A stretch of DNA of 63,267 nucleotides, counting the filler, from Rhabdomonas costata (lineage: Eukaryota): assembly GCA_019059605.1 (NCBI GenBank). It is 15 parts of 15 records of this genome, joined end to end, with 100 filler letters (N's around TTAATTAATTAA, not from the genome) between each part and the next. Parts side by side here need not be neighbours in the genome. Positions count along the whole stretch, not along the records: positions 29,704 to 33,816 come from JAHMHO010000356.1; 14 more parts are not named here. One strand, 5' to 3'. Both the position numbers and the translations under genes were made by a program. The notes beneath the pieces are model-generated. The model had not been told where the DNA came from. It did not search any database and saw only the letters and a program-made list of their open reading frames with translations. Positions within the stretch are counted from its first letter, which is position 1, and every line of letters starts with the position of its first letter. This document shows, piece after piece, positions 1-63,267 of this stretch.

Positions 1-69
1 GTGTGGGTGTGAACGAAAGGGCCAAAAATGCCACGGAAGAAAAACTGATGAGGCTACGTGAGGCACTCT

Positions 70-265
70 ACCGCTCCATATACGAATCCCTGAACGTGCA
101 ACCCGGTTCCTCTATAACGGGCTGCCTGTAAGATAACAGCACTTGAGTGTCACAACGGAAAAAGACCCGGCAACGAGGAACTGAACACGGAGTTGTTCAA
201 GGCAGTGCTTCAGGCATAAGATACCCTCGAGGATCCAAAATAGCGAAAGGAATATGACGCGCGAC
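70..265 (+). pseudogene. Degenerate DnaJ/J-domain
   Basis: SIYESLNVQPGSS (frameshift) RAACKITALECHNGKRPGNEELNTELFKAVLQA*DTLEDPK*RKEYDARR matches the J-domain pattern YEVLGV...A.K.LAL..HPDK.PGN...FK.V..AY..L.DP..RK.YD. HPD is changed to HNG and there are two in-frame stops. Confidence 0.7.
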
Positions 266-857
266 GGACCGCATCGACTAGGGCTAAAACAGAACGAAGC
301 CCAGCAGCCGCCGAACCAGGCAGTTTCCCGGTGTACACCTGGAGTAGACGGTATGGTGGGGACCCGTGGGAACATGAACTCGAGTAAATGCACATCCGAC
401 AGGAAAGAAAGTTCCTGGGAATTTACGAAAACCCCTCACAGTTGGGGAAGTGCTGGATAATTAAACCAGTCGGAGCCCGAGCGAATTTCCGAGGCTATTA
501 CTTCGCAATAAGACGCCCCTGTTCCGCCGTGGTGCAGCTCGAGACCGATATCGTAGCGGTCAGTCTTGCCCTGAACGGAGTAGTGTTTGCCACCGACGCG
601 GCGGCAAGGCGAGTACACGCGGCTTTGCAGAAAAAGAAAGGATCTCAAGGTATGATTCCGCAGCCAAAAGCGAGAAGGAGGGATGGAGTGACGATGAAAG
701 TGAGGAGAAAAGTAGAGGGAGGGGATGGGGAGCGACACACACACAACTTCGCGCAGTGACCACGGGCACCGGTACAAACCAACCTTTCCAATGTTATTGG
801 ATTTGACAACGCGTCAGGGTAGCTGTGTCATGCGGGAAAAACCAAAAACTAAAAACC

Positions 858-905
858 AAAGAAAAAGAAAAAGAAAAAGAAAAAGAAAAAGAAAAAGAAA
901 AAAGA
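858..905 (+). repeat. (GAAAAA)n microsatellite
   Basis: About 8 tandem copies are directly visible. Confidence 0.95.
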
Positions 906-1401
906 ACCTCGCTGGAATCCCCCACCATCTCTAGCGAACCATGGCGGCGCAGCCGCAAAAAAAACTGCCCGTAAAAAGCAAGACAACCCCCCGTAACTGC
1001 ACTTGATAATAAGCACCGCCATTCTATCGGAATGAGGAATGTGTCAGCAGCGAGAAAGGTGGGAGGGGTCTTTACCCCAGGGGCCCTCCACAAGGTCAGC
1101 TATGACCAGAAAGAAGAGGCAACCAAGCCCAACCCCAGGGCCTCCTCCGGTGAAGGAGGATAGGCCAAAAGCCGAAAATGGGGACAGCACCCTCCAAAAA
1201 CCAAAATCGCCATTCGAAGGAAGCACTGCCAGAGAGATTGCAACAGGAACGGGAGCGAGCGAGAGAGACATGGAACGATGGAAAGAGGGCTAGGAGCCGA
1301 GAGCAGAGAAGGCGTAGTGGAAAGATGGTGGCGACGATCAAATGACGGAGCATCCATGAAGAACAGAGACGCAGAGCAGGAGAGGCCGACCGCATGAAAG
1401 A

Positions 1402-2090
1402 GACCCCCGACACTCCCAGTGGCGGGGCATGAAAGCCGCAACCGAAAGGAGGTGGAAGACGAGCACGCGTGCCCCAGGAGTGCGATGCTGGCACGGGTTT
1501 ATATGCAAGTTCCAACGGTGTACCTTTGCGAGGGAGGAGCACCTAGAACAGACCCGCGCAGAGACGGACCCAGTGCGCAGAAGCACAAGCGGACCATCGA
1601 GCATCGCAAGAAATCAAAGCCCTTATGCTAGGGCCAACGGGAAGCAAAAGCATTCGCACACGCACCGTGACAAAGAGCCAGCGCAGCCTCGAGGTACCGG
1701 AGGCTTAGCGGGAGAGGTCAGGAACAGCCCGCACCGCAAAGACAAAGCGAAGTGCTGGCACGGCGACGCCTGCAGATACCGGTGCTGCCCGTTCACCCAT
1801 CCGAAAGAAAAGCTTCAAGAGCCTTTCCTGCGAGAAAAGACCCCAGTTCCCCAAGGAAGGAGGGTGGAATTGCAGAGACCGGAGCTGTAAAAAAGCAGCT
1901 GCGCGACAAGGGCCCGGGACCCGTGGGGCAGAAGGGATGTTACCAGATGTGGTAAGCCGTTTTCGGGTCGCGGCGGTTTTCGCTAACACGGCACTTCTCG
2001 CGAGCACCTTTAGCCAACAGCGGGAGCGCCAGTCAGTCCACAGTTGTCGCCCACAACCAGTCAACCATGCAAGGGCAAGCGCGCTATGCC
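1402..2090 (+). mobile_element. Dispersed repeat copy 1, a decayed ORF with two CCCH-type zinc fingers
   Basis: Aligns by eye with 7342-8085. Encodes CWHGFICKFQRCTFAR and CWHGDACRYRCCPFTH. The same frame extends from about 1039 to about 2150 with several stops. Confidence 0.75.
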
Positions 2091-2286
2091 TCCACTTAGT
2101 CACAGAAGAGACCGGACGCGCCAACAATTTACAAAAAAAAAGATCGAAAAATTCCCAAATGACGAAGGTGAATCCCGCATTATTCTTGCCCATGTTTCGA
2201 TCGGGTCGTGGCGCGTGGGCGCTCCTAAATTTAATTTATTTTTCCTCTGAAAGCCGGATCTGGATTAATTTTGATATCCGCTTTGC

Positions 2287-2319
<33 letters not shown>

Positions 2320-2344
2320 TCTCTTTCTCTTTCTCTCTCTCTCT
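2287..2344 (+). repeat. (CT)n microsatellite
   Basis: Directly visible. Confidence 0.95.
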
Positions 2345-4134
2345 GCAACATTCTACTGGAACTGGCATTTTGCATTTTTTTGGCGGTGAGCTTTAAGATG
2401 AGTTGAACCGGAGCCTTACGTTAGAAGTTTTGCTTTTCTTGCCGCTTTTTTGTATTTCCGGCAATTTTCGAAAGGTTCGATGTCGACAGTGGCCGTGTGG
2501 ACAGGTTGTGTCTGTTTCTTTTTCGTTTTTTTTGGTGTCCTTTTGGCAAATACCGCACGCCGCCACAACTGCACAAAATAGAAAGTCACCTTTTGTATTT
2601 TTAAACGGTGGGTGGTGGGAAATACAAAGGGAAATACAACGAAGGGCGCGCGCGGGAGTTAGAAAGCCTCTCATTGGAACCGTGTTGCATAATACCGCTT
2701 TGGATAAGTGGAACCGAAATATTTAAAAACAACAAGGCGAAAAACGCGGCACCGTCAGACCGCAAAAAGCCCATGTGATAAAAGGTAACTTCAAGAACAT
2801 GGAAACTGTAGCTTTTCGGTACCACCTATATGTTTCACCGCTCGTTTTTCCCAGGGACCAATTGAAAATACTGGGCTCGTCTCCACCACGTCTCAACATC
2901 AACATCAGGCCCTGTTCCCAGTGTCCAAAGAATGCGATTTTCCTAACGTCGAGTGAGGCAATAATGTATTGAAGAATGCGCAGCGAGCCGAAGGCATTCT
3001 CAAAGCGCGGCGCTTGGTGCCCGACGTCATGGGCAGAGGTCTGCAAGGCGTTCGCCCATCCAGCTGCAGTGACGGAGACGCCGCGCGGATCGTGTTCCGG
3101 GACCTGCTTCCTGTCTTTACAAACTTCACAGCGTTTAACGACAGGCCCTACGAAGGGTCCTCTTGCAATGGGGCTGCTTTTGAGGCGCCACTACTTGCAC
3201 CCATGCCAGCATCAGATGAAGCCTCGAACTCAGCACGCGCCCAGAAGTAGTCCCCAAAGCCTCCCGCGGTGACCTGGAGGAAAGAGCGCAGTAAAAATGT
3301 AATTTGCAGCCGTGTCTGACCTTAGCCTAAGCTCACATCATAGCAACACCTCTCAAGCGAGATACAGAGATCGACATTGCATATCAGCATCGAGCAACTT
3401 ACAATGCCTGGTTGTGTGGGTTCGTGTGCCGTGAGCGTTGTGATAACTTCTGCTATAAAAAACCAGAAATTCATCAGCTACTTTGACTTCGAACTTGTAC
3501 AAAATCCCTGCAGGTCCTTCATCGACAACACAACAACAAAGTCCGAAGGGAAATCTTCAAAACCAACAACCAGTCCTATGTGGCCCACATATCGCCCTAC
3601 AATCCAAGTTCAGCAAAGCGCATCGCATCGCGTCTGCTGACACGTTAAGAGGTGCGTTACGTGGGTGAACAATAAAAAGATCCCGTCCCTGCCCTTTGAT
3701 TTCGGTCTCCGTGGACTCAACTCAAATGCATGCACTGCTACCACAAAAACGCTTTTCTTCCAAAAAAACCAAATCGAGAAAATGGAGTTCGAGGATAACC
3801 TCAGCTTTGGAAGCTGGCTGGCAACCCACTCGGTAGCCCTGCTGGACAACGGACATGAACCTGGCAGCCTGACAAAGAACACACATATTGCATCACTCCA
3901 CCGCGAGCGTAAACGCTTGGAGAAACAAAAAAAGGTAAATGTTCGGTGGAAATTCCATTTTTCGTCACTTTGCCACTTCATACTTTTGCATACTTATTAC
4001 GTTTGTGATTCTTACGACACACAACGAGACAATGAGGGCGATGAAAGAGTCCGAGACTGCTAGCCGCCGGCCAACCGTCGGCCAACACACAGTGTGGAGA
4101 GGCCCTCCTGGGGCTTCCGAAGCACCCCCCAACC

Positions 4135-4234
4135 NNNNNNNNNNNNNNNNNNNNNNNNNNNNNNNNNNNNNNNNNNNNTTAATTAATTAANNNNNNNNNN
4201 NNNNNNNNNNNNNNNNNNNNNNNNNNNNNNNNNN
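4135..4234. other. Artificial contig spacer (N-run TTAATTAATTAA N-run); 13 more at about 8466, 12687, 16905, 21175, 25390, 29603, 33817, 38027, 42235, 46437, 50629, 54829, 59074
   Basis: The identical 12-mer gives stops in all six frames, is flanked by N runs and recurs about every 4.2 kb. Confidence 0.98.
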
Positions 4235-4239
4235 TTGTT

Positions 4240-4400
4240 GGTGGTGGATGTAGGGGATTTAGAGATGTAGTCTCAAACTCTCGCCAGACACGTTTTGTGA
4301 ATGGGCAATTGCACAGCTTGTGAGCTGTGCTGTTCGGAACAGGAGTGTGAACCGGGTTCGTCTCGTTCCCTTTGTGTTGCCGTTCCTCGTGTGGCCAAGA
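4240..4400 (-). mobile_element. Possible decayed non-LTR retrotransposon C-terminal zinc-binding (zf-RVT-like) fragment
   Basis: HKLCNCPFTKRVWREF resembles the H-x-x-x-x-C-P-x-x-x-x-V-W motif of L1/Tx1-type elements. No RT domain was recognised nearby. Confidence 0.3.
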
Positions 4401-4984
4401 CGATGATGAGGCCAGGCTCTGGGGGAAGTGCATTTCCGTCAGTCAAGCCATCCCTCGCGAAACGTGTTATGCCGAATTTCTTGGAAGGAAGATCATGAAG
4501 CGCTAACGTAATTGCACACACGGTTTTCACAAGAGCTTGACTTTCGTTTGCGACTGGGTTCCGATTGCCTTTGCCCTTCGTGTCTTTTCCTAATTTCCAA
4601 AGGCCGCCCCCCTTCTTTTCGAGCCCGAGCGCTTTTTCCTCTTTCGTAGACAGCAACATGGGCAACGCTCCTCCTGGGGTACGCTGTGTGCGTGAGAAAG
4701 GGCGCTGTGATATGTTATTTTGGGAGTGCTTTAGCGAAGTGGGAGGCATTTCCATGATAGCGGGCTGGCTTCACGTCGATTTCTTGGTTTTGTGTCAGAC
4801 TGCAAATGGAGTCAGCACCTGTCCGTCCCTTTCATGAGCTCCTTGCATAGCTCCTTGCAGCGACTCCTCAGCCTCACGAGCTCAGTAGCTCGTGTGGCTT
4901 CCACCGAGGGTTGCTGGCTCCGACTCCAACCTCAATGAGATGAGCAGGGGAAAGGTCGAATTGCTGTCTTTTTTCTTCCTGCAG

Positions 4985-5735
4985 ACCGCGGGCCACGGCA
5001 CGTGGTGGGTTCCCACGACCGAGGTGTGGGGCATGGAGTACACGAAGAAGGAGCAATCACGCTACAGCGGCGCGCATGACTACAGCCACCTTTTGAAGCA
5101 GCAGGTGTAGATTTGCTCGAAAGGTGAAGAGCGGTGGTGGGCTGCGAGGATGTGGGCCACCACGAGAAGGCAATCGCCAACTCAGTTAGAGAAAGAGTGC
5201 GAAAAGCGCGACGTCCTGGACAGCCTGTGGGACTGGTCTTGTAAAGTTCGAGTTCCCATCGAAAACGTCCGTTTTGCGGGAAGTTCTGGGGCAGCCGAGG
5301 GGGTCCCGCGGCGTTCGTCCGTCGCCTTTCGGTCCCATGTAATGGGCGGGTGGGATTTGAGAGACAGGTTTCCGTTTTCTTAGACGGATTTCACACCACC
5401 CAAGAAAAAGCAGAAAAACTACGTCAGGGTACCAACCCCCAAGAAAATGATTGCACTCAGTAAATCCACGTGCGCAGGAGAGAATAGTAAGTGATTTGCA
5501 CGTGGTGAGGAAAGGGTGGAGCATGGTCGCGAAACTACAGTTTCTTTGGATCCGCTCGGAAGTCTTCACGCCTTCTTTTTTTTTTCGCAACGCGACCTTG
5601 TGCGCGCAGTCGGCCCCGAGCGCGCCGGCCTACAGCGCGGGCTATGGCGGGGGATACAACATGCAGACCGCGTACCCCTCCGCGGGGTACGGGTACGGAT
5701 ACGGCGGATACAGCTATGGCGGAGGCGGCTACTAG
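4985..5735 (+). CDS. Last two exons (4985-5104, 5610-5735) of an unknown protein with a Gly/Tyr-rich C-terminal tail
   Basis: CAG|exon|GTGTAG ... GCGCAG|exon, phase 0 at both ends. Translation ...HDYSHLLKQQ|SAPSAPAYSAGYGGGYNMQTAYPSAGYGYGYGGYSYGGGGY*. Confidence 0.65.
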
Positions 5736-7341
5736 ACTTTCCCCAAACCCAATCGGCTCTCAGGTTCTGTTTCTTTTTAACGACTGGGGGCGGGGTTCTA
5801 GGCTTTCTCAAGAGCGACCGTCGTTTCTTTACCGAGGCTGAATACAGGTGTGGATTCAAATTGGAAGCACAGCTTGAACGTGGCTTCCAGCATGAAGGTG
5901 GTGTACTTACCCCGCGAAGCCGAGTGCGGCGGCGCTGTGGTAGGGCAAGCAGCACAGTTGTGCGCTTTGTGTACAAAACCGTATATGCTTGGGCTTAGCC
6001 CTGAGCCTTGTTTGCTTGGAAACAGACCTTTCTTTTTCGTGGTTTCTGCTCCGACTGTTCATCGGGCCTGCGTTTCACTTGTTGTCTGGTTCTCTGGCTA
6101 TTTCTTTTTAGGGCTGAGATTGGAGAGAAGGCGAGCATTGACCGCTTCCATCGCTACGCGAACCGATAGTATTCCGGTAAAGAGGTTTCTTTACCTGTTC
6201 CCCTTTGTGTGCATGTCCAGCTTTTCTTCTGCCCGATCGCTCTCTCCAGTTTGCTGCCCGTATTCGGCTCCGACTTTCCTGTTTCGGATGGGCCCAGACG
6301 GTCCATTCTGCTCGCAAAAGGGAACGTGCAGAGCCTGCTTTGCTTTCTTTGGATGACTGCTCCCGATCGGGTGCACTCATCCCGTTGCGCGCTGCGGCGT
6401 TTGCTTTGACTTGCTTTGTGGGACGGAGGGGGTGACAGAACCTAAGTCATAATGCGATCCAGTCTTCTGCCAGTTATCTGCGATGATTCTACCAAACCCC
6501 TCGTGAAACTAATGATGCTCATTGGTGGTGTGATGCAAAGTCATGCACTCAGAGATGACTGCAAATGTCTGCTGCCTTTTTATCTCCCACCATCTGCACA
6601 AAAAATTTCTTTGGAAACTCCGTCACTTCGTGTGCGTGGCACTCGGAAGCTGCATTGCTCTGGTGAAATTCTGCGATTTGTTTGGCGCCGCGCGGCGGCG
6701 CGCATGTGTTTTTGAACGGGCTTGATTGATGCCGTGGCACCCTGCAACCGCGTATCTATCTGCACGAAACCACCACCTGAAACACTTTAGATGCCCCTGC
6801 GCGGCCGTCGCCTGCCGCGCCTCCTTCGCTTCGCTTCATGCGCAGTGCCTTTACTTGTTCTTTCTTCCATTCTGGTTTATGACTCTGTTCGCCCGCGACC
6901 TTTGGGCTCCGCTCTGCACCTCTACCTAAGCCCTTGGCGTGGGGACTGCGTGCCCCCGACGCTCTATCCTCCTTTACTCTCTTCATCACTCTTGCTCAAC
7001 CTCTCACTGGTGCACTTGTCTGGGAGCAGTGAGTGTGCTTTCGTGCCACTTCGGAGTCTCAGCGACGATGTCCTCTTTCTGGGGTCACCAGTGCATATTA
7101 ATCATCACTCGCGGACTCGTGCAGGAAGAAAGAATTCCTGCGGGTTGGGGTCTTATCATTTTGCAGAAGACCAGTCCATAAAAAATTCTCTGTCAAAGGT
7201 CAAGTGGCAGGCTTCGCTCGTGATGCCTCCACTATGCTACAGTCCACTTCCTCTGTGGTACTGGCTTTGCTTAATAATCAGCACCGCGGTAACCTGCGTG
7301 CCAAAGTCAAGCATCACTACACACACACACACACATCTAGG

Positions 7342-8085
7342 GAGCACTCCCAGGGGCGAGACATGAAAGCCGCAGCCGAAAGCAGGTGGAAGACGAGCAC
7401 ACGTGTGCCCCAGGAGTGTGATGCTGGCATGGGATATCGTGCAAGTTCCAAGGGTGTCCGTTTGTGCACCCGAGGGAGGAGCACCTAGAACAGACCCGCG
7501 CAGAGACGAACCCAGTGCGCAGAAGTACAAGCGGACCATCGAGCTTCGCAAGAAATCAAAGCCCTTATGCCAGGGCCAACGGGAAGCCAAAGTATTCGCA
7601 GACGCACCAGGGCAAAGAGTCAGTGAGGCAGCCTCGAGGTACCAGAGGCTCAGCGGAAGAGGTCAGGAATAGCCCGTACCGCTAAGACAGAGCGAGGTGC
7701 TGGCACGGCGACGCCTGCAGATACCGGTGCTGCCCGTTCACCCATCCGAAAGAAAGCCCCAAGGGCCGTTCCCGCGAGAAAACGCCCCAGCCCCCCAAGG
7801 AAGGAGCGTGGAATCGCAGAGACCTGAGCCGCAATGGAGCAATGCAGGTAGCCGCTGGAAAAGAGCAGCTGCGCGACAATGGCCCGAGACCCGTGGGGCA
7901 GAAGGGAGGTTACCAGATGTGAAACGATTGGCAGTGAGCCGGTTCCGGTTCCCCACGGCACCGTTCGCTCCAACAGCACCTCTCGCGAGCACCCGTGGCT
8001 AACAGCGCGTGCGCCAGTCAGTCCCCAGTGGTCACCACCAACCAGTCAACCAGTCAACGAGGCAACAGCCAGCGCGCAATGCGCC
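7342..8085 (+). mobile_element. Dispersed repeat copy 2 (CCCH zinc-finger element), frameshifted
   Basis: Co-linear with 1402-2090, with a 2-nt insertion near 7402 and other indels. Confidence 0.75.
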
Positions 8086-8581
8086 CAACACACACACGTT
8101 TGCAAACAATTGTTCTGGGCACCGCGTGGCGGGAAAACATGTGAGACAGAAGCAGCTCAAAAAGAAGCAGGAAGGGAGATGCAGTTGATGTGTGTGCGTT
8201 TCGGAAGAAACCACTACCAAGACAAAACGTACAAGAACCAGCTACAGGAAGGGTGTAACCCGCTAATTCCCGATATTAGCGTTGCGGGAGCGGATAGAGA
8301 CCGTTCTCGACGGGTTTCTTGCTGTAATTTAATGGGCGTGCTCGCCGAGGGCCCTGTAACCCTTTAGCTCAGCACTGGCGACAACAAAAGATAAAAGAGC
8401 GACCGGAGGAAGACGCCTCCCCCATCATGGGTTCGCCATTTAAATAAAAGGGTTAAAAAAAACCCNNNNNNNNNNNNNNNNNNNNNNNNNNNNNNNNNNN
8501 NNNNNNNNNTTAATTAATTAANNNNNNNNNNNNNNNNNNNNNNNNNNNNNNNNNNNNNNNNNNNNGTTTTTGTGGGTACAG

Positions 8582-11500
8582 GCGTCTTTCTAAAGCGGCA
8601 CAAAGTTCCTCGCCTGGGTGACGCCAAGCAGTGGAGAGCAGACGCGGAAGTTGGTATACATCCGTGTGCTGGTGGTCCTTCTGGCCCTTTTTTTTTTTCG
8701 CGCAACAAAACCCCCAAGGGTACCCAAAACGAAAGCAAGGAAGTCGTGCTTTGCGCCCACTTCCTACTTCCTAGGGCACCACGGCGGATCCATAAGAGAA
8801 CGGGAACAGGAACGACCCGCACACTGCAAAGAAGGATGCACGTGGAATGAAAGCCGTCTTGATTATTCTTGTTGTCCTGGTCTTCGGTCTGGTGAATCAC
8901 AAAGAATATTTTTTCTTGCTATTATTTCGAGATGTTATTGCTGGAATTTGGCTTCTTCATCAGTGTGCAGCTGTATTTACATTCGAAGCCTTGCGTTTTG
9001 TTTTCTGCACAGAGCACTCCGATTTCCCGGAGAAGTTTCTCACTGTCAATGATCTGAAGGTGCGGAGATGTCATGGGGTGGTCTGGACTGAACGATGAGG
9101 GCTCTGGTTTGACGGATGGCGAAAAAAGAAGTTGTTGGCAGCTGGACAAATCGTGTGTTGCAGCACCACTTTGTAACAGGCGGTGAGATACCACGGCATT
9201 TTGTTCCCGAGGTACCGGTTGCCGATGAATGAAATGCTGCAATGATGAAATGACGAGATGCAAGCCTGGGACGAACCAGGGCCAGGCCTGAGCAGAGTGG
9301 AGCTTTTCTTTTCTTGCCCGACACTTTTCAGGTGGGCAAGGACGTTGTGATCTACGGTCGCACGTTCCACATCGTCGACGTGGATGAAGCCACACGGGTA
9401 TGCACATCGTGCAGGAATCCAACCCAAAAAAATCCGTCAGAGGACTTTCCGCGCCACCTTTTTGTTGGTTACCTAGCAGCCACTTCTGGTTGCGCGTGAA
9501 TTTGTTTGAATTAATCCTGTGGAGGCCTGGGCAGATCTGGAAGGGTTTGAATCCTCTTTCCACAAACCGGCAGAAAATCGCTAAATTGCATTTTTCATTT
9601 CTATCGCTGGGCAAGTCACTAAGGAGGTTTTGTCGCGTCCCTCCCTTTCCTTGCTTCGATACGTCCTTTTCCCGTTATCCGAGCCTGCTTGCTCTCGCAG
9701 GAGTTTCTTGAGGGGCTGGGCACGGATGTCGCTCCAGCGGTGGACTACCCCGTGGACCCCTTTATGGTGTCCCGGCAGGCACTGGACAAGCGGGGGCAGA
9801 GCACGAAAACCTTCGCCGACATGGACTTCAAGCGGTTGGGCGAAAAAAGGGGGTGGGGGTGGCTGAGTTGTGTCTCTTTTGCGCTCGTTCCCGGAATACT
9901 CACTCCAGTTTACAGCTACAGCCTGAAGGATTGTTGCTTCAAGCTGTAATGTGGCTGAGCGAGAATCCAGAACATATGAACCAACTTCGATGCAGCTTGA
10001 TCATATGCTTGTGCACCCCCGTACACAGGATCTCCGAGCAGATGGTGAAGGGCCGCACTGTGTTGAAGTACCCCACCGAAATTCGAAAGTGTGCCCATTA
10101 CCATTACTTCTGTCCCCCGTTTTTTTCAGCCCTGCGAAGGAACCCTGTGCAATCTATGGCTCTTTTTTGTGAGGATAGGAGGAGAGCGAATGGGATCGAG
10201 ATGGCCTCGCACGCCAGCAGGCGCATTCATTCTGTACCCATTCAAAATTGTTGTCGTTTGACTGCATGGCTGAAATTTGTCATTGAACCGGAAGTGGGTT
10301 AGACTTGTGGATCTTGCGAAATTGTTGGTTTCTTGTTCTTCAAGCATTCCCATTGCTTTCTTTCCCTTTGGAAGAGTCACAGTAGAGTCACACGACACGT
10401 TCCCACCCGGTTTCGCAGCACGCAAAAGTTTCTGGTCGACGACGGCATAGTGTTGTGCTTCAAGGCAGTGTGGGACGATCGCGACAGTCCTCATGGGGAT
10501 GTCCGCTTCTTTGTATGTTGGGCTTCTCACCATTCAAAGGAAGTGGAAGGTGATCGTTTTTGGCTCGCCCTGGATTGGATGCGGTGATGTTTTAGCGACG
10601 TCTAGTACAGGTTGCATTTAAGGCTGTCAGAATGTGCTGTATTCAAATCCACTCCAAGCAATGTACTTATTCATGCCTGTTTCGAGACACCCGGCGCAGA
10701 TGAAATGAGACACCGAGGATGCAACGCCACTCATTTTTCTAGAATTCATCTTGCGAATTTGTTTCAAGACTGGTTTTCCGTTTGCATCTGTTGCTTGGCT
10801 CCGTGAGTGTGCTCTCGTTGTCCCTGCACTTTTGTGCGCCCAGGACGTCCGCTATTACATTGCCGACGATACTGTGGAGGTGATTGAGAAGCTGAAGCCG
10901 AACTCGGGTATTGTGCGATTCGTAAAGAGATCGCCATTGAACAGGCTCGAGTCGAGTTCGAAAAGACCGAAATAAATGGGTTTCGATTCCATAGTAGCAA
11001 CCATGTTTGCGAGGTTTTTTCCGAAGATGGGGTCAAGTAGTGCTTTACAAAAAGTGTGGAAGAAAATGGAAGAAATCTGATTCTAAATGGTTCAAGCCAT
11101 CGAAGTCATTTAAGAGGGTGCAAATGTTACCACTGTTGAACGTATTGCAAAACCACCACACACTTCAGAAACCTAAGTGTTAAAACATCCGTTCGAAATA
11201 CAATGGTCCCGGGGGTTGTGGGTCAGGCCGCGACGCATGCCGCGCGTTCGCCAACCGGCGGAGGCTTCCAAAGGACAAGAGCACGGAGGAAACCGCGTAC
11301 AACCTGACCTTCAGCTCGCGCGTCAATGGGGGGATCCCGGAATCCGACGCGGCCAAGTACTACGCCCCGGCAGACCTTGCCATCGGAACAAGGTCACAGC
11401 CTCTTCCCCTTTCTCCCTGCTGTGTTTGTGTGTGTGTGTGTGTGTGTGTCCTCCCCAGAAAAAACTCATCCTTGCCAAGTGCACCAAGTGTGTGTACAAC

Positions 11501-12606
11501 GCCAGTTAATGGGTCTGGCCAAATGGAGGTTATGGTACGTAGCAGCGCTATCAGCCGAACAAGCTGAAATTTAACACTGGAAACGACACACAAAAAGAAG
11601 GCAAATATGTGCCTGGACTTCTACGGGTGGTGTATGACGGTCCTGTGCTGAATACCGTAGAACTTGGATTTGCACGAGTATTCACCCTGTGCCCGGAACA
11701 GAACAGTTTCCGTTCGCTTCGGATTTGGTGCGGTTTTTACAGTGTGAACGTCTACGGGAGGGACCTGGTTCTGGTGGACTGCGATCTGTTCACCCGGCGG
11801 TACTACAGCGCTCGACTGGGGATTGACCTGGACGCGCCTATCGACCCCGAGCAGGCTCTGGGACTCACCCGTGCCCCACCCCCCTCAAAGGTTGTGATGT
11901 TTACAAAATTGACATTTCCAGATTGATCGATAGAGCGACAGGTGTTTGGTTCCATGTATGTGATGTATGCCGGTGATCTGTGCCAATCTCCGCCCGCCCG
12001 CAATGCCGTTCCTGGTTGCCGCATCTGAACTTGCGGGAAACATGCAGGTGACTGTTGCTACCAATGGACGCGCGACATCGATGAGCTGGGCGTTGGAAGG
12101 GAAACGAAAGGGCAAAAGGTTACGTTGGGGCAAAATTGCGGTTGGATGCGGGTGGTCGTGGGTTTCTTTGGGATTCTGCGCTGGCTTTTGTCTTCAGAAG
12201 CCCCCTCCTCACAACGGCTTTGGGACGGAAGAGGACTCCCTGGGTTTGCGATTCTCTGCATTCTCCCTTCGCTTGGATACGTATTTCATATTGTCTTTTT
12301 TTGGTTTCCACTGAGAAGGGGGTCATGAGTGGCTGTAGCAGCCGTCTTCTCCGTTGAACTGTGACCGCTACCATTTCTCTTCCGTCATCACGCTTGACTT
12401 TCATGTGCAATACTGACATTAGGCTATGATAATCTGTTCCGCTTGCTCGCGTCTTTTCCGCTGTACGGTTGTTTGTTCGTTTGCGAGAAAGAGAGAGACG
12501 AAGGGAGGCGGGGGCGTGGACCCGCAGGGAACTGGCGCAACCTGGTTCTGCGTGCACCAAAGAAGGACATGAAGAAGTGGATGGCTTACAGCACCAAGCT
12601 TCTGAG
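8582..12606 (+). CDS. EFHC1: EFHC1/EFHC2 (Rib72-like) DM10-domain axonemal protein, internal part; exons 8582-8653, 9013-9059, 9332-9397, 9701-9834, 10029-10088, 10419-10512, 10844-10907, 11227-11392, 11743-11890, 12198-12243, 12528-12606
   Basis: All introns are GT-AG with consistent phases. DM10 motifs: VGKDVVIYGRTFHIVDVDEATREFL, VLCFKAVWDD, YYIADDTVEVIEKLKPNSGRD, VNVYGRDLVLVDCDLFTRRYY, PPPHNGFGTEEDSLG, PKKDMKKW. EFHC1 versus EFHC2 is not resolved. Confidence 0.9.
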
Positions 12607-12839
12607 GTTTGCGTACCCCTGCTCCCCAAGAACTTCCGGTGACGTTTTCCGAACTCCCGGAGATTGTAATTTCCCTCGGGTATTTCNNNNNNNNNNNNNN
12701 NNNNNNNNNNNNNNNNNNNNNNNNNNNNNNTTAATTAATTAANNNNNNNNNNNNNNNNNNNNNNNNNNNNNNNNNNNNNNNNNNNNGTGTTGGGTGTGGT
12801 TGGTTGGGTTGTGCATGACGACCTGATTCTCGATACCTT

Positions 12840-13600
12840 TTCGCTCATGGAAACTGAGGAGTAGTGACATTCGCAACAATGCAGACCGATCAGTTCCTCG
12901 CTTGTTTCTGGTCGGCGAGAACGAACGTTCTAACTTTGGAGTGGTCTGGGTGTCCAGTCGACCTCTTGTACCAACCCGTTTGCGAGGATCAGGATTCTGG
13001 CTACTTCTCCGACGTGGCAAGTGCCATCGCCAGCCATGTCGAAGGGAAATTCGTCGCTCAAATTATGTTCCCAAAGACGTCCTCCATGGAAACATATGGG
13101 TGATTCTGGAAAGAAAGTCGAAATTTTCACCATGCAGGACTTGCTCGAAGAGATGCTGCGGTGCGTCTCTGGAACAACACGGAAACCGTTCATTCTTCCT
13201 TCCTTTGAGGGCCAAGATAACCCTTCCGTTCGGAGGGTGCTAAACCCCTCTTCTGCTGGGAAAATTATCCTTGAAACGAACAAAGCTGAAACCTGTCACA
13301 CCATCCCCAACCTCACCACCGTGAACGACATCGGTTGTCGCAAGGTGAATCGGAATCAATCCGAAGAAAGTTACCACTCCTTCGACAGGACAGCAATTTC
13401 CCAGGACTCCGCAAGGCAACGGCTCGGCCAGGTGGGCAGAACCCACAGAAATTTGTGTCTAGGCTGGTCTGCCTCGGACATCCTTCTGAAAAATCCGGAG
13501 GAACCCGAGATCACGTGCGGCGAGGCCTCCTTCGCTGTCCTTCAAATGATAATTTTGGAAGACCGGTTCCGATACAAGTTACCGCTTCTCTGACATCTTC
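12840..13600 (+). pseudogene. Degenerate intronless DEAH-box (RHA family) RNA helicase fragment
   Basis: VVTFATMQTDQF (motif III), KIILETNKAETCHTIPNLTTVNDIG (motif V), AISQDSARQRLGQVGRT (motif VI) and PEIT...VLQM. A frameshift and non-conservative changes fall in the motifs. Confidence 0.75.
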
Positions 13601-15772
13601 CCAACGTCCAGAGAAGCTCTGCACGAGCTTTTGTATTCAGCATCGGCAACGTCTGAGATGTGGGGACTGTAACAGCTCACAGACGCCGACTCGATGGTCT
13701 ATGAACTCGACCACCACCAGGAAGCCGCCTGGGACTCATCCACTGTGCCCGTCTACGTCCTCACCAACGAGGAACCAGGCCCAACCCCGAAACTCGACCT
13801 GCTGGTGCATCCACCTCGGACTCAACCCGTCAGGCCCTCCCCCCTCGCGAGACGTGCGAGTGCGCGACCCTGCAGGAACCAGCTGCCCCAACAGACCCAC
13901 ACCAACGCGCACCGCCTCCTGTGTTCTGCGAGAGAACACCCATGACGACTCGCGCCTGAACCTGCGGTCAACACCCCGTGTTCCACAGAGGATTTCGCTT
14001 CACGCGGGCACCAACTCACGTCCCCATCAGCGAAACCCTCATACCCGGAGCTATGCCGAATCCGTGCGCCTTCTCCCATCGACACCAGCACAGCGCAATT
14101 ATCGTGGCGCCATCAGGCCACAAGAAAGTATTATCGTGGCCTTCGTTGAGTTGTTTGTTTCATTTACGTCTTCACTTTGAAATGGTACCTGTGTCTGAGG
14201 ACTTTCTTCAAGCATGAGAAAGAGCAGCTGGACAGATCTGATCCAATCCACTCGCTGAAAACATTCCCTTCCCTCAATGACTTCCCGCAACTGGAAAGGT
14301 CAGGCAAAGCGGCAGGAAATGGGATCAATACCACATGCTGTTTTCTTTCTGCGATGATCACCTTCCCTTCATTCATCATTGGACCTCTTTGCCCTGCAGA
14401 GATACCTTTTCATCATATGCACCGTTGCTCTTCACATTCAAATTCGAGTTTCCACCCAAAAGCTGTTCAAGGAGGTTTATACGGTGAGAGAAAAATGAGT
14501 GTTCGCATGGCCAAATTTTCAACGGCTGGTTCACTGGAAGTGTGCGAATTATTGATAGCGCAATGTTGCCGCACGGACAGAAACAGGCTGACATTTGTTG
14601 CTGCGAGGGTGCCGTGGCGGCCGCCAAGGGTAAGGGAAGAAGGAACAAAGTTGGCAACGTGAAGGTGAGCGACCGTCCAAGGTCAACGATTATTTTGACG
14701 ATCCCATGATTTTCGCCACCGAATTGATGGACCAGCTGCTTACGTCGATGCGGTCGGCAAAGCATATGAGATATAAATTCCCTCAATGCATTCTCTGAAT
14801 GTTTAGAGGTAAGACACCGCGAGTAAAACCGAAACTGCACTCCTTCAGACAGTTCAAAGTGCTCGGCGTGCCACTCCATTGTCTTCTGTCCGGGAGTAAA
14901 CACGGCCAGAGACACAAATAATTGACTCACCTCTATTATTCAATGTACTTGCTTACAGTTCTGCAGCACAAAAAATCACAGTAATCACTAAGCGCTGTTC
15001 TAAAAAACTGAAGAGCAGCTGTAATGAATGCAAATTGTAGAATGGGCCCGTATGCGGCAAAGTCAGGTTTCACGTCGTTTCCTGATGAAGGTACCCAACA
15101 GAAGGGGGGTGCATTTCCTCAATTGCTCTTGTCGATAAGATAAAATTAAGCACCTGTTAGTCAAATGAGACGGCATGCGTGCTCGCTGGGAGCCATCCCG
15201 TCAGATGCATCACGCTCACTTAACACATTTGCGCAGAAGTTCACGCGCATAGTTTTGTCAATTCGATCACCTAAATAAACCATCGAAGCTCTTGTACCAA
15301 AGGAACTGCGATGAGACGATACCGTCGTATGCATGCACGGGAAAATAAATCCTTGTCCCCCTTGACAACATCATGATGATGCATGTCCGAAGTTCTGAAG
15401 GAAAATTGTACAGAGCTGAAGGGCCTCGAGCCCAGCTGAAGAGCTGCCCAACTCTTGGGTCGTCCTCAAAAAGGTGCAGTTGCTTAAAGACTGGTTCGAA
15501 CGAACAAATGCCCCATTTTTGAGAATACAGCAAACAAACGGCAGCTGCTGATAACGGTCATATAGTTCGAGGGATCACTCGTTCCTTGGAAGAAACCGCG
15601 CCAGTTTTAAAACAATTAAAAAAGGAACTTCATTGCAGAAAAGCGGTCACCGTGAGGGTGACTCGAACTCCCGTTCCAGTGCAACACTCTACCCATAACT
15701 CTGAACCACATGGAACCATACACACCGTAAAAGCGCTAAGAGCAGAACGCTGAAAGGCACAGAGAATGGCAC

Positions 15773-16590
15773 CTCCTCGAGCCCCTGGAGGTCCTCCGCC
15801 AAGGTGCCGGTGCGCCGCCGGGCAGGTTTCCCTTCCGGGCCGGCCTCGGCCTCCTCCTTGTCTTCGCCCTGCTCTTCCTCTTCAGCATCCTGACCCTCCT
15901 CCTCCTCCTCCCAGCTGCCCGTCACAAAGAGGTCCCGGAAGCGCTCCCGAAGCTTTGCGTCATCCCTTGCAACCCCCCCGAGCCGAGACACACGAGCTTC
16001 AGTGTGGTTGCGCCTATGTTTACTTGACTAAGGATCTGGAAATGCTGATGATAAACTCTCTAGTAGCGCCCTCCCCCCGCTGGACCGGCCAAATGGCTGA
16101 TATCGCATCGGAAAAGAAGCAGAAAGGATTCACAAATTTCCGTCTTTTTAGACACCTTCCAGAAAAAGGGGTGGGGCTTCGAAAGTCTCGTCTCTGTCCT
16201 GTCCCTGAAATGCTGTCCGCTTCCGAGAGGGACAGCATTCGTTCAGGGTCGAAAGCCATCCATGGAGCAGGAAAGCTATTCAAACCAATTCAACGCCACT
16301 TCAAACTTACCTTCCTTATGTGAATACCAAACCTTGTCCTGAGACCCGATCACTTCGTTTTCGAGCGCGATATGACAGATCGCACGAGTACCAATCATGG
16401 TAACAGCGGTGGCGTCCTTCGTGTAATCCTCTTGGGTGGAAGACACAGCGCCGGCAGGTTTTGCACCGGTACCCTCGCCCTTCGGGTCCACATCCATTGC
16501 CGAGGCAGCCGCGGGTCGAAGCAGAGGGGCATCCTCATCCTCCTCGTCCTCGTCGTCCAGCTCAGCGTCGTCGCCTTCCGCATCCCCTTC
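15773..16590 (-). CDS. BMS1: BMS1 ribosome-biogenesis GTPase, two internal exons (16590-16328, 15965-15773)
   Basis: An acidic region is followed by the spliced junction ...QDKV(TG|G)DDAKLRERFRDLFVTGSWEEEE, matching the BMS1 W...IRD.FVTG.W motif. The intron is GT-AG and phase-consistent. Confidence 0.65.
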
Positions 16591-17004
16591 CTGAAAGAGC
16601 GTGAAAAAACTTCATCTTGGGGAACACTTGCAAAGACATAACCCCCTTATACTAAAGTAAATCATAGTCATTCAAGTGTGCTGGCGTGCTTTACATGACC
16701 GTTTTAAATTTAATCAAGCAATTCAATTAAGTCTTGGACCTGTTTTCTTTTCCCACTGATAACCGTAACCTGGTGGCTACCGTTACCACCCCCCCACCCC
16801 CAACTGAGTGATACGTATGTGGGAAGAAGGGAAAGGGACTTCAAGCAGGCGGCATGCGCGCCAACCCCGTACGAAGCAGTGGTATCAAAAATCCTCCCCA
16901 AAATNNNNNNNNNNNNNNNNNNNNNNNNNNNNNNNNNNNNNNNNNNNNTTAATTAATTAANNNNNNNNNNNNNNNNNNNNNNNNNNNNNNNNNNNNNNNN
17001 NNNN

Positions 17005-17950
17005 TGTGGTTTGGAGCAGGCCTGGCGACTGACTTGGTTGAAGGCGTTGCGAACATCCACCTTGCACAGCATAGTGGTCCGGAGGTCGTTGACCCATTCG
17101 CGCACCGTGTAGATCGCTGTCTGGGCTCCGTTAGACCCCGGCGTGAATCCCAACTGATTCTCGGGGAGAAATTCTGCAATTGCACCCTCGGCTTGATGAT
17201 GCACAAAGTGTGACACTAGCGAGTGCAGCGTCTCGAACGCAACAGCGTGCCGGATGCCATTATCCTACTTCCGCAGTGGTGCCAGACGGCCAGCTCCAAA
17301 CCATTGCGCGAGCTCTGCTGGCCAGTGACCGCTAGCGGCCGTTGCGATAAACTGAGCGACCAGGCTCACAAGCTCGTCCTGGTTGTTGCCCAGGGTGCTA
17401 TTGACTAGCTGGTGGAGGTGTTCTGCCCTGATCCTGATGCGGTGCCCGGGACAATTCGGTGTATCAGCTTTTCTGCGTCGTCCCTCGTGCCTTCGCAGCT
17501 GACGGGTGTAGGTAACTCAATTTGCTCGTTCCTTTTGGGGTAGAGGGCCTGGATCTTGTCCAGATTCCGGCGGACGTCGACCTTCCGTCGGGAGCAAAGC
17601 ACTCTGCATCCCCTACCCGGACGGCCTTGGTCCACCCATTGCGCTGCCTTCCTGGAAGCGGCGTCTTCCTGGGTAACTTCGGCCCGGGGCCGGTTGCCTT
17701 TCTTCCTCCATACCATCGGAGAAACCACTTGCGCAGGAGGCGGTCCAGGGCGTTTGCCTGGCATGCCCTACACGGACTGGGGCGGCGAGAAGCCGCTTGG
17801 AGTCGAGCAGGGACCAGTCTTTGGCGACCGGCTACTGATCGGGAGAGTTTCGCTGATTTGGGACCCTTGATGTCAACGGGCCTGCCGGGGGTGAGCATGG
17901 AGTGGATCATGGTGTCGGAAGTGGGTGCATTGGCCATGTCGACGGTTTTG
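17005..17950 (-). mobile_element. Decayed CRE/SLACS-clade non-LTR retrotransposon, pre-RT region and RT N-terminal part
   Basis: KAAQWVDQGRPGRGCRVL...IQALYPKR...GTASGSG, then FLPENQLGFTPGSNGAQTAIYTVREW...LCKVDVRNAFNQVSRQ (RT D-x-x-NAFN motif). Interrupted by stops and frameshifts and truncated at the contig end. Confidence 0.8.
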
Positions 17951-19010
17951 GGTTACGCGGCCAAAGGTTGGGGAAAGCTTTGAAAGAGAGGGGACCGAGT
18001 GTTGTAAGAGGCCGAAATCGGCTACATCTCCGACGGCCCCCCACGTGGAGGGGGGAGGGTTCACCGAAAAATTGATCACACTTAGTAATCACTTCACTCC
18101 AAACTCCCGCGCCAACTGAAACAATCTGAAAGTTTACAAAAATTAATTTTCAAAGCCAACTCCGTCCCCGACTTATTGTGCATTTACATTCGAATACCAG
18201 CGGCCAAATCCTGCTTTGCTGCCTTAAGCTTTCCAGCTTTTCCTGCCCAACGCAATTCCTTTTGTTTTGTTGATGTAGGACGCAGGACTTCCCNNNNNNN
18301 NNNNNNNNNNNNNNNNNNNNNNNNNNNNNNNNNNNNNNNNNNNNNNNNNNNNNNNNNNNNNNNNNNNNNNNNNNNNNNNNNNNNNNNNNNNNNNNNNNNN
18401 NNNNNNNNNNNNNNNNNNNNNNNNNNNNNNNNNNNNNNNNNNNNNNNNNNNNNNNNNNNNNNNNNNNNNNNNNNNNNNNNNNNNNNNNNNNNNNNNNNNN
18501 NNNNNNNNNNNNNNNNNNNNNNNNNNNNNNNNNNNNNNNNNNNNNNNNNNNNNNNNNNNNNNNNNNNNNNNNNNNNNNNNNNNNNNNNNNNNNNNNNNNN
18601 NNNNNNNNNNNNNNNNNNNNNNNNNNNNNNNNNNNNNNNNNNNNNNNNNNNNNNNNNNNNNNNNNNNNNNNNNNNNNNNNNNNNNNNNNNNNNNNNNNNN
18701 NNNNNNNNNNNNNNNNNNNNNNNNNNNNNNNNNNNNNNNNNNNNNNNNNNNNNNNNNNNNNNNNNNNNNNNNNNNNNNNNNNNNNNNNNNNNNNNNNNNN
18801 NNNNNNNNNNNNNNNNNNNNNNNNNNNNNNNNNNNNNNNNNNNNNNNNNNNNNNNNNNNNNNNNNNNNNNNNNNNNNNNNNNNNNNNNNNNNNNNNNNNN
18901 NNNNNNNNNNNNNNNNNNNNNNNNNNNNNNNNNNNNNNNNNNNNNNNNNNNNNNNNNNNNNNNNNNNNNNNNNNNNNNNNNNNNNNNNNNNNNNNNNNNN
19001 NNNNNNNNNN

Positions 19011-19088
19011 ACCAATACCAGGCCGCCCGTGCTTCACGGGCTTGTACGTGATGCTGAACTCGCCCAGATAGTGGCCAACCATCTCACC
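19011..19088 (-). CDS. RPS15: 40S ribosomal protein S15 (uS19), C-terminal exon running into an N gap
   Basis: TAG|GEMVGHYLGEFSITYKPVKHGRPGIG is the highly conserved eukaryotic RPS15 C-terminal signature. Confidence 0.9.
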
Positions 19089-21977
19089 CTATGGTTGGAA
19101 GGAGGTTGGAAGGACAGTGCCCTTGACAAAGTTACGAACCCAAAAAATATTAGGCGTTCATTGCTCAGGCGATTTGGATTCGCTGTCATAGTTGATAATT
19201 CCGGCACTCCGCTACGTTTCCACAGTTGGTTTCCTCTGACGTGCGGACGCCACTGGCGCGCACTCTGTGTGTCAGGAGAGGCACCTGCTTCTGTGCTATC
19301 GGCGGTGTCGGGAAAGGGCAGGAGGTTGACACTAATTGAAGTCAGCTAAATTGACAATAATTTGAATTAAACTTTACTGGATTTTTGGGTTGTGAAATTG
19401 CTGCAGGTGGTGGGTATTGCACTCCCATTTTGATACAGAGTAGATGGTAGAAAGAATTGAGGTGGGGTTTCACGGAAATTGTCCAGAAGAGGGAGAGTAG
19501 CCACTTTTGTTTTCGGGAAGCACTGTACTGGCGGAGACACCGGCGGACTCCAATGTCTGTAGAGTTTGCGACAGAAGCTGACTGTTAGAGCCTCCAACGG
19601 GGAAGGTTAACCAGTGACGCATTTTGTTAGAGTGGTGGGAAAGCTTGGTCAGATGCCAATCAAGCTTTACCTGCGAGTGATAAGGGCAGCAATCCCAGTG
19701 GTGCTTGGCTACACGTTTTAACGCCGTAGCGGGCACAGGTGGACTGGAAAAAGCGGATCGTGAGAGTTTGGAACGGCCGGATATACGAGATTCCCGCACT
19801 TTCGGCCGCAGATTCTTCCCGCAACAGGTGCCCAACGACAGGTATAATGGAGGCTGGCTTGGCGGACTTGAAAGAGTCGAGAGATGTTATGCTCGAGCAT
19901 TAGCAGCGCGTTCTTCTCGACTGCCCGCCCGACCTCCTTGCTGACCGTGTGTGGGATGAGGCCTCCGAGATGGACGTTTCTTCTGGTTCTTGCTCTTCGT
20001 CACTGTCCGCTCCCCGGGTGCGCCGCGGCGCGTGCTTGACATGCCCCCTCGAAGAACAGAACAGCCGTTGCATTGACTAAAAGACAAGCCCGTGTCGAGT
20101 TCTTGGAAACGTCCCAACGGGAAGGGAAGGACAACGGAACGAGGAGAAGCACACCCAGTGCGTTGTCGACCAAGTGCGAGTCGAGGGGCCACCATCGGAA
20201 AGTTCCAGTGATGCCATTCAGATTGGTAACACGAGACGAAAGACAGATCAAACTAAGGGTGGTCAAAGCGGGGGGGACACCGCTTCACCCCGAGCGGGTG
20301 CGGGTAGAGAGCGCGGCAGAGACAGCCATTCGCCGTGGAAACCACGGTTTATAATGGTAAACGAAACGGCGCGCCCACGATCAGCACGGGCATAAATAAA
20401 CGCACGCGGAATTCAGCGCGACAAATAGCAAGGGTTTTGGGGAAGGCGCTTCTGACGAGGTTGAAAAGCTCCCTCACAGCTCTTCGCTGGGACAACGCCC
20501 GCACTCCCACGGCCCAACTTTCCTCACGTTAACCAGACCTCTTCGTGTGAAAGGGTGTCCATCCACCACACTCCCACGTAAAAGCGCGCCATCATTAGAT
20601 TTTTTGAACAAGGCCAACACTCCAGAAACTGCCCTAAAAAAACCAGCCACAAAAAGGAATACATTGCAACTGACATCTTCTTCGATACAATCCCGCCCAA
20701 ATGTTACAAAAGCGCTAGCCTTTCTGCCGATCAAAACTTTACCAAAGCACTTAAATAGCAAACACTGAACAACAAACGATGAGGAGAAGGGACAAGGCGC
20801 CCAACAAGACAAAAACCCCGTCAACCCGATTTGCGCTTTCTCAACCCCGCTCCCCATTCCCTATAAACACTCCCGCAGAAGAGGGAGTGCTTGGCGGGGG
20901 CAAAATAGAAAGGGGGGGAGGCCGCAGGTCTCGCGCCAAGGCGCGGGCGGCGAGAAAAGGCCAAAGCCCACCACAGCAACGCACGGGGAGAACACACACA
21001 GAAGCCGGAAAGACGAAGCCCAGAAAAACAGGCACGCCAGGAGGGTGCAACAGCTTTTACAAGGGGGCGCCCGCCCGAAAACAATGCGCAAGGCGGCCGG
21101 GGGCAAAAACACAAACAGTGCAGAATATGCCGTTGGGGGCGTGTGGCACTGTTTCTGTTTTTGCCCCCCACACANNNNNNNNNNNNNNNNNNNNNNNNNN
21201 NNNNNNNNNNNNNNNNNNTTAATTAATTAANNNNNNNNNNNNNNNNNNNNNNNNNNNNNNNNNNNNNNNNNNNNGGGGGTGGGTGGATACAGGCGGTCTG
21301 AAGAGGAGCCCAAAGCCACGACCACCCGCAAGAGGGAGCGGATAGACCGCGTCACAAGGCTCATTGAATTTTATTCCTGGCATTTTGTTCTTAATGGGCA
21401 AGGGAAAGACAACGCAAACACACGAGAATGAAAATGCACGCATCGGGACAGGAGCAAGATCGCAGCGTATGTTTGCCCAACGTTGGTCAAACAATGCCCA
21501 ATCAAAAATGGCAAGATTAAGGATGGCGTTGGACATTGGGCCTTGGGCCACAGCCGTTGGGATGCGAGACGACACGCGTATGGAGCAGCAAATGTAGGGG
21601 GTCGATTTTGGTTCGAGCACGCAAGGATGTCAGAGCCCAACATGTTTTACCCCACATAATCACGGCACTATTAAATAATATGCCGGTTGTGGATGTGTGG
21701 GTATATTTATCAAAAAGACGTGCGATGAACGTCATTTCAGCACTGCAAAATGCAGGGCAGACAAATTCTTCAGTCGCCTCCATACGAATTAAGAGAATTA
21801 AGAGGAAGGTGCAATCACGTCAGGACATCACAAGGAGCAAGTATCCTGAGAAAGGATCCCTGATGTCCCCGGTAAGTGAGGGCACCAGCTTCTTTCTGCA
21901 CTAATTCGGACAGCAAGCAGCAAGCGAGTGTACGAAGTCAACAACCGTGACCACAAACAAAGTCAAGGGGACAAACG

Positions 21978-24705
21978 CTACAAAATGCTACCAGGAAACT
22001 TTGTTCCTGTTGTGTTGTGGAACACGACTTCCTCAAAGGGGAGCCTGAAGACACCCATCCCAAATGCAAGGATACACTTGTGCAAGGATACACTTCTTCA
22101 TGTGGCTACGACGTTTTCTTAGCGGGAAACTACTGCAAAAACCCACCGGCAGTTCATTGTATCGCGTCGCATCGCAAACAACGCTGAGCTTGGAGCTTTG
22201 ATTGCTCAGCAGCAATTAAATGTCGCAGAGTCTCCAGAACCAATACGGAGTCAGACTGGTAACATACTAACGTATATCACGTTACACCGTAAACTCAGAA
22301 CACGTGCTTTTTAGATTCAGTAGCATGAAAATATTCAAAATATATCGCATACATAGATACTAGCCTAGCGGCACTTCATAGCATTCCCATGACTTCAATT
22401 GGAAACTCGTATCAATTTCTGAGTTTCGGTATGTACGTACCCTAGGATTTCCTTAAAGACTTTTGCTTGTTGCCGTTGCTAAACCTCCGCTTTGCTTGAA
22501 ACGAGCGCAGCTTGCACAGTACCATCCACAGACCAGAGAATGGCAACCGAACCTTGGGCTGCGGGGAGGAGGGGAAGCCTCGTCCTCGGGGTGGGCGAAG
22601 CCCAAAGGAACAATCACGGGCACGGTGTAGTGGGAAGGAAGGGACAGAGCCTGCGTGTTGACAGCACAAGCCCTGCCTCAATGATAAATTCCGCTTAAGC
22701 AAGAAAACACCCACCAAACTCGTGGCCTTACCAACCGATATGCTTTTCATCAGACTGGGCGTCGTTGCAAGCCACGGGTAAGAAAAAAGAAGAGTTCAAC
22801 GAGGGGTGCGTTGTCGACCGACAGAGAGGGATCGGGGGCATACTGTCTTCACGGCTTCCTCATCAAAGCCTTCAATTGGGCAGCAGGCAAGCCCGGCTGC
22901 GTAGGCAGCCAAGAGAAAGACCTGAAAAATCCCGCACCCACCCAGGACCCCCCTGAGTGAGCGAAAGCAAAACATGCTTCCGGTGGCGCGGCAGTCGTTC
23001 TCGCGGAACAGTCGCAACACAGTGGGGGGCAAAATGGTATGAAACAACCGAGCTCCACACCATTGCAGGAGCCATGGTCTGCTTCCACGCGTACCCCTGC
23101 AGGCTGAGCGGGACGGACACCGAGGCCGCCGCAGATAGTCGGGCCACGCCGTGCTTCAGGTACTGTGAAGGGAGGTGCAAATTACAAAGAAGATGTCGCA
23201 CGGTAAATGGAGATGAGTTGCAAAGGCAGCTCGGCGGAACGGTGCCGTCGAAGAAACAGAGAGGAAAGTTTTAAATTGAACCTGAGATTTCTTCACGTTT
23301 CAAAAAGTGTTGTTTCGCGGGCTTTCTGTGAGATTCTTCAGAACCCATGCATTCACAATGGGCCGGCAATGACATTTGCAGTGGACACGAGCGCTGCGGC
23401 GCGCAACAATTGCCGCAGCGGCGCCATGATCGCTCCCCACCCCAGCAAAAGAAAGAAACAAGCAACGCGCACAGAAAGTGGCAGGACAGGACCTGGAACG
23501 CCCCACAGGGCCCGCCCTCCAGGAAGGCGGCAACCTTCTGGGGTAGCGCTTGGGCCTGCACGGGGGTGAGGTGGCCGGTGGTGAGGCCCTGCTGCAGCAC
23601 TCGGGACAGGTTCTCCTGGGGCCGTGTGTTCCCCGCAAACACCACCACCACAGGGGCAGCCTGCGAACAGATAGGGATGAAAGGGGGCAGTGGAAAAAGG
23701 TGATTAGCAGAAGGCACCAACCACTTGCAGGATTGAGTGGGAGGGGAATCGGTGGGTGAGTTATCGCCCATCTTGATGCACACAGATCTTCATAGTGATG
23801 GATCGAAGCTCACCAAGGGTCCTCGGTGTATGAAGGCAGGAAGGAGCAGAGGACGAGGGGAGGACACCCTGACGTGCGGCTGGTTCACTGCAGCGGTCCA
23901 CAGCTTATCCCGCTGCTTAGGGTCATCAACAACAACTGCTACCCAGCCCTGCAGGTTGAAGCCCCTGTGAGGCAGAGAGACAAAGAGCGAGAGAATGCAA
24001 GAGAGAGAGAGACTGCTCAAGAACCTATCATGAGATACAGCGACACCCTGAGACGTGCGGAGGGTACGGGATGGAACCGGGGGAGAGCCAAATGTCACCA
24101 ATGTCAGCCATAGGTACGCCAATAATGGACGCCAATAATAACAGGACTGTTAAATGCAAGGTGCAATGTACGTCGTAAAACGCCCCCACCGCTCTCCTCA
24201 CGCATTCGCATTCGCACTGGAGAGAGACGTTGGAGCGCGCTGCGCGGCCACAAGCAGGCGCTGGACCAGCTCCAGGGGAACAGGCGTGTCAGCAAATCTC
24301 CGCGCCGCCCTCCTCCGCCCCACAATTTCCTGAAAGTTGCAGCAAGAATTGCACCCAGCAGGGAAGGGGTGCTGTTTGGAGACCTCTGGTGGGTGCCAGT
24401 TGGAGAAAATGAAAAATATGACTGTCCACGGGCACAGGATCAGAAATCTAAACCCAGTGATGAAAAAGATCGCCAAGAAAGTGACGTTTCGGTCGTTAGC
24501 AAAAAAAATGCAAGCTGTTCCAACCATAGATCATCTTCCCTTCGCAGGCACAACCAGGCAATCACAATGCGGACAAAATGCTGGATCGTGAGGTGAGAAG
24601 CACCTCGAAGACTTCCAGTGCGGGCTGCCCCGCCGTGGAAAAACCGCGGCGGTGGGTGGCTCGAACCACATCCCAGGCCCGGAGGGGCCAAAGGGTAACA
24701 GCCAT
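21978..24705 (-). CDS. NTR1: Complete type I nitroreductase (about 270 aa) with a putative mitochondrial presequence; exons 24705-24604, 24329-24229, 23964-23868, 23660-23493, 23162-23061, 22921-22844, 22650-22553, 22044-21978
   Basis: Seven GT-AG introns give an uninterrupted frame: MAVTLWPLRAWDVVRATHRRGFST...RRRAARRF...RAPTGFNLQGWVAVVV...APVVVVFAGN...GGPC...SVPLSLQGYAWKQTMAPAMVFLLAAYAAGLACCPIEGFDE...TVPVIVPLGF...RSPRLPFEEVVFHN. The motifs match trypanosomatid NTR1 as recalled. Confidence 0.9.
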
Positions 24706-26000
24706 TTCTCACCCGATGCTCAAACCCGCACACAGGAGGGCAGTAGGAGAACAATAATGGCTTGATACCAAATTCACTCTCTTGACAGTGTTGTTAGTTC
24801 TGCATTCTGCATTACCAAAATGACTCAATTTTCTTCATGGGCACCCCCCCCCCAATGTGCTCCCTTCCGTTGATTTCATTCACCGAGACCAAGGGGTACA
24901 TCGACAATACCGTTTAACAAACGCCATGGTGGCGAACAAAACAAAAACAACTTGTATTCCTGTGGTTGAGGTCCAAACCAACACCTTAACTCCGGATCGA
25001 CGACAGGTAGCCGCGCGAGGAGAGTTCTGCGGTCGAGATCCTCAGTGCCTAATGCCGATCCGTGTTTTGTGGCACCACGGGTTGTCCTCGAGGACTTTTG
25101 TTCGTAATTCCAAAAAAAAAACCACAGCGCCAACCAGCGAGCATGAAACCCTTACGACAACTTACGAAAATCTCCTCCAAAGAAAGCAGTAGAAGTTTGA
25201 AAGCACCACCACCAAAAGCAGCAACTCGTCCAATGCTCATGCCACAGCGGGCTTGGGGTCTTTTGAATATATGCCACCACACACGACACCCGTAACCCGT
25301 CAGACCAACAACAAAGGATGAAGGCCGACCCAAGAAAACACACGCAAAAACCCTTCAGCCCGAAACACACGCCACACTCCACCACACCCNNNNNNNNNNN
25401 NNNNNNNNNNNNNNNNNNNNNNNNNNNNNNNNNTTAATTAATTAANNNNNNNNNNNNNNNNNNNNNNNNNNNNNNNNNNNNNNNNNNNNTTTTGTGACCA
25501 GCTGCTGCAGGAAGCTGAGCTTTTCGAAGAGCAAGCGGAAGCTCTCAGTAAACGTTCTTCTGGATTGCTTTTCTTCGTTAGGAGCAAATTTCTCGCTGGA
25601 ATTTACTTCACAAACAGGACAGAATTATTTTTGGGGCGGAGGTCAGCCGCAGCCAAGCGGCGGGCCGCAGAAGCCAGCTGAGGCGGGGACGTTGCCTGGG
25701 GGAAGATTTCAACAATACTTGGCGACTCACCTTGGCACTTGACGGTGGTTTAGGTTCGTCCCCCCAAAAAAAACCACCGGACCCCATGAAAAAAAATTGA
25801 TGACCGACATCACAGATGTCTCAACAGCCGGCACATCATAAAAACCTGTTGCTGAGCTGAGCCCCCCAAGTTCGACGCCTTACAGCGAGCGGTCTTCCAG
25901 TGTGTGTGCAAACGCCTCCTGAAGCGTGTGCGATCCCTCCTGATGGGAGGGTTGCAGTGCGTGTGTCCGTCGTGGAGAGGAGCCTAGGGTAGCCGCGTAC

Positions 26001-28773
26001 CTGCTGCCAGTCTGGGCCGCAGTAGCTGCCCAGTTTTCGCTATGATAGGATCATCGCTCTCCCAAACCGCAAGGCGCGCATTGGTGCCATCGGGTGTGCT
26101 GACGAAGAAGGACCCGTGGCTTGCACCTGTCAGGTTGCCGTTCATCTCATAGCTGAACGCTCGGCCCCCCTTGGAGAGCAGGCTGCTATGGGCCACCAGG
26201 TTGAGCAGGAAGTCCCCCAGGAACTGCAGCAGCAGGGTCTTCGAGAGCTGCCCCAGACAGCGGCCGCCCACTGGAATGTCCACCATACAGACGCTAATCT
26301 CAACAATCAGGTGGGTGGGCTGCGTGGGGGTGAAGTAGATCCCAGAGTATCCTGGGTTGAACATGTTATTCGGGCTGGAGCGCCACCCTGCGCTGACACT
26401 GTGGGCGTAGGTTCCGCTGGCCATGTTGTAGAGCACCATGGGATCGGGGACAAGCGAGTTCACCGTCAGCAAACGGTCGAACATCGGCATGAGGTTGAGT
26501 GGGTTCAGTAAGTAGGTCTCCATCCCAATGACACTGGAAGAGAAATGCCGCGTCGACTCCACTCATGAAACTTAAGAGACTTAAGAAATCCGGTGAGAAA
26601 TTAGCCACTGACTGCCCCTTTTGTTCACTGTCCTTGCGAGCAAAAATTTTAAAGTACTCTAAGCGCACCCCAGGCCCTTAATAGTGCAAGCTTGGCTAAC
26701 GCACCTGGAATAGAAATGAGCAAGGTGGGAAACCTGCAAAAGTTTCTATTTCCTCTCACAACAAAAAACGCACAGAATCACAAAACCACGATGGGGGGGG
26801 CACCGAAGTCATGCCCACAGTTCCGTGCACCAGTACCCACACCACGCCCCACAACAATTGTACCAAAGAGGAAGCAAGCCAAAATGAAAGCACCGGTCGT
26901 GAACGCGTGAACGGCTGGTGAAACAAGCTAGCTGCTGAGCACCCCTGACAACCCAAAGCAACCAAAGCAAGCTATTAAAAAAGAATAAATTTGACGACCT
27001 TCAGAGATATCAGCCTCATCAGCACAGCCCTTTAGCTTGCAAAGCGGTGCTGTTAAAAGTGACTCAGTGTGTAAGGGAGGGGGAGTACAGAAAAACATTT
27101 CGGAGGACTGACCCTACAACACACCCGGGTCCCAGTAACGGGGCCTCTATCTCATTCTATATTTACAGGGTCCACCGCACTTACGGCCGAGGCCGCCTGC
27201 GTCCCCACTGTGGTGGCGATGGAGCATGCCAGGCGAGTGCGGAAGGAGGGTGGCGGCTGCAGTCCTTCATCTTCGTTATCGGGGGCAGCACGCCGCCCGC
27301 GCGCTCCGCAGATCAGGTCCCCCAAGAAGTGATCCGCCAGGAGACGAATTGCCCCAGCGTGTCCGCGCCAAACTCCCGCGACCCATCTTTGAAGAGATGG
27401 AAATAATATTTCCGTTTCTCTTCCTCAGCTGCAGCGGCCTGCTCATGGGACAGATCGGGACCAAGGGCCTGCACGATCGTCAGGAACACGCAAGCGGGAA
27501 CGCCTCTTTTCCAGTGATGGATGTAAACGTCAAACAGCGGTTACGGAGCCATTTGGGCAGAGGGTTGGCTACCACTCCAATGATGGGGTCGGGTGGGGTC
27601 GGGCAATAGCAGTGAACCATGTGTGACAGCTCCCCAAAAACCCGGCACGTTCAGGAGGTCGTCAAGGTGAGGCCAGAAGCCGGCTGCCACCACTGGAACA
27701 GACGCCAGATATGCGAAAGGGGCCACGGTCCGAGGGTCCGTGAGGGTCCATTCCACCGGACCGTGCCGGAAGTATGCATTGCATCCACTGCTCGTCGGTA
27801 ATTGGGGTGGTTACTACTGGTTTCAAAAGTTGGTCGAAGGTCTGCATTTACGTCCACTGAGAACGGGCCGGAGTACTCCCCAGGAAGGCAGTGCAGGAGA
27901 TAAGTGATAAGTGACTTTGCAGGTGCTAAGGCGCGACCAGAAAAGGGCGGTTGCCACCTGAGCATCCTTCACAGTGGTACTAGCGTGCCAGAGATGTATG
28001 TAAACATGCACCTTTCAGGTGCATGTTTACTTCGTCTAATACCCCAAAAATTCAACAAAAACCAGGCCTGCAGAAACAGCCTCAAAAACTTTGCACACAA
28101 CGTTGCAAAAAAAAAAAGCAGAAAAAACATAAACCAGCGCAAAAAAAAACATACAAAAAGCCATAAAACCAAACCAGCCCAAAATAACAAGAACTGTATT
28201 TAAAAAATGCGCAATTGCACTTGTGCCCCGCCCCTCACCCTGCAGCAAATTATCCTAAAAGAACGCGTACCTGCAGTTGCTGCCCGGGAAGTTGGTTGTA
28301 TCGTTGCACACAGTGGAGTTGAGCGAGTGGAAGAACGCTATTTTGGAAACAAAGCTGCACCCGACCAACCGACCACGCCCATCCGAGCCCGGCCAGATCA
28401 CGATCGAAGCGGTGTAAGTTTCGGTAAATCCACTCATCTGGGCAGCGGTGAGTGGAATCCAAACATTCAATAAGTTCACAAAGTTGTTGATGTGAAGGCC
28501 AGCGCTCCGGAAGTACAAGGACTCCGCATTGTTCAGCGAATGCCCTATCTCAAACTTCAACACCAACAGGTTCATCACAGCTTGCGCGCCCTCCTGCATG
28601 TCCACCTCCGCCAGCTCCCGCAGGCTGTGCTGGCTCTGCACGTAGGTCAGGTAGAACCCCAGGAAGCCCGCGATAACCATCAGAGCAATGAAGGAGACCG
28701 TCAGCAGGACTTTTAGGGAGAGCAGATTGCTGAAGAACTTGCGGCACCCTGCGGCAGCATTTGGACACAACAT
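26001..28773 (-). CDS. Membrane sensor/receptor N-terminus (TM helix plus Cache-like extracellular domain); exons 28773-28271 and 26533-26001
   Basis: Hydrophobic helix LKVLLTVSFIALMVIAGFLGFYLTY. The phase-2 GT-AG junction gives ...NC(AG|T)VIGMETY. GGRAFSYEMNGNLTGASHG...ESDDPIIAKTG resembles the membrane-proximal dCache segment. The output domain is not in the contig. Confidence 0.7.
27170..27980 (-). mobile_element. Decayed CRE-clade non-LTR retrotransposon 3' part (post-RT region and restriction-like endonuclease) inside the receptor intron
   Basis: CKVTYHL...FDQLL...ITDEQWMQCILPARSGGM (frameshift) LTDPRTVAPFAYLAS, then DVYIHHWKRGVPACVFLTIV...AAAAEEEKRKYY...ADTLG, the REL endonuclease pattern. 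Confidence 0.75.
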
Positions 28774-29703
28774 CTTCAGCACACTCGCAGCATACAGTGC
28801 CAAAGAGTGGTTAGCTACTTTAGAGGCAAACTAAAATGCAAAGAAACGGGAAAACAGTTCAAAAGAAGCTGCAAGCAAGGAAAAAAGGAAGACAAAAGCG
28901 ACACAAAAGGAAAGGAAGAACAAAATCAGCGCTGATACAAATGGGACGGAGCCACTGCGGCAACGTGCGGTATTTTTGTTGTTCGCGGGGCTTAAGTTGA
29001 TGACCGAAAGTCGTGCCCATTTACAGGGTGTTCCATTTGAAAAGATATATATGAATTTTGAATATAAAGACCATGAAACCATGAAGGCTCTGGGTATTTT
29101 ATGTGGCGTGTGTACACATCCTGCCATTTCGTATAACAGCAATTTTGGTGCTTTCCGCGTCGCTTACCTCTGGCGTTGCTTCGAGAACCTCATTTTGTTA
29201 TTTTGACCGAATGGTCTGGCCCCTACGGATTCACGCAGTCCAGCTGTTTTGGCAGTTGGGTTCTGCTGACAATGTACCGTCGCAACAGTGCAAGTGGCCA
29301 AGACGGCAGTAGGGGGTTCAAAACGTAGGGAGTACAGAGACAAAGGCCTCAAACCCGAAGCCAAGACCCAACCCCAAGCCCACGAAACCCATGCAAAAAC
29401 CCACCAGCACCACCTAAGCACACGTAGACACAGAAGAAACAGCAACGGTAACGAGGGACCCTGACCCCGAACTAAAGCCCCAGAACCCTACGACGACAGG
29501 TACCGCTACCTGAAGCCAGCAACCCTACGACAGAACCCACCCACCCTAAAGACCGAACCCCACAACCAAGGTACACACATATCCAAGAGAAGCAACCACC
29601 ACANNNNNNNNNNNNNNNNNNNNNNNNNNNNNNNNNNNNNNNNNNNNTTAATTAATTAANNNNNNNNNNNNNNNNNNNNNNNNNNNNNNNNNNNNNNNNN
29701 NNN

Positions 29704-32700
29704 GTGGGGATTTGGGCGTGTATGGGTGCGGCAGGGCCAGAGCGATGGGACGACGCGATCTTTGGGGTGGGTGCCGACTGTCCCCCACACGGGAGATTGC
29801 AGCACGGGGTTGTCCGCACTGCCAGCCCAGGCGCTTGTGTTTGCCCAGACGGTGCCCTTGAGTGGGGCTCAGGCCTCGCTTGGGGGTCAGCTTCAGGCCG
29901 GCGTGGTGGCTGCGTTTGCGGAGCAGAACGGCATGGGCGGCATCAACGGACATGCTCTGCACCTCATCACCCTGGATGACATGGGGAACCGCACGGCTGC
30001 CCTTCAGAGCTCGACGGCCCTGCTTAGTCGGGGAGTACTGGGTTTTGTGGGTAGCCATGGGCTGGGCTTCGCGGATGACGAGCTGGCGGTGCTTGTGGGG
30101 AGCAGCTCCTCGGTTGTGGTGGGGCCGTACCCCGCGCTTGCGGTGAAGGCCATGGCGCCCCCCATGGTCCCAGCCAACGTGTTTACGGTCCGCGCCAGCT
30201 ATTTGGATGAGATCAATGCCTTGGTGAACTACGCGACGTACACGCTGGACCTGATCCGTTTCTCGGTGTTCTACCAGGGAGATAGTTTTGGGGTTCCGGC
30301 TGTGGGCGCCCTGAAGACGGCCCTTGCTGCGGTGAACCTGCGGCTGTACAGTAATGGGAGCTGTGGGGCGGACAGCACGAACGTGACGGCGGGCACGGTT
30401 GGGTTGATGAGCCGTGCGCTGCCGTTTGTTCCGGAGGTGATTTTGGTGTGGGCCAGTGCGCCGGCCGCGGCCGCCTTCATTTCGCTTGCGAAGACTCTTC
30501 TGCCCTCCTCCGTGGTGTATCTTGTGGGTTCCGTGGTGGGCGATGGCTTTGGGGCGTACCTGTCCAGCGGAAACAGCCGCAACATTTACATGGCCCAAGT
30601 ACTTCCCCTTTCGACGGACGTGAGCGTTCCAGTGGTGGGGAGCTATCAGGCGGCGATGGCAGCGGTGAATGCGACGTATACCCCCTCTGCGATCTCATTG
30701 GAAGGGTATGTGGGGGGCCGCCTTCTGGTGAGTGCCTTGAAGAGCATTCCGAGCTCCAGCCTGGGCCAGAGCGGTGCGGTGGCCAGCGCCTTCGTTTCGC
30801 TTGGAGTGATTCCGATCGGGTCGACGCTGCGCGCGGGGCCGTACTCCAGGGCATGCAACGTGGGACTGCGGCAGGTATGGATCACGAACTTCACTTCCTC
30901 GATGGGGCTGCAGATGGTTCCTGTGAACGCGATGTTTTCGTTCTCCAACCGGCCATGCTTGAGTGACAGCGCATCGTTTCAAACGAAGTACATTGTGTGG
31001 GGCCAGTCGGGGTCGTTCACGGCTGGTGCTGGAGGTCCGAACGCCAACCAAACCAACGGAGGTATCATCGCAGCCTTTGCGGAGGTCAATCGTCATGGCG
31101 GCATTTCTGGGTACCGGCTCAGGCTGATTTCGCTGGATGACTATTTCCTTGCGGCGACTGCAGGTTCGAATACGAGGGCGTTGATCAACGCGGGTGTGTA
31201 TGGGCTGATTGGGTTTGGGGGCACGGATCCCGTGATGGCGGGGATGTCTGTAGCGATTGCCAACCGGATGCCCTATGTGGGGCCGCATACGGGAACCATT
31301 GCCCTTCGAAATGTCAGCAAATACGTCATCAACGTTCGTGCCAGCAGTGCGGACGAGATCACGGCGCTGGTGAACTTTGCCACGGTGCAAGGCATGACGA
31401 AGTTTTCGGTGTTGTACCAGAATGACACGTTTGGGGCCCAAGGGGTGGCCGCCCTTCAGGCAGCTCTTGCGGCGGCGAATCTGAAGGTGCTCAGCTCGGG
31501 TGCATTTCCGACGCAGAACATAGGGCTTGTCAATGTGGCGCTAACCCAACTGCTGAACAGTGCGCTTCCGTTTGTGCCGGAGGCGATTCTTGTGTGGGCC
31601 GCCTCCCCGGCTGGCTCCTCGAATTTCATCACAGCCGCGATGAATGTGCTGCCCCCGACCACGATCTTCCTGTGCTCGTCAGTGGTGGGGGAGTCCTTTC
31701 CCACTGCGTTTCCAACCACGGGGGCCCGGGTATACGTTACGCAGATCTTGCCGCTGTTCTCGAACACGAACTACAGTGTGGTGCAGAATTACATGACGGC
31801 GATGCGGGCGGTGAACCCCAGTGCGGTGAATTCGTTTTTCAGCTTTGAGGCGTACATCAATGCGAAAGTGGTGATAGCGACGATGCAGCGAATGTGGGCG
31901 GAGGACCTGCCCTCCAACGCTGCGTTTGTGAATGCGTTGTACCAGCAGTCCACGTTCACCTTCGATGAGCTTGTTGTGGGTCCCTTCAACTCAGCTCTGA
32001 CCACGACGAGCAATGGGGTAACGACCACCACGGTGTGCAACCAGGGCATGAAGCAGGTGTGGATCTCGAACTGCCCTGGAGGGAAGTTTGTTGTGCTACC
32101 CAGCCAGACGTTCTACTTCGCCAGCGGGTCGTGCTTCAGCGACGCCCGGGCCATTCAGACGTGGAACCTGGTGTACGGGCAGTCCGCGCCGTTCACAGGG
32201 CTGTATGCTGCGGAGGGCACAGCGCTTCGTGCTGGGATACTGTCAGCCTTCGATGAGTTCAACCAGGGGGGCAAGATTTCTGGGTACACGCTGAGATTGT
32301 GGAGCCTGGACGACGGCTACCTTCCAGACAATGCCACAGCGAATGCGCGGTCTTTGATTTCGGGTGGGGTTCAAGGGCTGATGGGGTTTTACGGCTCCAA
32401 GGCCTCTACATTGGTCTCCTCGATGGCGGCCTCCCGAGGGCTTGGTCTTTTCGGGCCATACACGGGGACGATCGGGGTTCGGGTGAATGCATCCATTGGA
32501 ACGATCAACCTTCGGGCGGGGTATGCTGACGAAATCAATGCGATGGTGCAGTTCCTTGTGGGGACGATGGTACTGCGGCGTATCTCGATCTTCTACCAAA
32601 ATGATATCTTTGGGCAGCAATGCGTGAGCGACCTGACCGCGGCGCTTAGTGCGGTTGGGCTCACCATTCTGAGCTCTGGGTCGTACCCCACGGGGAGCAC

Positions 32701-33690
32701 AGATGCGAGTTCAGGCTTTGCGCAGCTTCAGAGCGGTGCGCTGCCGAGCGTGCCGCAAGCAGTGGTTGTGTGGGCACTGAATCAGGCTGCAGCGAATTTC
32801 ATTGCTTTGGGAAAGACGTATTTGCCAAGCTCCGTTGTGTATGTGTGCCCTTCGGTTGTAGGCTCTGCCTTTACTTCGAGCTTTGGCCCTGGGGAAAGCC
32901 AAGTCTTCATGACTCAAGTTCTGCCTCCGCTTACGGTGACCTCGCATGCACTGGTGCAGCAGTACACTTCGGTGATGACCGGGTTCGACCCGAGCATGGT
33001 GAACAGCATGGTTGCATTTGAGGGCTACGTGACGGGAAAGCTGCTGGGGACGGCGCTGCAGCGAGTGGCCTTGAGCAGCATGCTGGACAAGATGAGTGCG
33101 ATCAATGCGGTGTACAGCAACAGCCTTTTCGTGCTGAACTCCCTATCGTTGGGGCCTTACCTTTCCGATAGCTGCAACCAGGGCATTCACCAGGTTTGGC
33201 TCACTCAGCTTACAAACAACACCATGAAGTACCTTCCCGACTCGGACTTTGTGTTCTCCAGTTCGTGCCGGTCGGATGCGAGTTTGAACCTGAGGCATCC
33301 GCTGATGTTTGGCCACCTGCTGCCTGTAGAACTGAGCCTAGCACTAGACCACCAGCAAGGCATTTTTGCGGCATCGTCGGAGATGAACATCAACAACGAG
33401 CTTGGTCAGCGGGACCTGCAAGTGTTCCCGTTTTGGTACTCTTTGAGCGAGGAGCCGAGCGCGCTTTCGAGTCGGCTGGCGACGTTCATCCAAGACAACG
33501 CCATCGTGGGGCTTGTTGCCAGCGAGCGTGCGGCCCTTTTTGCACCGGGCATCTTGGGCCCCGCGACGAGCGGGAGGGTTGTTGTGGTTTCCCCTCGGGG
33601 CGCTCCTCCGTTGTCGGGTGCTGTGGCCACGAATCCCTCTCGAATCTTCATTGGGGGTTCTTCCCTGGATGAGGGCTATGCAATGATTCG
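29704..33690 (+). CDS. Large exon of an extracellular receptor with tandem periplasmic-binding-protein type 1 (LivJ-like/Venus flytrap) domains; units start at about 29835, 30990, 32165 and 33300
   Basis: An open frame of over 1300 codons repeats GQS...G..AAF.E.N..GGI.G..L.L.SLDD, NVRAS..DEI and FYQND.FG about every 385-390 aa. It ends at the donor CG|GTATGG followed by T-rich intron-like sequence. The 5' end is truncated. Confidence 0.9.
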
Positions 33691-35035
33691 GTATGGAGAG
33701 GGCTTTCTGCTTTCTGCTTTCACTTTTATTTTTATCTTTTTCTTCCTTTTTCACCGATTAGTTTCGCAGTTTGAATTCCTTCAGTATTTTCCGTAAATCC
33801 TCGAAAACCCAAAAACNNNNNNNNNNNNNNNNNNNNNNNNNNNNNNNNNNNNNNNNNNNNTTAATTAATTAANNNNNNNNNNNNNNNNNNNNNNNNNNNN
33901 NNNNNNNNNNNNNNNNTGTGTTTGTGTGTGTTTGGGTTTTGGTTTGGCGCAGGACTTGCCACTTCATAGAGCATGTGAGAAACCCCTTCGCTGTTCGTTG
34001 AGCGCGTGATGTGTTGACCTGGAGAGAGCTCAAGAAGAACCGCACCTTCCGCTTTTTTCTTTGACATTTTGCTTCTTTTCCACTTGCTTTTTGCTTCCTG
34101 TTTTAAAATAGGCCTGGAGTCTTGGGAGGTCGACGTCGGTGTCCGTGTCGACTCTCCCGGCTATCCTGACGACCGCGCTGAGAACGCAGAATTTGAAAGT
34201 GAAGCAGCAAAAACGAGGCTGTGGGCTCACCCCCCCCCCTCGGCTCCCCCTGCAGCTCGGCAGGCAGTGTGGTCCTGCTTCAGCACTTGGGGTAGTTGGG
34301 GGCTTCAAGCCGGGTTTAATTATCACTGACCCCACCAACCCCTTCTTCCAGTGAACCGACCACACAGTTGACGCGTCTATTGGCCACACTTTCCTTTTAG
34401 ACTGTACATAGTTGCCTCCACCTGCTGTCTGCGTTCTGCCCAGGCAGGGGCGTTTTAGTGCAGCTCACGGCTCACGTGAATTTTGCGTGGGATCGTCAGT
34501 GAATATCATTAAAAAAAGGGCCATGGCGCCCACCCACCACAACGCACTGGACTGAAAAAACAGGAGGTATGGTAAAAACACGCCTAAAAATCCTAACAAT
34601 AAAACAATGCAAACAAGTTCTTTTCTACTGAATTGCCGCCTTTTGGGGGCATTGACTTGAATGATCCATCAGACCCCTAAAATAAAAAATGCCCCATTTT
34701 AATTTAATGGGAACGTGCGTCTTGTGCACTGCATTTAATTCTGGTAGATCATAGTCCTCAAAAATTAGTTACGCAATAAACAAAAACCTATTCAGTTGAT
34801 GCAATGGGATGGCAATTTTTAATTCATCATTCTGACAAGTGTAGCCTTTTGATGATATTTATGTTCTTTTTTTTGAGTTTTTGAAAGGAACGAAGTGAAC
34901 TTTATCGCATGACTAACTCAAGTCGATACAACCTGAAATAGTGTTGGGGGAAATTCCTCCTCATTCAGATCGATACAGGGAAATACGTAATTAAGTCGCT
35001 TCCATTTGTTCGAACTCTCTGTTCAACTTCTCCAA

Positions 35036-35091
<56 letters not shown>

Positions 35092-35092
35092 T
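35036..35092 (+). repeat. (GT)n microsatellite; shorter GT/CA tracts at about 11427-11449 and 59032-59058
   Basis: Directly visible. Confidence 0.95.
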
Positions 35093-36329
35093 GTGAGGTT
35101 AAGAAGGTTAAGAAGGCTGAAGGAGGAGAGGAGGCCAGATCGAGACGAAGGAACCTGGGCTTTCAAGTACTTTCTCTCGTTTATTATCTGTTTGTGAATT
35201 TGGCCGTTTCGTCGTTGGCAGCTGCTTTCTTTGAGGCCCTCTCTTGGCGCCTCTGCTCAGCCAAATCGCGATCAACAAACTTCGGCGACTTGGGTTTCGG
35301 GAAAAGTTTCAGCATTAGAACCGAGGAAGAGAAAAACGGAATGCGGCCTGCACGAAAGCTTTGAACCATTAGGGAACCTGAGTCTGGCTTCCTCGCAGCG
35401 CTCTCCCACGGTGATCTACCCGAAGAATGCCTTCGCTCAGGCCCTCTAACATGCCCACCAACCCGCTGACAGCCCCTTACCTGGTGGCCCTCCCTTCGCA
35501 CCTCTCGCCCATCTCGCACTTCTACAGCAGGCCTGCGACCACGGACTGCAGGTGCGCCAGGCCTCACCCTCCGAAACTGCTCCTGACCAAGTCCTGCAGC
35601 GCCGCAGAACCGATTCGTGATCGTCGACACTGCGCCGCAGGCTTCACACGCAATGGCGAGGCCCAAGGGAGCTCCCAGACGCCACAACACCTACAATCGC
35701 CACTCCGCGGAGGCCCATCTGGAGTCTGGAAGTGGGTGTTTCGGGGTGAGGCTTGATTGCCTTCGTGAGCTCCGGACGCGAGCTCGCGCATCTTGCGCAT
35801 CCGGATGGGTAGGTTCGTCTCGGGCAGGCTGGAGCTAAACTCGTGCACCGTGTCCGTCCATTGATGCAGGTCTCTCCAGGTTTCGAAAAGTTCCAGCTGT
35901 GCAACGTCGGCTGCCAGCGGTTGCCCAGGTGGGAGCGTGTAATGTGCGCAACGCGGGCCCTTACTTTGCTGAATGACCCCTCCCTCAGTCTTGCTTTCCG
36001 TGCTCATACCTTATTTTGTTGTTCCATTCCATTCACTCTGCTCTGTTCTGTTCCTTGTTTGTTCTTCCAAGCCCTGGCACGCAGCGCCAAGTTGTCGACC
36101 GCAGCCTTCACGGTGTCCTGCGACAGGTATCCAAGTATCTCGCACCTTCCCACCGGAACACTTGAATCTCGTCACTTCGGAGTTTTCAAATCACAACAGG
36201 GCAGAACAGGCTTTTCTTCATTCTATGCTCGTGATCTCCGTTTTCAATGACTTTCAAACTCCTTTGTCTGGGGCAAACCCCACATGTTACCGTGTAGTGC
36301 GGGGTGGCCCCGTGGGGCACTGTCGGTCC

Positions 36330-36625
36330 ATTCGAAGAGTGACGCAAAGTAGTCACCGTGACCGGCATTGGGTACTGCCGTAAGCTGGAGGACTACCTCC
36401 TTCCAGCCTGAGCACCACATGTCGATCAAAGCAGAGTGTTTCAGCAGTGTGGTGCCCGGCCTCGCACCACGGCTTCCACCCTCACACGCCTGCAAAAGCC
36501 ATTTCCCGGAAAGGTGCTTTCCAAGGGGGGTTCGGTCGAGTGGCCACCGCGGTCTCCAGACTTATCCCTCCCCGACTTCTTTCTTTGGGGCCATATTAAG
36601 GCAGAGGTGTACCGGAGTAGGTTCC
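36330..36625 (+). mobile_element. Decayed Tc1/mariner transposase fragment
   Basis: VFQQCGARPR (degenerate FQQDGAP.H) followed by EWPPRSPDLSLPDFFLWGHIKAEVY, the WP.RSPDL.P.DF.LWG..K motif. The second catalytic Asp is lost. Confidence 0.85.
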
Positions 36626-36906
36626 CCTCTCTCGCTGGGCAGCGATACAAGGCATCAAGTCAGGCACAGGGACGCCTACTCCCAGAGGACGGAAAAACTA
36701 AAGCTGCGGGAAAACCTTGCCGCAGACAGCTGCACAAAAACTTCTTTCAAGGGTGGAACATTCACCAAAGAATGTTGGCAAGGTTGTTGTTCCCCGAACC
36801 TGTCCGAGCGCTTTCGAGTCAAGTTCGTGCCAGCGTTTGACACTTAGGTTTCACCATAATTTCTGGGGAGTCACTTTTTCACAGGGATTTTTCGACTGCG
36901 GCACAA

Positions 36907-37038
36907 TGTCTCTCGCTAATCTCTTCACTAATCCCGAGGGCGTGGAGAAGGCAGTGGAAAAGGCGCATAAGTCCTTGATGCAGGCCACGTTGGACGTTGA
37001 AGAGCTCAAGAAAATCGTCGCCAGCAACATGAAGAAGG
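36907..37038 (+). CDS. Possible first exon of an unknown protein
   Basis: MSLANLFTNPEGVEKAVEKAHKSLMQATLDVEELKKIVASNMKK|GTTCGT. A pyrimidine tract with CAG lies about 22 nt upstream of the ATG and could be a trans-splice acceptor. Confidence 0.35.
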
Positions 37039-38456
37039 TTCGTTGAAATATTAATTGCTGTTGATGCACTGGTTCGAATGAGACCGTTCGAAACACCGTA
37101 AAAGCAAATAATGGATCAGTATTAATAATGAATCCGTGAATCAAGATCCTCGCTGAACGCACAACATGATCATCACCGGAGTTCAGGAGTTTAGCAACAA
37201 GCAAAGAGTGTGCAAACAAGGAGGAACGAAAAAATTGGAAGGGGAATCAAGACGGTTTGGTTCGATTTGGCAGCGGGCTCCTCCTCCGAGCTGCTCTCAT
37301 CGTCACTGTCATCTGCAGGCTTGGCCTTCGGCTTGGGCTTGGGCTTCTGTCCTGAGCTCGCGCTTACGTCAGCCTGATTGCGGTGGGATGAGGATGCTGA
37401 AAAGAGCAACGTTTTGTTTATGCTATATTGTTGCCCTTGGGGAATCCACTGGAACTTGTAACTGTAACTTGCAAAACTTTTGGGAAAGAACGTAATTTCG
37501 CCCTCGTCTCAGTCATTCACACGCCCTTTGCAAACAACAGGGAGGGCGACGGATTGTCATTTGTGGACTGCAGATAATAAGAGAAATTTGCGAGGCCCCA
37601 TTGGTGTGGGCGATTTTTTTTCGCAAATGCGTTGTGGGTACTGTTGTAAACGCTTGGACTAATATTGGATCAATAGCCGAAGTTTTTCACTGGATTTCAA
37701 TGGATCTACTGGAACCCTTCCATTCCTGAAGAATGCGAGCACAGCAACACTCGGCACTGACAAGGGCTGAGCGACAGCAAATAGTTCAACCCGTCTCAAA
37801 TATGGGAAACTTCTCGGCTTCACTCATGAAAGTCCACCCTTTGCGCAAAGGAGCAGGCGGAAAAGGCCTGCACCAACCAGTCAGCGAGCACCTCTTTTCG
37901 AGCAATGAGGAAAAATCGATCACATACGGGTTTTCTTCGTCTGTCTGTGCTTTTGAGTTCCATTTATGCTGCATTTTGTGCTCTCATCTATACGTCTGAG
38001 GGATTTATGCGCACGCACCCAACCCCNNNNNNNNNNNNNNNNNNNNNNNNNNNNNNNNNNNNNNNNNNNNTTAATTAATTAANNNNNNNNNNNNNNNNNN
38101 NNNNNNNNNNNNNNNNNNNNNNNNNNTGTGGGTTTGTGTGCCATACCACTAGTGGATGCCATATTTCCCAAAGGGGTCTGCGAATTTAATATTAGAGAAT
38201 TTCGACCGTTTAGCGTGTCAACCTTTCAACTTTGCGTGGCTCACTGCCCACTTCCCTGCATGAAAGTTGGTTCAGTAAATGTGCTTCGGTTAAAGTTTGG
38301 TGAGGCAAATGCCTGCAATATTTGCCGCGTTCGCTTTCAACTCGCGGAACCTCGGGCTCCGGTTTGACTTTGCTTCTTCTTGATTCGCACGGAAACCCAC
38401 GAACTTCTTTTGGCTTCATGCGCTGTAGGACTGTGCGGAAACGAAACCGGCCTCAC

Positions 38457-41200
38457 CTGTTGATAAGCACGTTGTCAGGCTTCAGGTCCCCATGAATAAT
38501 ACCGTTGTTGTGCAAGTACTGCAGCCCTGACAATGTCTTAAAAAAAGCGAGTTGAAAAAACTCATGCAGTGCGCAACAGCAATGTGAAAAGGTAGCCCAC
38601 ATCAAAGGATGGAACCTGCCGGGTGATGCACGACAAGATGGGCTCCGGAAAAATCCCTTCGCATTCAGGAGGCAGCAAGCTAGGGGAGTCGAGAACGGAA
38701 ATTAAGTTTTCCAGCGAGCCCACATTCATGTATTCCATCATGAAATGAACTTGGGGTGGGGCCAAGAACATCTGCAAAAGAAGAACGAAGCAGATATCGC
38801 AGGATCCAGAGGCAACAAAAGAATATGAAATTGTCACTGCGAAAAATGAACCGACAGCGCAAAATTCAGATTCACATTCGCCGTAGTCATGTTTGGATGT
38901 TCACTGGAAGCCGGACGGAAAACCAAACGTAAAAGTCAACAAACCGCCATTCTCGTGATGGATGTTCTTCACCATGTCCCGGAGTTCTCGCTGAAACATT
39001 TGTTCTGGTGTTGCGGTTCCCTGGGGAAGCACAGAACAAAAAGTACCCCTCATCAGGGTAGGGGGTTGAAGTTGAAGAACAAGTTGAAGTAGAAGCACAT
39101 GTACACGCAAACGCAACCCACTTCGCCAAAACCAAAACGACTGTTTTCTGGGGAAGACTCGCGTTTCTCTGGTGGGCTTACCCAGCGGGCCTCAAACCCT
39201 TCTCTCTCTCCTCTACACCTCGCTGCCTCTCGTTACCCCGGAGAGTTTACAGTACTCGGGTTTGGTGGTTTGGATTTACTGTGAGTTGCTCCTGCGTGCT
39301 TGCACAGTGGTAGACTTTGGTGTCATTCACGTGATTGGTGTGCTTGGTGGTGTGTTTGGTGGTTTATGGTCTTGATGATGTGGCAGTCGTTGCTGATCCT
39401 CTGTGGTGCCTCTGGCGCTTCGATTTATTCCCTATTCGCTTTTAACTTTTGGTGAAATTCTTTCCACCTACAACCCCACAAAAAAATGGTGCAGGGAGAC
39501 ACTTCAAATGTCGAATAAAATGAAAATGCCTTTCAGAAAAAAAAAGGTCGATGAGATTGTCGAGGACGAGGACGAGGTGACCTTGGAGAAAGCGAGGCAG
39601 AGACAGAGCAGATTTTAAAGTAGCCGAGATGATTGCCAACAAAGCGAGGTGGCCAAGCACGCAGTAACAGCAGACAGTGCCAGTGGACATGAGCATAGAG
39701 TGCGACGCACGCCGTCCCTGGCAAAGCGGAAAGTACCCGGCTAAGGGAGGCCCGACCAGTCTCCCCCAACGACGCCACCGGAGCCGAGAACCCAAATCGT
39801 CAAGTTGCGCCAGTTGTGAGGGCAGGGCACAGCAGAATCCAGAGTGAGACACACTCCATACTCCCCCCCCCCTTATGAATGACGGCCGACGCCTGAAGTG
39901 CATGGGGGAGAAATGGTAAGCAGAGCGGAGAGAGCCCCATGATGGTGGAGGAGATCAAAGTCATAGTGTAGAAACAGAATTGGCTGACATGGATTGAGGA
40001 TTAGAAAGAGAGGAGGCGGCCGCGGAAAACCGCGAGAATCACCACGAGCACAGGAATGGACATGGGGAGAGAGAGAAAGGAGAACGGTGGAGTCGATGGT
40101 AGCTGTGGGGAACAGCAACGACGCGAAAATTAGAGAAGAGCAGAAAAATGGGCAGCAAGTTGAGTAGAGGTGGGTCGGTGAACTGAAGCAGAGGGAAAGC
40201 GATACAAATTGAAGAAGGATCGGGAAGACCCGGAATGAACAGCAGAGACCAGGGAGGCGACCACGACGACCAGATCGAGCAGGTGGAAAGGGGCTGGGGA
40301 GCGACGGGAAGCACACAGAGAGAAAGAGAGCAGGCAATGGCATGTGTGTGTTTGTGTATGTGGTGTACGAGCGCGGAGGGTTGGGCGCCCGTGAAGAGTA
40401 CTCTAAACGCGCCAGTCGGGGTTCCCAAGGCCCCGCGTACACCCACGTTCATACGTCCCGAGGGGGACACGAACACCAACCAGCACCTAAACCGACACCT
40501 AAATCTACACAGAAAACAAACCGCAACACATACACTTTCACGTTGTGAGCGGGTGGAAGTTCACCACAAAGAAAGCCACATTAAACCACAAAGTCAGACC
40601 GAAACCACCAAACCACACCCCAAGTCCCACCAGCACCACAGAACCTACAGCAACCGCGAACACGCTTGGAAACACAACCTACACCGAAACCCGCAAAACC
40701 CAGCAGCACAGCAACACCAGCAGCCAACAGCATGCAATGCACTAAATGATGTCAGCAACGTGGACCCTGCTGTGGTGGCTAACGTGATCTTCGGCATCTC
40801 AGAAGTTCCGCTGAGCATGATGTGCTATGTTAGTTCTGCTGGTGTGCATTGAACACAGGCTCGACGCAGACGCCAGATGAGTGGAAGCCCAAGACAGTTG
40901 TTTTTGCGTACCAGAACAACAGCAACCAACACAAAACAAAAAACGTGAGCTATTCAACCGCTTCCAGGAAAGTCGTTTTCAGCGCGAACATTTTCTGGCT
41001 CACGATGTTCAGAAACTGGCGAACTGTAATGTAATAAAAAAACATCGAAAGCTGGTGCGCGAAGTAAAGAGTAAAAAACATTCGAAACCGAGCAAACCTA
41101 TAGCTTGAGTTCCGCGGCCGATCGATCTCCCAATCTTAAAATTGGTGAAGTCAGAAAAAGACGCCTCCCCGGGGGTGTGCCAGACTGCCTTGATGGAGAC
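38457..41200 (-). CDS. STE7/MAP2K-like protein kinase, N-lobe to catalytic loop; exons about 41200-41098, 41023-40959, 39020 to about 38945, a probable micro-exon near 38836, 38771-38616, 38536-38457
   Basis: FKIGRSIGRGTQAI|VRQFLNIVSQKMFALK...|QMFQRELRDMVKNIHHEN...|VHFMMEYMNVGSLENL...PEPILSCITRQ|TLSGLQYLHNNGIIHGDLKPDNVLIN. Most junctions are GT-AG and phase-consistent. Confidence 0.85.
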
Positions 41201-41765
41201 CGAAGCATCCGGATTGTGCGCAGGTTCAGGTTGCCTTATTCGAGAGACAAAAGTGCAGAAAAGGTAGTCAATGGGGGTCATTCTCCAAAAAAAAAAAAGA
41301 ACTTGAAACCGTCACCAAAAACATTCAAACACATAGCCATTTTCCCCCGTCACTTTTTGCTCACTCAAATAACAAAGAAAAAAGGGCAAATTCAGGGGCA
41401 TGCCAGACGATCGCCGAAGGAATCCGATTTACAGAAGGAATTTTCGTAACCTTGAACTGCAACAGGTAACAAAAAACCGGGAACTGTCAAGCCGGCAGAC
41501 AATAAAACTATTCGACCAGTTGAATAACATTGCCTAAAAGGCGGGCACACAAGGCGCCAGATGCAGTTGTCCCCAGTTGTTTGACTGTGCATTCGAGTGC
41601 GCTGGTGACTACACGACTTCTAGGACCTCGTGAGGCTGGTTCTGTGTTCTGAGGGTCAATCCGCTCCCTCCTTGTCCCACAGCTTCAGCAGTTGGAAAAA
41701 TTAAATCAAGATCAAGCTTCTGGGATCTTGGATGGAAAGGCAAGAAGTGGCCCAGTGCACGCACG

Positions 41766-41890
41766 TTGCATAGCTTCAGCTCCCGGGGCTCCGCCAGAGG
41801 GAAAGTTCCCAGTGCGCAATGCGCAACGGTCAGCCCAAGGTTCCAGATGTCCGCCTTGTTACCATGGGGTTCACGTCGAACCTGCTCGGG
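41766..41890 (-). CDS. Kinase C-lobe exon (subdomains VIII-IX), MAP2K-like
   Basis: CAG|PEQVRREPHGNKADIWNLGLTVAHCALGTFPLAEPRELKLCN|GTGCGT. Confidence 0.8.
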
Positions 41891-42837
41891 CTGAGCAAAC
41901 CCATAAATGACCAACCATACAACAAAATTCCAATGCATCGTATCGAACCTCAGCGTGTCGTCACAGCGCACCACAGTATACGCCACAGCAAACACTGGCA
42001 AATAGGTGTGCGAATGAGTTGCCTTAAGTAGGAGCGGGGGGGGGGTAGCGGTTACCAGTGGTAACAGAAAAATGACGTTTTGCCCGTCCCCAAAGCACTT
42101 CGGGGGGGGGGTCTCACAGCCGTTTTACATCTTCACGTCTGTCAATAATACACACACGCACCTGATGGCCGACCTAATCCATGCCCGAAGCCCCGCCGCC
42201 TTGGCTGACCCAAAAACCCTGCAGCCACAACAAANNNNNNNNNNNNNNNNNNNNNNNNNNNNNNNNNNNNNNNNNNNNTTAATTAATTAANNNNNNNNNN
42301 NNNNNNNNNNNNNNNNNNNNNNNNNNNNNNNNNNTCTTCGCTTTATTTCCCCACATTTGGGTTCAATGCAGTGCTTCTCGGCTACATGCAACTCAAAGTT
42401 TTCCGTCTCTCCACAGAAACGCCATGTCAGGGGGTTAAACTTATGGCACTTTCGCTGAACCAGCACCTTTTCCATGTTGCTGAATAGGTCCTTCCAGTGT
42501 CCCAGTACGTGTGTGAAACGCCTCCGTATGCGCGTTTTCGGTGCGTGCGTGCTGCCTCATAGGTCCCGGAGCGTCTGTACATTCTGTGCCAACGCGTTTT
42601 TTATTTCCTTTAAGTATTCACTTGGCGATAGAACAGTACTTAACCCCGTGATGCCGAAAAAAAACTTATCCGAAAATGATTGATACCTCCCTTTTCTTCC
42701 CTGGTCCCATCCACCTTCCTCCCAGAAGAAATCAGTAATTGTCCCCAGCCCGAAGTATTGCTGGAGCCAGGGAGGTTCTGCGGACCGCTGATCCCTCACT
42801 CGCCTCTCTTTGCTTTCTGGGGTGTCCACCGCGGCAG

Positions 42838-45571
42838 TTGCCGAGGTTTTGCGACGACTACGTTCTCCCGGACAACTACACTGCCCATGTGCTGGCCCTA
42901 ACCCACAGCACCGTGTGGGCCCCGCAAGATGGCCATCCCTTTAAGGTAACACATGACACGAACCGGTGCCTGGTTGGGACCTCCCTCCTGCTGGAATACT
43001 CCAAGGACAGCCTTCAGTCCTGCCCCCCAGGGTGCGCAGGACCCGTGCGGGAGGTGAAGGCGCAGCTCCTCGGCGCTGATCTGCTGCAGGTGTGCGCTAG
43101 GGTACACCTCAGGCACTGCCGCCGCAGGCTCGGAAGTACAATACAGTACAGTCCGCCAAGATCTGGGGTGACGGCCCTTCAAGCATGCTATGTGTGTGAT
43201 ACCGAAGGAATGCCGAAGGACGCCTTGGCTCGCAGGGAACTGCGGCCACTGGCTGGGGTTGTGTGGAACACGGATGGGAAAAGGTGAGCCTTTCCCGCTT
43301 TGTCTGAGGCTCGGTTGGTAGTTGCTCACGACCGCCGTAGTTTGGCTGCCGGAATCTGCTACAAATGGTAGCAATGGGGTTTTTCTACAAGGCATAGCTT
43401 CACTACTGTACTCCCCCTAAGTGGGAACACGAGCAAGGCTTCCTAACCCCCTGTATGATGTTTATTGGAATTCCTGAAGCCTGCAAAGGGTCCAAACCCC
43501 TTTTTCTGAATAAAGGGAATGAAAAAAGAGGCCTAATCACTGAAAATAGCCGTCCCGAATGTGCTCGCACATTTTCAAAAGGGCAAAACCTTCTATTGGA
43601 ATCCCACGGATTACGTGCACCGCCCCCTAAACCCCCGCAAAAGCTTTTATTGGAATCCCACGGAATACATATACCGCCCGCTAACCTCTTGCAAAAGCTC
43701 TTATTGGAATCCCAGGGAATACGTGCATCGCTCCCTAACCCCCTGCAAAATCTCCTATTGGGATCCCAGGGAACGCGAGTAATAGCTATACTGGGGTATT
43801 ATAGCCATAGCCTGCCGCAAACCGCATTCTCGCACCACATTTTGGGCATTCAGCTCTGAATGCCCAAAATGTGGTGCAAAAGTAGGCACAGCAATCTTGT
43901 ATTTGCTGAGCCATTGCCTCAGTTTTCGATCTTCATTCACAATCTTAAGACATCATGAAGCGTAAGCATCGGCAAAAAAAATCCTCTTCCACACAGGGGG
44001 TGTACACAGGTGAAGGAGTGCCTTCAGGTTACTAGGTTGTTCTGTCCAATAATACTGCTGTAGATTCTACTGTGGCGTTGCTCTGGTGCAGAGAGGAGCG
44101 GGAGATGTGGTGGTGTGAGCTTGTGGATGCTGTTACTGGTCCTGGGTTTCAGTTTTCTGCATTTTCCCCCAGCGTGTTTTTTCACACAGAGCGAAGTTAT
44201 TACCCGGAAGGGCCTTGTTGAATGGGTGGAGGCTGCTGTGACAGTGCGGGGTCACCCGAACTTCGTCTCCGTTCTGGACATCCTGTCCGACTCCAGACCA
44301 CGCGCGATGCTTATAATGGAGCACCACTGCTTAGGTGCTATGCGCGTGGTGCTAAACCGGCCTTATGGGAGTGGACTCCTTTGTAGTTGCTGCTGTTGTT
44401 TTGCTTCACCAGTGTCTTCCTTCATTGACTGTTTGAAAGCTTTTGTTATTGTTCCTCCCTTCAAACTGTACTGTTTTCCCGCATTCACATTCTACTCTTC
44501 TCTTTGCATTTCTGCGGCTGTTGTGTGCGCCGGACTTTGACCACTGGACTAACCTGTTTCTTGTTGGAACCGGCCTCATTAATCTAATAGCAATGCCCAC
44601 AGCCCGCAGAGTTAACTGGGTCTCTGCTTGTGTTTTGAGTGGTACACCGGAAGGTTTGGGGACGGAGGAGTTTTGACCGGAGGACGTGTCCCCCAAACCC
44701 CCCAAAAGACAAAACTATCAGGACCATCCTCTCATCCCAATTGTCATGGAGTGGCTCCCATCATTGTCTGCTTGTAAATTATCGTTGTAGCAGTAGTATT
44801 CTCCCAAAAGTTGCCTGGCCCTTCGCTGCAGATTTGGAATCCCTGTGCGCTTCGGGCCAGTACAGGCTTCAGCCGGGGCAGTTTGTGCGGTTGGCTTACC
44901 AGTTGCTCTACGCCCTCAACTTTCTCCACGGGGTTTCTCCGACGCTCTTCGATTGCGGCTTTTTTTCTTTGCAATTTTTTTCTTGCAGTGGGATATATCT
45001 GTCCTTCAGGTCGCTGCATCCAAAGCATTTGGGTATGTGGGTTCGGGATACTCTGAGTTATTGTGCCAGTTGGGTTTAGAGCGTGGCCTCAGTAGTCAGG
45101 CCGAAAATTGCAGCCCTGCATTCAGGCCCCACAACGGGAAAAGAGGCTTTCTGCAACTGACCTAACTCAGATGTGAGACTCAAGTTACTTCTCTTGGTGT
45201 CTGCTCGACGAAATCTCCTTTTTTATTTGGGAAGGCCGGTCTGTTTCACGGTCACCTTACCCCGCGGAGCATCGCCGTGGACAAACGCACGGCGGAGCTC
45301 AAGATCGAGGACTTCGGGGCCCCCGTGAGCGCGGAGTACTTCCTGCCGAACTGGAGTGCCCCCGAAGTGCTGCAGGGTGAAGCTCCCACTCCGGCGGTGG
45401 ACATCTGGTCGTGCGGGACGATTATCGCTCAGCTGCTCAACCGTAGGAAGGCTGTGGTGGTGGAAGAGGCTCCTGGTGGCTTACTGAAACTGCACGAGAA
45501 GTTTTGGCACCCTCCCGTGTTCCCCGGCACCACCACTGCGGGGGTTTTGGGGGAGATCGCGGAGCGCCCAG
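42838..45571 (+). CDS. CMGC (MAPK/CDK)-like pseudokinase, partial; exons 42838-43283, about 44091-44150 (tentative), 44190-44334, 44832-44932, 45235-45571
   Basis: GHPNFVSVLDIL...MLIMEH, YQLLYALNFLHG|AGLFHGHLTPRSIAVD...LKIEDFG...WSAPEVL...AVDIWSCGTIIAQLL...PVFPG. Borders are GT-AG. Confidence 0.8.
43589..43775 (+). repeat. Intronic minisatellite, about 54-bp unit, about 3.5 copies
   Basis: The core TATTGGAATCCCA(C/G)GGA recurs at about 43594, 43648, 43701 and 43756, with homologous intervening sequence. Confidence 0.9.
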
Positions 45572-46540
45572 GTGTTCTTTCTCTCGGGACACTCACCTAA
45601 CCCAAAAAATTGTCTGCGTCACCTCAAAAAGTCACAACCGAAAAAACTGCAATCTAAAACAGGCACTTTCGCTAAAAATGGGGAGGGGGCTGTTTTTCAG
45701 CTGGAGCTGTTTTTGCCACGTTTCGGCCTGTTCTTTGTGTGTCTACCCCAACCTTTTGCTTTTTAGATGGACGTGGGCCATAATTTGTCGGTGGAGGGGG
45801 GCGTAACACCCTCGATTAACACCTTTCAACACCAAAGTTTTCCTATCCCGGGGGTTAGGCAAAGTGTGCGAAGTTAATTTTCCATGCAGCTGACGACTTA
45901 GTCAGAGTTAGTTAGAGTTAAAGTTAAACGATTTTTATTGACCGTTTAATGGCGTTGAACGTTAACCTCCCCCCGTCCCCCAAATACAACCGTCCACTTT
46001 TTCTTGTGCTATGGTTAGGCGCTGGTGGTTAACATGGGTTGCGCCCAGCTGCATATCTGTGTGCGCTGATTACGGCCATGAGCCGTGATCGTCCTGTTGC
46101 GGTGACGTTCGGCCCGTTCATATGGATAGTGAACCATGCAGTGTTGGGCAGTGAACGTCACTCAGCGGGGTTGAATAGCGGGAAACGGGTCGATGAAACA
46201 CACTTCAGCCTCAAGAGTGGATCGTGGCTTTGGTTTGGTTCTGCTTACGGATGACGCAATTGCGTGTAGGGTAAGCGCAAGCATTACGGCCCACTTCGGG
46301 GCCGGCATGACGCACTGCTGGGCTCTAACTAGGTTCTCCAAGACCGGCCGACTTCTGCTCAGTATGCAGGCCTGCAAAGGCCCAAAAAGGGCACCCAGGC
46401 CCTTCACATTATTTCTTTCATCAATTTCGAAAACGANNNNNNNNNNNNNNNNNNNNNNNNNNNNNNNNNNNNNNNNNNNNTTAATTAATTAANNNNNNNN
46501 NNNNNNNNNNNNNNNNNNNNNNNNNNNNNNNNNNNNTGTT

Positions 46541-46728
46541 GTTCGGATCAACATCTTCAAGGAGCACCGCCAGACGGTGCAGTACATCTCCCCCTCCGAT
46601 GCCATGGGAAGAGGAATCGCTGCGGCCTCATCAATCACCACAAGCTCGGCCTGCGCAAACTGCAGGGCATCGGAGGGGGAGATGTACTGCACCGTCTGGC
46701 GGTGCTCCTTGAAGATGTTGATCCGAAC
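46541..46728. other. 63-bp inverted duplication at a contig end (fold-back chimera)
   Basis: 46541-46603 is the reverse complement of 46666-46728 and truncates NAT10 in mid-exon. Confidence 0.85.
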
Positions 46729-49700
46729 TACGGCCTGCGCACACACGTGCAAGAGGAAGCGGAATTTCTGAAGCTGCTTCTAGAGGTCCAGAGGAGATGG
46801 GCCCACCATCCCCCGTCCGTGAAACAGCCACGATTAAGAGGAAATGGGGAGTGGGGGGTGGGATCCATCTCTCCATCTCCACAACGCCAATCCTAATACA
46901 AATCTGCTGTCTTCTAAGGTCGCCGCATGAATCTGGGGGCATTCGAGCTGATCTGACAATGACCGTCCACTACCACCAACACAAAAATGAGTGTTTCCTC
47001 AGCTTCTGCCCTTGCCACCAGATGGAATCCTCACACTTTCGTTGTCGCAGTTGAGCGGAAAATGCCGCAAATGTGCAGACAGATGCGCGATCCAGTATCT
47101 TGACAACGCGCATTGACAGTGTAATGTGCAAACGGTGCTGATGCCGGCGTTATACCACATTCTTTGCTGAGGTTCTCCCGGTAGCACAGCAAAATACATC
47201 CGGCCGATTTCTTGGTTCAGCACAAAAAACTGGAGCAAGAAAAGCTGAAGCCAGACCGGTGTGAATACAAAGCCGAAGTGAGGAATGATTTCGCGGTTGG
47301 TCCAGAAGCGGAGCTTGAAGGGGGGGGGGTGCGCAGAGGACCTTGTTAAACTCTGGGTTGGTGCTGGTGTGGACCTCGTAGTGGTCGCGCTCCTTGTACT
47401 CCATCTCCTCCAGGCCGCGCACCACGAAGAAAAAGAACGCCTTGAGGTTCTCCGGGGTGGGCGCCGTGACGAAGATGTTGGAGAAGCCCTGCTGCAGAGC
47501 CCCCGCAATGGCCAGCCCCATCGCCGCGGACTTCCCTGCAAAGGAGCGTCGAAGCCTCACATTTGAGACATATGGCCCACCACTGTTTTCGTATTCACCT
47601 GAGACCAAAAGCAGACACTTGCGAGAGATGGACGCGGCGAGGGGTCTGTTGTCTGAATTTCCAGAATGAGAGCCCAATTTAAGGGAAGGGGGGGGGGACG
47701 GAAATCACCGCTTAAATCAAACCTTCATAAGCAACAACAGTGTTCTTTGCAAGCGAGTGACATGGGAAGGAAAGAAAAGCAGAGTGCATCTGCATTGGGA
47801 AGCAGAAAGGGACCAGCGCAGTACCTGTCTGTAAATTGCAACAAGCACGGTATCCATCAAAAAAATAGGAGAATGAAGCCTCCTTCGTTCTTTCACGCGG
47901 AGAAATACAAACCTTTGGCACACGATTTCAGACAGATTCCAACAAATTCCGACCGAAAATAAATCGCCCGTTTCAGAATGTACTTTCCGCACGGCGGGAG
48001 GTGAAGGGAACACCTCGTCCACGGGCGGCGGTGATGACCGCAGTAGTGCGCATCGACTTGTCCCTCTCCACAATGATCGCCATCAAATCCATGACTAGTT
48101 TGGCCTGGTCCATGGTCTTCGCAATCTGGATCAATGGGCCTGTGTAGTCGGAAGGTTCACAGCACCAATGCAACGTGAGGCCAACACAGAAAATGCCGCA
48201 TGCATCTCATTTCAATCGCAAAACTCCAACGAAGTGGTTCTTTGATTTAAGATTACTGGTCAACGTCACTGTGCTTTCATTTCGTTTGCCTAAAGAAGAG
48301 CCCCCCCGATCCAACGATGTCACTGCGTAAACCGATGATGGGGTTGCCCTTGAGGGCCTGTTGAGTCTGCAGCAACTCCCTCTCTGCGGCAGTGCGGTGA
48401 CCGTCATGCACCCCGGGGTCCACAGGGGCGATCTTCGCCACGGCAGAGGTGAAGGGGATCTGTAAAAAAAACAAAAGGAAGAATCGGAAGGAGAATTTCC
48501 ATCTCGAACAGGCCGCGGCAGGACGTTGTTGACTTCAACGCGTGTCTGAGAAGAATGCATTGCGCGCTCTCTGGGGGCAGGTGCACACCACGTTGAGCTC
48601 GTCATCGACAGAGAGGAAGTTGCTGAGCGTGCTGAATGAGAGCAGGAAGCGCTCATTGAACCGTGGCTCAATGAAGTGGAACTTAGCGGTGCGGTAGCGG
48701 GCGTGGATGTCCATTGTCATCGTGTACAGGGCCTTCAGACTGGGCAGCGTGCGAATCAGCAGGGCCACAATGCCCCCGCCCTCGACCTACACAAGAACCG
48801 AGCCTTAGCCAATCGAGGGTTAGCAAACGGTTCAGCCACATGCAGGTGCACAAGCACGTATCCAGAACGCATCACTGCCAAATGCCGCCATCATCACGAC
48901 ACAATTTCGGTTTGAAGAGACCATGGATAGGAGAAACCGCTGCGCTGCTGACACGAGTTCTGCCAAGTGCACACCTCTCACCATTCACCATGACCAACAA
49001 GGGACAGGATTTGGAGCGCAGCGCGGGGGGCACACCGTCTCCACGGTGCGGGCGAGCAGATTCGGGGTGAGCGTCTCAAAGTCCTGGATCACCAGCATCC
49101 CAAAGGTGTTGCCGAGAATCTTGTAGGTCTCCTTGTAGTAGCAGTATCGTATGGTGGTCTGCGACAGGAAGGCCTCGTAGTTCTCATCCAGCGGGTCCTG
49201 CTTCAGCTTTTTCTCCTCCCGGTGACGCTTCCGGCGGTCTGTGGGACAAAGGCAATGAAAACCAAAAGTAACCGTAAACCACCATTCGATTAGAAAAAAT
49301 GAGAAATCTAAATTAGGTACAGGCAGGTACCGGAGCTGTGGATGGCCAGGTGCTTCTTATACGTCCACAGCACAGTGGGGTTGCTCTTCCCCGCCTTCCG
49401 CAGCATGTGGTGCAGATTGGCGATGTGCAGATGGGCTGGAAAGCCAGAAGAGAGAGGTCTCAAGAAGAAGACAAAGGTGCGCAAGAAAGATGGCGCGGCA
49501 GAGATGAATACTTTCAGGCGAGGGGATGTAATGCTGGGTGTGCGTGTGTGCGTGTGAAATCTCAGCAAACGCTACCCAGCAACGTCGAGGCAGGGCAGGT
49601 CCACCGCCTTCTGACGTTCAACTTTTCTTTTGCAAACATACGCTGAGGTGGGTCGGTGGTGCACCGCACATTTAGTGCATTAGTGTCTCGTTCCCTCCAC

Positions 49701-50018
49701 TGTCTCCTCTAAAAGAAGAATTCTCATTTCAAACACCGCTGCACAAAGGTGCTCGAAAGACAAACAAGAAGACAAGCAAGAAGGCAACCTTCGGGGCCCA
49801 AAGCATTATGGAGTTATAATTCCAACTTTGTGACTCAGGGAGCTCTCTAAGTCCTGTGACCCTGGAAAAAGCAGGAGGATGGGCAGTAGCGCATGGGAGA
49901 CGCCCCCACCTCGATCGCCGATGATCAGGAACACGGTGCGGTGCTTGGTCCGCACGCCATTCTCGACGAGGGTCCGCACACGGTCGTCGACTTTCTTTTT
50001 GGTCGCGGAGACCTCCAT
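46604..50018 (-). CDS. NAT10: RNA cytidine acetyltransferase NAT10/Kre33, 5' part; exons 50018-49910, 49435-49331, 49238-49036, 48786-48589, 48459-48333, 48139-48014, 47535-47342, 46734 to about 46604
   Basis: KKKVDDRVRTLVENGVRTKHRTVFLIIGDR, VLWTYKK, IRYCYYKETYKILGNTFGMLVIQDFETLTPNLLARTVETVEGGG, RFNERFLLS, TAARGRGKSAAMGLAIA, NIFVTAPTPENLK, LVVIDEAAAIPLP. All introns are GT-AG and in phase. Confidence 0.95.
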
Positions 50019-50993
50019 TTCAAACACACACGGAACGACAAAGCGAGAGGTCAAAGGACCCCCTGTGGCGACGTGAGCACTCAATGGGTGCGAGCGAAGG
50101 CGGAAGGCGAAAGCTGTGGTATATCGCTCATGTGTATGCATGGCAATAAATTCTAAATTCAGCACAACGCTTTCAGCTAACAACAATCACCCTGACTGGA
50201 AACTGGACGACATTCCGACTGGAAACTGGGCAAGGAGCAAGCAATTGAACGTTGGGCTAACAGAAGCAGGATGCGTAATGCGCATCCCAATCACAGAAAC
50301 ATATCAGATGGGGCACAACACTGAATAGGAGCTTGTCAGGAAAGAAGCTTTTGCTTCGTTCATGTGCCAGGAACGTGGTGATGACATGGATCCAGACCAT
50401 TGCAGGCGATACGGGCTCCTGCCAGTGTCTTGGGTGAAGTCAAAACCGACCAAGCAACAGTAACACCAAGAGGAAGCCGCACCAAAGCAGCAGGGAAAAA
50501 GGTTCATTCCAATCAATGGGAATATCATTGGCGCATTGGGCTCAGTGCCCATCCCCCAGCAGACGCAATCAAAAACCCAGTCTGAGAAGTGAACTTGATT
50601 AACACCAAACACCAACCACACCCAACACNNNNNNNNNNNNNNNNNNNNNNNNNNNNNNNNNNNNNNNNNNNNTTAATTAATTAANNNNNNNNNNNNNNNN
50701 NNNNNNNNNNNNNNNNNNNNNNNNNNNNAATCTTGATTCAAGTGCAAGGGGGTTTGGAAACTTCGCGCTTCAAAGTGCAGTCCTTCCCAGGCGAGTCAGC
50801 CAACCAAAACTGATGCTGGCTAAGAATCAGCATGTACCGGGAGTTGGACGGATGAGAGGGACTGCATTAGTTTCGGGGCAGAGGCAAGGCGGGACCGTGG
50901 CCATGGAGCCCCAGGAAAAGCTGCAACCAACAGCTGAGGGCTAATACCCCCTTCCTAGTTCTATTGCAGCCAAAATAAAGGAGCTCCTCATAC

Positions 50994-51328
50994 GAGGTCA
51001 ATGCCATCCGCCCCAAGCCGAGTTGCCAGCGCAAGCAGACTGCTGATCAGCTGGGGCTTCAGGGTGGAACTGCCCATGATCAGAGACAGCGCCGCACCAG
51101 ATGTGTTGTCCCCACCCCCTAGGCTCAGCAAGGTCTTCACCCCCGCGGCATGAGCTTTCGCGAACAAGTCCTTTACAAGGGCCTCTCCTGCAGATGTGGT
51201 GCCCAGAAAGAAGGTGGTGTCCAACGTGAAGCTTCCGGTGGTGGCTTGAACTAGCACAAAGGCAGCCGCGACGTGGGTCATTTGAGCGTAGTTGACGGCG
51301 CTGGGAGGTTGCGTCCCACTGGACCACC
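50994..51328 (-). CDS. Glycoside hydrolase family 18 (chitinase-like) exon
   Basis: THVAAAF...AHAAGVKTLLSLGG...LISSLLALATRLGADGIDL|GTATGA shows the GH18 SxGG motif and the start of DxxDxDxE, split by an intron. Confidence 0.85.
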
Positions 51329-52474
51329 CTGCGATAAAGATCAGCGATGGATCAAATCCACATAAGATGCAATCCTAGGGCGGAAAAAAAGAGTGGGAGC
51401 GGAAACCAGGATAATATCCGACGATCCAGGCTTTTGGGAGGGGCAACAAAACAAAAAGCATCAGGAAGAGCAGCTTCATTCTCGGAAAAACTCTGCAAAC
51501 GTGAAATACACTCTCTGTCCATCCAAGGTTCCCCTTTGGTTTCGGGTTTCAAGTGTCTCTAGGACAGGCTCTTTGACACATCATATGACCCTAATAGCGC
51601 CGAAGCAGGTCTCGGGTCTTTGTAAATGAAGCAGGCCTGCCCTTGAAATCCGCAGCGTATTACCTTGCTTGTCGATGCAGCAAACCCTCAAAACGAACGT
51701 CGTTCACGCCCACACGTTATTGCCGTGGATAAGCATTTCGTATTTAAGTTTTCCATTCGTCGGTTACCTTTACATGCCACACACCAACGAAAGTCAACTT
51801 CCACTCAATTTCCACAATGTCCACTAAGCTCTAGGTAACATCAGCATGATGCGCAAAAACAGAGGAATTTTCACGTTTCAGGGTGCTCAGAACCAGAACT
51901 CAGAACCACTCGTTCCAGAGCACCCTGAAACGTGAAAATCCGAGTGTTTTCAAACCTGAGAATCACGAACACGCTTTCGTACAGAAATTCGAGGGTTTGT
52001 CCCATTCTCTCTCTGCCTCTCCATATGATAAACAGCGGACACAGGGCAACAGCAAATGTTTTCTCGAGGTTAACATCTCGAACTTAAAAAAGAGGCAGGC
52101 TCCTCCGGACCTTCAGTCGAAAGGGCTGTTACCACGTGAGAAAATACAAAATGGGGGGAACGAAACAAATATCTAAAAAAAAAGGCAGTGAACGCACGTT
52201 GCTTTCCTCGTTTTCCCTAAAAGAAAAAAGGTGAGCAACACCATCTTCCCCCCAAGCAAACGCATAAAAAGTACATGACCACACAAATGGCGTACAAAAC
52301 TGCCACAACTGCAAGAAAGAAAGGAAGAAAAAAAATGGCATACATGGCACCGAAGATGGCACCATCAGGTCACATTAGTGACCACAAGGAAGCACACTCG
52401 GAAACAAACACAGCACCAAACAACGGCAGCACAATGTAGATGTAAAAGTACACTAGGAAGGAAGGGGTGGTGGT

Positions 52475-54517
52475 TCAGTAATACGTTACCTGCGGGGGTG
52501 GGACCGGGATCAATTCGACCACAGAGCTAAACGTCACAGAGCGGGTCTCGCTGGATCTTCCCACAAACTGCCTGCGACGAAGGCAGCCAACGGCTTTGGA
52601 GATCTTCTCACAGACTACTCCTCGAGATCTAATCGGGTGTCGCCGGGACCGAACGCGCTTGCTCCCGGGACTTTCCGAGGGAATGCTGCTGGACACACTG
52701 GACATTACCGTTACGGAGGCCGTTTCCATAACAGGGGATGGGGTCACAGTGGACTGAGTTGTCAGCAGGTTGCTAATGTCCGACTCAAGATCAAACTTTT
52801 CCTCATTCTTTGGTTTGGGGGACTCTGCAGCGGGCACATGCACTGAGAGAGGGCGAATACGAAGGCCAGCTGATGAAAGCTTTGGAGGTGCAGGGGTGTG
52901 CACAGTCCGGGCAGAAGCACCTGCTACTCCAATGACAGGCGAAGGCGGATGCAAAGAAGAAGAATTCCGCAGTACCATGGTATGTGGTGGAGGTGGGATT
53001 GACGGCGGAGGGTTTGGACGGGCAGGTGATTTGCTGATCGGAGCGGAACAGTCATCTGGAGAACGTTTTTCCGCAGCCCCGTCCTTGGGATGCCCAACCA
53101 TAGGGGAAGAGCGCTCATCTTGGAAGCCAGAACTTCTTTCTCGGAATTTGGGGGAAGCAAGGGCATCCTGCAATTTATTGAGGTTGTCAGCTGTAACGGA
53201 AAGCGGGTTCGTGACAGTGCCCGATGCGATGAAATGCCGACGAACGTTTCCGCCCCCCATGCCATCATTCATCCACGACCAAATGCGGCTCTCAAGTGCT
53301 GGAGACATTCCGTTGGGGACTCGCTTCGTCGAATCCGCCGGACCAGTGTCCGAGTTTAGGTTCGGCTGCTGATTCAATTGCGAAATCTCTTCAATTGGAG
53401 GCACTCCATCTACGATATCTTCATTAGAAAGATCGGCACCTTCTGCTCCGGACAAAGCAAAACTCACAGTGGCACTGCATATACCTTCTTCGCCCAATGG
53501 CCCCATTGAAGACTCAAGAGTGGAGGAGAAGACGACATCTTGACCTGGAGTGACACTGTGCTCGTCTGGAGCACTGCGCAACGCTAGCACATGCTTTGAG
53601 CAAGACACTCGTGGCGTGGAAGGCGGGCGGGGCATCCGAAAAGCCCTTTCGGCTGGATGGCTCTGCCCCACAACATTCCAGCCAGGATATGCCATGACAT
53701 CTCGTTGGTCAAATTCGTTGTTCAACGTCACGGGAACATTTCTTTGCTCACCGGATGTCAGAAGGAGCGGAGTAGTCATTAGTGGTGAGGGGGATGGGGA
53801 AGCCAATGGCCCAGAGCTTGTCTTTGGCACCGGCCGTTCTCGTTGGTCAGGGCAACAGCCCGCATAAACTGCCAATGCGTCCGCGATAATGGCATCCCGA
53901 GCCTGAACCTCTTCCTGCTCCAACGAATTCAGCTTCCGCTGCCACGCACCGCTAAGCAGCCGTGACATAGCCGCAGCACTCACGACTCCAACCAACGGGG
54001 ACGGCCGAATCTTCCGCGGGTGAGAGAAGCAGCTACTAGGTAGAGCAGAATGGACACGGGGAAACGCATGCTGTAACCGAGCTTCTTGAGAGAGAAGATC
54101 TCCTGGACCTGGAAACGAGGTTGTGCGGGTCGCCAGAGGAGGGCAGCAGGGAATGGGAGGCTGTGGAACCTGCTCGCAAGGCCCCCTTGCCTCAACGCTG
54201 CTTTCTGGGACATGATCGCGGACGGGATGTGTGGCGTTGGACGAGCCTGGAGCTTCCGGAGATGTAGGAGATACTGGATCATCGCTTGCCTTCCTCAAGG
54301 ATGGAAAGTGGCGATGGAACTTCCGGAGCCAGCGGTGTGCGCGGCTGAAGCTTTGCTCGTCAACTCGTGGAGTAGGGGACACTTGGTTGGCACTCTTCTC
54401 CGGACTCTCCCGAACCCGTGTAGGGGATGTGGGACCCATACAAAAAAAGGCAAACCAAAGCAATACAAAAGAAAAAACAACTACGGTGCAAGAAGCTTCA
54501 ACTACAACCGCAAGCAT
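52475..54517 (-). CDS. Single-exon 680-aa protein with an N-terminal hydrophobic helix, a Ser/Pro-rich disordered body and a C-terminal RVxF-like motif
   Basis: A 2-kb uninterrupted ORF from ATG to stop, with VVVFSFVLLWFAFFC near the start and RSVTFSSVVELIP near the end. Confidence 0.7.
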   Translation of the reverse strand: MLAVVVEASCTVVVFSFVLLWFAFFCMGPTSPTRVRESPEKSANQVSPTPRVDEQSFSRAHRWLRKFHRHFPSLRKASDDPVSPTSPEAPGSSNATHPVRDHVPESSVEARGPCEQVPQPPIPCCPPLATRTTSFPGPGDLLSQEARLQHAFPRVHSALPSSCFSHPRKIRPSPLVGVVSAAAMSRLLSGAWQRKLNSLEQEEVQARDAIIADALAVYAGCCPDQRERPVPKTSSGPLASPSPSPLMTTPLLLTSGEQRNVPVTLNNEFDQRDVMAYPGWNVVGQSHPAERAFRMPRPPSTPRVSCSKHVLALRSAPDEHSVTPGQDVVFSSTLESSMGPLGEEGICSATVSFALSGAEGADLSNEDIVDGVPPIEEISQLNQQPNLNSDTGPADSTKRVPNGMSPALESRIWSWMNDGMGGGNVRRHFIASGTVTNPLSVTADNLNKLQDALASPKFRERSSGFQDERSSPMVGHPKDGAAEKRSPDDCSAPISKSPARPNPPPSIPPPPHTMVLRNSSSLHPPSPVIGVAGASARTVHTPAPPKLSSAGLRIRPLSVHVPAAESPKPKNEEKFDLESDISNLLTTQSTVTPSPVMETASVTVMSSVSSSIPSESPGSKRVRSRRHPIRSRGVVCEKISKAVGCLRRRQFVGRSSETRSVTFSSVVELIPVPPPQVTYY

Positions 54518-55889
54518 ACAATCGCTTCACCAAATGGATCGTTTCGGAGGCACAGTGAGCAGAGTCCGCGACTGGGAGTGTAAAAGGGATTCGGTCATGA
54601 AAAGAGCACGAGGGAGTAAGTATGATACGAGAAGAGTTTGAGAGAAACGGAAATCCCGCATGGCTACCTTATAATACAGTCCAAGCAATGCATCTCTACG
54701 TTTCAATTGCAAACGAACATACGAGAGTACAAGACACCAAAAGCAGCGCCGAATATCAATGCTACATGAAATTGCTTGCCCTTGAAATTGTGAACTTACT
54801 GTTTCGTAATCAGGCGAAAACCCCAAAANNNNNNNNNNNNNNNNNNNNNNNNNNNNNNNNNNNNNNNNNNNNTTAATTAATTAANNNNNNNNNNNNNNNN
54901 NNNNNNNNNNNNNNNNNNNNNNNNNNNNGTTTGTTTGTTTTTGAATGAAGGAAAGCCGCTGGGTCTTCCGGACAGGCTGCGGCGAGTTCTGTCTTTCTCT
55001 CGTGGCAGGTGTGGGTGCTGTTTGGTGCACGTGGTTGCACCCAAATTTTGCTTCTGCTCGGGCTTTGTACATTGCAATGGAAGCCAAGCTTTGCTCTTGC
55101 GTTTGCAAGGTGGGTTGGATGTTGGTTTGGTATCTCGATTTTTTTATGATTTAAGACGCAGCTAGAATGTCCAGCCTGTTGTGAGGCTCTTCAACGTTGC
55201 TACTGATGCTGTTTCGAGATGGGCGCTTTTCCATTCCCTGTTCGGACAGCATATGTGGTGTGCTCACGTGGAATACCGGTAATTTCTTATTGAAATCTGG
55301 TCTTTGGGCGCAGTATTGTTTCTCACGTTTGATGGGTTAAAATTGAAAAAAAAAACCTCGAAGCCCAACAGGACTTACATGGCCGAAGGTCCAAATGGCA
55401 AAGCAACGGAGAAGAGGTGAGAGTGGAGAGGAATAACGAAGGGGAGATGAAATGAAGCAGAGGAAAGAAGCACGAAGCGGGGATGCAAGAAAAAACACCA
55501 CGAAGCCCAGGGAGTGGAAGTAAAAACAGAGGGGGGCACATCAGACATGAGTGTGAGTGGGAGGTGGGCGTGCAATTAAAGGGTGTGGAACCGACAGGGC
55601 AACGACAGAAGAGAGAAGAGAGAATGGGAGCATGTATTTGTGTTTTCAAAATCATGTGATTCTACCAGCGAACCCTCTGCAAGTTTTGTGTTTGATGAGG
55701 CCACAATTTGGAAGGACGTTTCCATCAAGTTTAGGAGATGCATACCCGTCTCCTCGCTTTTTCGAATTTTCATTTTTCTTCCAGAAATTGTTTTTCCTCT
55801 CACCTGAGACGCAAGGTCCGTAGTGGAGTAAGTACGACAATTTCCCTTGGTATGAGTTTGCTATAGGGTGAGTGTGGTTTTCTGTGAAT

Positions 55890-56548
55890 ATGATCCTCAA
55901 AGTTCTTGACCCGCGTACCATCCTCCTCCGCTCATTCACCGGGCGCTACGAGACGCGCACCTTCTACAACTTCACGGGGAACTTCTTCAGTGTCTCCCAG
56001 ATCCGGTACCTCAAGGGTCATGGCTGCCGCAGCATCGTCCGCATCGGCTGGCGGCCCACCCCTTCCCGATCTGCGAAACTTCCCGCTGTATCCACTCGGG
56101 AGCTTGGGCTGCACCGCATGGAGTTGGGATACGGAGTCACCGGGACATTGACTTGCGGAGGGAACTACCGGAGGATCTCCAACGGCGCGAGGTTTGGGGA
56201 GCCCGACGAGGTCTCGACCCAGTTTGGGAACGCAGCCATCCCGCAAAGGTTTTTCTGGCAAAGGGAGCAGTGTTCTTCACCCGTAACGTGCAGTTTTTTC
56301 AGTGGGGTGACGCACATACAGTAGTAGTCTGGTGAGGTCCTTCTGCAAGTCCTAAAGAGTAATTGCTTTTTTCTCTCATTAGCATCCTTAATGGTTGTAC
56401 TCGTTTTTCGGAGCGGGGAACGAATTATTTATGAATTATTTACGTGATTATATTTTAAATCAGAAATCGAGAAATCGCGTGTATACGTCGGCGAAAACTC
56501 AAATTACTTTCTCACTTTCCAGTTCTGGACGCCAGCCCCCCAAAGTGA
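55890..56548 (+). CDS. Putative terminal exons of an unknown protein (ending 56046, and 56523-56548), joined by a probable GC-AG intron
   Basis: GC3-rich RYETRTFYNFTGNFFSVSQIRYLKGHGCRSIVRI G|GC...TTCCAG|TT gives ...RIVLDASPPK*. Confidence 0.4.
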
Positions 56549-58382
56549 CGTTTATGAAGAATGGCCGCACGGTGATCCACTGTGTGCTGCCCCGCTCCTC
56601 GCGCCCGCGGGACCGCTCCTCTGCCCAGTCATACTGTGCCGCTGTCTGTCTGAGGGACGCCGAGTGTGTGGTGACCATCTGATCGAAGAGAGCTCAGAGA
56701 GCAGAGGGAAGACTGCCCTCTCGGTCGTTCTCAAACTGAAGCTGTAGCTGAACAGCCGGTGCCTCTGCGATGCATTGGCTGTGAGCATCTCTTCCAGATT
56801 GGACTCCGTAGGGTTCCTTACAGCAGAGAAGTTGCACAGAAGTGTCGCGTGTAGTACTGTCGCTCTTTGTATTGCCTCTTTGTAGGCCAGTTTCAGCCAT
56901 TTTGTTTCCGCTTATTTGGGCCAGCGAAAGGAGTGGTGGTATTCGCTGCAGAGCATCGGGGCAGATCGCTTTGAAATGTGTGCAAACGGAAGGGGAGGAG
57001 GGGTGGGTAAATATCAAAATGAAATCAACCACAGGTCAACATGCAGGAAGAAGCGGGTCTTCTTTACAGCTTCTTCTTTTGGTGGTTTTGTGAAGCGGGG
57101 GTGCTGCTGCTGCAGTCTACAATTCTTTCTCTTATCACTGTTCTTGGGGTTCTTCCAGGTGGGCCTATCTAGCCTCTTCAGCCGACCTCCTTTTTGCCTT
57201 TACACAGGCTTAGAAGGGCCTTTTGTTTTTGCACTGGCTTTATCGGGTTGGGCTTTGATAAGAGAAAGAACTGTAGGCTGGCACACCGTCCGCCCACCTG
57301 CGCGCTGGTGTGGCAGCAACGATTTACTATGGTAGTTGCCGCATGAGACTTGAGAATTGAAAATGACACATTTGACACACAACAGAGCCCTAAGCCGGGT
57401 GCTTCAAATTCACAGAAAGCAGAGTTGCATTTACAGGGGGTAAATGTCGCCTGGCGCTGAAAGCTGTCAGCTGAGCACGGCTGATATTCGGATAACACTT
57501 TTTCACCTCTCAGTGATCCTGCACTGGAAATGCAACTCACACTCGCTTGCCCAAACTTGTTTTGCGAAAACACTTCCTTTGATGGATGTTGCAGGCAGGG
57601 CGTTTTCTTTCTGTGAGGTAAAAAATGAGCGAACTTCCAGTCATCCTTGTCCGGGCACAGCTGCCCAACGGTTTTCAAGGGCTGCCGTCCCTCCTTAGCC
57701 GCAGTTTTCGTGTCCGAGGTCTCTCCTCTTCCCCAGCTTCAATATGGATCAGTTTGGTGGTTTTTTCCTGCCGCTGCATTTTCGGCACATCTGGTCCTGG
57801 GCTCTTTGGGTCTCTTTTGCCGCAGCGCTTGCCATGTATCGGTTGATTTGATGTCTCAAGTCAGGGGTTACCATTGAAATCCAAAGGCCAGAGAGGTTTA
57901 GCAGGATAGAAATGGGCGCGTAAACAACCGGACGAGGGCGCTGCACATCTGAGCAAGCCAAGTAGCAGGAGGGGTGGCGTGGGGGGGACCGGATTCGGGC
58001 ATTTTAAACGAGAACATCACTTTTATTTAGATGTCCTTTTTTTTGCAGAGCTCGGTGCGGTGGAGCAAAGCGCGGTGTGTCGTAGAAATGATTTTTCCTG
58101 TTATTGTGGGTGTTTTGTAATGTGTGTGTGCGGGGTGTGCGACGGGTACCGCGCTTGCTTGCTCGGTTAGTGAACATTTTCCCTTGCCCTCCTTGAATTG
58201 GTTTAGGGACTGCCTCCTGCGATGGAGGATGGAGCAGGGGGGGGTCCTGTTTCTTGAAACGATTCCGGATTCTACACCCGGCGCGTCTCCGTGCACGATT
58301 CGTGGAGGGCTTTTGGAAAGCTGCAAAGAAAGGAATGCTTTTCTTCTCCCCGCTCCAGGACGTTATCCTTCCTCGAGTTCAG

Positions 58383-58945
58383 CTGGCAGTTGGCCTTCTG
58401 AGTATCCAAGAGCCTGCCGGTGGAGCGAATTCCTCGAGCAGACCTTCTGCTGAAGTTCTCTGGGAGCCCTACCTGCTGCGCCTGCGTGGGCTCAGTCAAA
58501 GGTGTGTTGCTTTCGCCCTCCCGCAACTCTTTCCTAACTGAATTCCGGCCCCCTTGTCATCCATGGGCTTGCGTGATTTTGATTGAACAAACAGACACAG
58601 CTGTCCCCAAGTCACAAAAGAAAATTGTGTGGAGGGTGGCTGAGCTTTTCTCTCCATCTTTTCGGGATATTTCGCTTCATTCTATGGGAGGGAAACGGGC
58701 TGCTGACGGCACTTTCAGATTCGCCCAAACGAAATGGGGCCTTTTCACCCCCCGCCCCCCAACTCACTTCGCCTTCCTTCTGTGGCGCACTTTCTTTTTC
58801 ACTGCCTTTTCTTTTCTCCCTTGAGCTCTGTGAGCTGTGTAGATAGTTTATCTGGTGGCCGGTTCTGCAGGTTTCAGCGGTGCTTGGCCCTGGCGCTGGT
58901 GGGCTCTCCTGGATCGTGGGAGACGTTTTTTCAACTTCAGCTCAG
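58383..58945 (+). CDS. Putative internal exons (about 58383-58501, 58871-58945) of an unknown protein
   Basis: A phase-2 GT-AG junction gives ...EPYLLRLRGLSQR|FQRCLALALVGSPGSWETFFQLQLR|GTGAGC. Confidence 0.4.
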
Positions 58946-59027
58946 GTGAGCGCAATTCGCTGAAGCCTCCTCCTCTCGCTTAAGTGCAGGTAAGAGAAAA
59001 ATGCTCTGCTGTAGATGGTGCTTCTCT

Positions 59028-59058
<31 letters not shown>

Positions 59059-59324
59059 GCATGCAAACACCCCNNNNNNNNNNNNNNNNNNNNNNNNNNN
59101 NNNNNNNNNNNNNNNNNTTAATTAATTAANNNNNNNNNNNNNNNNNNNNNNNNNNNNNNNNNNNNNNNNNNNNTTGTTTGTGGCACTTCCTACAACATGT
59201 TTGTGCGATTTTTTTTCTGGTGGCAGTAATAGCAATACCCTAGCAGTTCTCTCCTCCCCAGTTCCCCACCGTCCTTCCTACGTGTTCATCCAAGCGTGTT
59301 AATCTAATGCTGAGCTGTCCGACA

Positions 59325-59641
59325 GCGGCCCTGAAGTGGGGGACCTCCCGGTCCAGCTGGACATGGCCCTGGACTTGGTGCTGCAGCAGGGGGCTCTCTT
59401 TCGGAGCCTTGCCGCTGAGGAGGAGAGCCAGGGCGAGGAACGCCGCGCTCTCTGGGGCTTCCTGGTCGCTGAGGCAGAGAAGCTCTACTCGGCCCTTGAC
59501 GAAACCTGGCTGGCGATGGTGCTGGAGCTGCACGAGAGCCAGCCTGTAGTGGCGCGGCTGGTGTTTGAGGCCCGGAGGAGCTGGCCCGCTGGTCTCTCCG
59601 ATCATGTCTCTGAGCGGACACCCCCGCCATCCTCGAACTGA
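59325..59641 (+). CDS. Putative terminal exon of an unknown helical protein
   Basis: An acceptor CAG is followed by the GC-rich frame LDMALDLVLQQGALFRSLAAEEESQGEERRALWGFLVAEAEKLY...SSN*. Confidence 0.55.
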
Positions 59642-60098
59642 TACCCCCGTTCCCCTCAGGGCTCCAGCACCCTTAGGGTGCGGTTTGAGGTGGTTCCAGG
59701 AGCTTCACAGGTTTTCGTACCACGTTGGGCGTCACTGCCCAAGCAATGTTAACTCGCCGAATCAGTTCTGTCCTCCTTCCAGGGATTTCATGCGACTACG
59801 CGACAATGATTCTTGCTAGAGCGTTTGCTTTCATTGCAAAAATATTCTGCGTACTTGGGGAAAGTTCCATCCACACCAATGGCACGTTTATTGAGTTACT
59901 CGTGTTTGTCGCGACAGATCATGGAAACCTTTTAATATACCGCAGTGTTTTGCGTGGGAATTCACAAGTGGTAGGCTTGAACGATCCCTGGTGCATGGGT
60001 GCATGGGATTATTTTGCGGACATGGATATGCGTAGACCTGAATAGACCGTCACCAGAGTCACGCCATAGAGAATATATTGTAACTATTCTTGTCGTGT

Positions 60099-60378
60099 CA
60101 GGGGTCACTATCACTCCTGACTTGGCCAAGTGAAAAAATTTCCCCAAAGGAGAAAAATTTCCCCCAATTTCCCCCACATAGAGACGAAACAGGAGTCCCC
60201 TGAGACTCCAATAGAAGATTTTGCAGGGGTTAGGTGGCGATGCAGGTGTCCCCTGGATCTCCTATACGCTGCATCTTCTGTATTGGAGCCTTCTTCCTCA
60301 GTGGTTGGGGGAAATTTTTTGTCTTGGGGGAAATTTTTTCACTTACCCCCTGACTTCTTAGATACGGGGTGACTCCAA
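60099..60378. mobile_element. MITE-like element with imperfect subterminal inverted repeats
   Basis: 60128-60166 (AAGTGAAAAAATTTCCCCAAAGGAGAAAAATTTCCCCCA) pairs with 60306-60344, and the outer GGGGTCAC and GTGACTCC also pair. The interior is non-coding. Confidence 0.65.
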
Positions 60379-60409
60379 ATGTTGCAGTAGCTTAGTTGCA
60401 GGCCGCGTC

Positions 60410-62699
60410 ATGCTCCCTCCGCTGCCTTTCCAGAGCCTTCCAATGTCTTTGGAGGGCCTTTGGACGCCCTCTCGGCATCCCTTGCCCCTTCCCAAGGGTT
60501 TTTCTGACCTCCCTTCCTCGGAGGCACTTTTGGATGATCGTCTCCTGAATGATCTCAAAGCGCTGTGCACCACTGAGGATGCCCCTCAACGGCCAAGTGC
60601 ACAAGTGTTTCCGCGTCTTTTCCGGTATTTTTGCGTGCCTTCGGTTTCCGGCCATAAGCTTTTTCTCCCTTTCTCTCTCTCACTTTGATTGAATGTCATT
60701 ATTACTACACTATTTATTTAACTTTCAGAAACAAACGCTGAAGCGCTGGAATAAATGCTTTCAGTTGTGCTGCTATGGGTAATCCATGTAAGCGCAGTCC
60801 GCATCTTTTCCCCCAGTAAGGTGCTTGACTTTCCTTCAACCAATGGCGTTGCACCCAACCCTGGAAATTCATTCACTTACCACTCAAAATTTTCTGGTTG
60901 AATGGGGGGGATTATCTGAAATACGTACGAAATAACTGAATAGAAATTATAATAATAAGCAAGGTGAAACAAGTCCCAGACACCTTGGCTCACGGACTTG
61001 GTGGAACAGAGGAAATAAACCGAAGAAATCGGGTCACTGTTCGAGAATATAGGGTGCTGAGGGCAAATATGCCATCGAGCATGGGGCGTTGGAGTGCTGC
61101 ATCGCCCGGCGAAGTGTCGGGGCGCTTCTGCATGTTGCCCGTAAGGGAGTCTTTCTTTGTCTTTTTTATATCCAATACTGAGGCACTGGGCGCCGCTGAG
61201 CACAGCTGAGAATAAATGGCGGCAAAGTTTACAACGGCTAGGACAGGAAAGAGGCACAATCAGGAAGAAAGACGGGAACTTAAAAACGGCGACGGGGATC
61301 ATACATAATACACGAATCAGTGGAATGATGAGGAAAGGGTGTGTGAAATGCACCAGGGATGCACGGTTGCTTTGGAAGAGGCGTATTTACTTTCTGGAGT
61401 AGCCTCCCCCCTCGATTTTCTTGGTCCGCAACAGCGAGTATCATTTTGAGATGCATTCATAAAAATCGTATTAGCTTTGGATAACGGTCCAGTGAAACCC
61501 ATTTTAACTTCGACCATCCTGTCCGCCAACGGCAATCAAGAGTTGCTGGCTTCGGTTTTGCATTTTTCTAATCTTTCAGCTTTTGCGTTTGCAGGAGCTT
61601 CACGGAGCTGGCGCTTGGACAGCAAGCACTGGCGCTGTGGGCGGAGCTGCGGCGCTCGATCAGTGCCGCAGTTGCCTTTTCGTGTTCCAAAGTTTGTCTT
61701 TGTGAGTGTGCTTATGTGCATTCCCGCCCTCCTGAAAGGTGAGGTCCCGAGTATTCCTTAATCCCCAGTTTTATCATCTCAACGTTGTCATCAAAAATAT
61801 GTCTAGTACACAAAGTCCACCCGGTAGATGCGTACCGTGAGTCATTGTGTCAATGCGGTGGAGGGGTGCGGATGATGCCCAGGGGAATTCCTTCCTCCAC
61901 GGAACGTTTTGGTGATGCACAATTCTGTAGCTCCGTCTCGGCGACTCGGCGGAGAGTGTTCTGGAAGAGCTCTCAGCCTCGTTTATGGCGCACGGGGTGC
62001 GACGGCGGGCATTGCAGCAGCTCTCGCAGGCGATGGCATCTGCACGCGCTGCCCCTCCCGACCTCCCGCTCCAACTTTGAAATTGTGGAATACAGGGTCC
62101 GTCACATGGACACAGCGTGACAGTATCACAGCGGGAAAGGGTCACGTTTGCCGTTTCTCTTTTTTTTTTGTTTAAATTAAAGTGAGGGGGCACATGAATG
62201 CAGCATTGGGAGTCCGGGAATCCCTTTTTTCCGGTTTGTTGAGCCAGGTCAGCTTTGTTGATGAACGGTGGGTAAAGGACTTGAGGTGGGGTTTCGCCAG
62301 TTTGCGCAGAGGAGGGAGAATAGTCTTTTTGGGGGAAGGAGGGGTGGTCTGAGGTACTCACTAATTGCAGGAGACACCGCCCAGTAACCCTCAGCAATAA
62401 AATGGGGAACCACCCACGACACAAACCCCACAAAATGCACGAATCACCTTGCTTTGTCGCGAAGTTACTACATTTTAACTGGGACACAGCACGTTTTCTG
62501 GGCTGCTTCAGCTATTTAACCGTCATTTATACTGCCACTGATCACGCGGTCGTCCCTGAAGCCGAACTCTGCGTTTTCTCTCGCACACTGTGCACGACGA
62601 AAACGCCCATATTGCAGGAGTCGCAGCGGCGGCGCGTGGGCCTGCCATCCGTCTCACAGCTGTACGCCGATGTGTGGGCAGACACTTTAATGGAGACAG
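60410..62699 (+). CDS. Putative multi-exon unknown gene (about 60410-60604, about 61595-61670, 61931-62029, 62618-62699)
   Basis: GC-rich blocks sit behind pyrimidine-AG acceptors, e.g. LRLGDSAESVLEELSASFMAHGVRRRALQQLSQ|ESQRRRVGLPSVSQLYADVWADTLMET. The upstream joins are not fully resolved. Confidence 0.45.
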
Positions 62700-62818
62700 G
62701 TGCGACTGCTGGCGTCCTGGCTCGCCTTTGCAGCCTGCAGGGCTTTTTGTTCCTTTTTCTGAGATAGAGAGATAGAGAGAGCTTGTCTCTTTTTTGGTTA
62801 GTTTTGCTTTTCGGGAAG

Positions 62819-63239
62819 CATCATCAGTGCCTCGAGGTTGGTATTGGCCTGGATGATGGTTCGTATTGTGCACGATACAAAAAGAGTTCATAGCAAGACG
62901 AGCAAGAGTCAAGGGGAAAGGGAAAAGTGTGTGAGCGTGTGGCTTTCAAAGAATGAACGAGGTGATAGCACTTTTTGGACTTCTTAGAGGTTAAGAGGGA
63001 AAAAGACAAGCTTATAGTGGAGAAATATCAAATACCTGAAAAACTGTGAGAGAAAACAAAAAACGATGGACTTCGCTCATAATCAATACGAACACATCCC
63101 ACAAACCTCAGGCCAACCAATCATCAGAGATGCTTCCCTTTCCCCTTGACTCTTGCTCGTCTTGCTATGAATTCCTTTTGTATCGTGCACAATACGAACC
63201 ATCATCCAGGCCAATACCAACCTCGAGGCACTGATGATG
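62819..63239. repeat. About 105-bp inverted repeat pair (62819-62923 and 63135-63239)
   Basis: The arms are near-perfect reverse complements with about 2 mismatches. A further re-inverted piece follows at 63234-63264. Confidence 0.9.
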
Positions 63240-63267
63240 GTTCGTATTGTGCACGATACAAAAACAC

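Follow-up and report, generated by a model that had tools for sequence, protein, structure and literature searches.

In the biology of trypanosomes, receptor-type adenylate cyclases play a central part, and we know of no ligand that has been assigned to them. The natriuretic-peptide receptor guanylyl cyclases of animals have one Venus-flytrap domain (VFT) and an intracellular kinase-homology domain. In the available text of PMC6027212, the receptor cyclases of trypanosomatids have two VFTs and are termed a trypanosomatid hallmark, and the animal enzymes are likened to them (VFT, single TM segment, class III cyclase). Two tandem VFT/PBP domains also stand before a TM signalling enzyme in the sensor kinases BvgS/EvgS and in CdgH; as far as the available accounts of these proteins go, they are bacterial, the tandem domains are periplasmic, and the output is a kinase or a diguanylate cyclase. 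The tandem domains of BvgS/EvgS and CdgH belong to the other PBP type. The bacterial LIVBP/LivJ-like solute-binding proteins, which partner ABC permeases, are single-domain proteins that are soluble or lipid-anchored.

Here we analyse a locus of Rhabdomonas costata (GCA_019059605.1) that probably encodes most of an ectodomain built as a chain of VFTs, belonging to a class III adenylate cyclase of the euglenozoan receptor type (ESAG4/GRESAG4-like). An initial annotation, made from the sequence alone, had seen in it a candidate undescribed receptor. We would rather call it the known receptor-type adenylate cyclase in an enlarged version. Proteins of the same architecture are present in public sets, and we found no description of these public proteins in the literature. 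The locus differs from ESAG4/GRESAG4 in three ways. First, the two-VFT ectodomain of the trypanosomatid proteins is not matched: the contig holds three complete VFTs and one partial one, a full-length paralogue (P0005) has four, and the gene in our window has at least four and probably five. Second, the module that is repeated here is the distal, Peripla_BP_6-like one. Third, R. costata is a free-living osmotroph.

The window, which is the whole stretch of 63,267 nucleotides that we analysed, consists of contigs of ~4.1 kb chained via 14 artificial linkers, each of the composition given in Table 1. The whole finding lies on a single contig of 4,113 bp. One open frame (29705..33796, + strand) encodes P0001, of 1,363 aa, and frame +1 has no stop across 29705–33690 (1,329 codons), so the giant intronless exon that had been proposed is indeed there as an uninterrupted open frame of at least 3,986 nt. 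What had been taken for a truncated 5′ end is simply the end of the contig, because an artificial linker precedes it. Similarly, the contrast that had been drawn with neighbouring exons of 50–500 nt is void, because those exons sit on other, unrelated contigs. A Pfam scan of the 8 longest ORFs on the other contigs of the window matched 0 families, an Rfam scan of the whole window gave 0 matches, and tblastn with P0005, P0002, and P0006 against the window found matches on this contig and no relative on the others.

Table 1. Features of the R. costata contig and its flanking linkers, in window coordinates.
Feature	Position	Strand	Remarks
Artificial linker, N44 + TTAATTAATTAA + N44	29604..29703	.	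Sets the real 5′ boundary of the contig; the adjoining contig is unrelated
R0, 35 in-frame codons before R1	29705..29809	+	..RVW.. then Cys32; candidate C-terminal hairpin of an upstream VFT
R1, complete VFT / type I PBP repeat	29810..30970	+	Residues 36–422; Cys pair C384/C418 at the C-terminus
R2, complete VFT repeat	30971..32146	+	Residues 423–814; Cys pair C778/C810
R3, complete VFT repeat	32147..33280	+	Residues 815–1192; Cys pair C1157/C1188
R4, opening ~137 residues of a fourth, divergent VFT, putatively of the membrane-proximal type	33281..33690	+	Residues 1193–1329; ends with the exon
Putative intron start	33691..33816	+	GT at 33691–33692, T-rich tract to the contig end; homologue alignments stop here
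Artificial linker	33817..33916	.	Separates the locus from the next, unrelated contig

R1, R2, and R3 are repeats of ~385 aa with pairwise identities of 36.0, 38.0, and 41.0%. With their borders delimited and R4 beginning before the exon ends, the first reading of three complete repeats plus a divergent fourth (at least four VFTs) stands. Most of the motifs that had been listed for every repeat do recur: LDD (residues 90, 477, and 868), YQ.D.FG, and CN.G each occur three times in P0001, and C.SD occurs four times (at the three repeat ends, plus a chance match at 973). The exception is N[VL]RA[SG], which is present in only two of the three repeats; R1 has TVRAS. The N-x-S/T sequons are there as well, but their number (12) is about what chance would give (11.4 expected; 12 or more in 485 of 1000 shuffles). 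We therefore do not read them as the mark of a surface protein, and they lend no support to the protein being extracellular.

The proposal that the repeats are LivJ/LIVBP-like type I PBPs held up in Pfam, profile, and fold comparisons. The whole ORF matched Peripla_BP_6 (E 1.3e-77, in 3 stretches) and ANF_receptor (1e-19). Taken alone, each repeat passed the Peripla_BP_6 cut-off of 31.7 bits (R1, 63.6 bits; R2, 102.1 bits; R3, 123.9 bits), and R2 (45 bits) and R3 also passed the ANF_receptor cut-off. A profile of the three repeats matched a Leu/Ile/Val-binding protein, 4kv7 (E 2e-41), which was also the top Foldseek match of the AF2 model of R3 (pLDDT 94.4 and pTM 0.93 for the model; TM 0.88/0.90, E 3.6e-28, rmsd 2.0 Å, and 26% identity for the match). 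At E ≤ 0.001, the PDB matches of that model numbered at least 500, with PBPs throughout among the matches listed. The repeats also share an NQG..QV motif with the bacterial proteins, which lack the Cys pair and the C-terminal hairpin extension. At 44 family-conserved positions, which we defined from 47 single-domain relatives, R1 keeps 35 of the residues, R2 keeps 38, and R3 keeps 39; R1 deviates at several of them (Y58G, T106P, G107A, and R112A, in R3 numbering). A model of R2 and R3 together (pLDDT 89.5, pTM 0.87) hints at a fixed geometry between modules, and this is only a hint because the 19-row repeat-protein alignment may be out of register.

Because the contig contains neither a TM helix nor a cyclase domain (and neither lies elsewhere in the window), we infer the output of this gene from its paralogues, which are 34–38% identical to it. 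The most informative is P0005 (RCo024790), a full-length R. costata protein of 1,927 aa: a signal peptide is followed by 4 VFTs, then by a single TM helix near residue 1550, and then by a cyclase domain of class III (Guanylate_cyc at 1587–1776, 79.1 bits). P0005 thus has the topology of ESAG4/GRESAG4, in which a lone TM helix links extracellular VFTs to a class III cyclase, and the best PDB matches of its cyclase are T. brucei GRESAG 4.3 (E 1e-29) and GRESAG 4.1 (E 1e-27). In one open frame, a second relative, P0002 (from an ENA contig and 38% identical to P0001), runs from VFTs through a TM helix into the beginning of a cyclase domain. The other 7 of the 9 proteins in the euglenid clade end before any output. 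In our trees, the VFTs of P0001 cluster with those of cyclase-bearing proteins. Also, the Pfam model for the PBP of adenylate cyclases (Peripla_BP_A-cyclase, PF25493) matches P0001 with 37.1 bits, above its cut-off of 27.2, and P0002, P0003, P0004, and P0005 pass it too. By analogy with these paralogues, the gene itself would end in a TM helix and a cyclase, which fits the earlier suggestion that the output was possibly a cyclase. A word-based search for longer relatives (2,387–5,000 aa) found none among 2,928 candidates scored, which is weak evidence.

Another possibility is that the multi-VFT ectodomain is real but feeds something other than a cyclase, for instance a 7TM domain of class C or a kinase, or is secreted as a chain with no output. 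The 3′ part of the gene lies beyond the contig, and VFTs are found in other company: the Cys-pair clade also feeds 7tm_3 (Paulinella P0008 has 3 VFTs and 7tm_3 with 95 bits), many listed proteins have VFTs and then several TM segments, and P0009 and P0014, which are outside the Cys-pair clade, combine Metallophos with 7 or 6 VFTs and have no TM helix. However, the VFTs in the window sit in the euglenid clade, where P0005 and P0002 both run into a TM helix and a cyclase, and R4 specifically aligns to the membrane-proximal domain of the cyclase type (E 1e-9). Also, 7tm_3 was absent from all five of the euglenid-type relatives that we scanned with Pfam (P0001–P0005). We consider both versions, a different output and a secreted chain, improbable.

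The alignments of R4 also bear on the 3′ end of the exon. By itself, the R4 piece (136 aa) matched no Pfam family. By BLASTP, it aligned to the fourth domain of two relatives, at residues 912–1044 of P0002 with the E value just given and at residues 1161–1286 of P0005 (E 5e-4). In both proteins, this best-aligned domain is the one directly before the TM helix, and both alignments stop at ..DEGYAMIR. As it aligns specifically to that domain, R4 would be the first lobe of a divergent membrane-proximal VFT. The GT at 33691–33692 and the T-rich stretch that follows fit an intron donor, and we do not take the in-frame read-through past 33690, FLLSAFTFIFIFFFLF, as coding, since it is probably intronic. 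If there were no intron at 33691, then the frame would stay open for 34 further codons, to a stop at 33794–33796, and the product might be a decoy or binding protein without a cyclase and with FLLSAFTFIFIFFFLF as a C-terminal hydrophobic anchor; a hydropathy scan does flag a TM-like segment at residue 1331. This seems very unlikely because the stretch from 33691 on has a GC content of 0.357, as compared to 0.591 for the ORF, because it begins with GT and resembles a pyrimidine tract, and because an anchor there would break off the fourth VFT halfway through its first lobe, exactly where the homologue alignments stop.

That the contig carries a eukaryotic gene, as had been assumed from the start, is backed by a transcript-derived protein of R. 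costata in EukProt: RCo025835 agrees with P0001 (residues 154–333) at 176 of 180 residues, and this speaks against a bacterial contaminant. (RCo025835, the only match derived from a transcript, is a 180-aa fragment; as it differs at 4 residues, its source may be an allele or a recent paralogue instead of the locus itself.) The GC content of the ORF (0.59) is near that of the R. costata transcriptome, which is 58.25% in the available text of PMC8219788. Most likely, the contig carries part of a nuclear gene, either from Rhabdomonas costata itself or from an organism very close to it. A bacterial culture contaminant that encodes a multi-domain solute-binding protein can practically be dismissed: although the best Pfam and solved-structure matches are bacterial solute-binding families, one R. 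costata DNA sample retained bacterial DNA (according to the available text of PMC8219788), and the GC content of the contig (0.586) exceeds that of its neighbours in the window (0.50–0.57), the nearest relatives are euglenid transcriptome proteins, the bacterial loci that we found are merely 25–31% identical, single-domain, and without the Cys pair, a raised GC content is expected for a nearly all-coding contig of this genome, and the AT-rich non-coding 3′ end opens with GT. Nor is the locus a bacterial solute-binding protein by architecture, as such proteins are single-domain and this one has a tandem chain, a match to a euglenid transcript, the Cys pair, and an intron-like 3′ end.

At the other end of the contig, the tail of a probable earlier repeat had been proposed. 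R0 is probably coding because its GC3 (0.714) equals that of the ORF (0.72). As for what it encodes, the HMM score of R0 (residues 1–35) was −1.6, which is not above that of shuffled sequences. Its best pairwise z was 3.8, against the tail of the first VFT of P0003; this is marginal, as 1 of 300 shuffles did equally well and 16 comparisons were made. Going by its composition, R0 is probably the C-terminal hairpin of a further VFT upstream, if a weakly supported one. The gene would then have five VFTs; at least four are there, and five is probable but not secure, because R0 is not statistically distinguishable from chance.

The Cys pair at the end of each complete repeat places the locus among receptor VFTs. 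Among the 130 domains of a receptor clade, 127 have the first Cys and 101 have the second; among the 88 domains outside it, none has either. This large clade consists mostly of VFTs from multi-domain receptors, and it includes the VFT-TM-cyclase proteins of Acrasis and Naegleria as well as two-VFT cyclases with the trypanosomatid-type domain set. Three of the two-VFT cyclases (P0063, P0067, and P0098) have the pair, and P0130 lacks the second Cys. In an IQ-TREE analysis with 40 rows, all 19 of the euglenid-type VFTs formed one clade (support 99/99), separate from the VFTs of the two-VFT cyclases, Heterolobosea, Paulinella, and the bacterial outgroup. According to this tree, the tandem amplification that was first suggested from the repeats alone is a product of duplication within the euglenid lineage. 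As to whether R1–R3 were duplicated within this gene or correspond to VFT positions in the paralogues, the free tree groups R1 and R2 with second-position VFTs (88/90) without resolving R3, and an AU test did not reject R1–R3 as one clade (p 0.175). The membrane-proximal domain is a long branch inside the euglenid clade with IQ-TREE and joins other membrane-proximal domains with FastTree.

The same trees do not favour the idea that a bacterial gene was acquired by euglenids. The repeats fall in the receptor VFT clade, whose named members are eukaryotes, and therefore any bacterial origin would be older than the euglenids. The Cys pair and the multi-VFT cyclases of Acrasis and Naegleria also point to an old origin instead of a recent acquisition. 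In Heterolobosea, proteins of Acrasis kona (KAL0486290.1, KAL0491910.1, and KAL0489977.1), Naegleria gruberi (XP_002673284.1), and N. fowleri (XP_044564450.1) each have at least 3 VFT matches, one TM helix, and a cyclase. Their VFTs are of the Cys-pair type, as in the repeats of P0001, but lie outside the euglenid clade, so the chains were built at least partly independently. Paulinella P0008 and P0010, from a different eukaryotic supergroup, also have a tandem chain of Cys-pair VFTs like that of P0001 (three in each), with 7tm_3 (class C GPCR) as the output instead of a TM helix and a cyclase.

How might such a receptor work? R0 would probably be the end of one upstream VFT module, and R1–R3 would be "distal-type" modules that are each closed by a short β-hairpin with the conserved Cys pair. 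Past the putative intron at 33691, and on another contig, we would expect R4 to be completed and then followed by a single TM helix and the cyclase homology domain, as in RCo024790. We propose that small dissolved ligands could close one or more of the VFTs, that closure could alter the geometry or the dimerisation of the ectodomain, and that this could bring two cytosolic cyclase domains together and raise cAMP. Such a scheme would make sense in a cell whose food is dissolved organic matter.

A more speculative reading, which we think is rather unlikely, is that euglenids (and, independently, heteroloboseans) extended the two-flytrap receptor cyclase to a semi-rigid rod in which four to five or more flytraps differ in their pockets, so that several dissolved nutrients feed into a single cAMP signal and the receptor acts as a combinatorial chemosensor for osmotrophy. 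If true, it would have no described counterpart, and receptor-type cyclases would be an ancestral invention of Discoba and not a trypanosomatid hallmark.

If the locus does encode a receptor-type cyclase, as we favour, then a free-living euglenid has a trypanosome-type receptor in which the distal flytrap was multiplied. The euglenid distal flytrap is much nearer to characterised bacterial proteins of the Leu/Ile/Val type, which may offer an easier route to the ligands that are sensed. The family would then date back at least to the ancestor that euglenids share with kinetoplastids, and probably to that of Discoba. Also, the apparently eukaryote-specific Cys-pair hairpin that closes each module could serve as a simple marker for the lineage of receptor VFTs, which also supplies the class C GPCR-like proteins of Paulinella.

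Two observations concern the databases. In the ESM Atlas, the matches were family-level Peripla_BP_6/ANF_receptor clusters only, from archaea and bacteria. The source records of the heterolobosean proteins name them only "adenylate cyclase," "hypothetical protein," "predicted protein," or "uncharacterized protein."

Judged by its relatives, the open frame in the piece at 29704-33816 of the window appears to encode part of a receptor-type adenylate cyclase, a known class of which this would be an expanded, euglenid version. Frame +1 stays open from 29705 until a stop codon at 33794-33796 and encodes a protein of 1,363 amino acids (P0001), which comprises a short N-terminal stretch (R0), three complete repeats (R1 to R3, with pairwise identities of 36.0, 38.0, and 41.0%), and a partial fourth repeat (R4). 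The chain of Venus-flytrap domains (VFTs) described in the initial annotation is real and well above chance: scanned singly, R1, R2, and R3 score 63.6, 102.1, and 123.9 bits against Pfam's Peripla_BP_6, vs. a cut-off of 31.7 bits. The motifs described are also present (LDD, YQ.D.FG, and CN.G three times each, and C.SD at three repeat ends), except that N[VL]RA[SG], which was said to be in each complete repeat, is found in only two of the three. The N-x-S/T sequons, which had been listed as a feature, are at chance level (12 observed vs. 11.4 expected; 485 of 1,000 shuffles reach 12).

Features of the window and of the protein P0001
Feature	Position	Description
Linker sites	4135-4234, 8466-8565, ... 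59074-59173 (14)	N44 + TTAATTAATTAA + N44
R1	P0001 residues 36-422	complete repeat (alignment of parts)
R2	P0001 residues 423-814	complete repeat (alignment of parts)
R3	P0001 residues 815-1192	complete repeat (alignment of parts)
R4	P0001 residues 1193-1329	partial fourth repeat

Structural comparisons agree with the VFT fold. A profile of the three repeats matches the solved structure of a Leu/Ile/Val-binding-type protein (4kv7, E = 2e-41) and E. coli LivJ (1z15, E = 2.8e-7). An AlphaFold2 model of R3, built from a 50-row alignment (pLDDT 94.4, pTM 0.93), superposes on 4kv7 with TM-scores of 0.88/0.90 and an rmsd of 2.0 Å, and among the PDB matches listed for this model, all are type I binding proteins. 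Of 44 positions that are at least 85% conserved in 47 single-domain relatives (one is the start methionine, which is dispensable in an internal repeat), R3 keeps 39, R2 keeps 38, and R1 keeps 35. R1 lost several of these within one loop, and such unlike losses in R1 vs. R2 and R3 could reflect different ligands.

The window is a chain of several unrelated contigs and not a single locus. Across its 63,267 bases, 14 identical linkers, spaced about 4.2 kb apart, join 15 pieces of nearly equal length (4,092-4,231 bp each). As these linkers lie between unrelated contigs, inferences about "neighbours" across any linker are invalid. The gene fills exactly one piece (4,113 bp), so what was taken for a truncated 5' end of an exon is the contig end, and the "neighbouring exons" to which the exon was compared sit on unrelated contigs. 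(Long exons seem to be typical of this gene family, as in the relative P0002, discussed below.) We found no relatives of the gene on the other pieces (tblastn, whole window), no Pfam matches in the eight longest ORFs elsewhere in the window, and no Rfam matches in the window. The second-longest ORF, a 683-amino-acid open frame at 52478-54526 on the minus strand of a different contig, has no Pfam match at E ≤ 0.001. The piece at 17005-21174, with a gap of 717 Ns at 18294-19010, is the sole scaffold; the others are contigs.

The architecture of the rest of the protein can be predicted from its relatives. The full-length R. costata paralogue P0005 (RCo024790, 1,927 amino acids) has an N-terminal hydrophobic signal-like segment, four VFT matches, a transmembrane (TM) segment near residue 1550, and a Guanylate_cyc domain (1587-1776, 79.1 bits). 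Its best matches among solved structures are the receptor-type adenylate cyclases GRESAG 4.3 (E = 1.1e-29) and GRESAG 4.1 (E = 1.3e-27) of T. brucei, which fits the earlier guess of a cyclase output. P0002, a single uninterrupted genomic frame of 1,409 amino acids on a 4,943-bp ENA contig, encodes one VFT tail, three more VFTs, and a TM helix, then runs ~45 residues into the cyclase domain. (The end of this frame, ..RYQ then VCVGRICF.., resembles intron read-through.) The window gene follows the same module order, but its R0 and membrane-proximal R4 are separated by three full distal VFTs. Under the heading "a hallmark of trypanosomatids," the available text of PMC6027212 gives the trypanosome cyclases two VFTs, a single TM helix, and a cyclase homology domain. 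In contrast to these two VFTs, P0005 has four and the window gene has at least four and probably five.

R4 matches no Pfam family. It aligns to the fourth, membrane-proximal domain of P0002 (912-1044, E = 1e-9) and of P0005 (1161-1286, E = 5e-4), and both alignments stop at ..DEGYAMIR, where the DNA reads CG|GTATGG. We read 33691 as a putative phase-2 intron donor. CGN encodes arginine whatever its third base, hence a codon split at this donor would still encode arginine. From the end of R4 to the contig end, the GC content is 0.357, vs. 0.591 for the ORF, and we read the hydrophobic FLLSAFTFIFIFFFLF as read-through of the putative intron. At the other end, the proposal that the 35 residues of R0 are the tail of an earlier repeat fared less well: the profile score is not significant (−1.6, while shuffles reach 4.2) and pairwise alignment is marginal (best z = 3.8 in 16 comparisons; 1 of 300 shuffles is as high). 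R0 is probably coding, because its GC3 (0.714) matches that of the ORF (0.72).

It had also been considered that the contig might be a bacterial contaminant. This is unlikely because the closest proteins to P0001 are euglenid, because a nearly identical R. costata protein fragment exists, and because of the GC content. A word-based search that scored 8,000 candidates found three relatives at 35-38% identity: P0003 (EukProt RCo038118), and P0002 and P0004 from ENA contigs. With an exhaustive profile search, 9,124 proteins reached E ≤ 1e-3 (607 reached E ≤ 1e-30), and among the 150 listed is P0032 (RCo025835, EukProt EP00906, R. costata), which is identical to P0001 154-333 at 176 of 180 residues. 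All four substitutions are conservative (V/I, G/A, M/V, and A/T), which fits an allele or recent paralogue of the window gene. The piece is nearly all coding and has a GC content of 0.586 (the window's pieces are at 0.50-0.57); the available text of PMC8219788 reports 58.25% for the R. costata transcriptome and 51.63% for the genome, which it describes as relatively intron-rich. Finally, the bacterial loci that we found are just 25-31% identical (four of five are plain single VFT domains, and the fifth matched in fragments only).

Another part of the earlier interpretation was that a bacterial solute-binding gene was acquired and then amplified in tandem. We cut all collected proteins into domains and kept those covering at least 280 of 379 profile positions (218 rows; partial domains such as R4 were left out). 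In the FastTree phylogeny, the window's repeats fall in a euglenid clade of 12 rows (support 99) nested within a 130-row clade (support 99). Of the tree's 148 proteins, 85 are in the larger clade, including most of the multi-domain proteins listed (12 multi-domain proteins are outside). Within it, the CNQG column holds a cysteine in 127 of 130 domains and the second cysteine is present in 101 of 130, vs. 0 of 88 outside for either. The sequence outside is GDNQG or similar, the commonest residue there at the first column is aspartate, and the bacterial relatives have GDNQG and end before the second position. The placement of the repeats in this Cys-pair clade, and the lack of the pair in the bacterial relatives, argue against a recent acquisition. 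(The pair, CNQG ... C, closes each VFT and is a simple sequence marker for the receptor VFT lineage.)

The amplification itself is well supported. In an IQ-TREE analysis (LG+C20+F+G4) of 36 rows chosen from the 218 (20 proteins), with 4 bacterial domains as the outgroup, all 19 euglenid-type VFTs form one clade (99/99), separate from Acrasis, Naegleria, Paulinella, and the distal VFT of the two-VFT cyclases (96/96). Within this clade, the first, second, and third VFTs of P0002, P0003, and P0005 group by position (support 98-100). R1 and R2 join the second-position type (88/90) and R3 has no resolved placement; R1-R3 as a single clade is not rejected (AU test, P = 0.175). The membrane-proximal domain has a long branch, and its placement differs between FastTree and IQ-TREE. 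As the 19 VFTs form one clade and positions pair across relatives, we conclude from the trees that the chain arose when VFTs were duplicated in the lineage of the euglenids. Overall, the fold, the duplication, and the cyclase of the earlier interpretation stand, while the recent bacterial acquisition and the genomic context do not.

The encoded protein is a chain of well-folded LIVBP-like flytraps. After each VFT comes a small segment of beta strand with the Cys pair; in a model of R2-R3, such strands lie at residues 340-382. The scores of this model (pLDDT 89.5, pTM 0.87) hint that neighbouring modules are in a fixed arrangement, but its alignment may be out of register, as these are repeats. 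The Cys pair would form an extracellular disulfide. Ligand could close one or more flytraps and change the geometry or pairing of the ectodomain, which would pair up two cyclase domains in the cytosol; the available text of PMC6027212 proposes this for the enzymes of trypanosomes.

Chains of this VFT type are not unique to euglenids, because they are also found in Acrasis, Naegleria, and Paulinella. VFT matches are combined with a match to the cyclase segment of P0005 in 16 of 152 proteins. Among 30 proteins checked for names, three from Acrasis kona, one from Naegleria gruberi, and one N. fowleri cluster member each combine a TM helix and a cyclase domain with at least three VFT matches, and Euglena gracilis has one single-VFT fragment. 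In the literature searched, multi-VFT cyclases are not described for euglenids or for heteroloboseans, although supplementary tables may list such proteins. In the available text of each source, the R. costata paper (PMC8219788) never uses the words "cyclase," "receptor," or "periplasmic"; the paper on the E. gracilis genome gives BLUF, NIT, P-loop NTPase, HAMP, and Cache1 as partner domains of cyclases, with no binding-protein domain; PMC7052976 has no occurrence of the sought terms; and PMC13024336 has nothing on receptor-type cyclases.

In two proteins from Logan contigs, P0009 (3,020 amino acids) and P0014 (2,821 amino acids), an N-terminal Metallophos domain (calcineurin-like phosphoesterase) is followed by seven and six Peripla_BP_6 domains, respectively. 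Neither has a TM segment, and the VFTs of both fall outside the Cys-pair receptor clade. We know of no earlier report of this architecture. In Paulinella chromatophora, P0008 (the only Paulinella protein scanned with Pfam) has three tandem Cys-pair VFTs and a 7tm_3 domain. P0010 from P. micropora similarly has three tandem Cys-pair VFTs and then multiple TM segments. These two rhizarian proteins resemble class C receptors with multiple flytraps.
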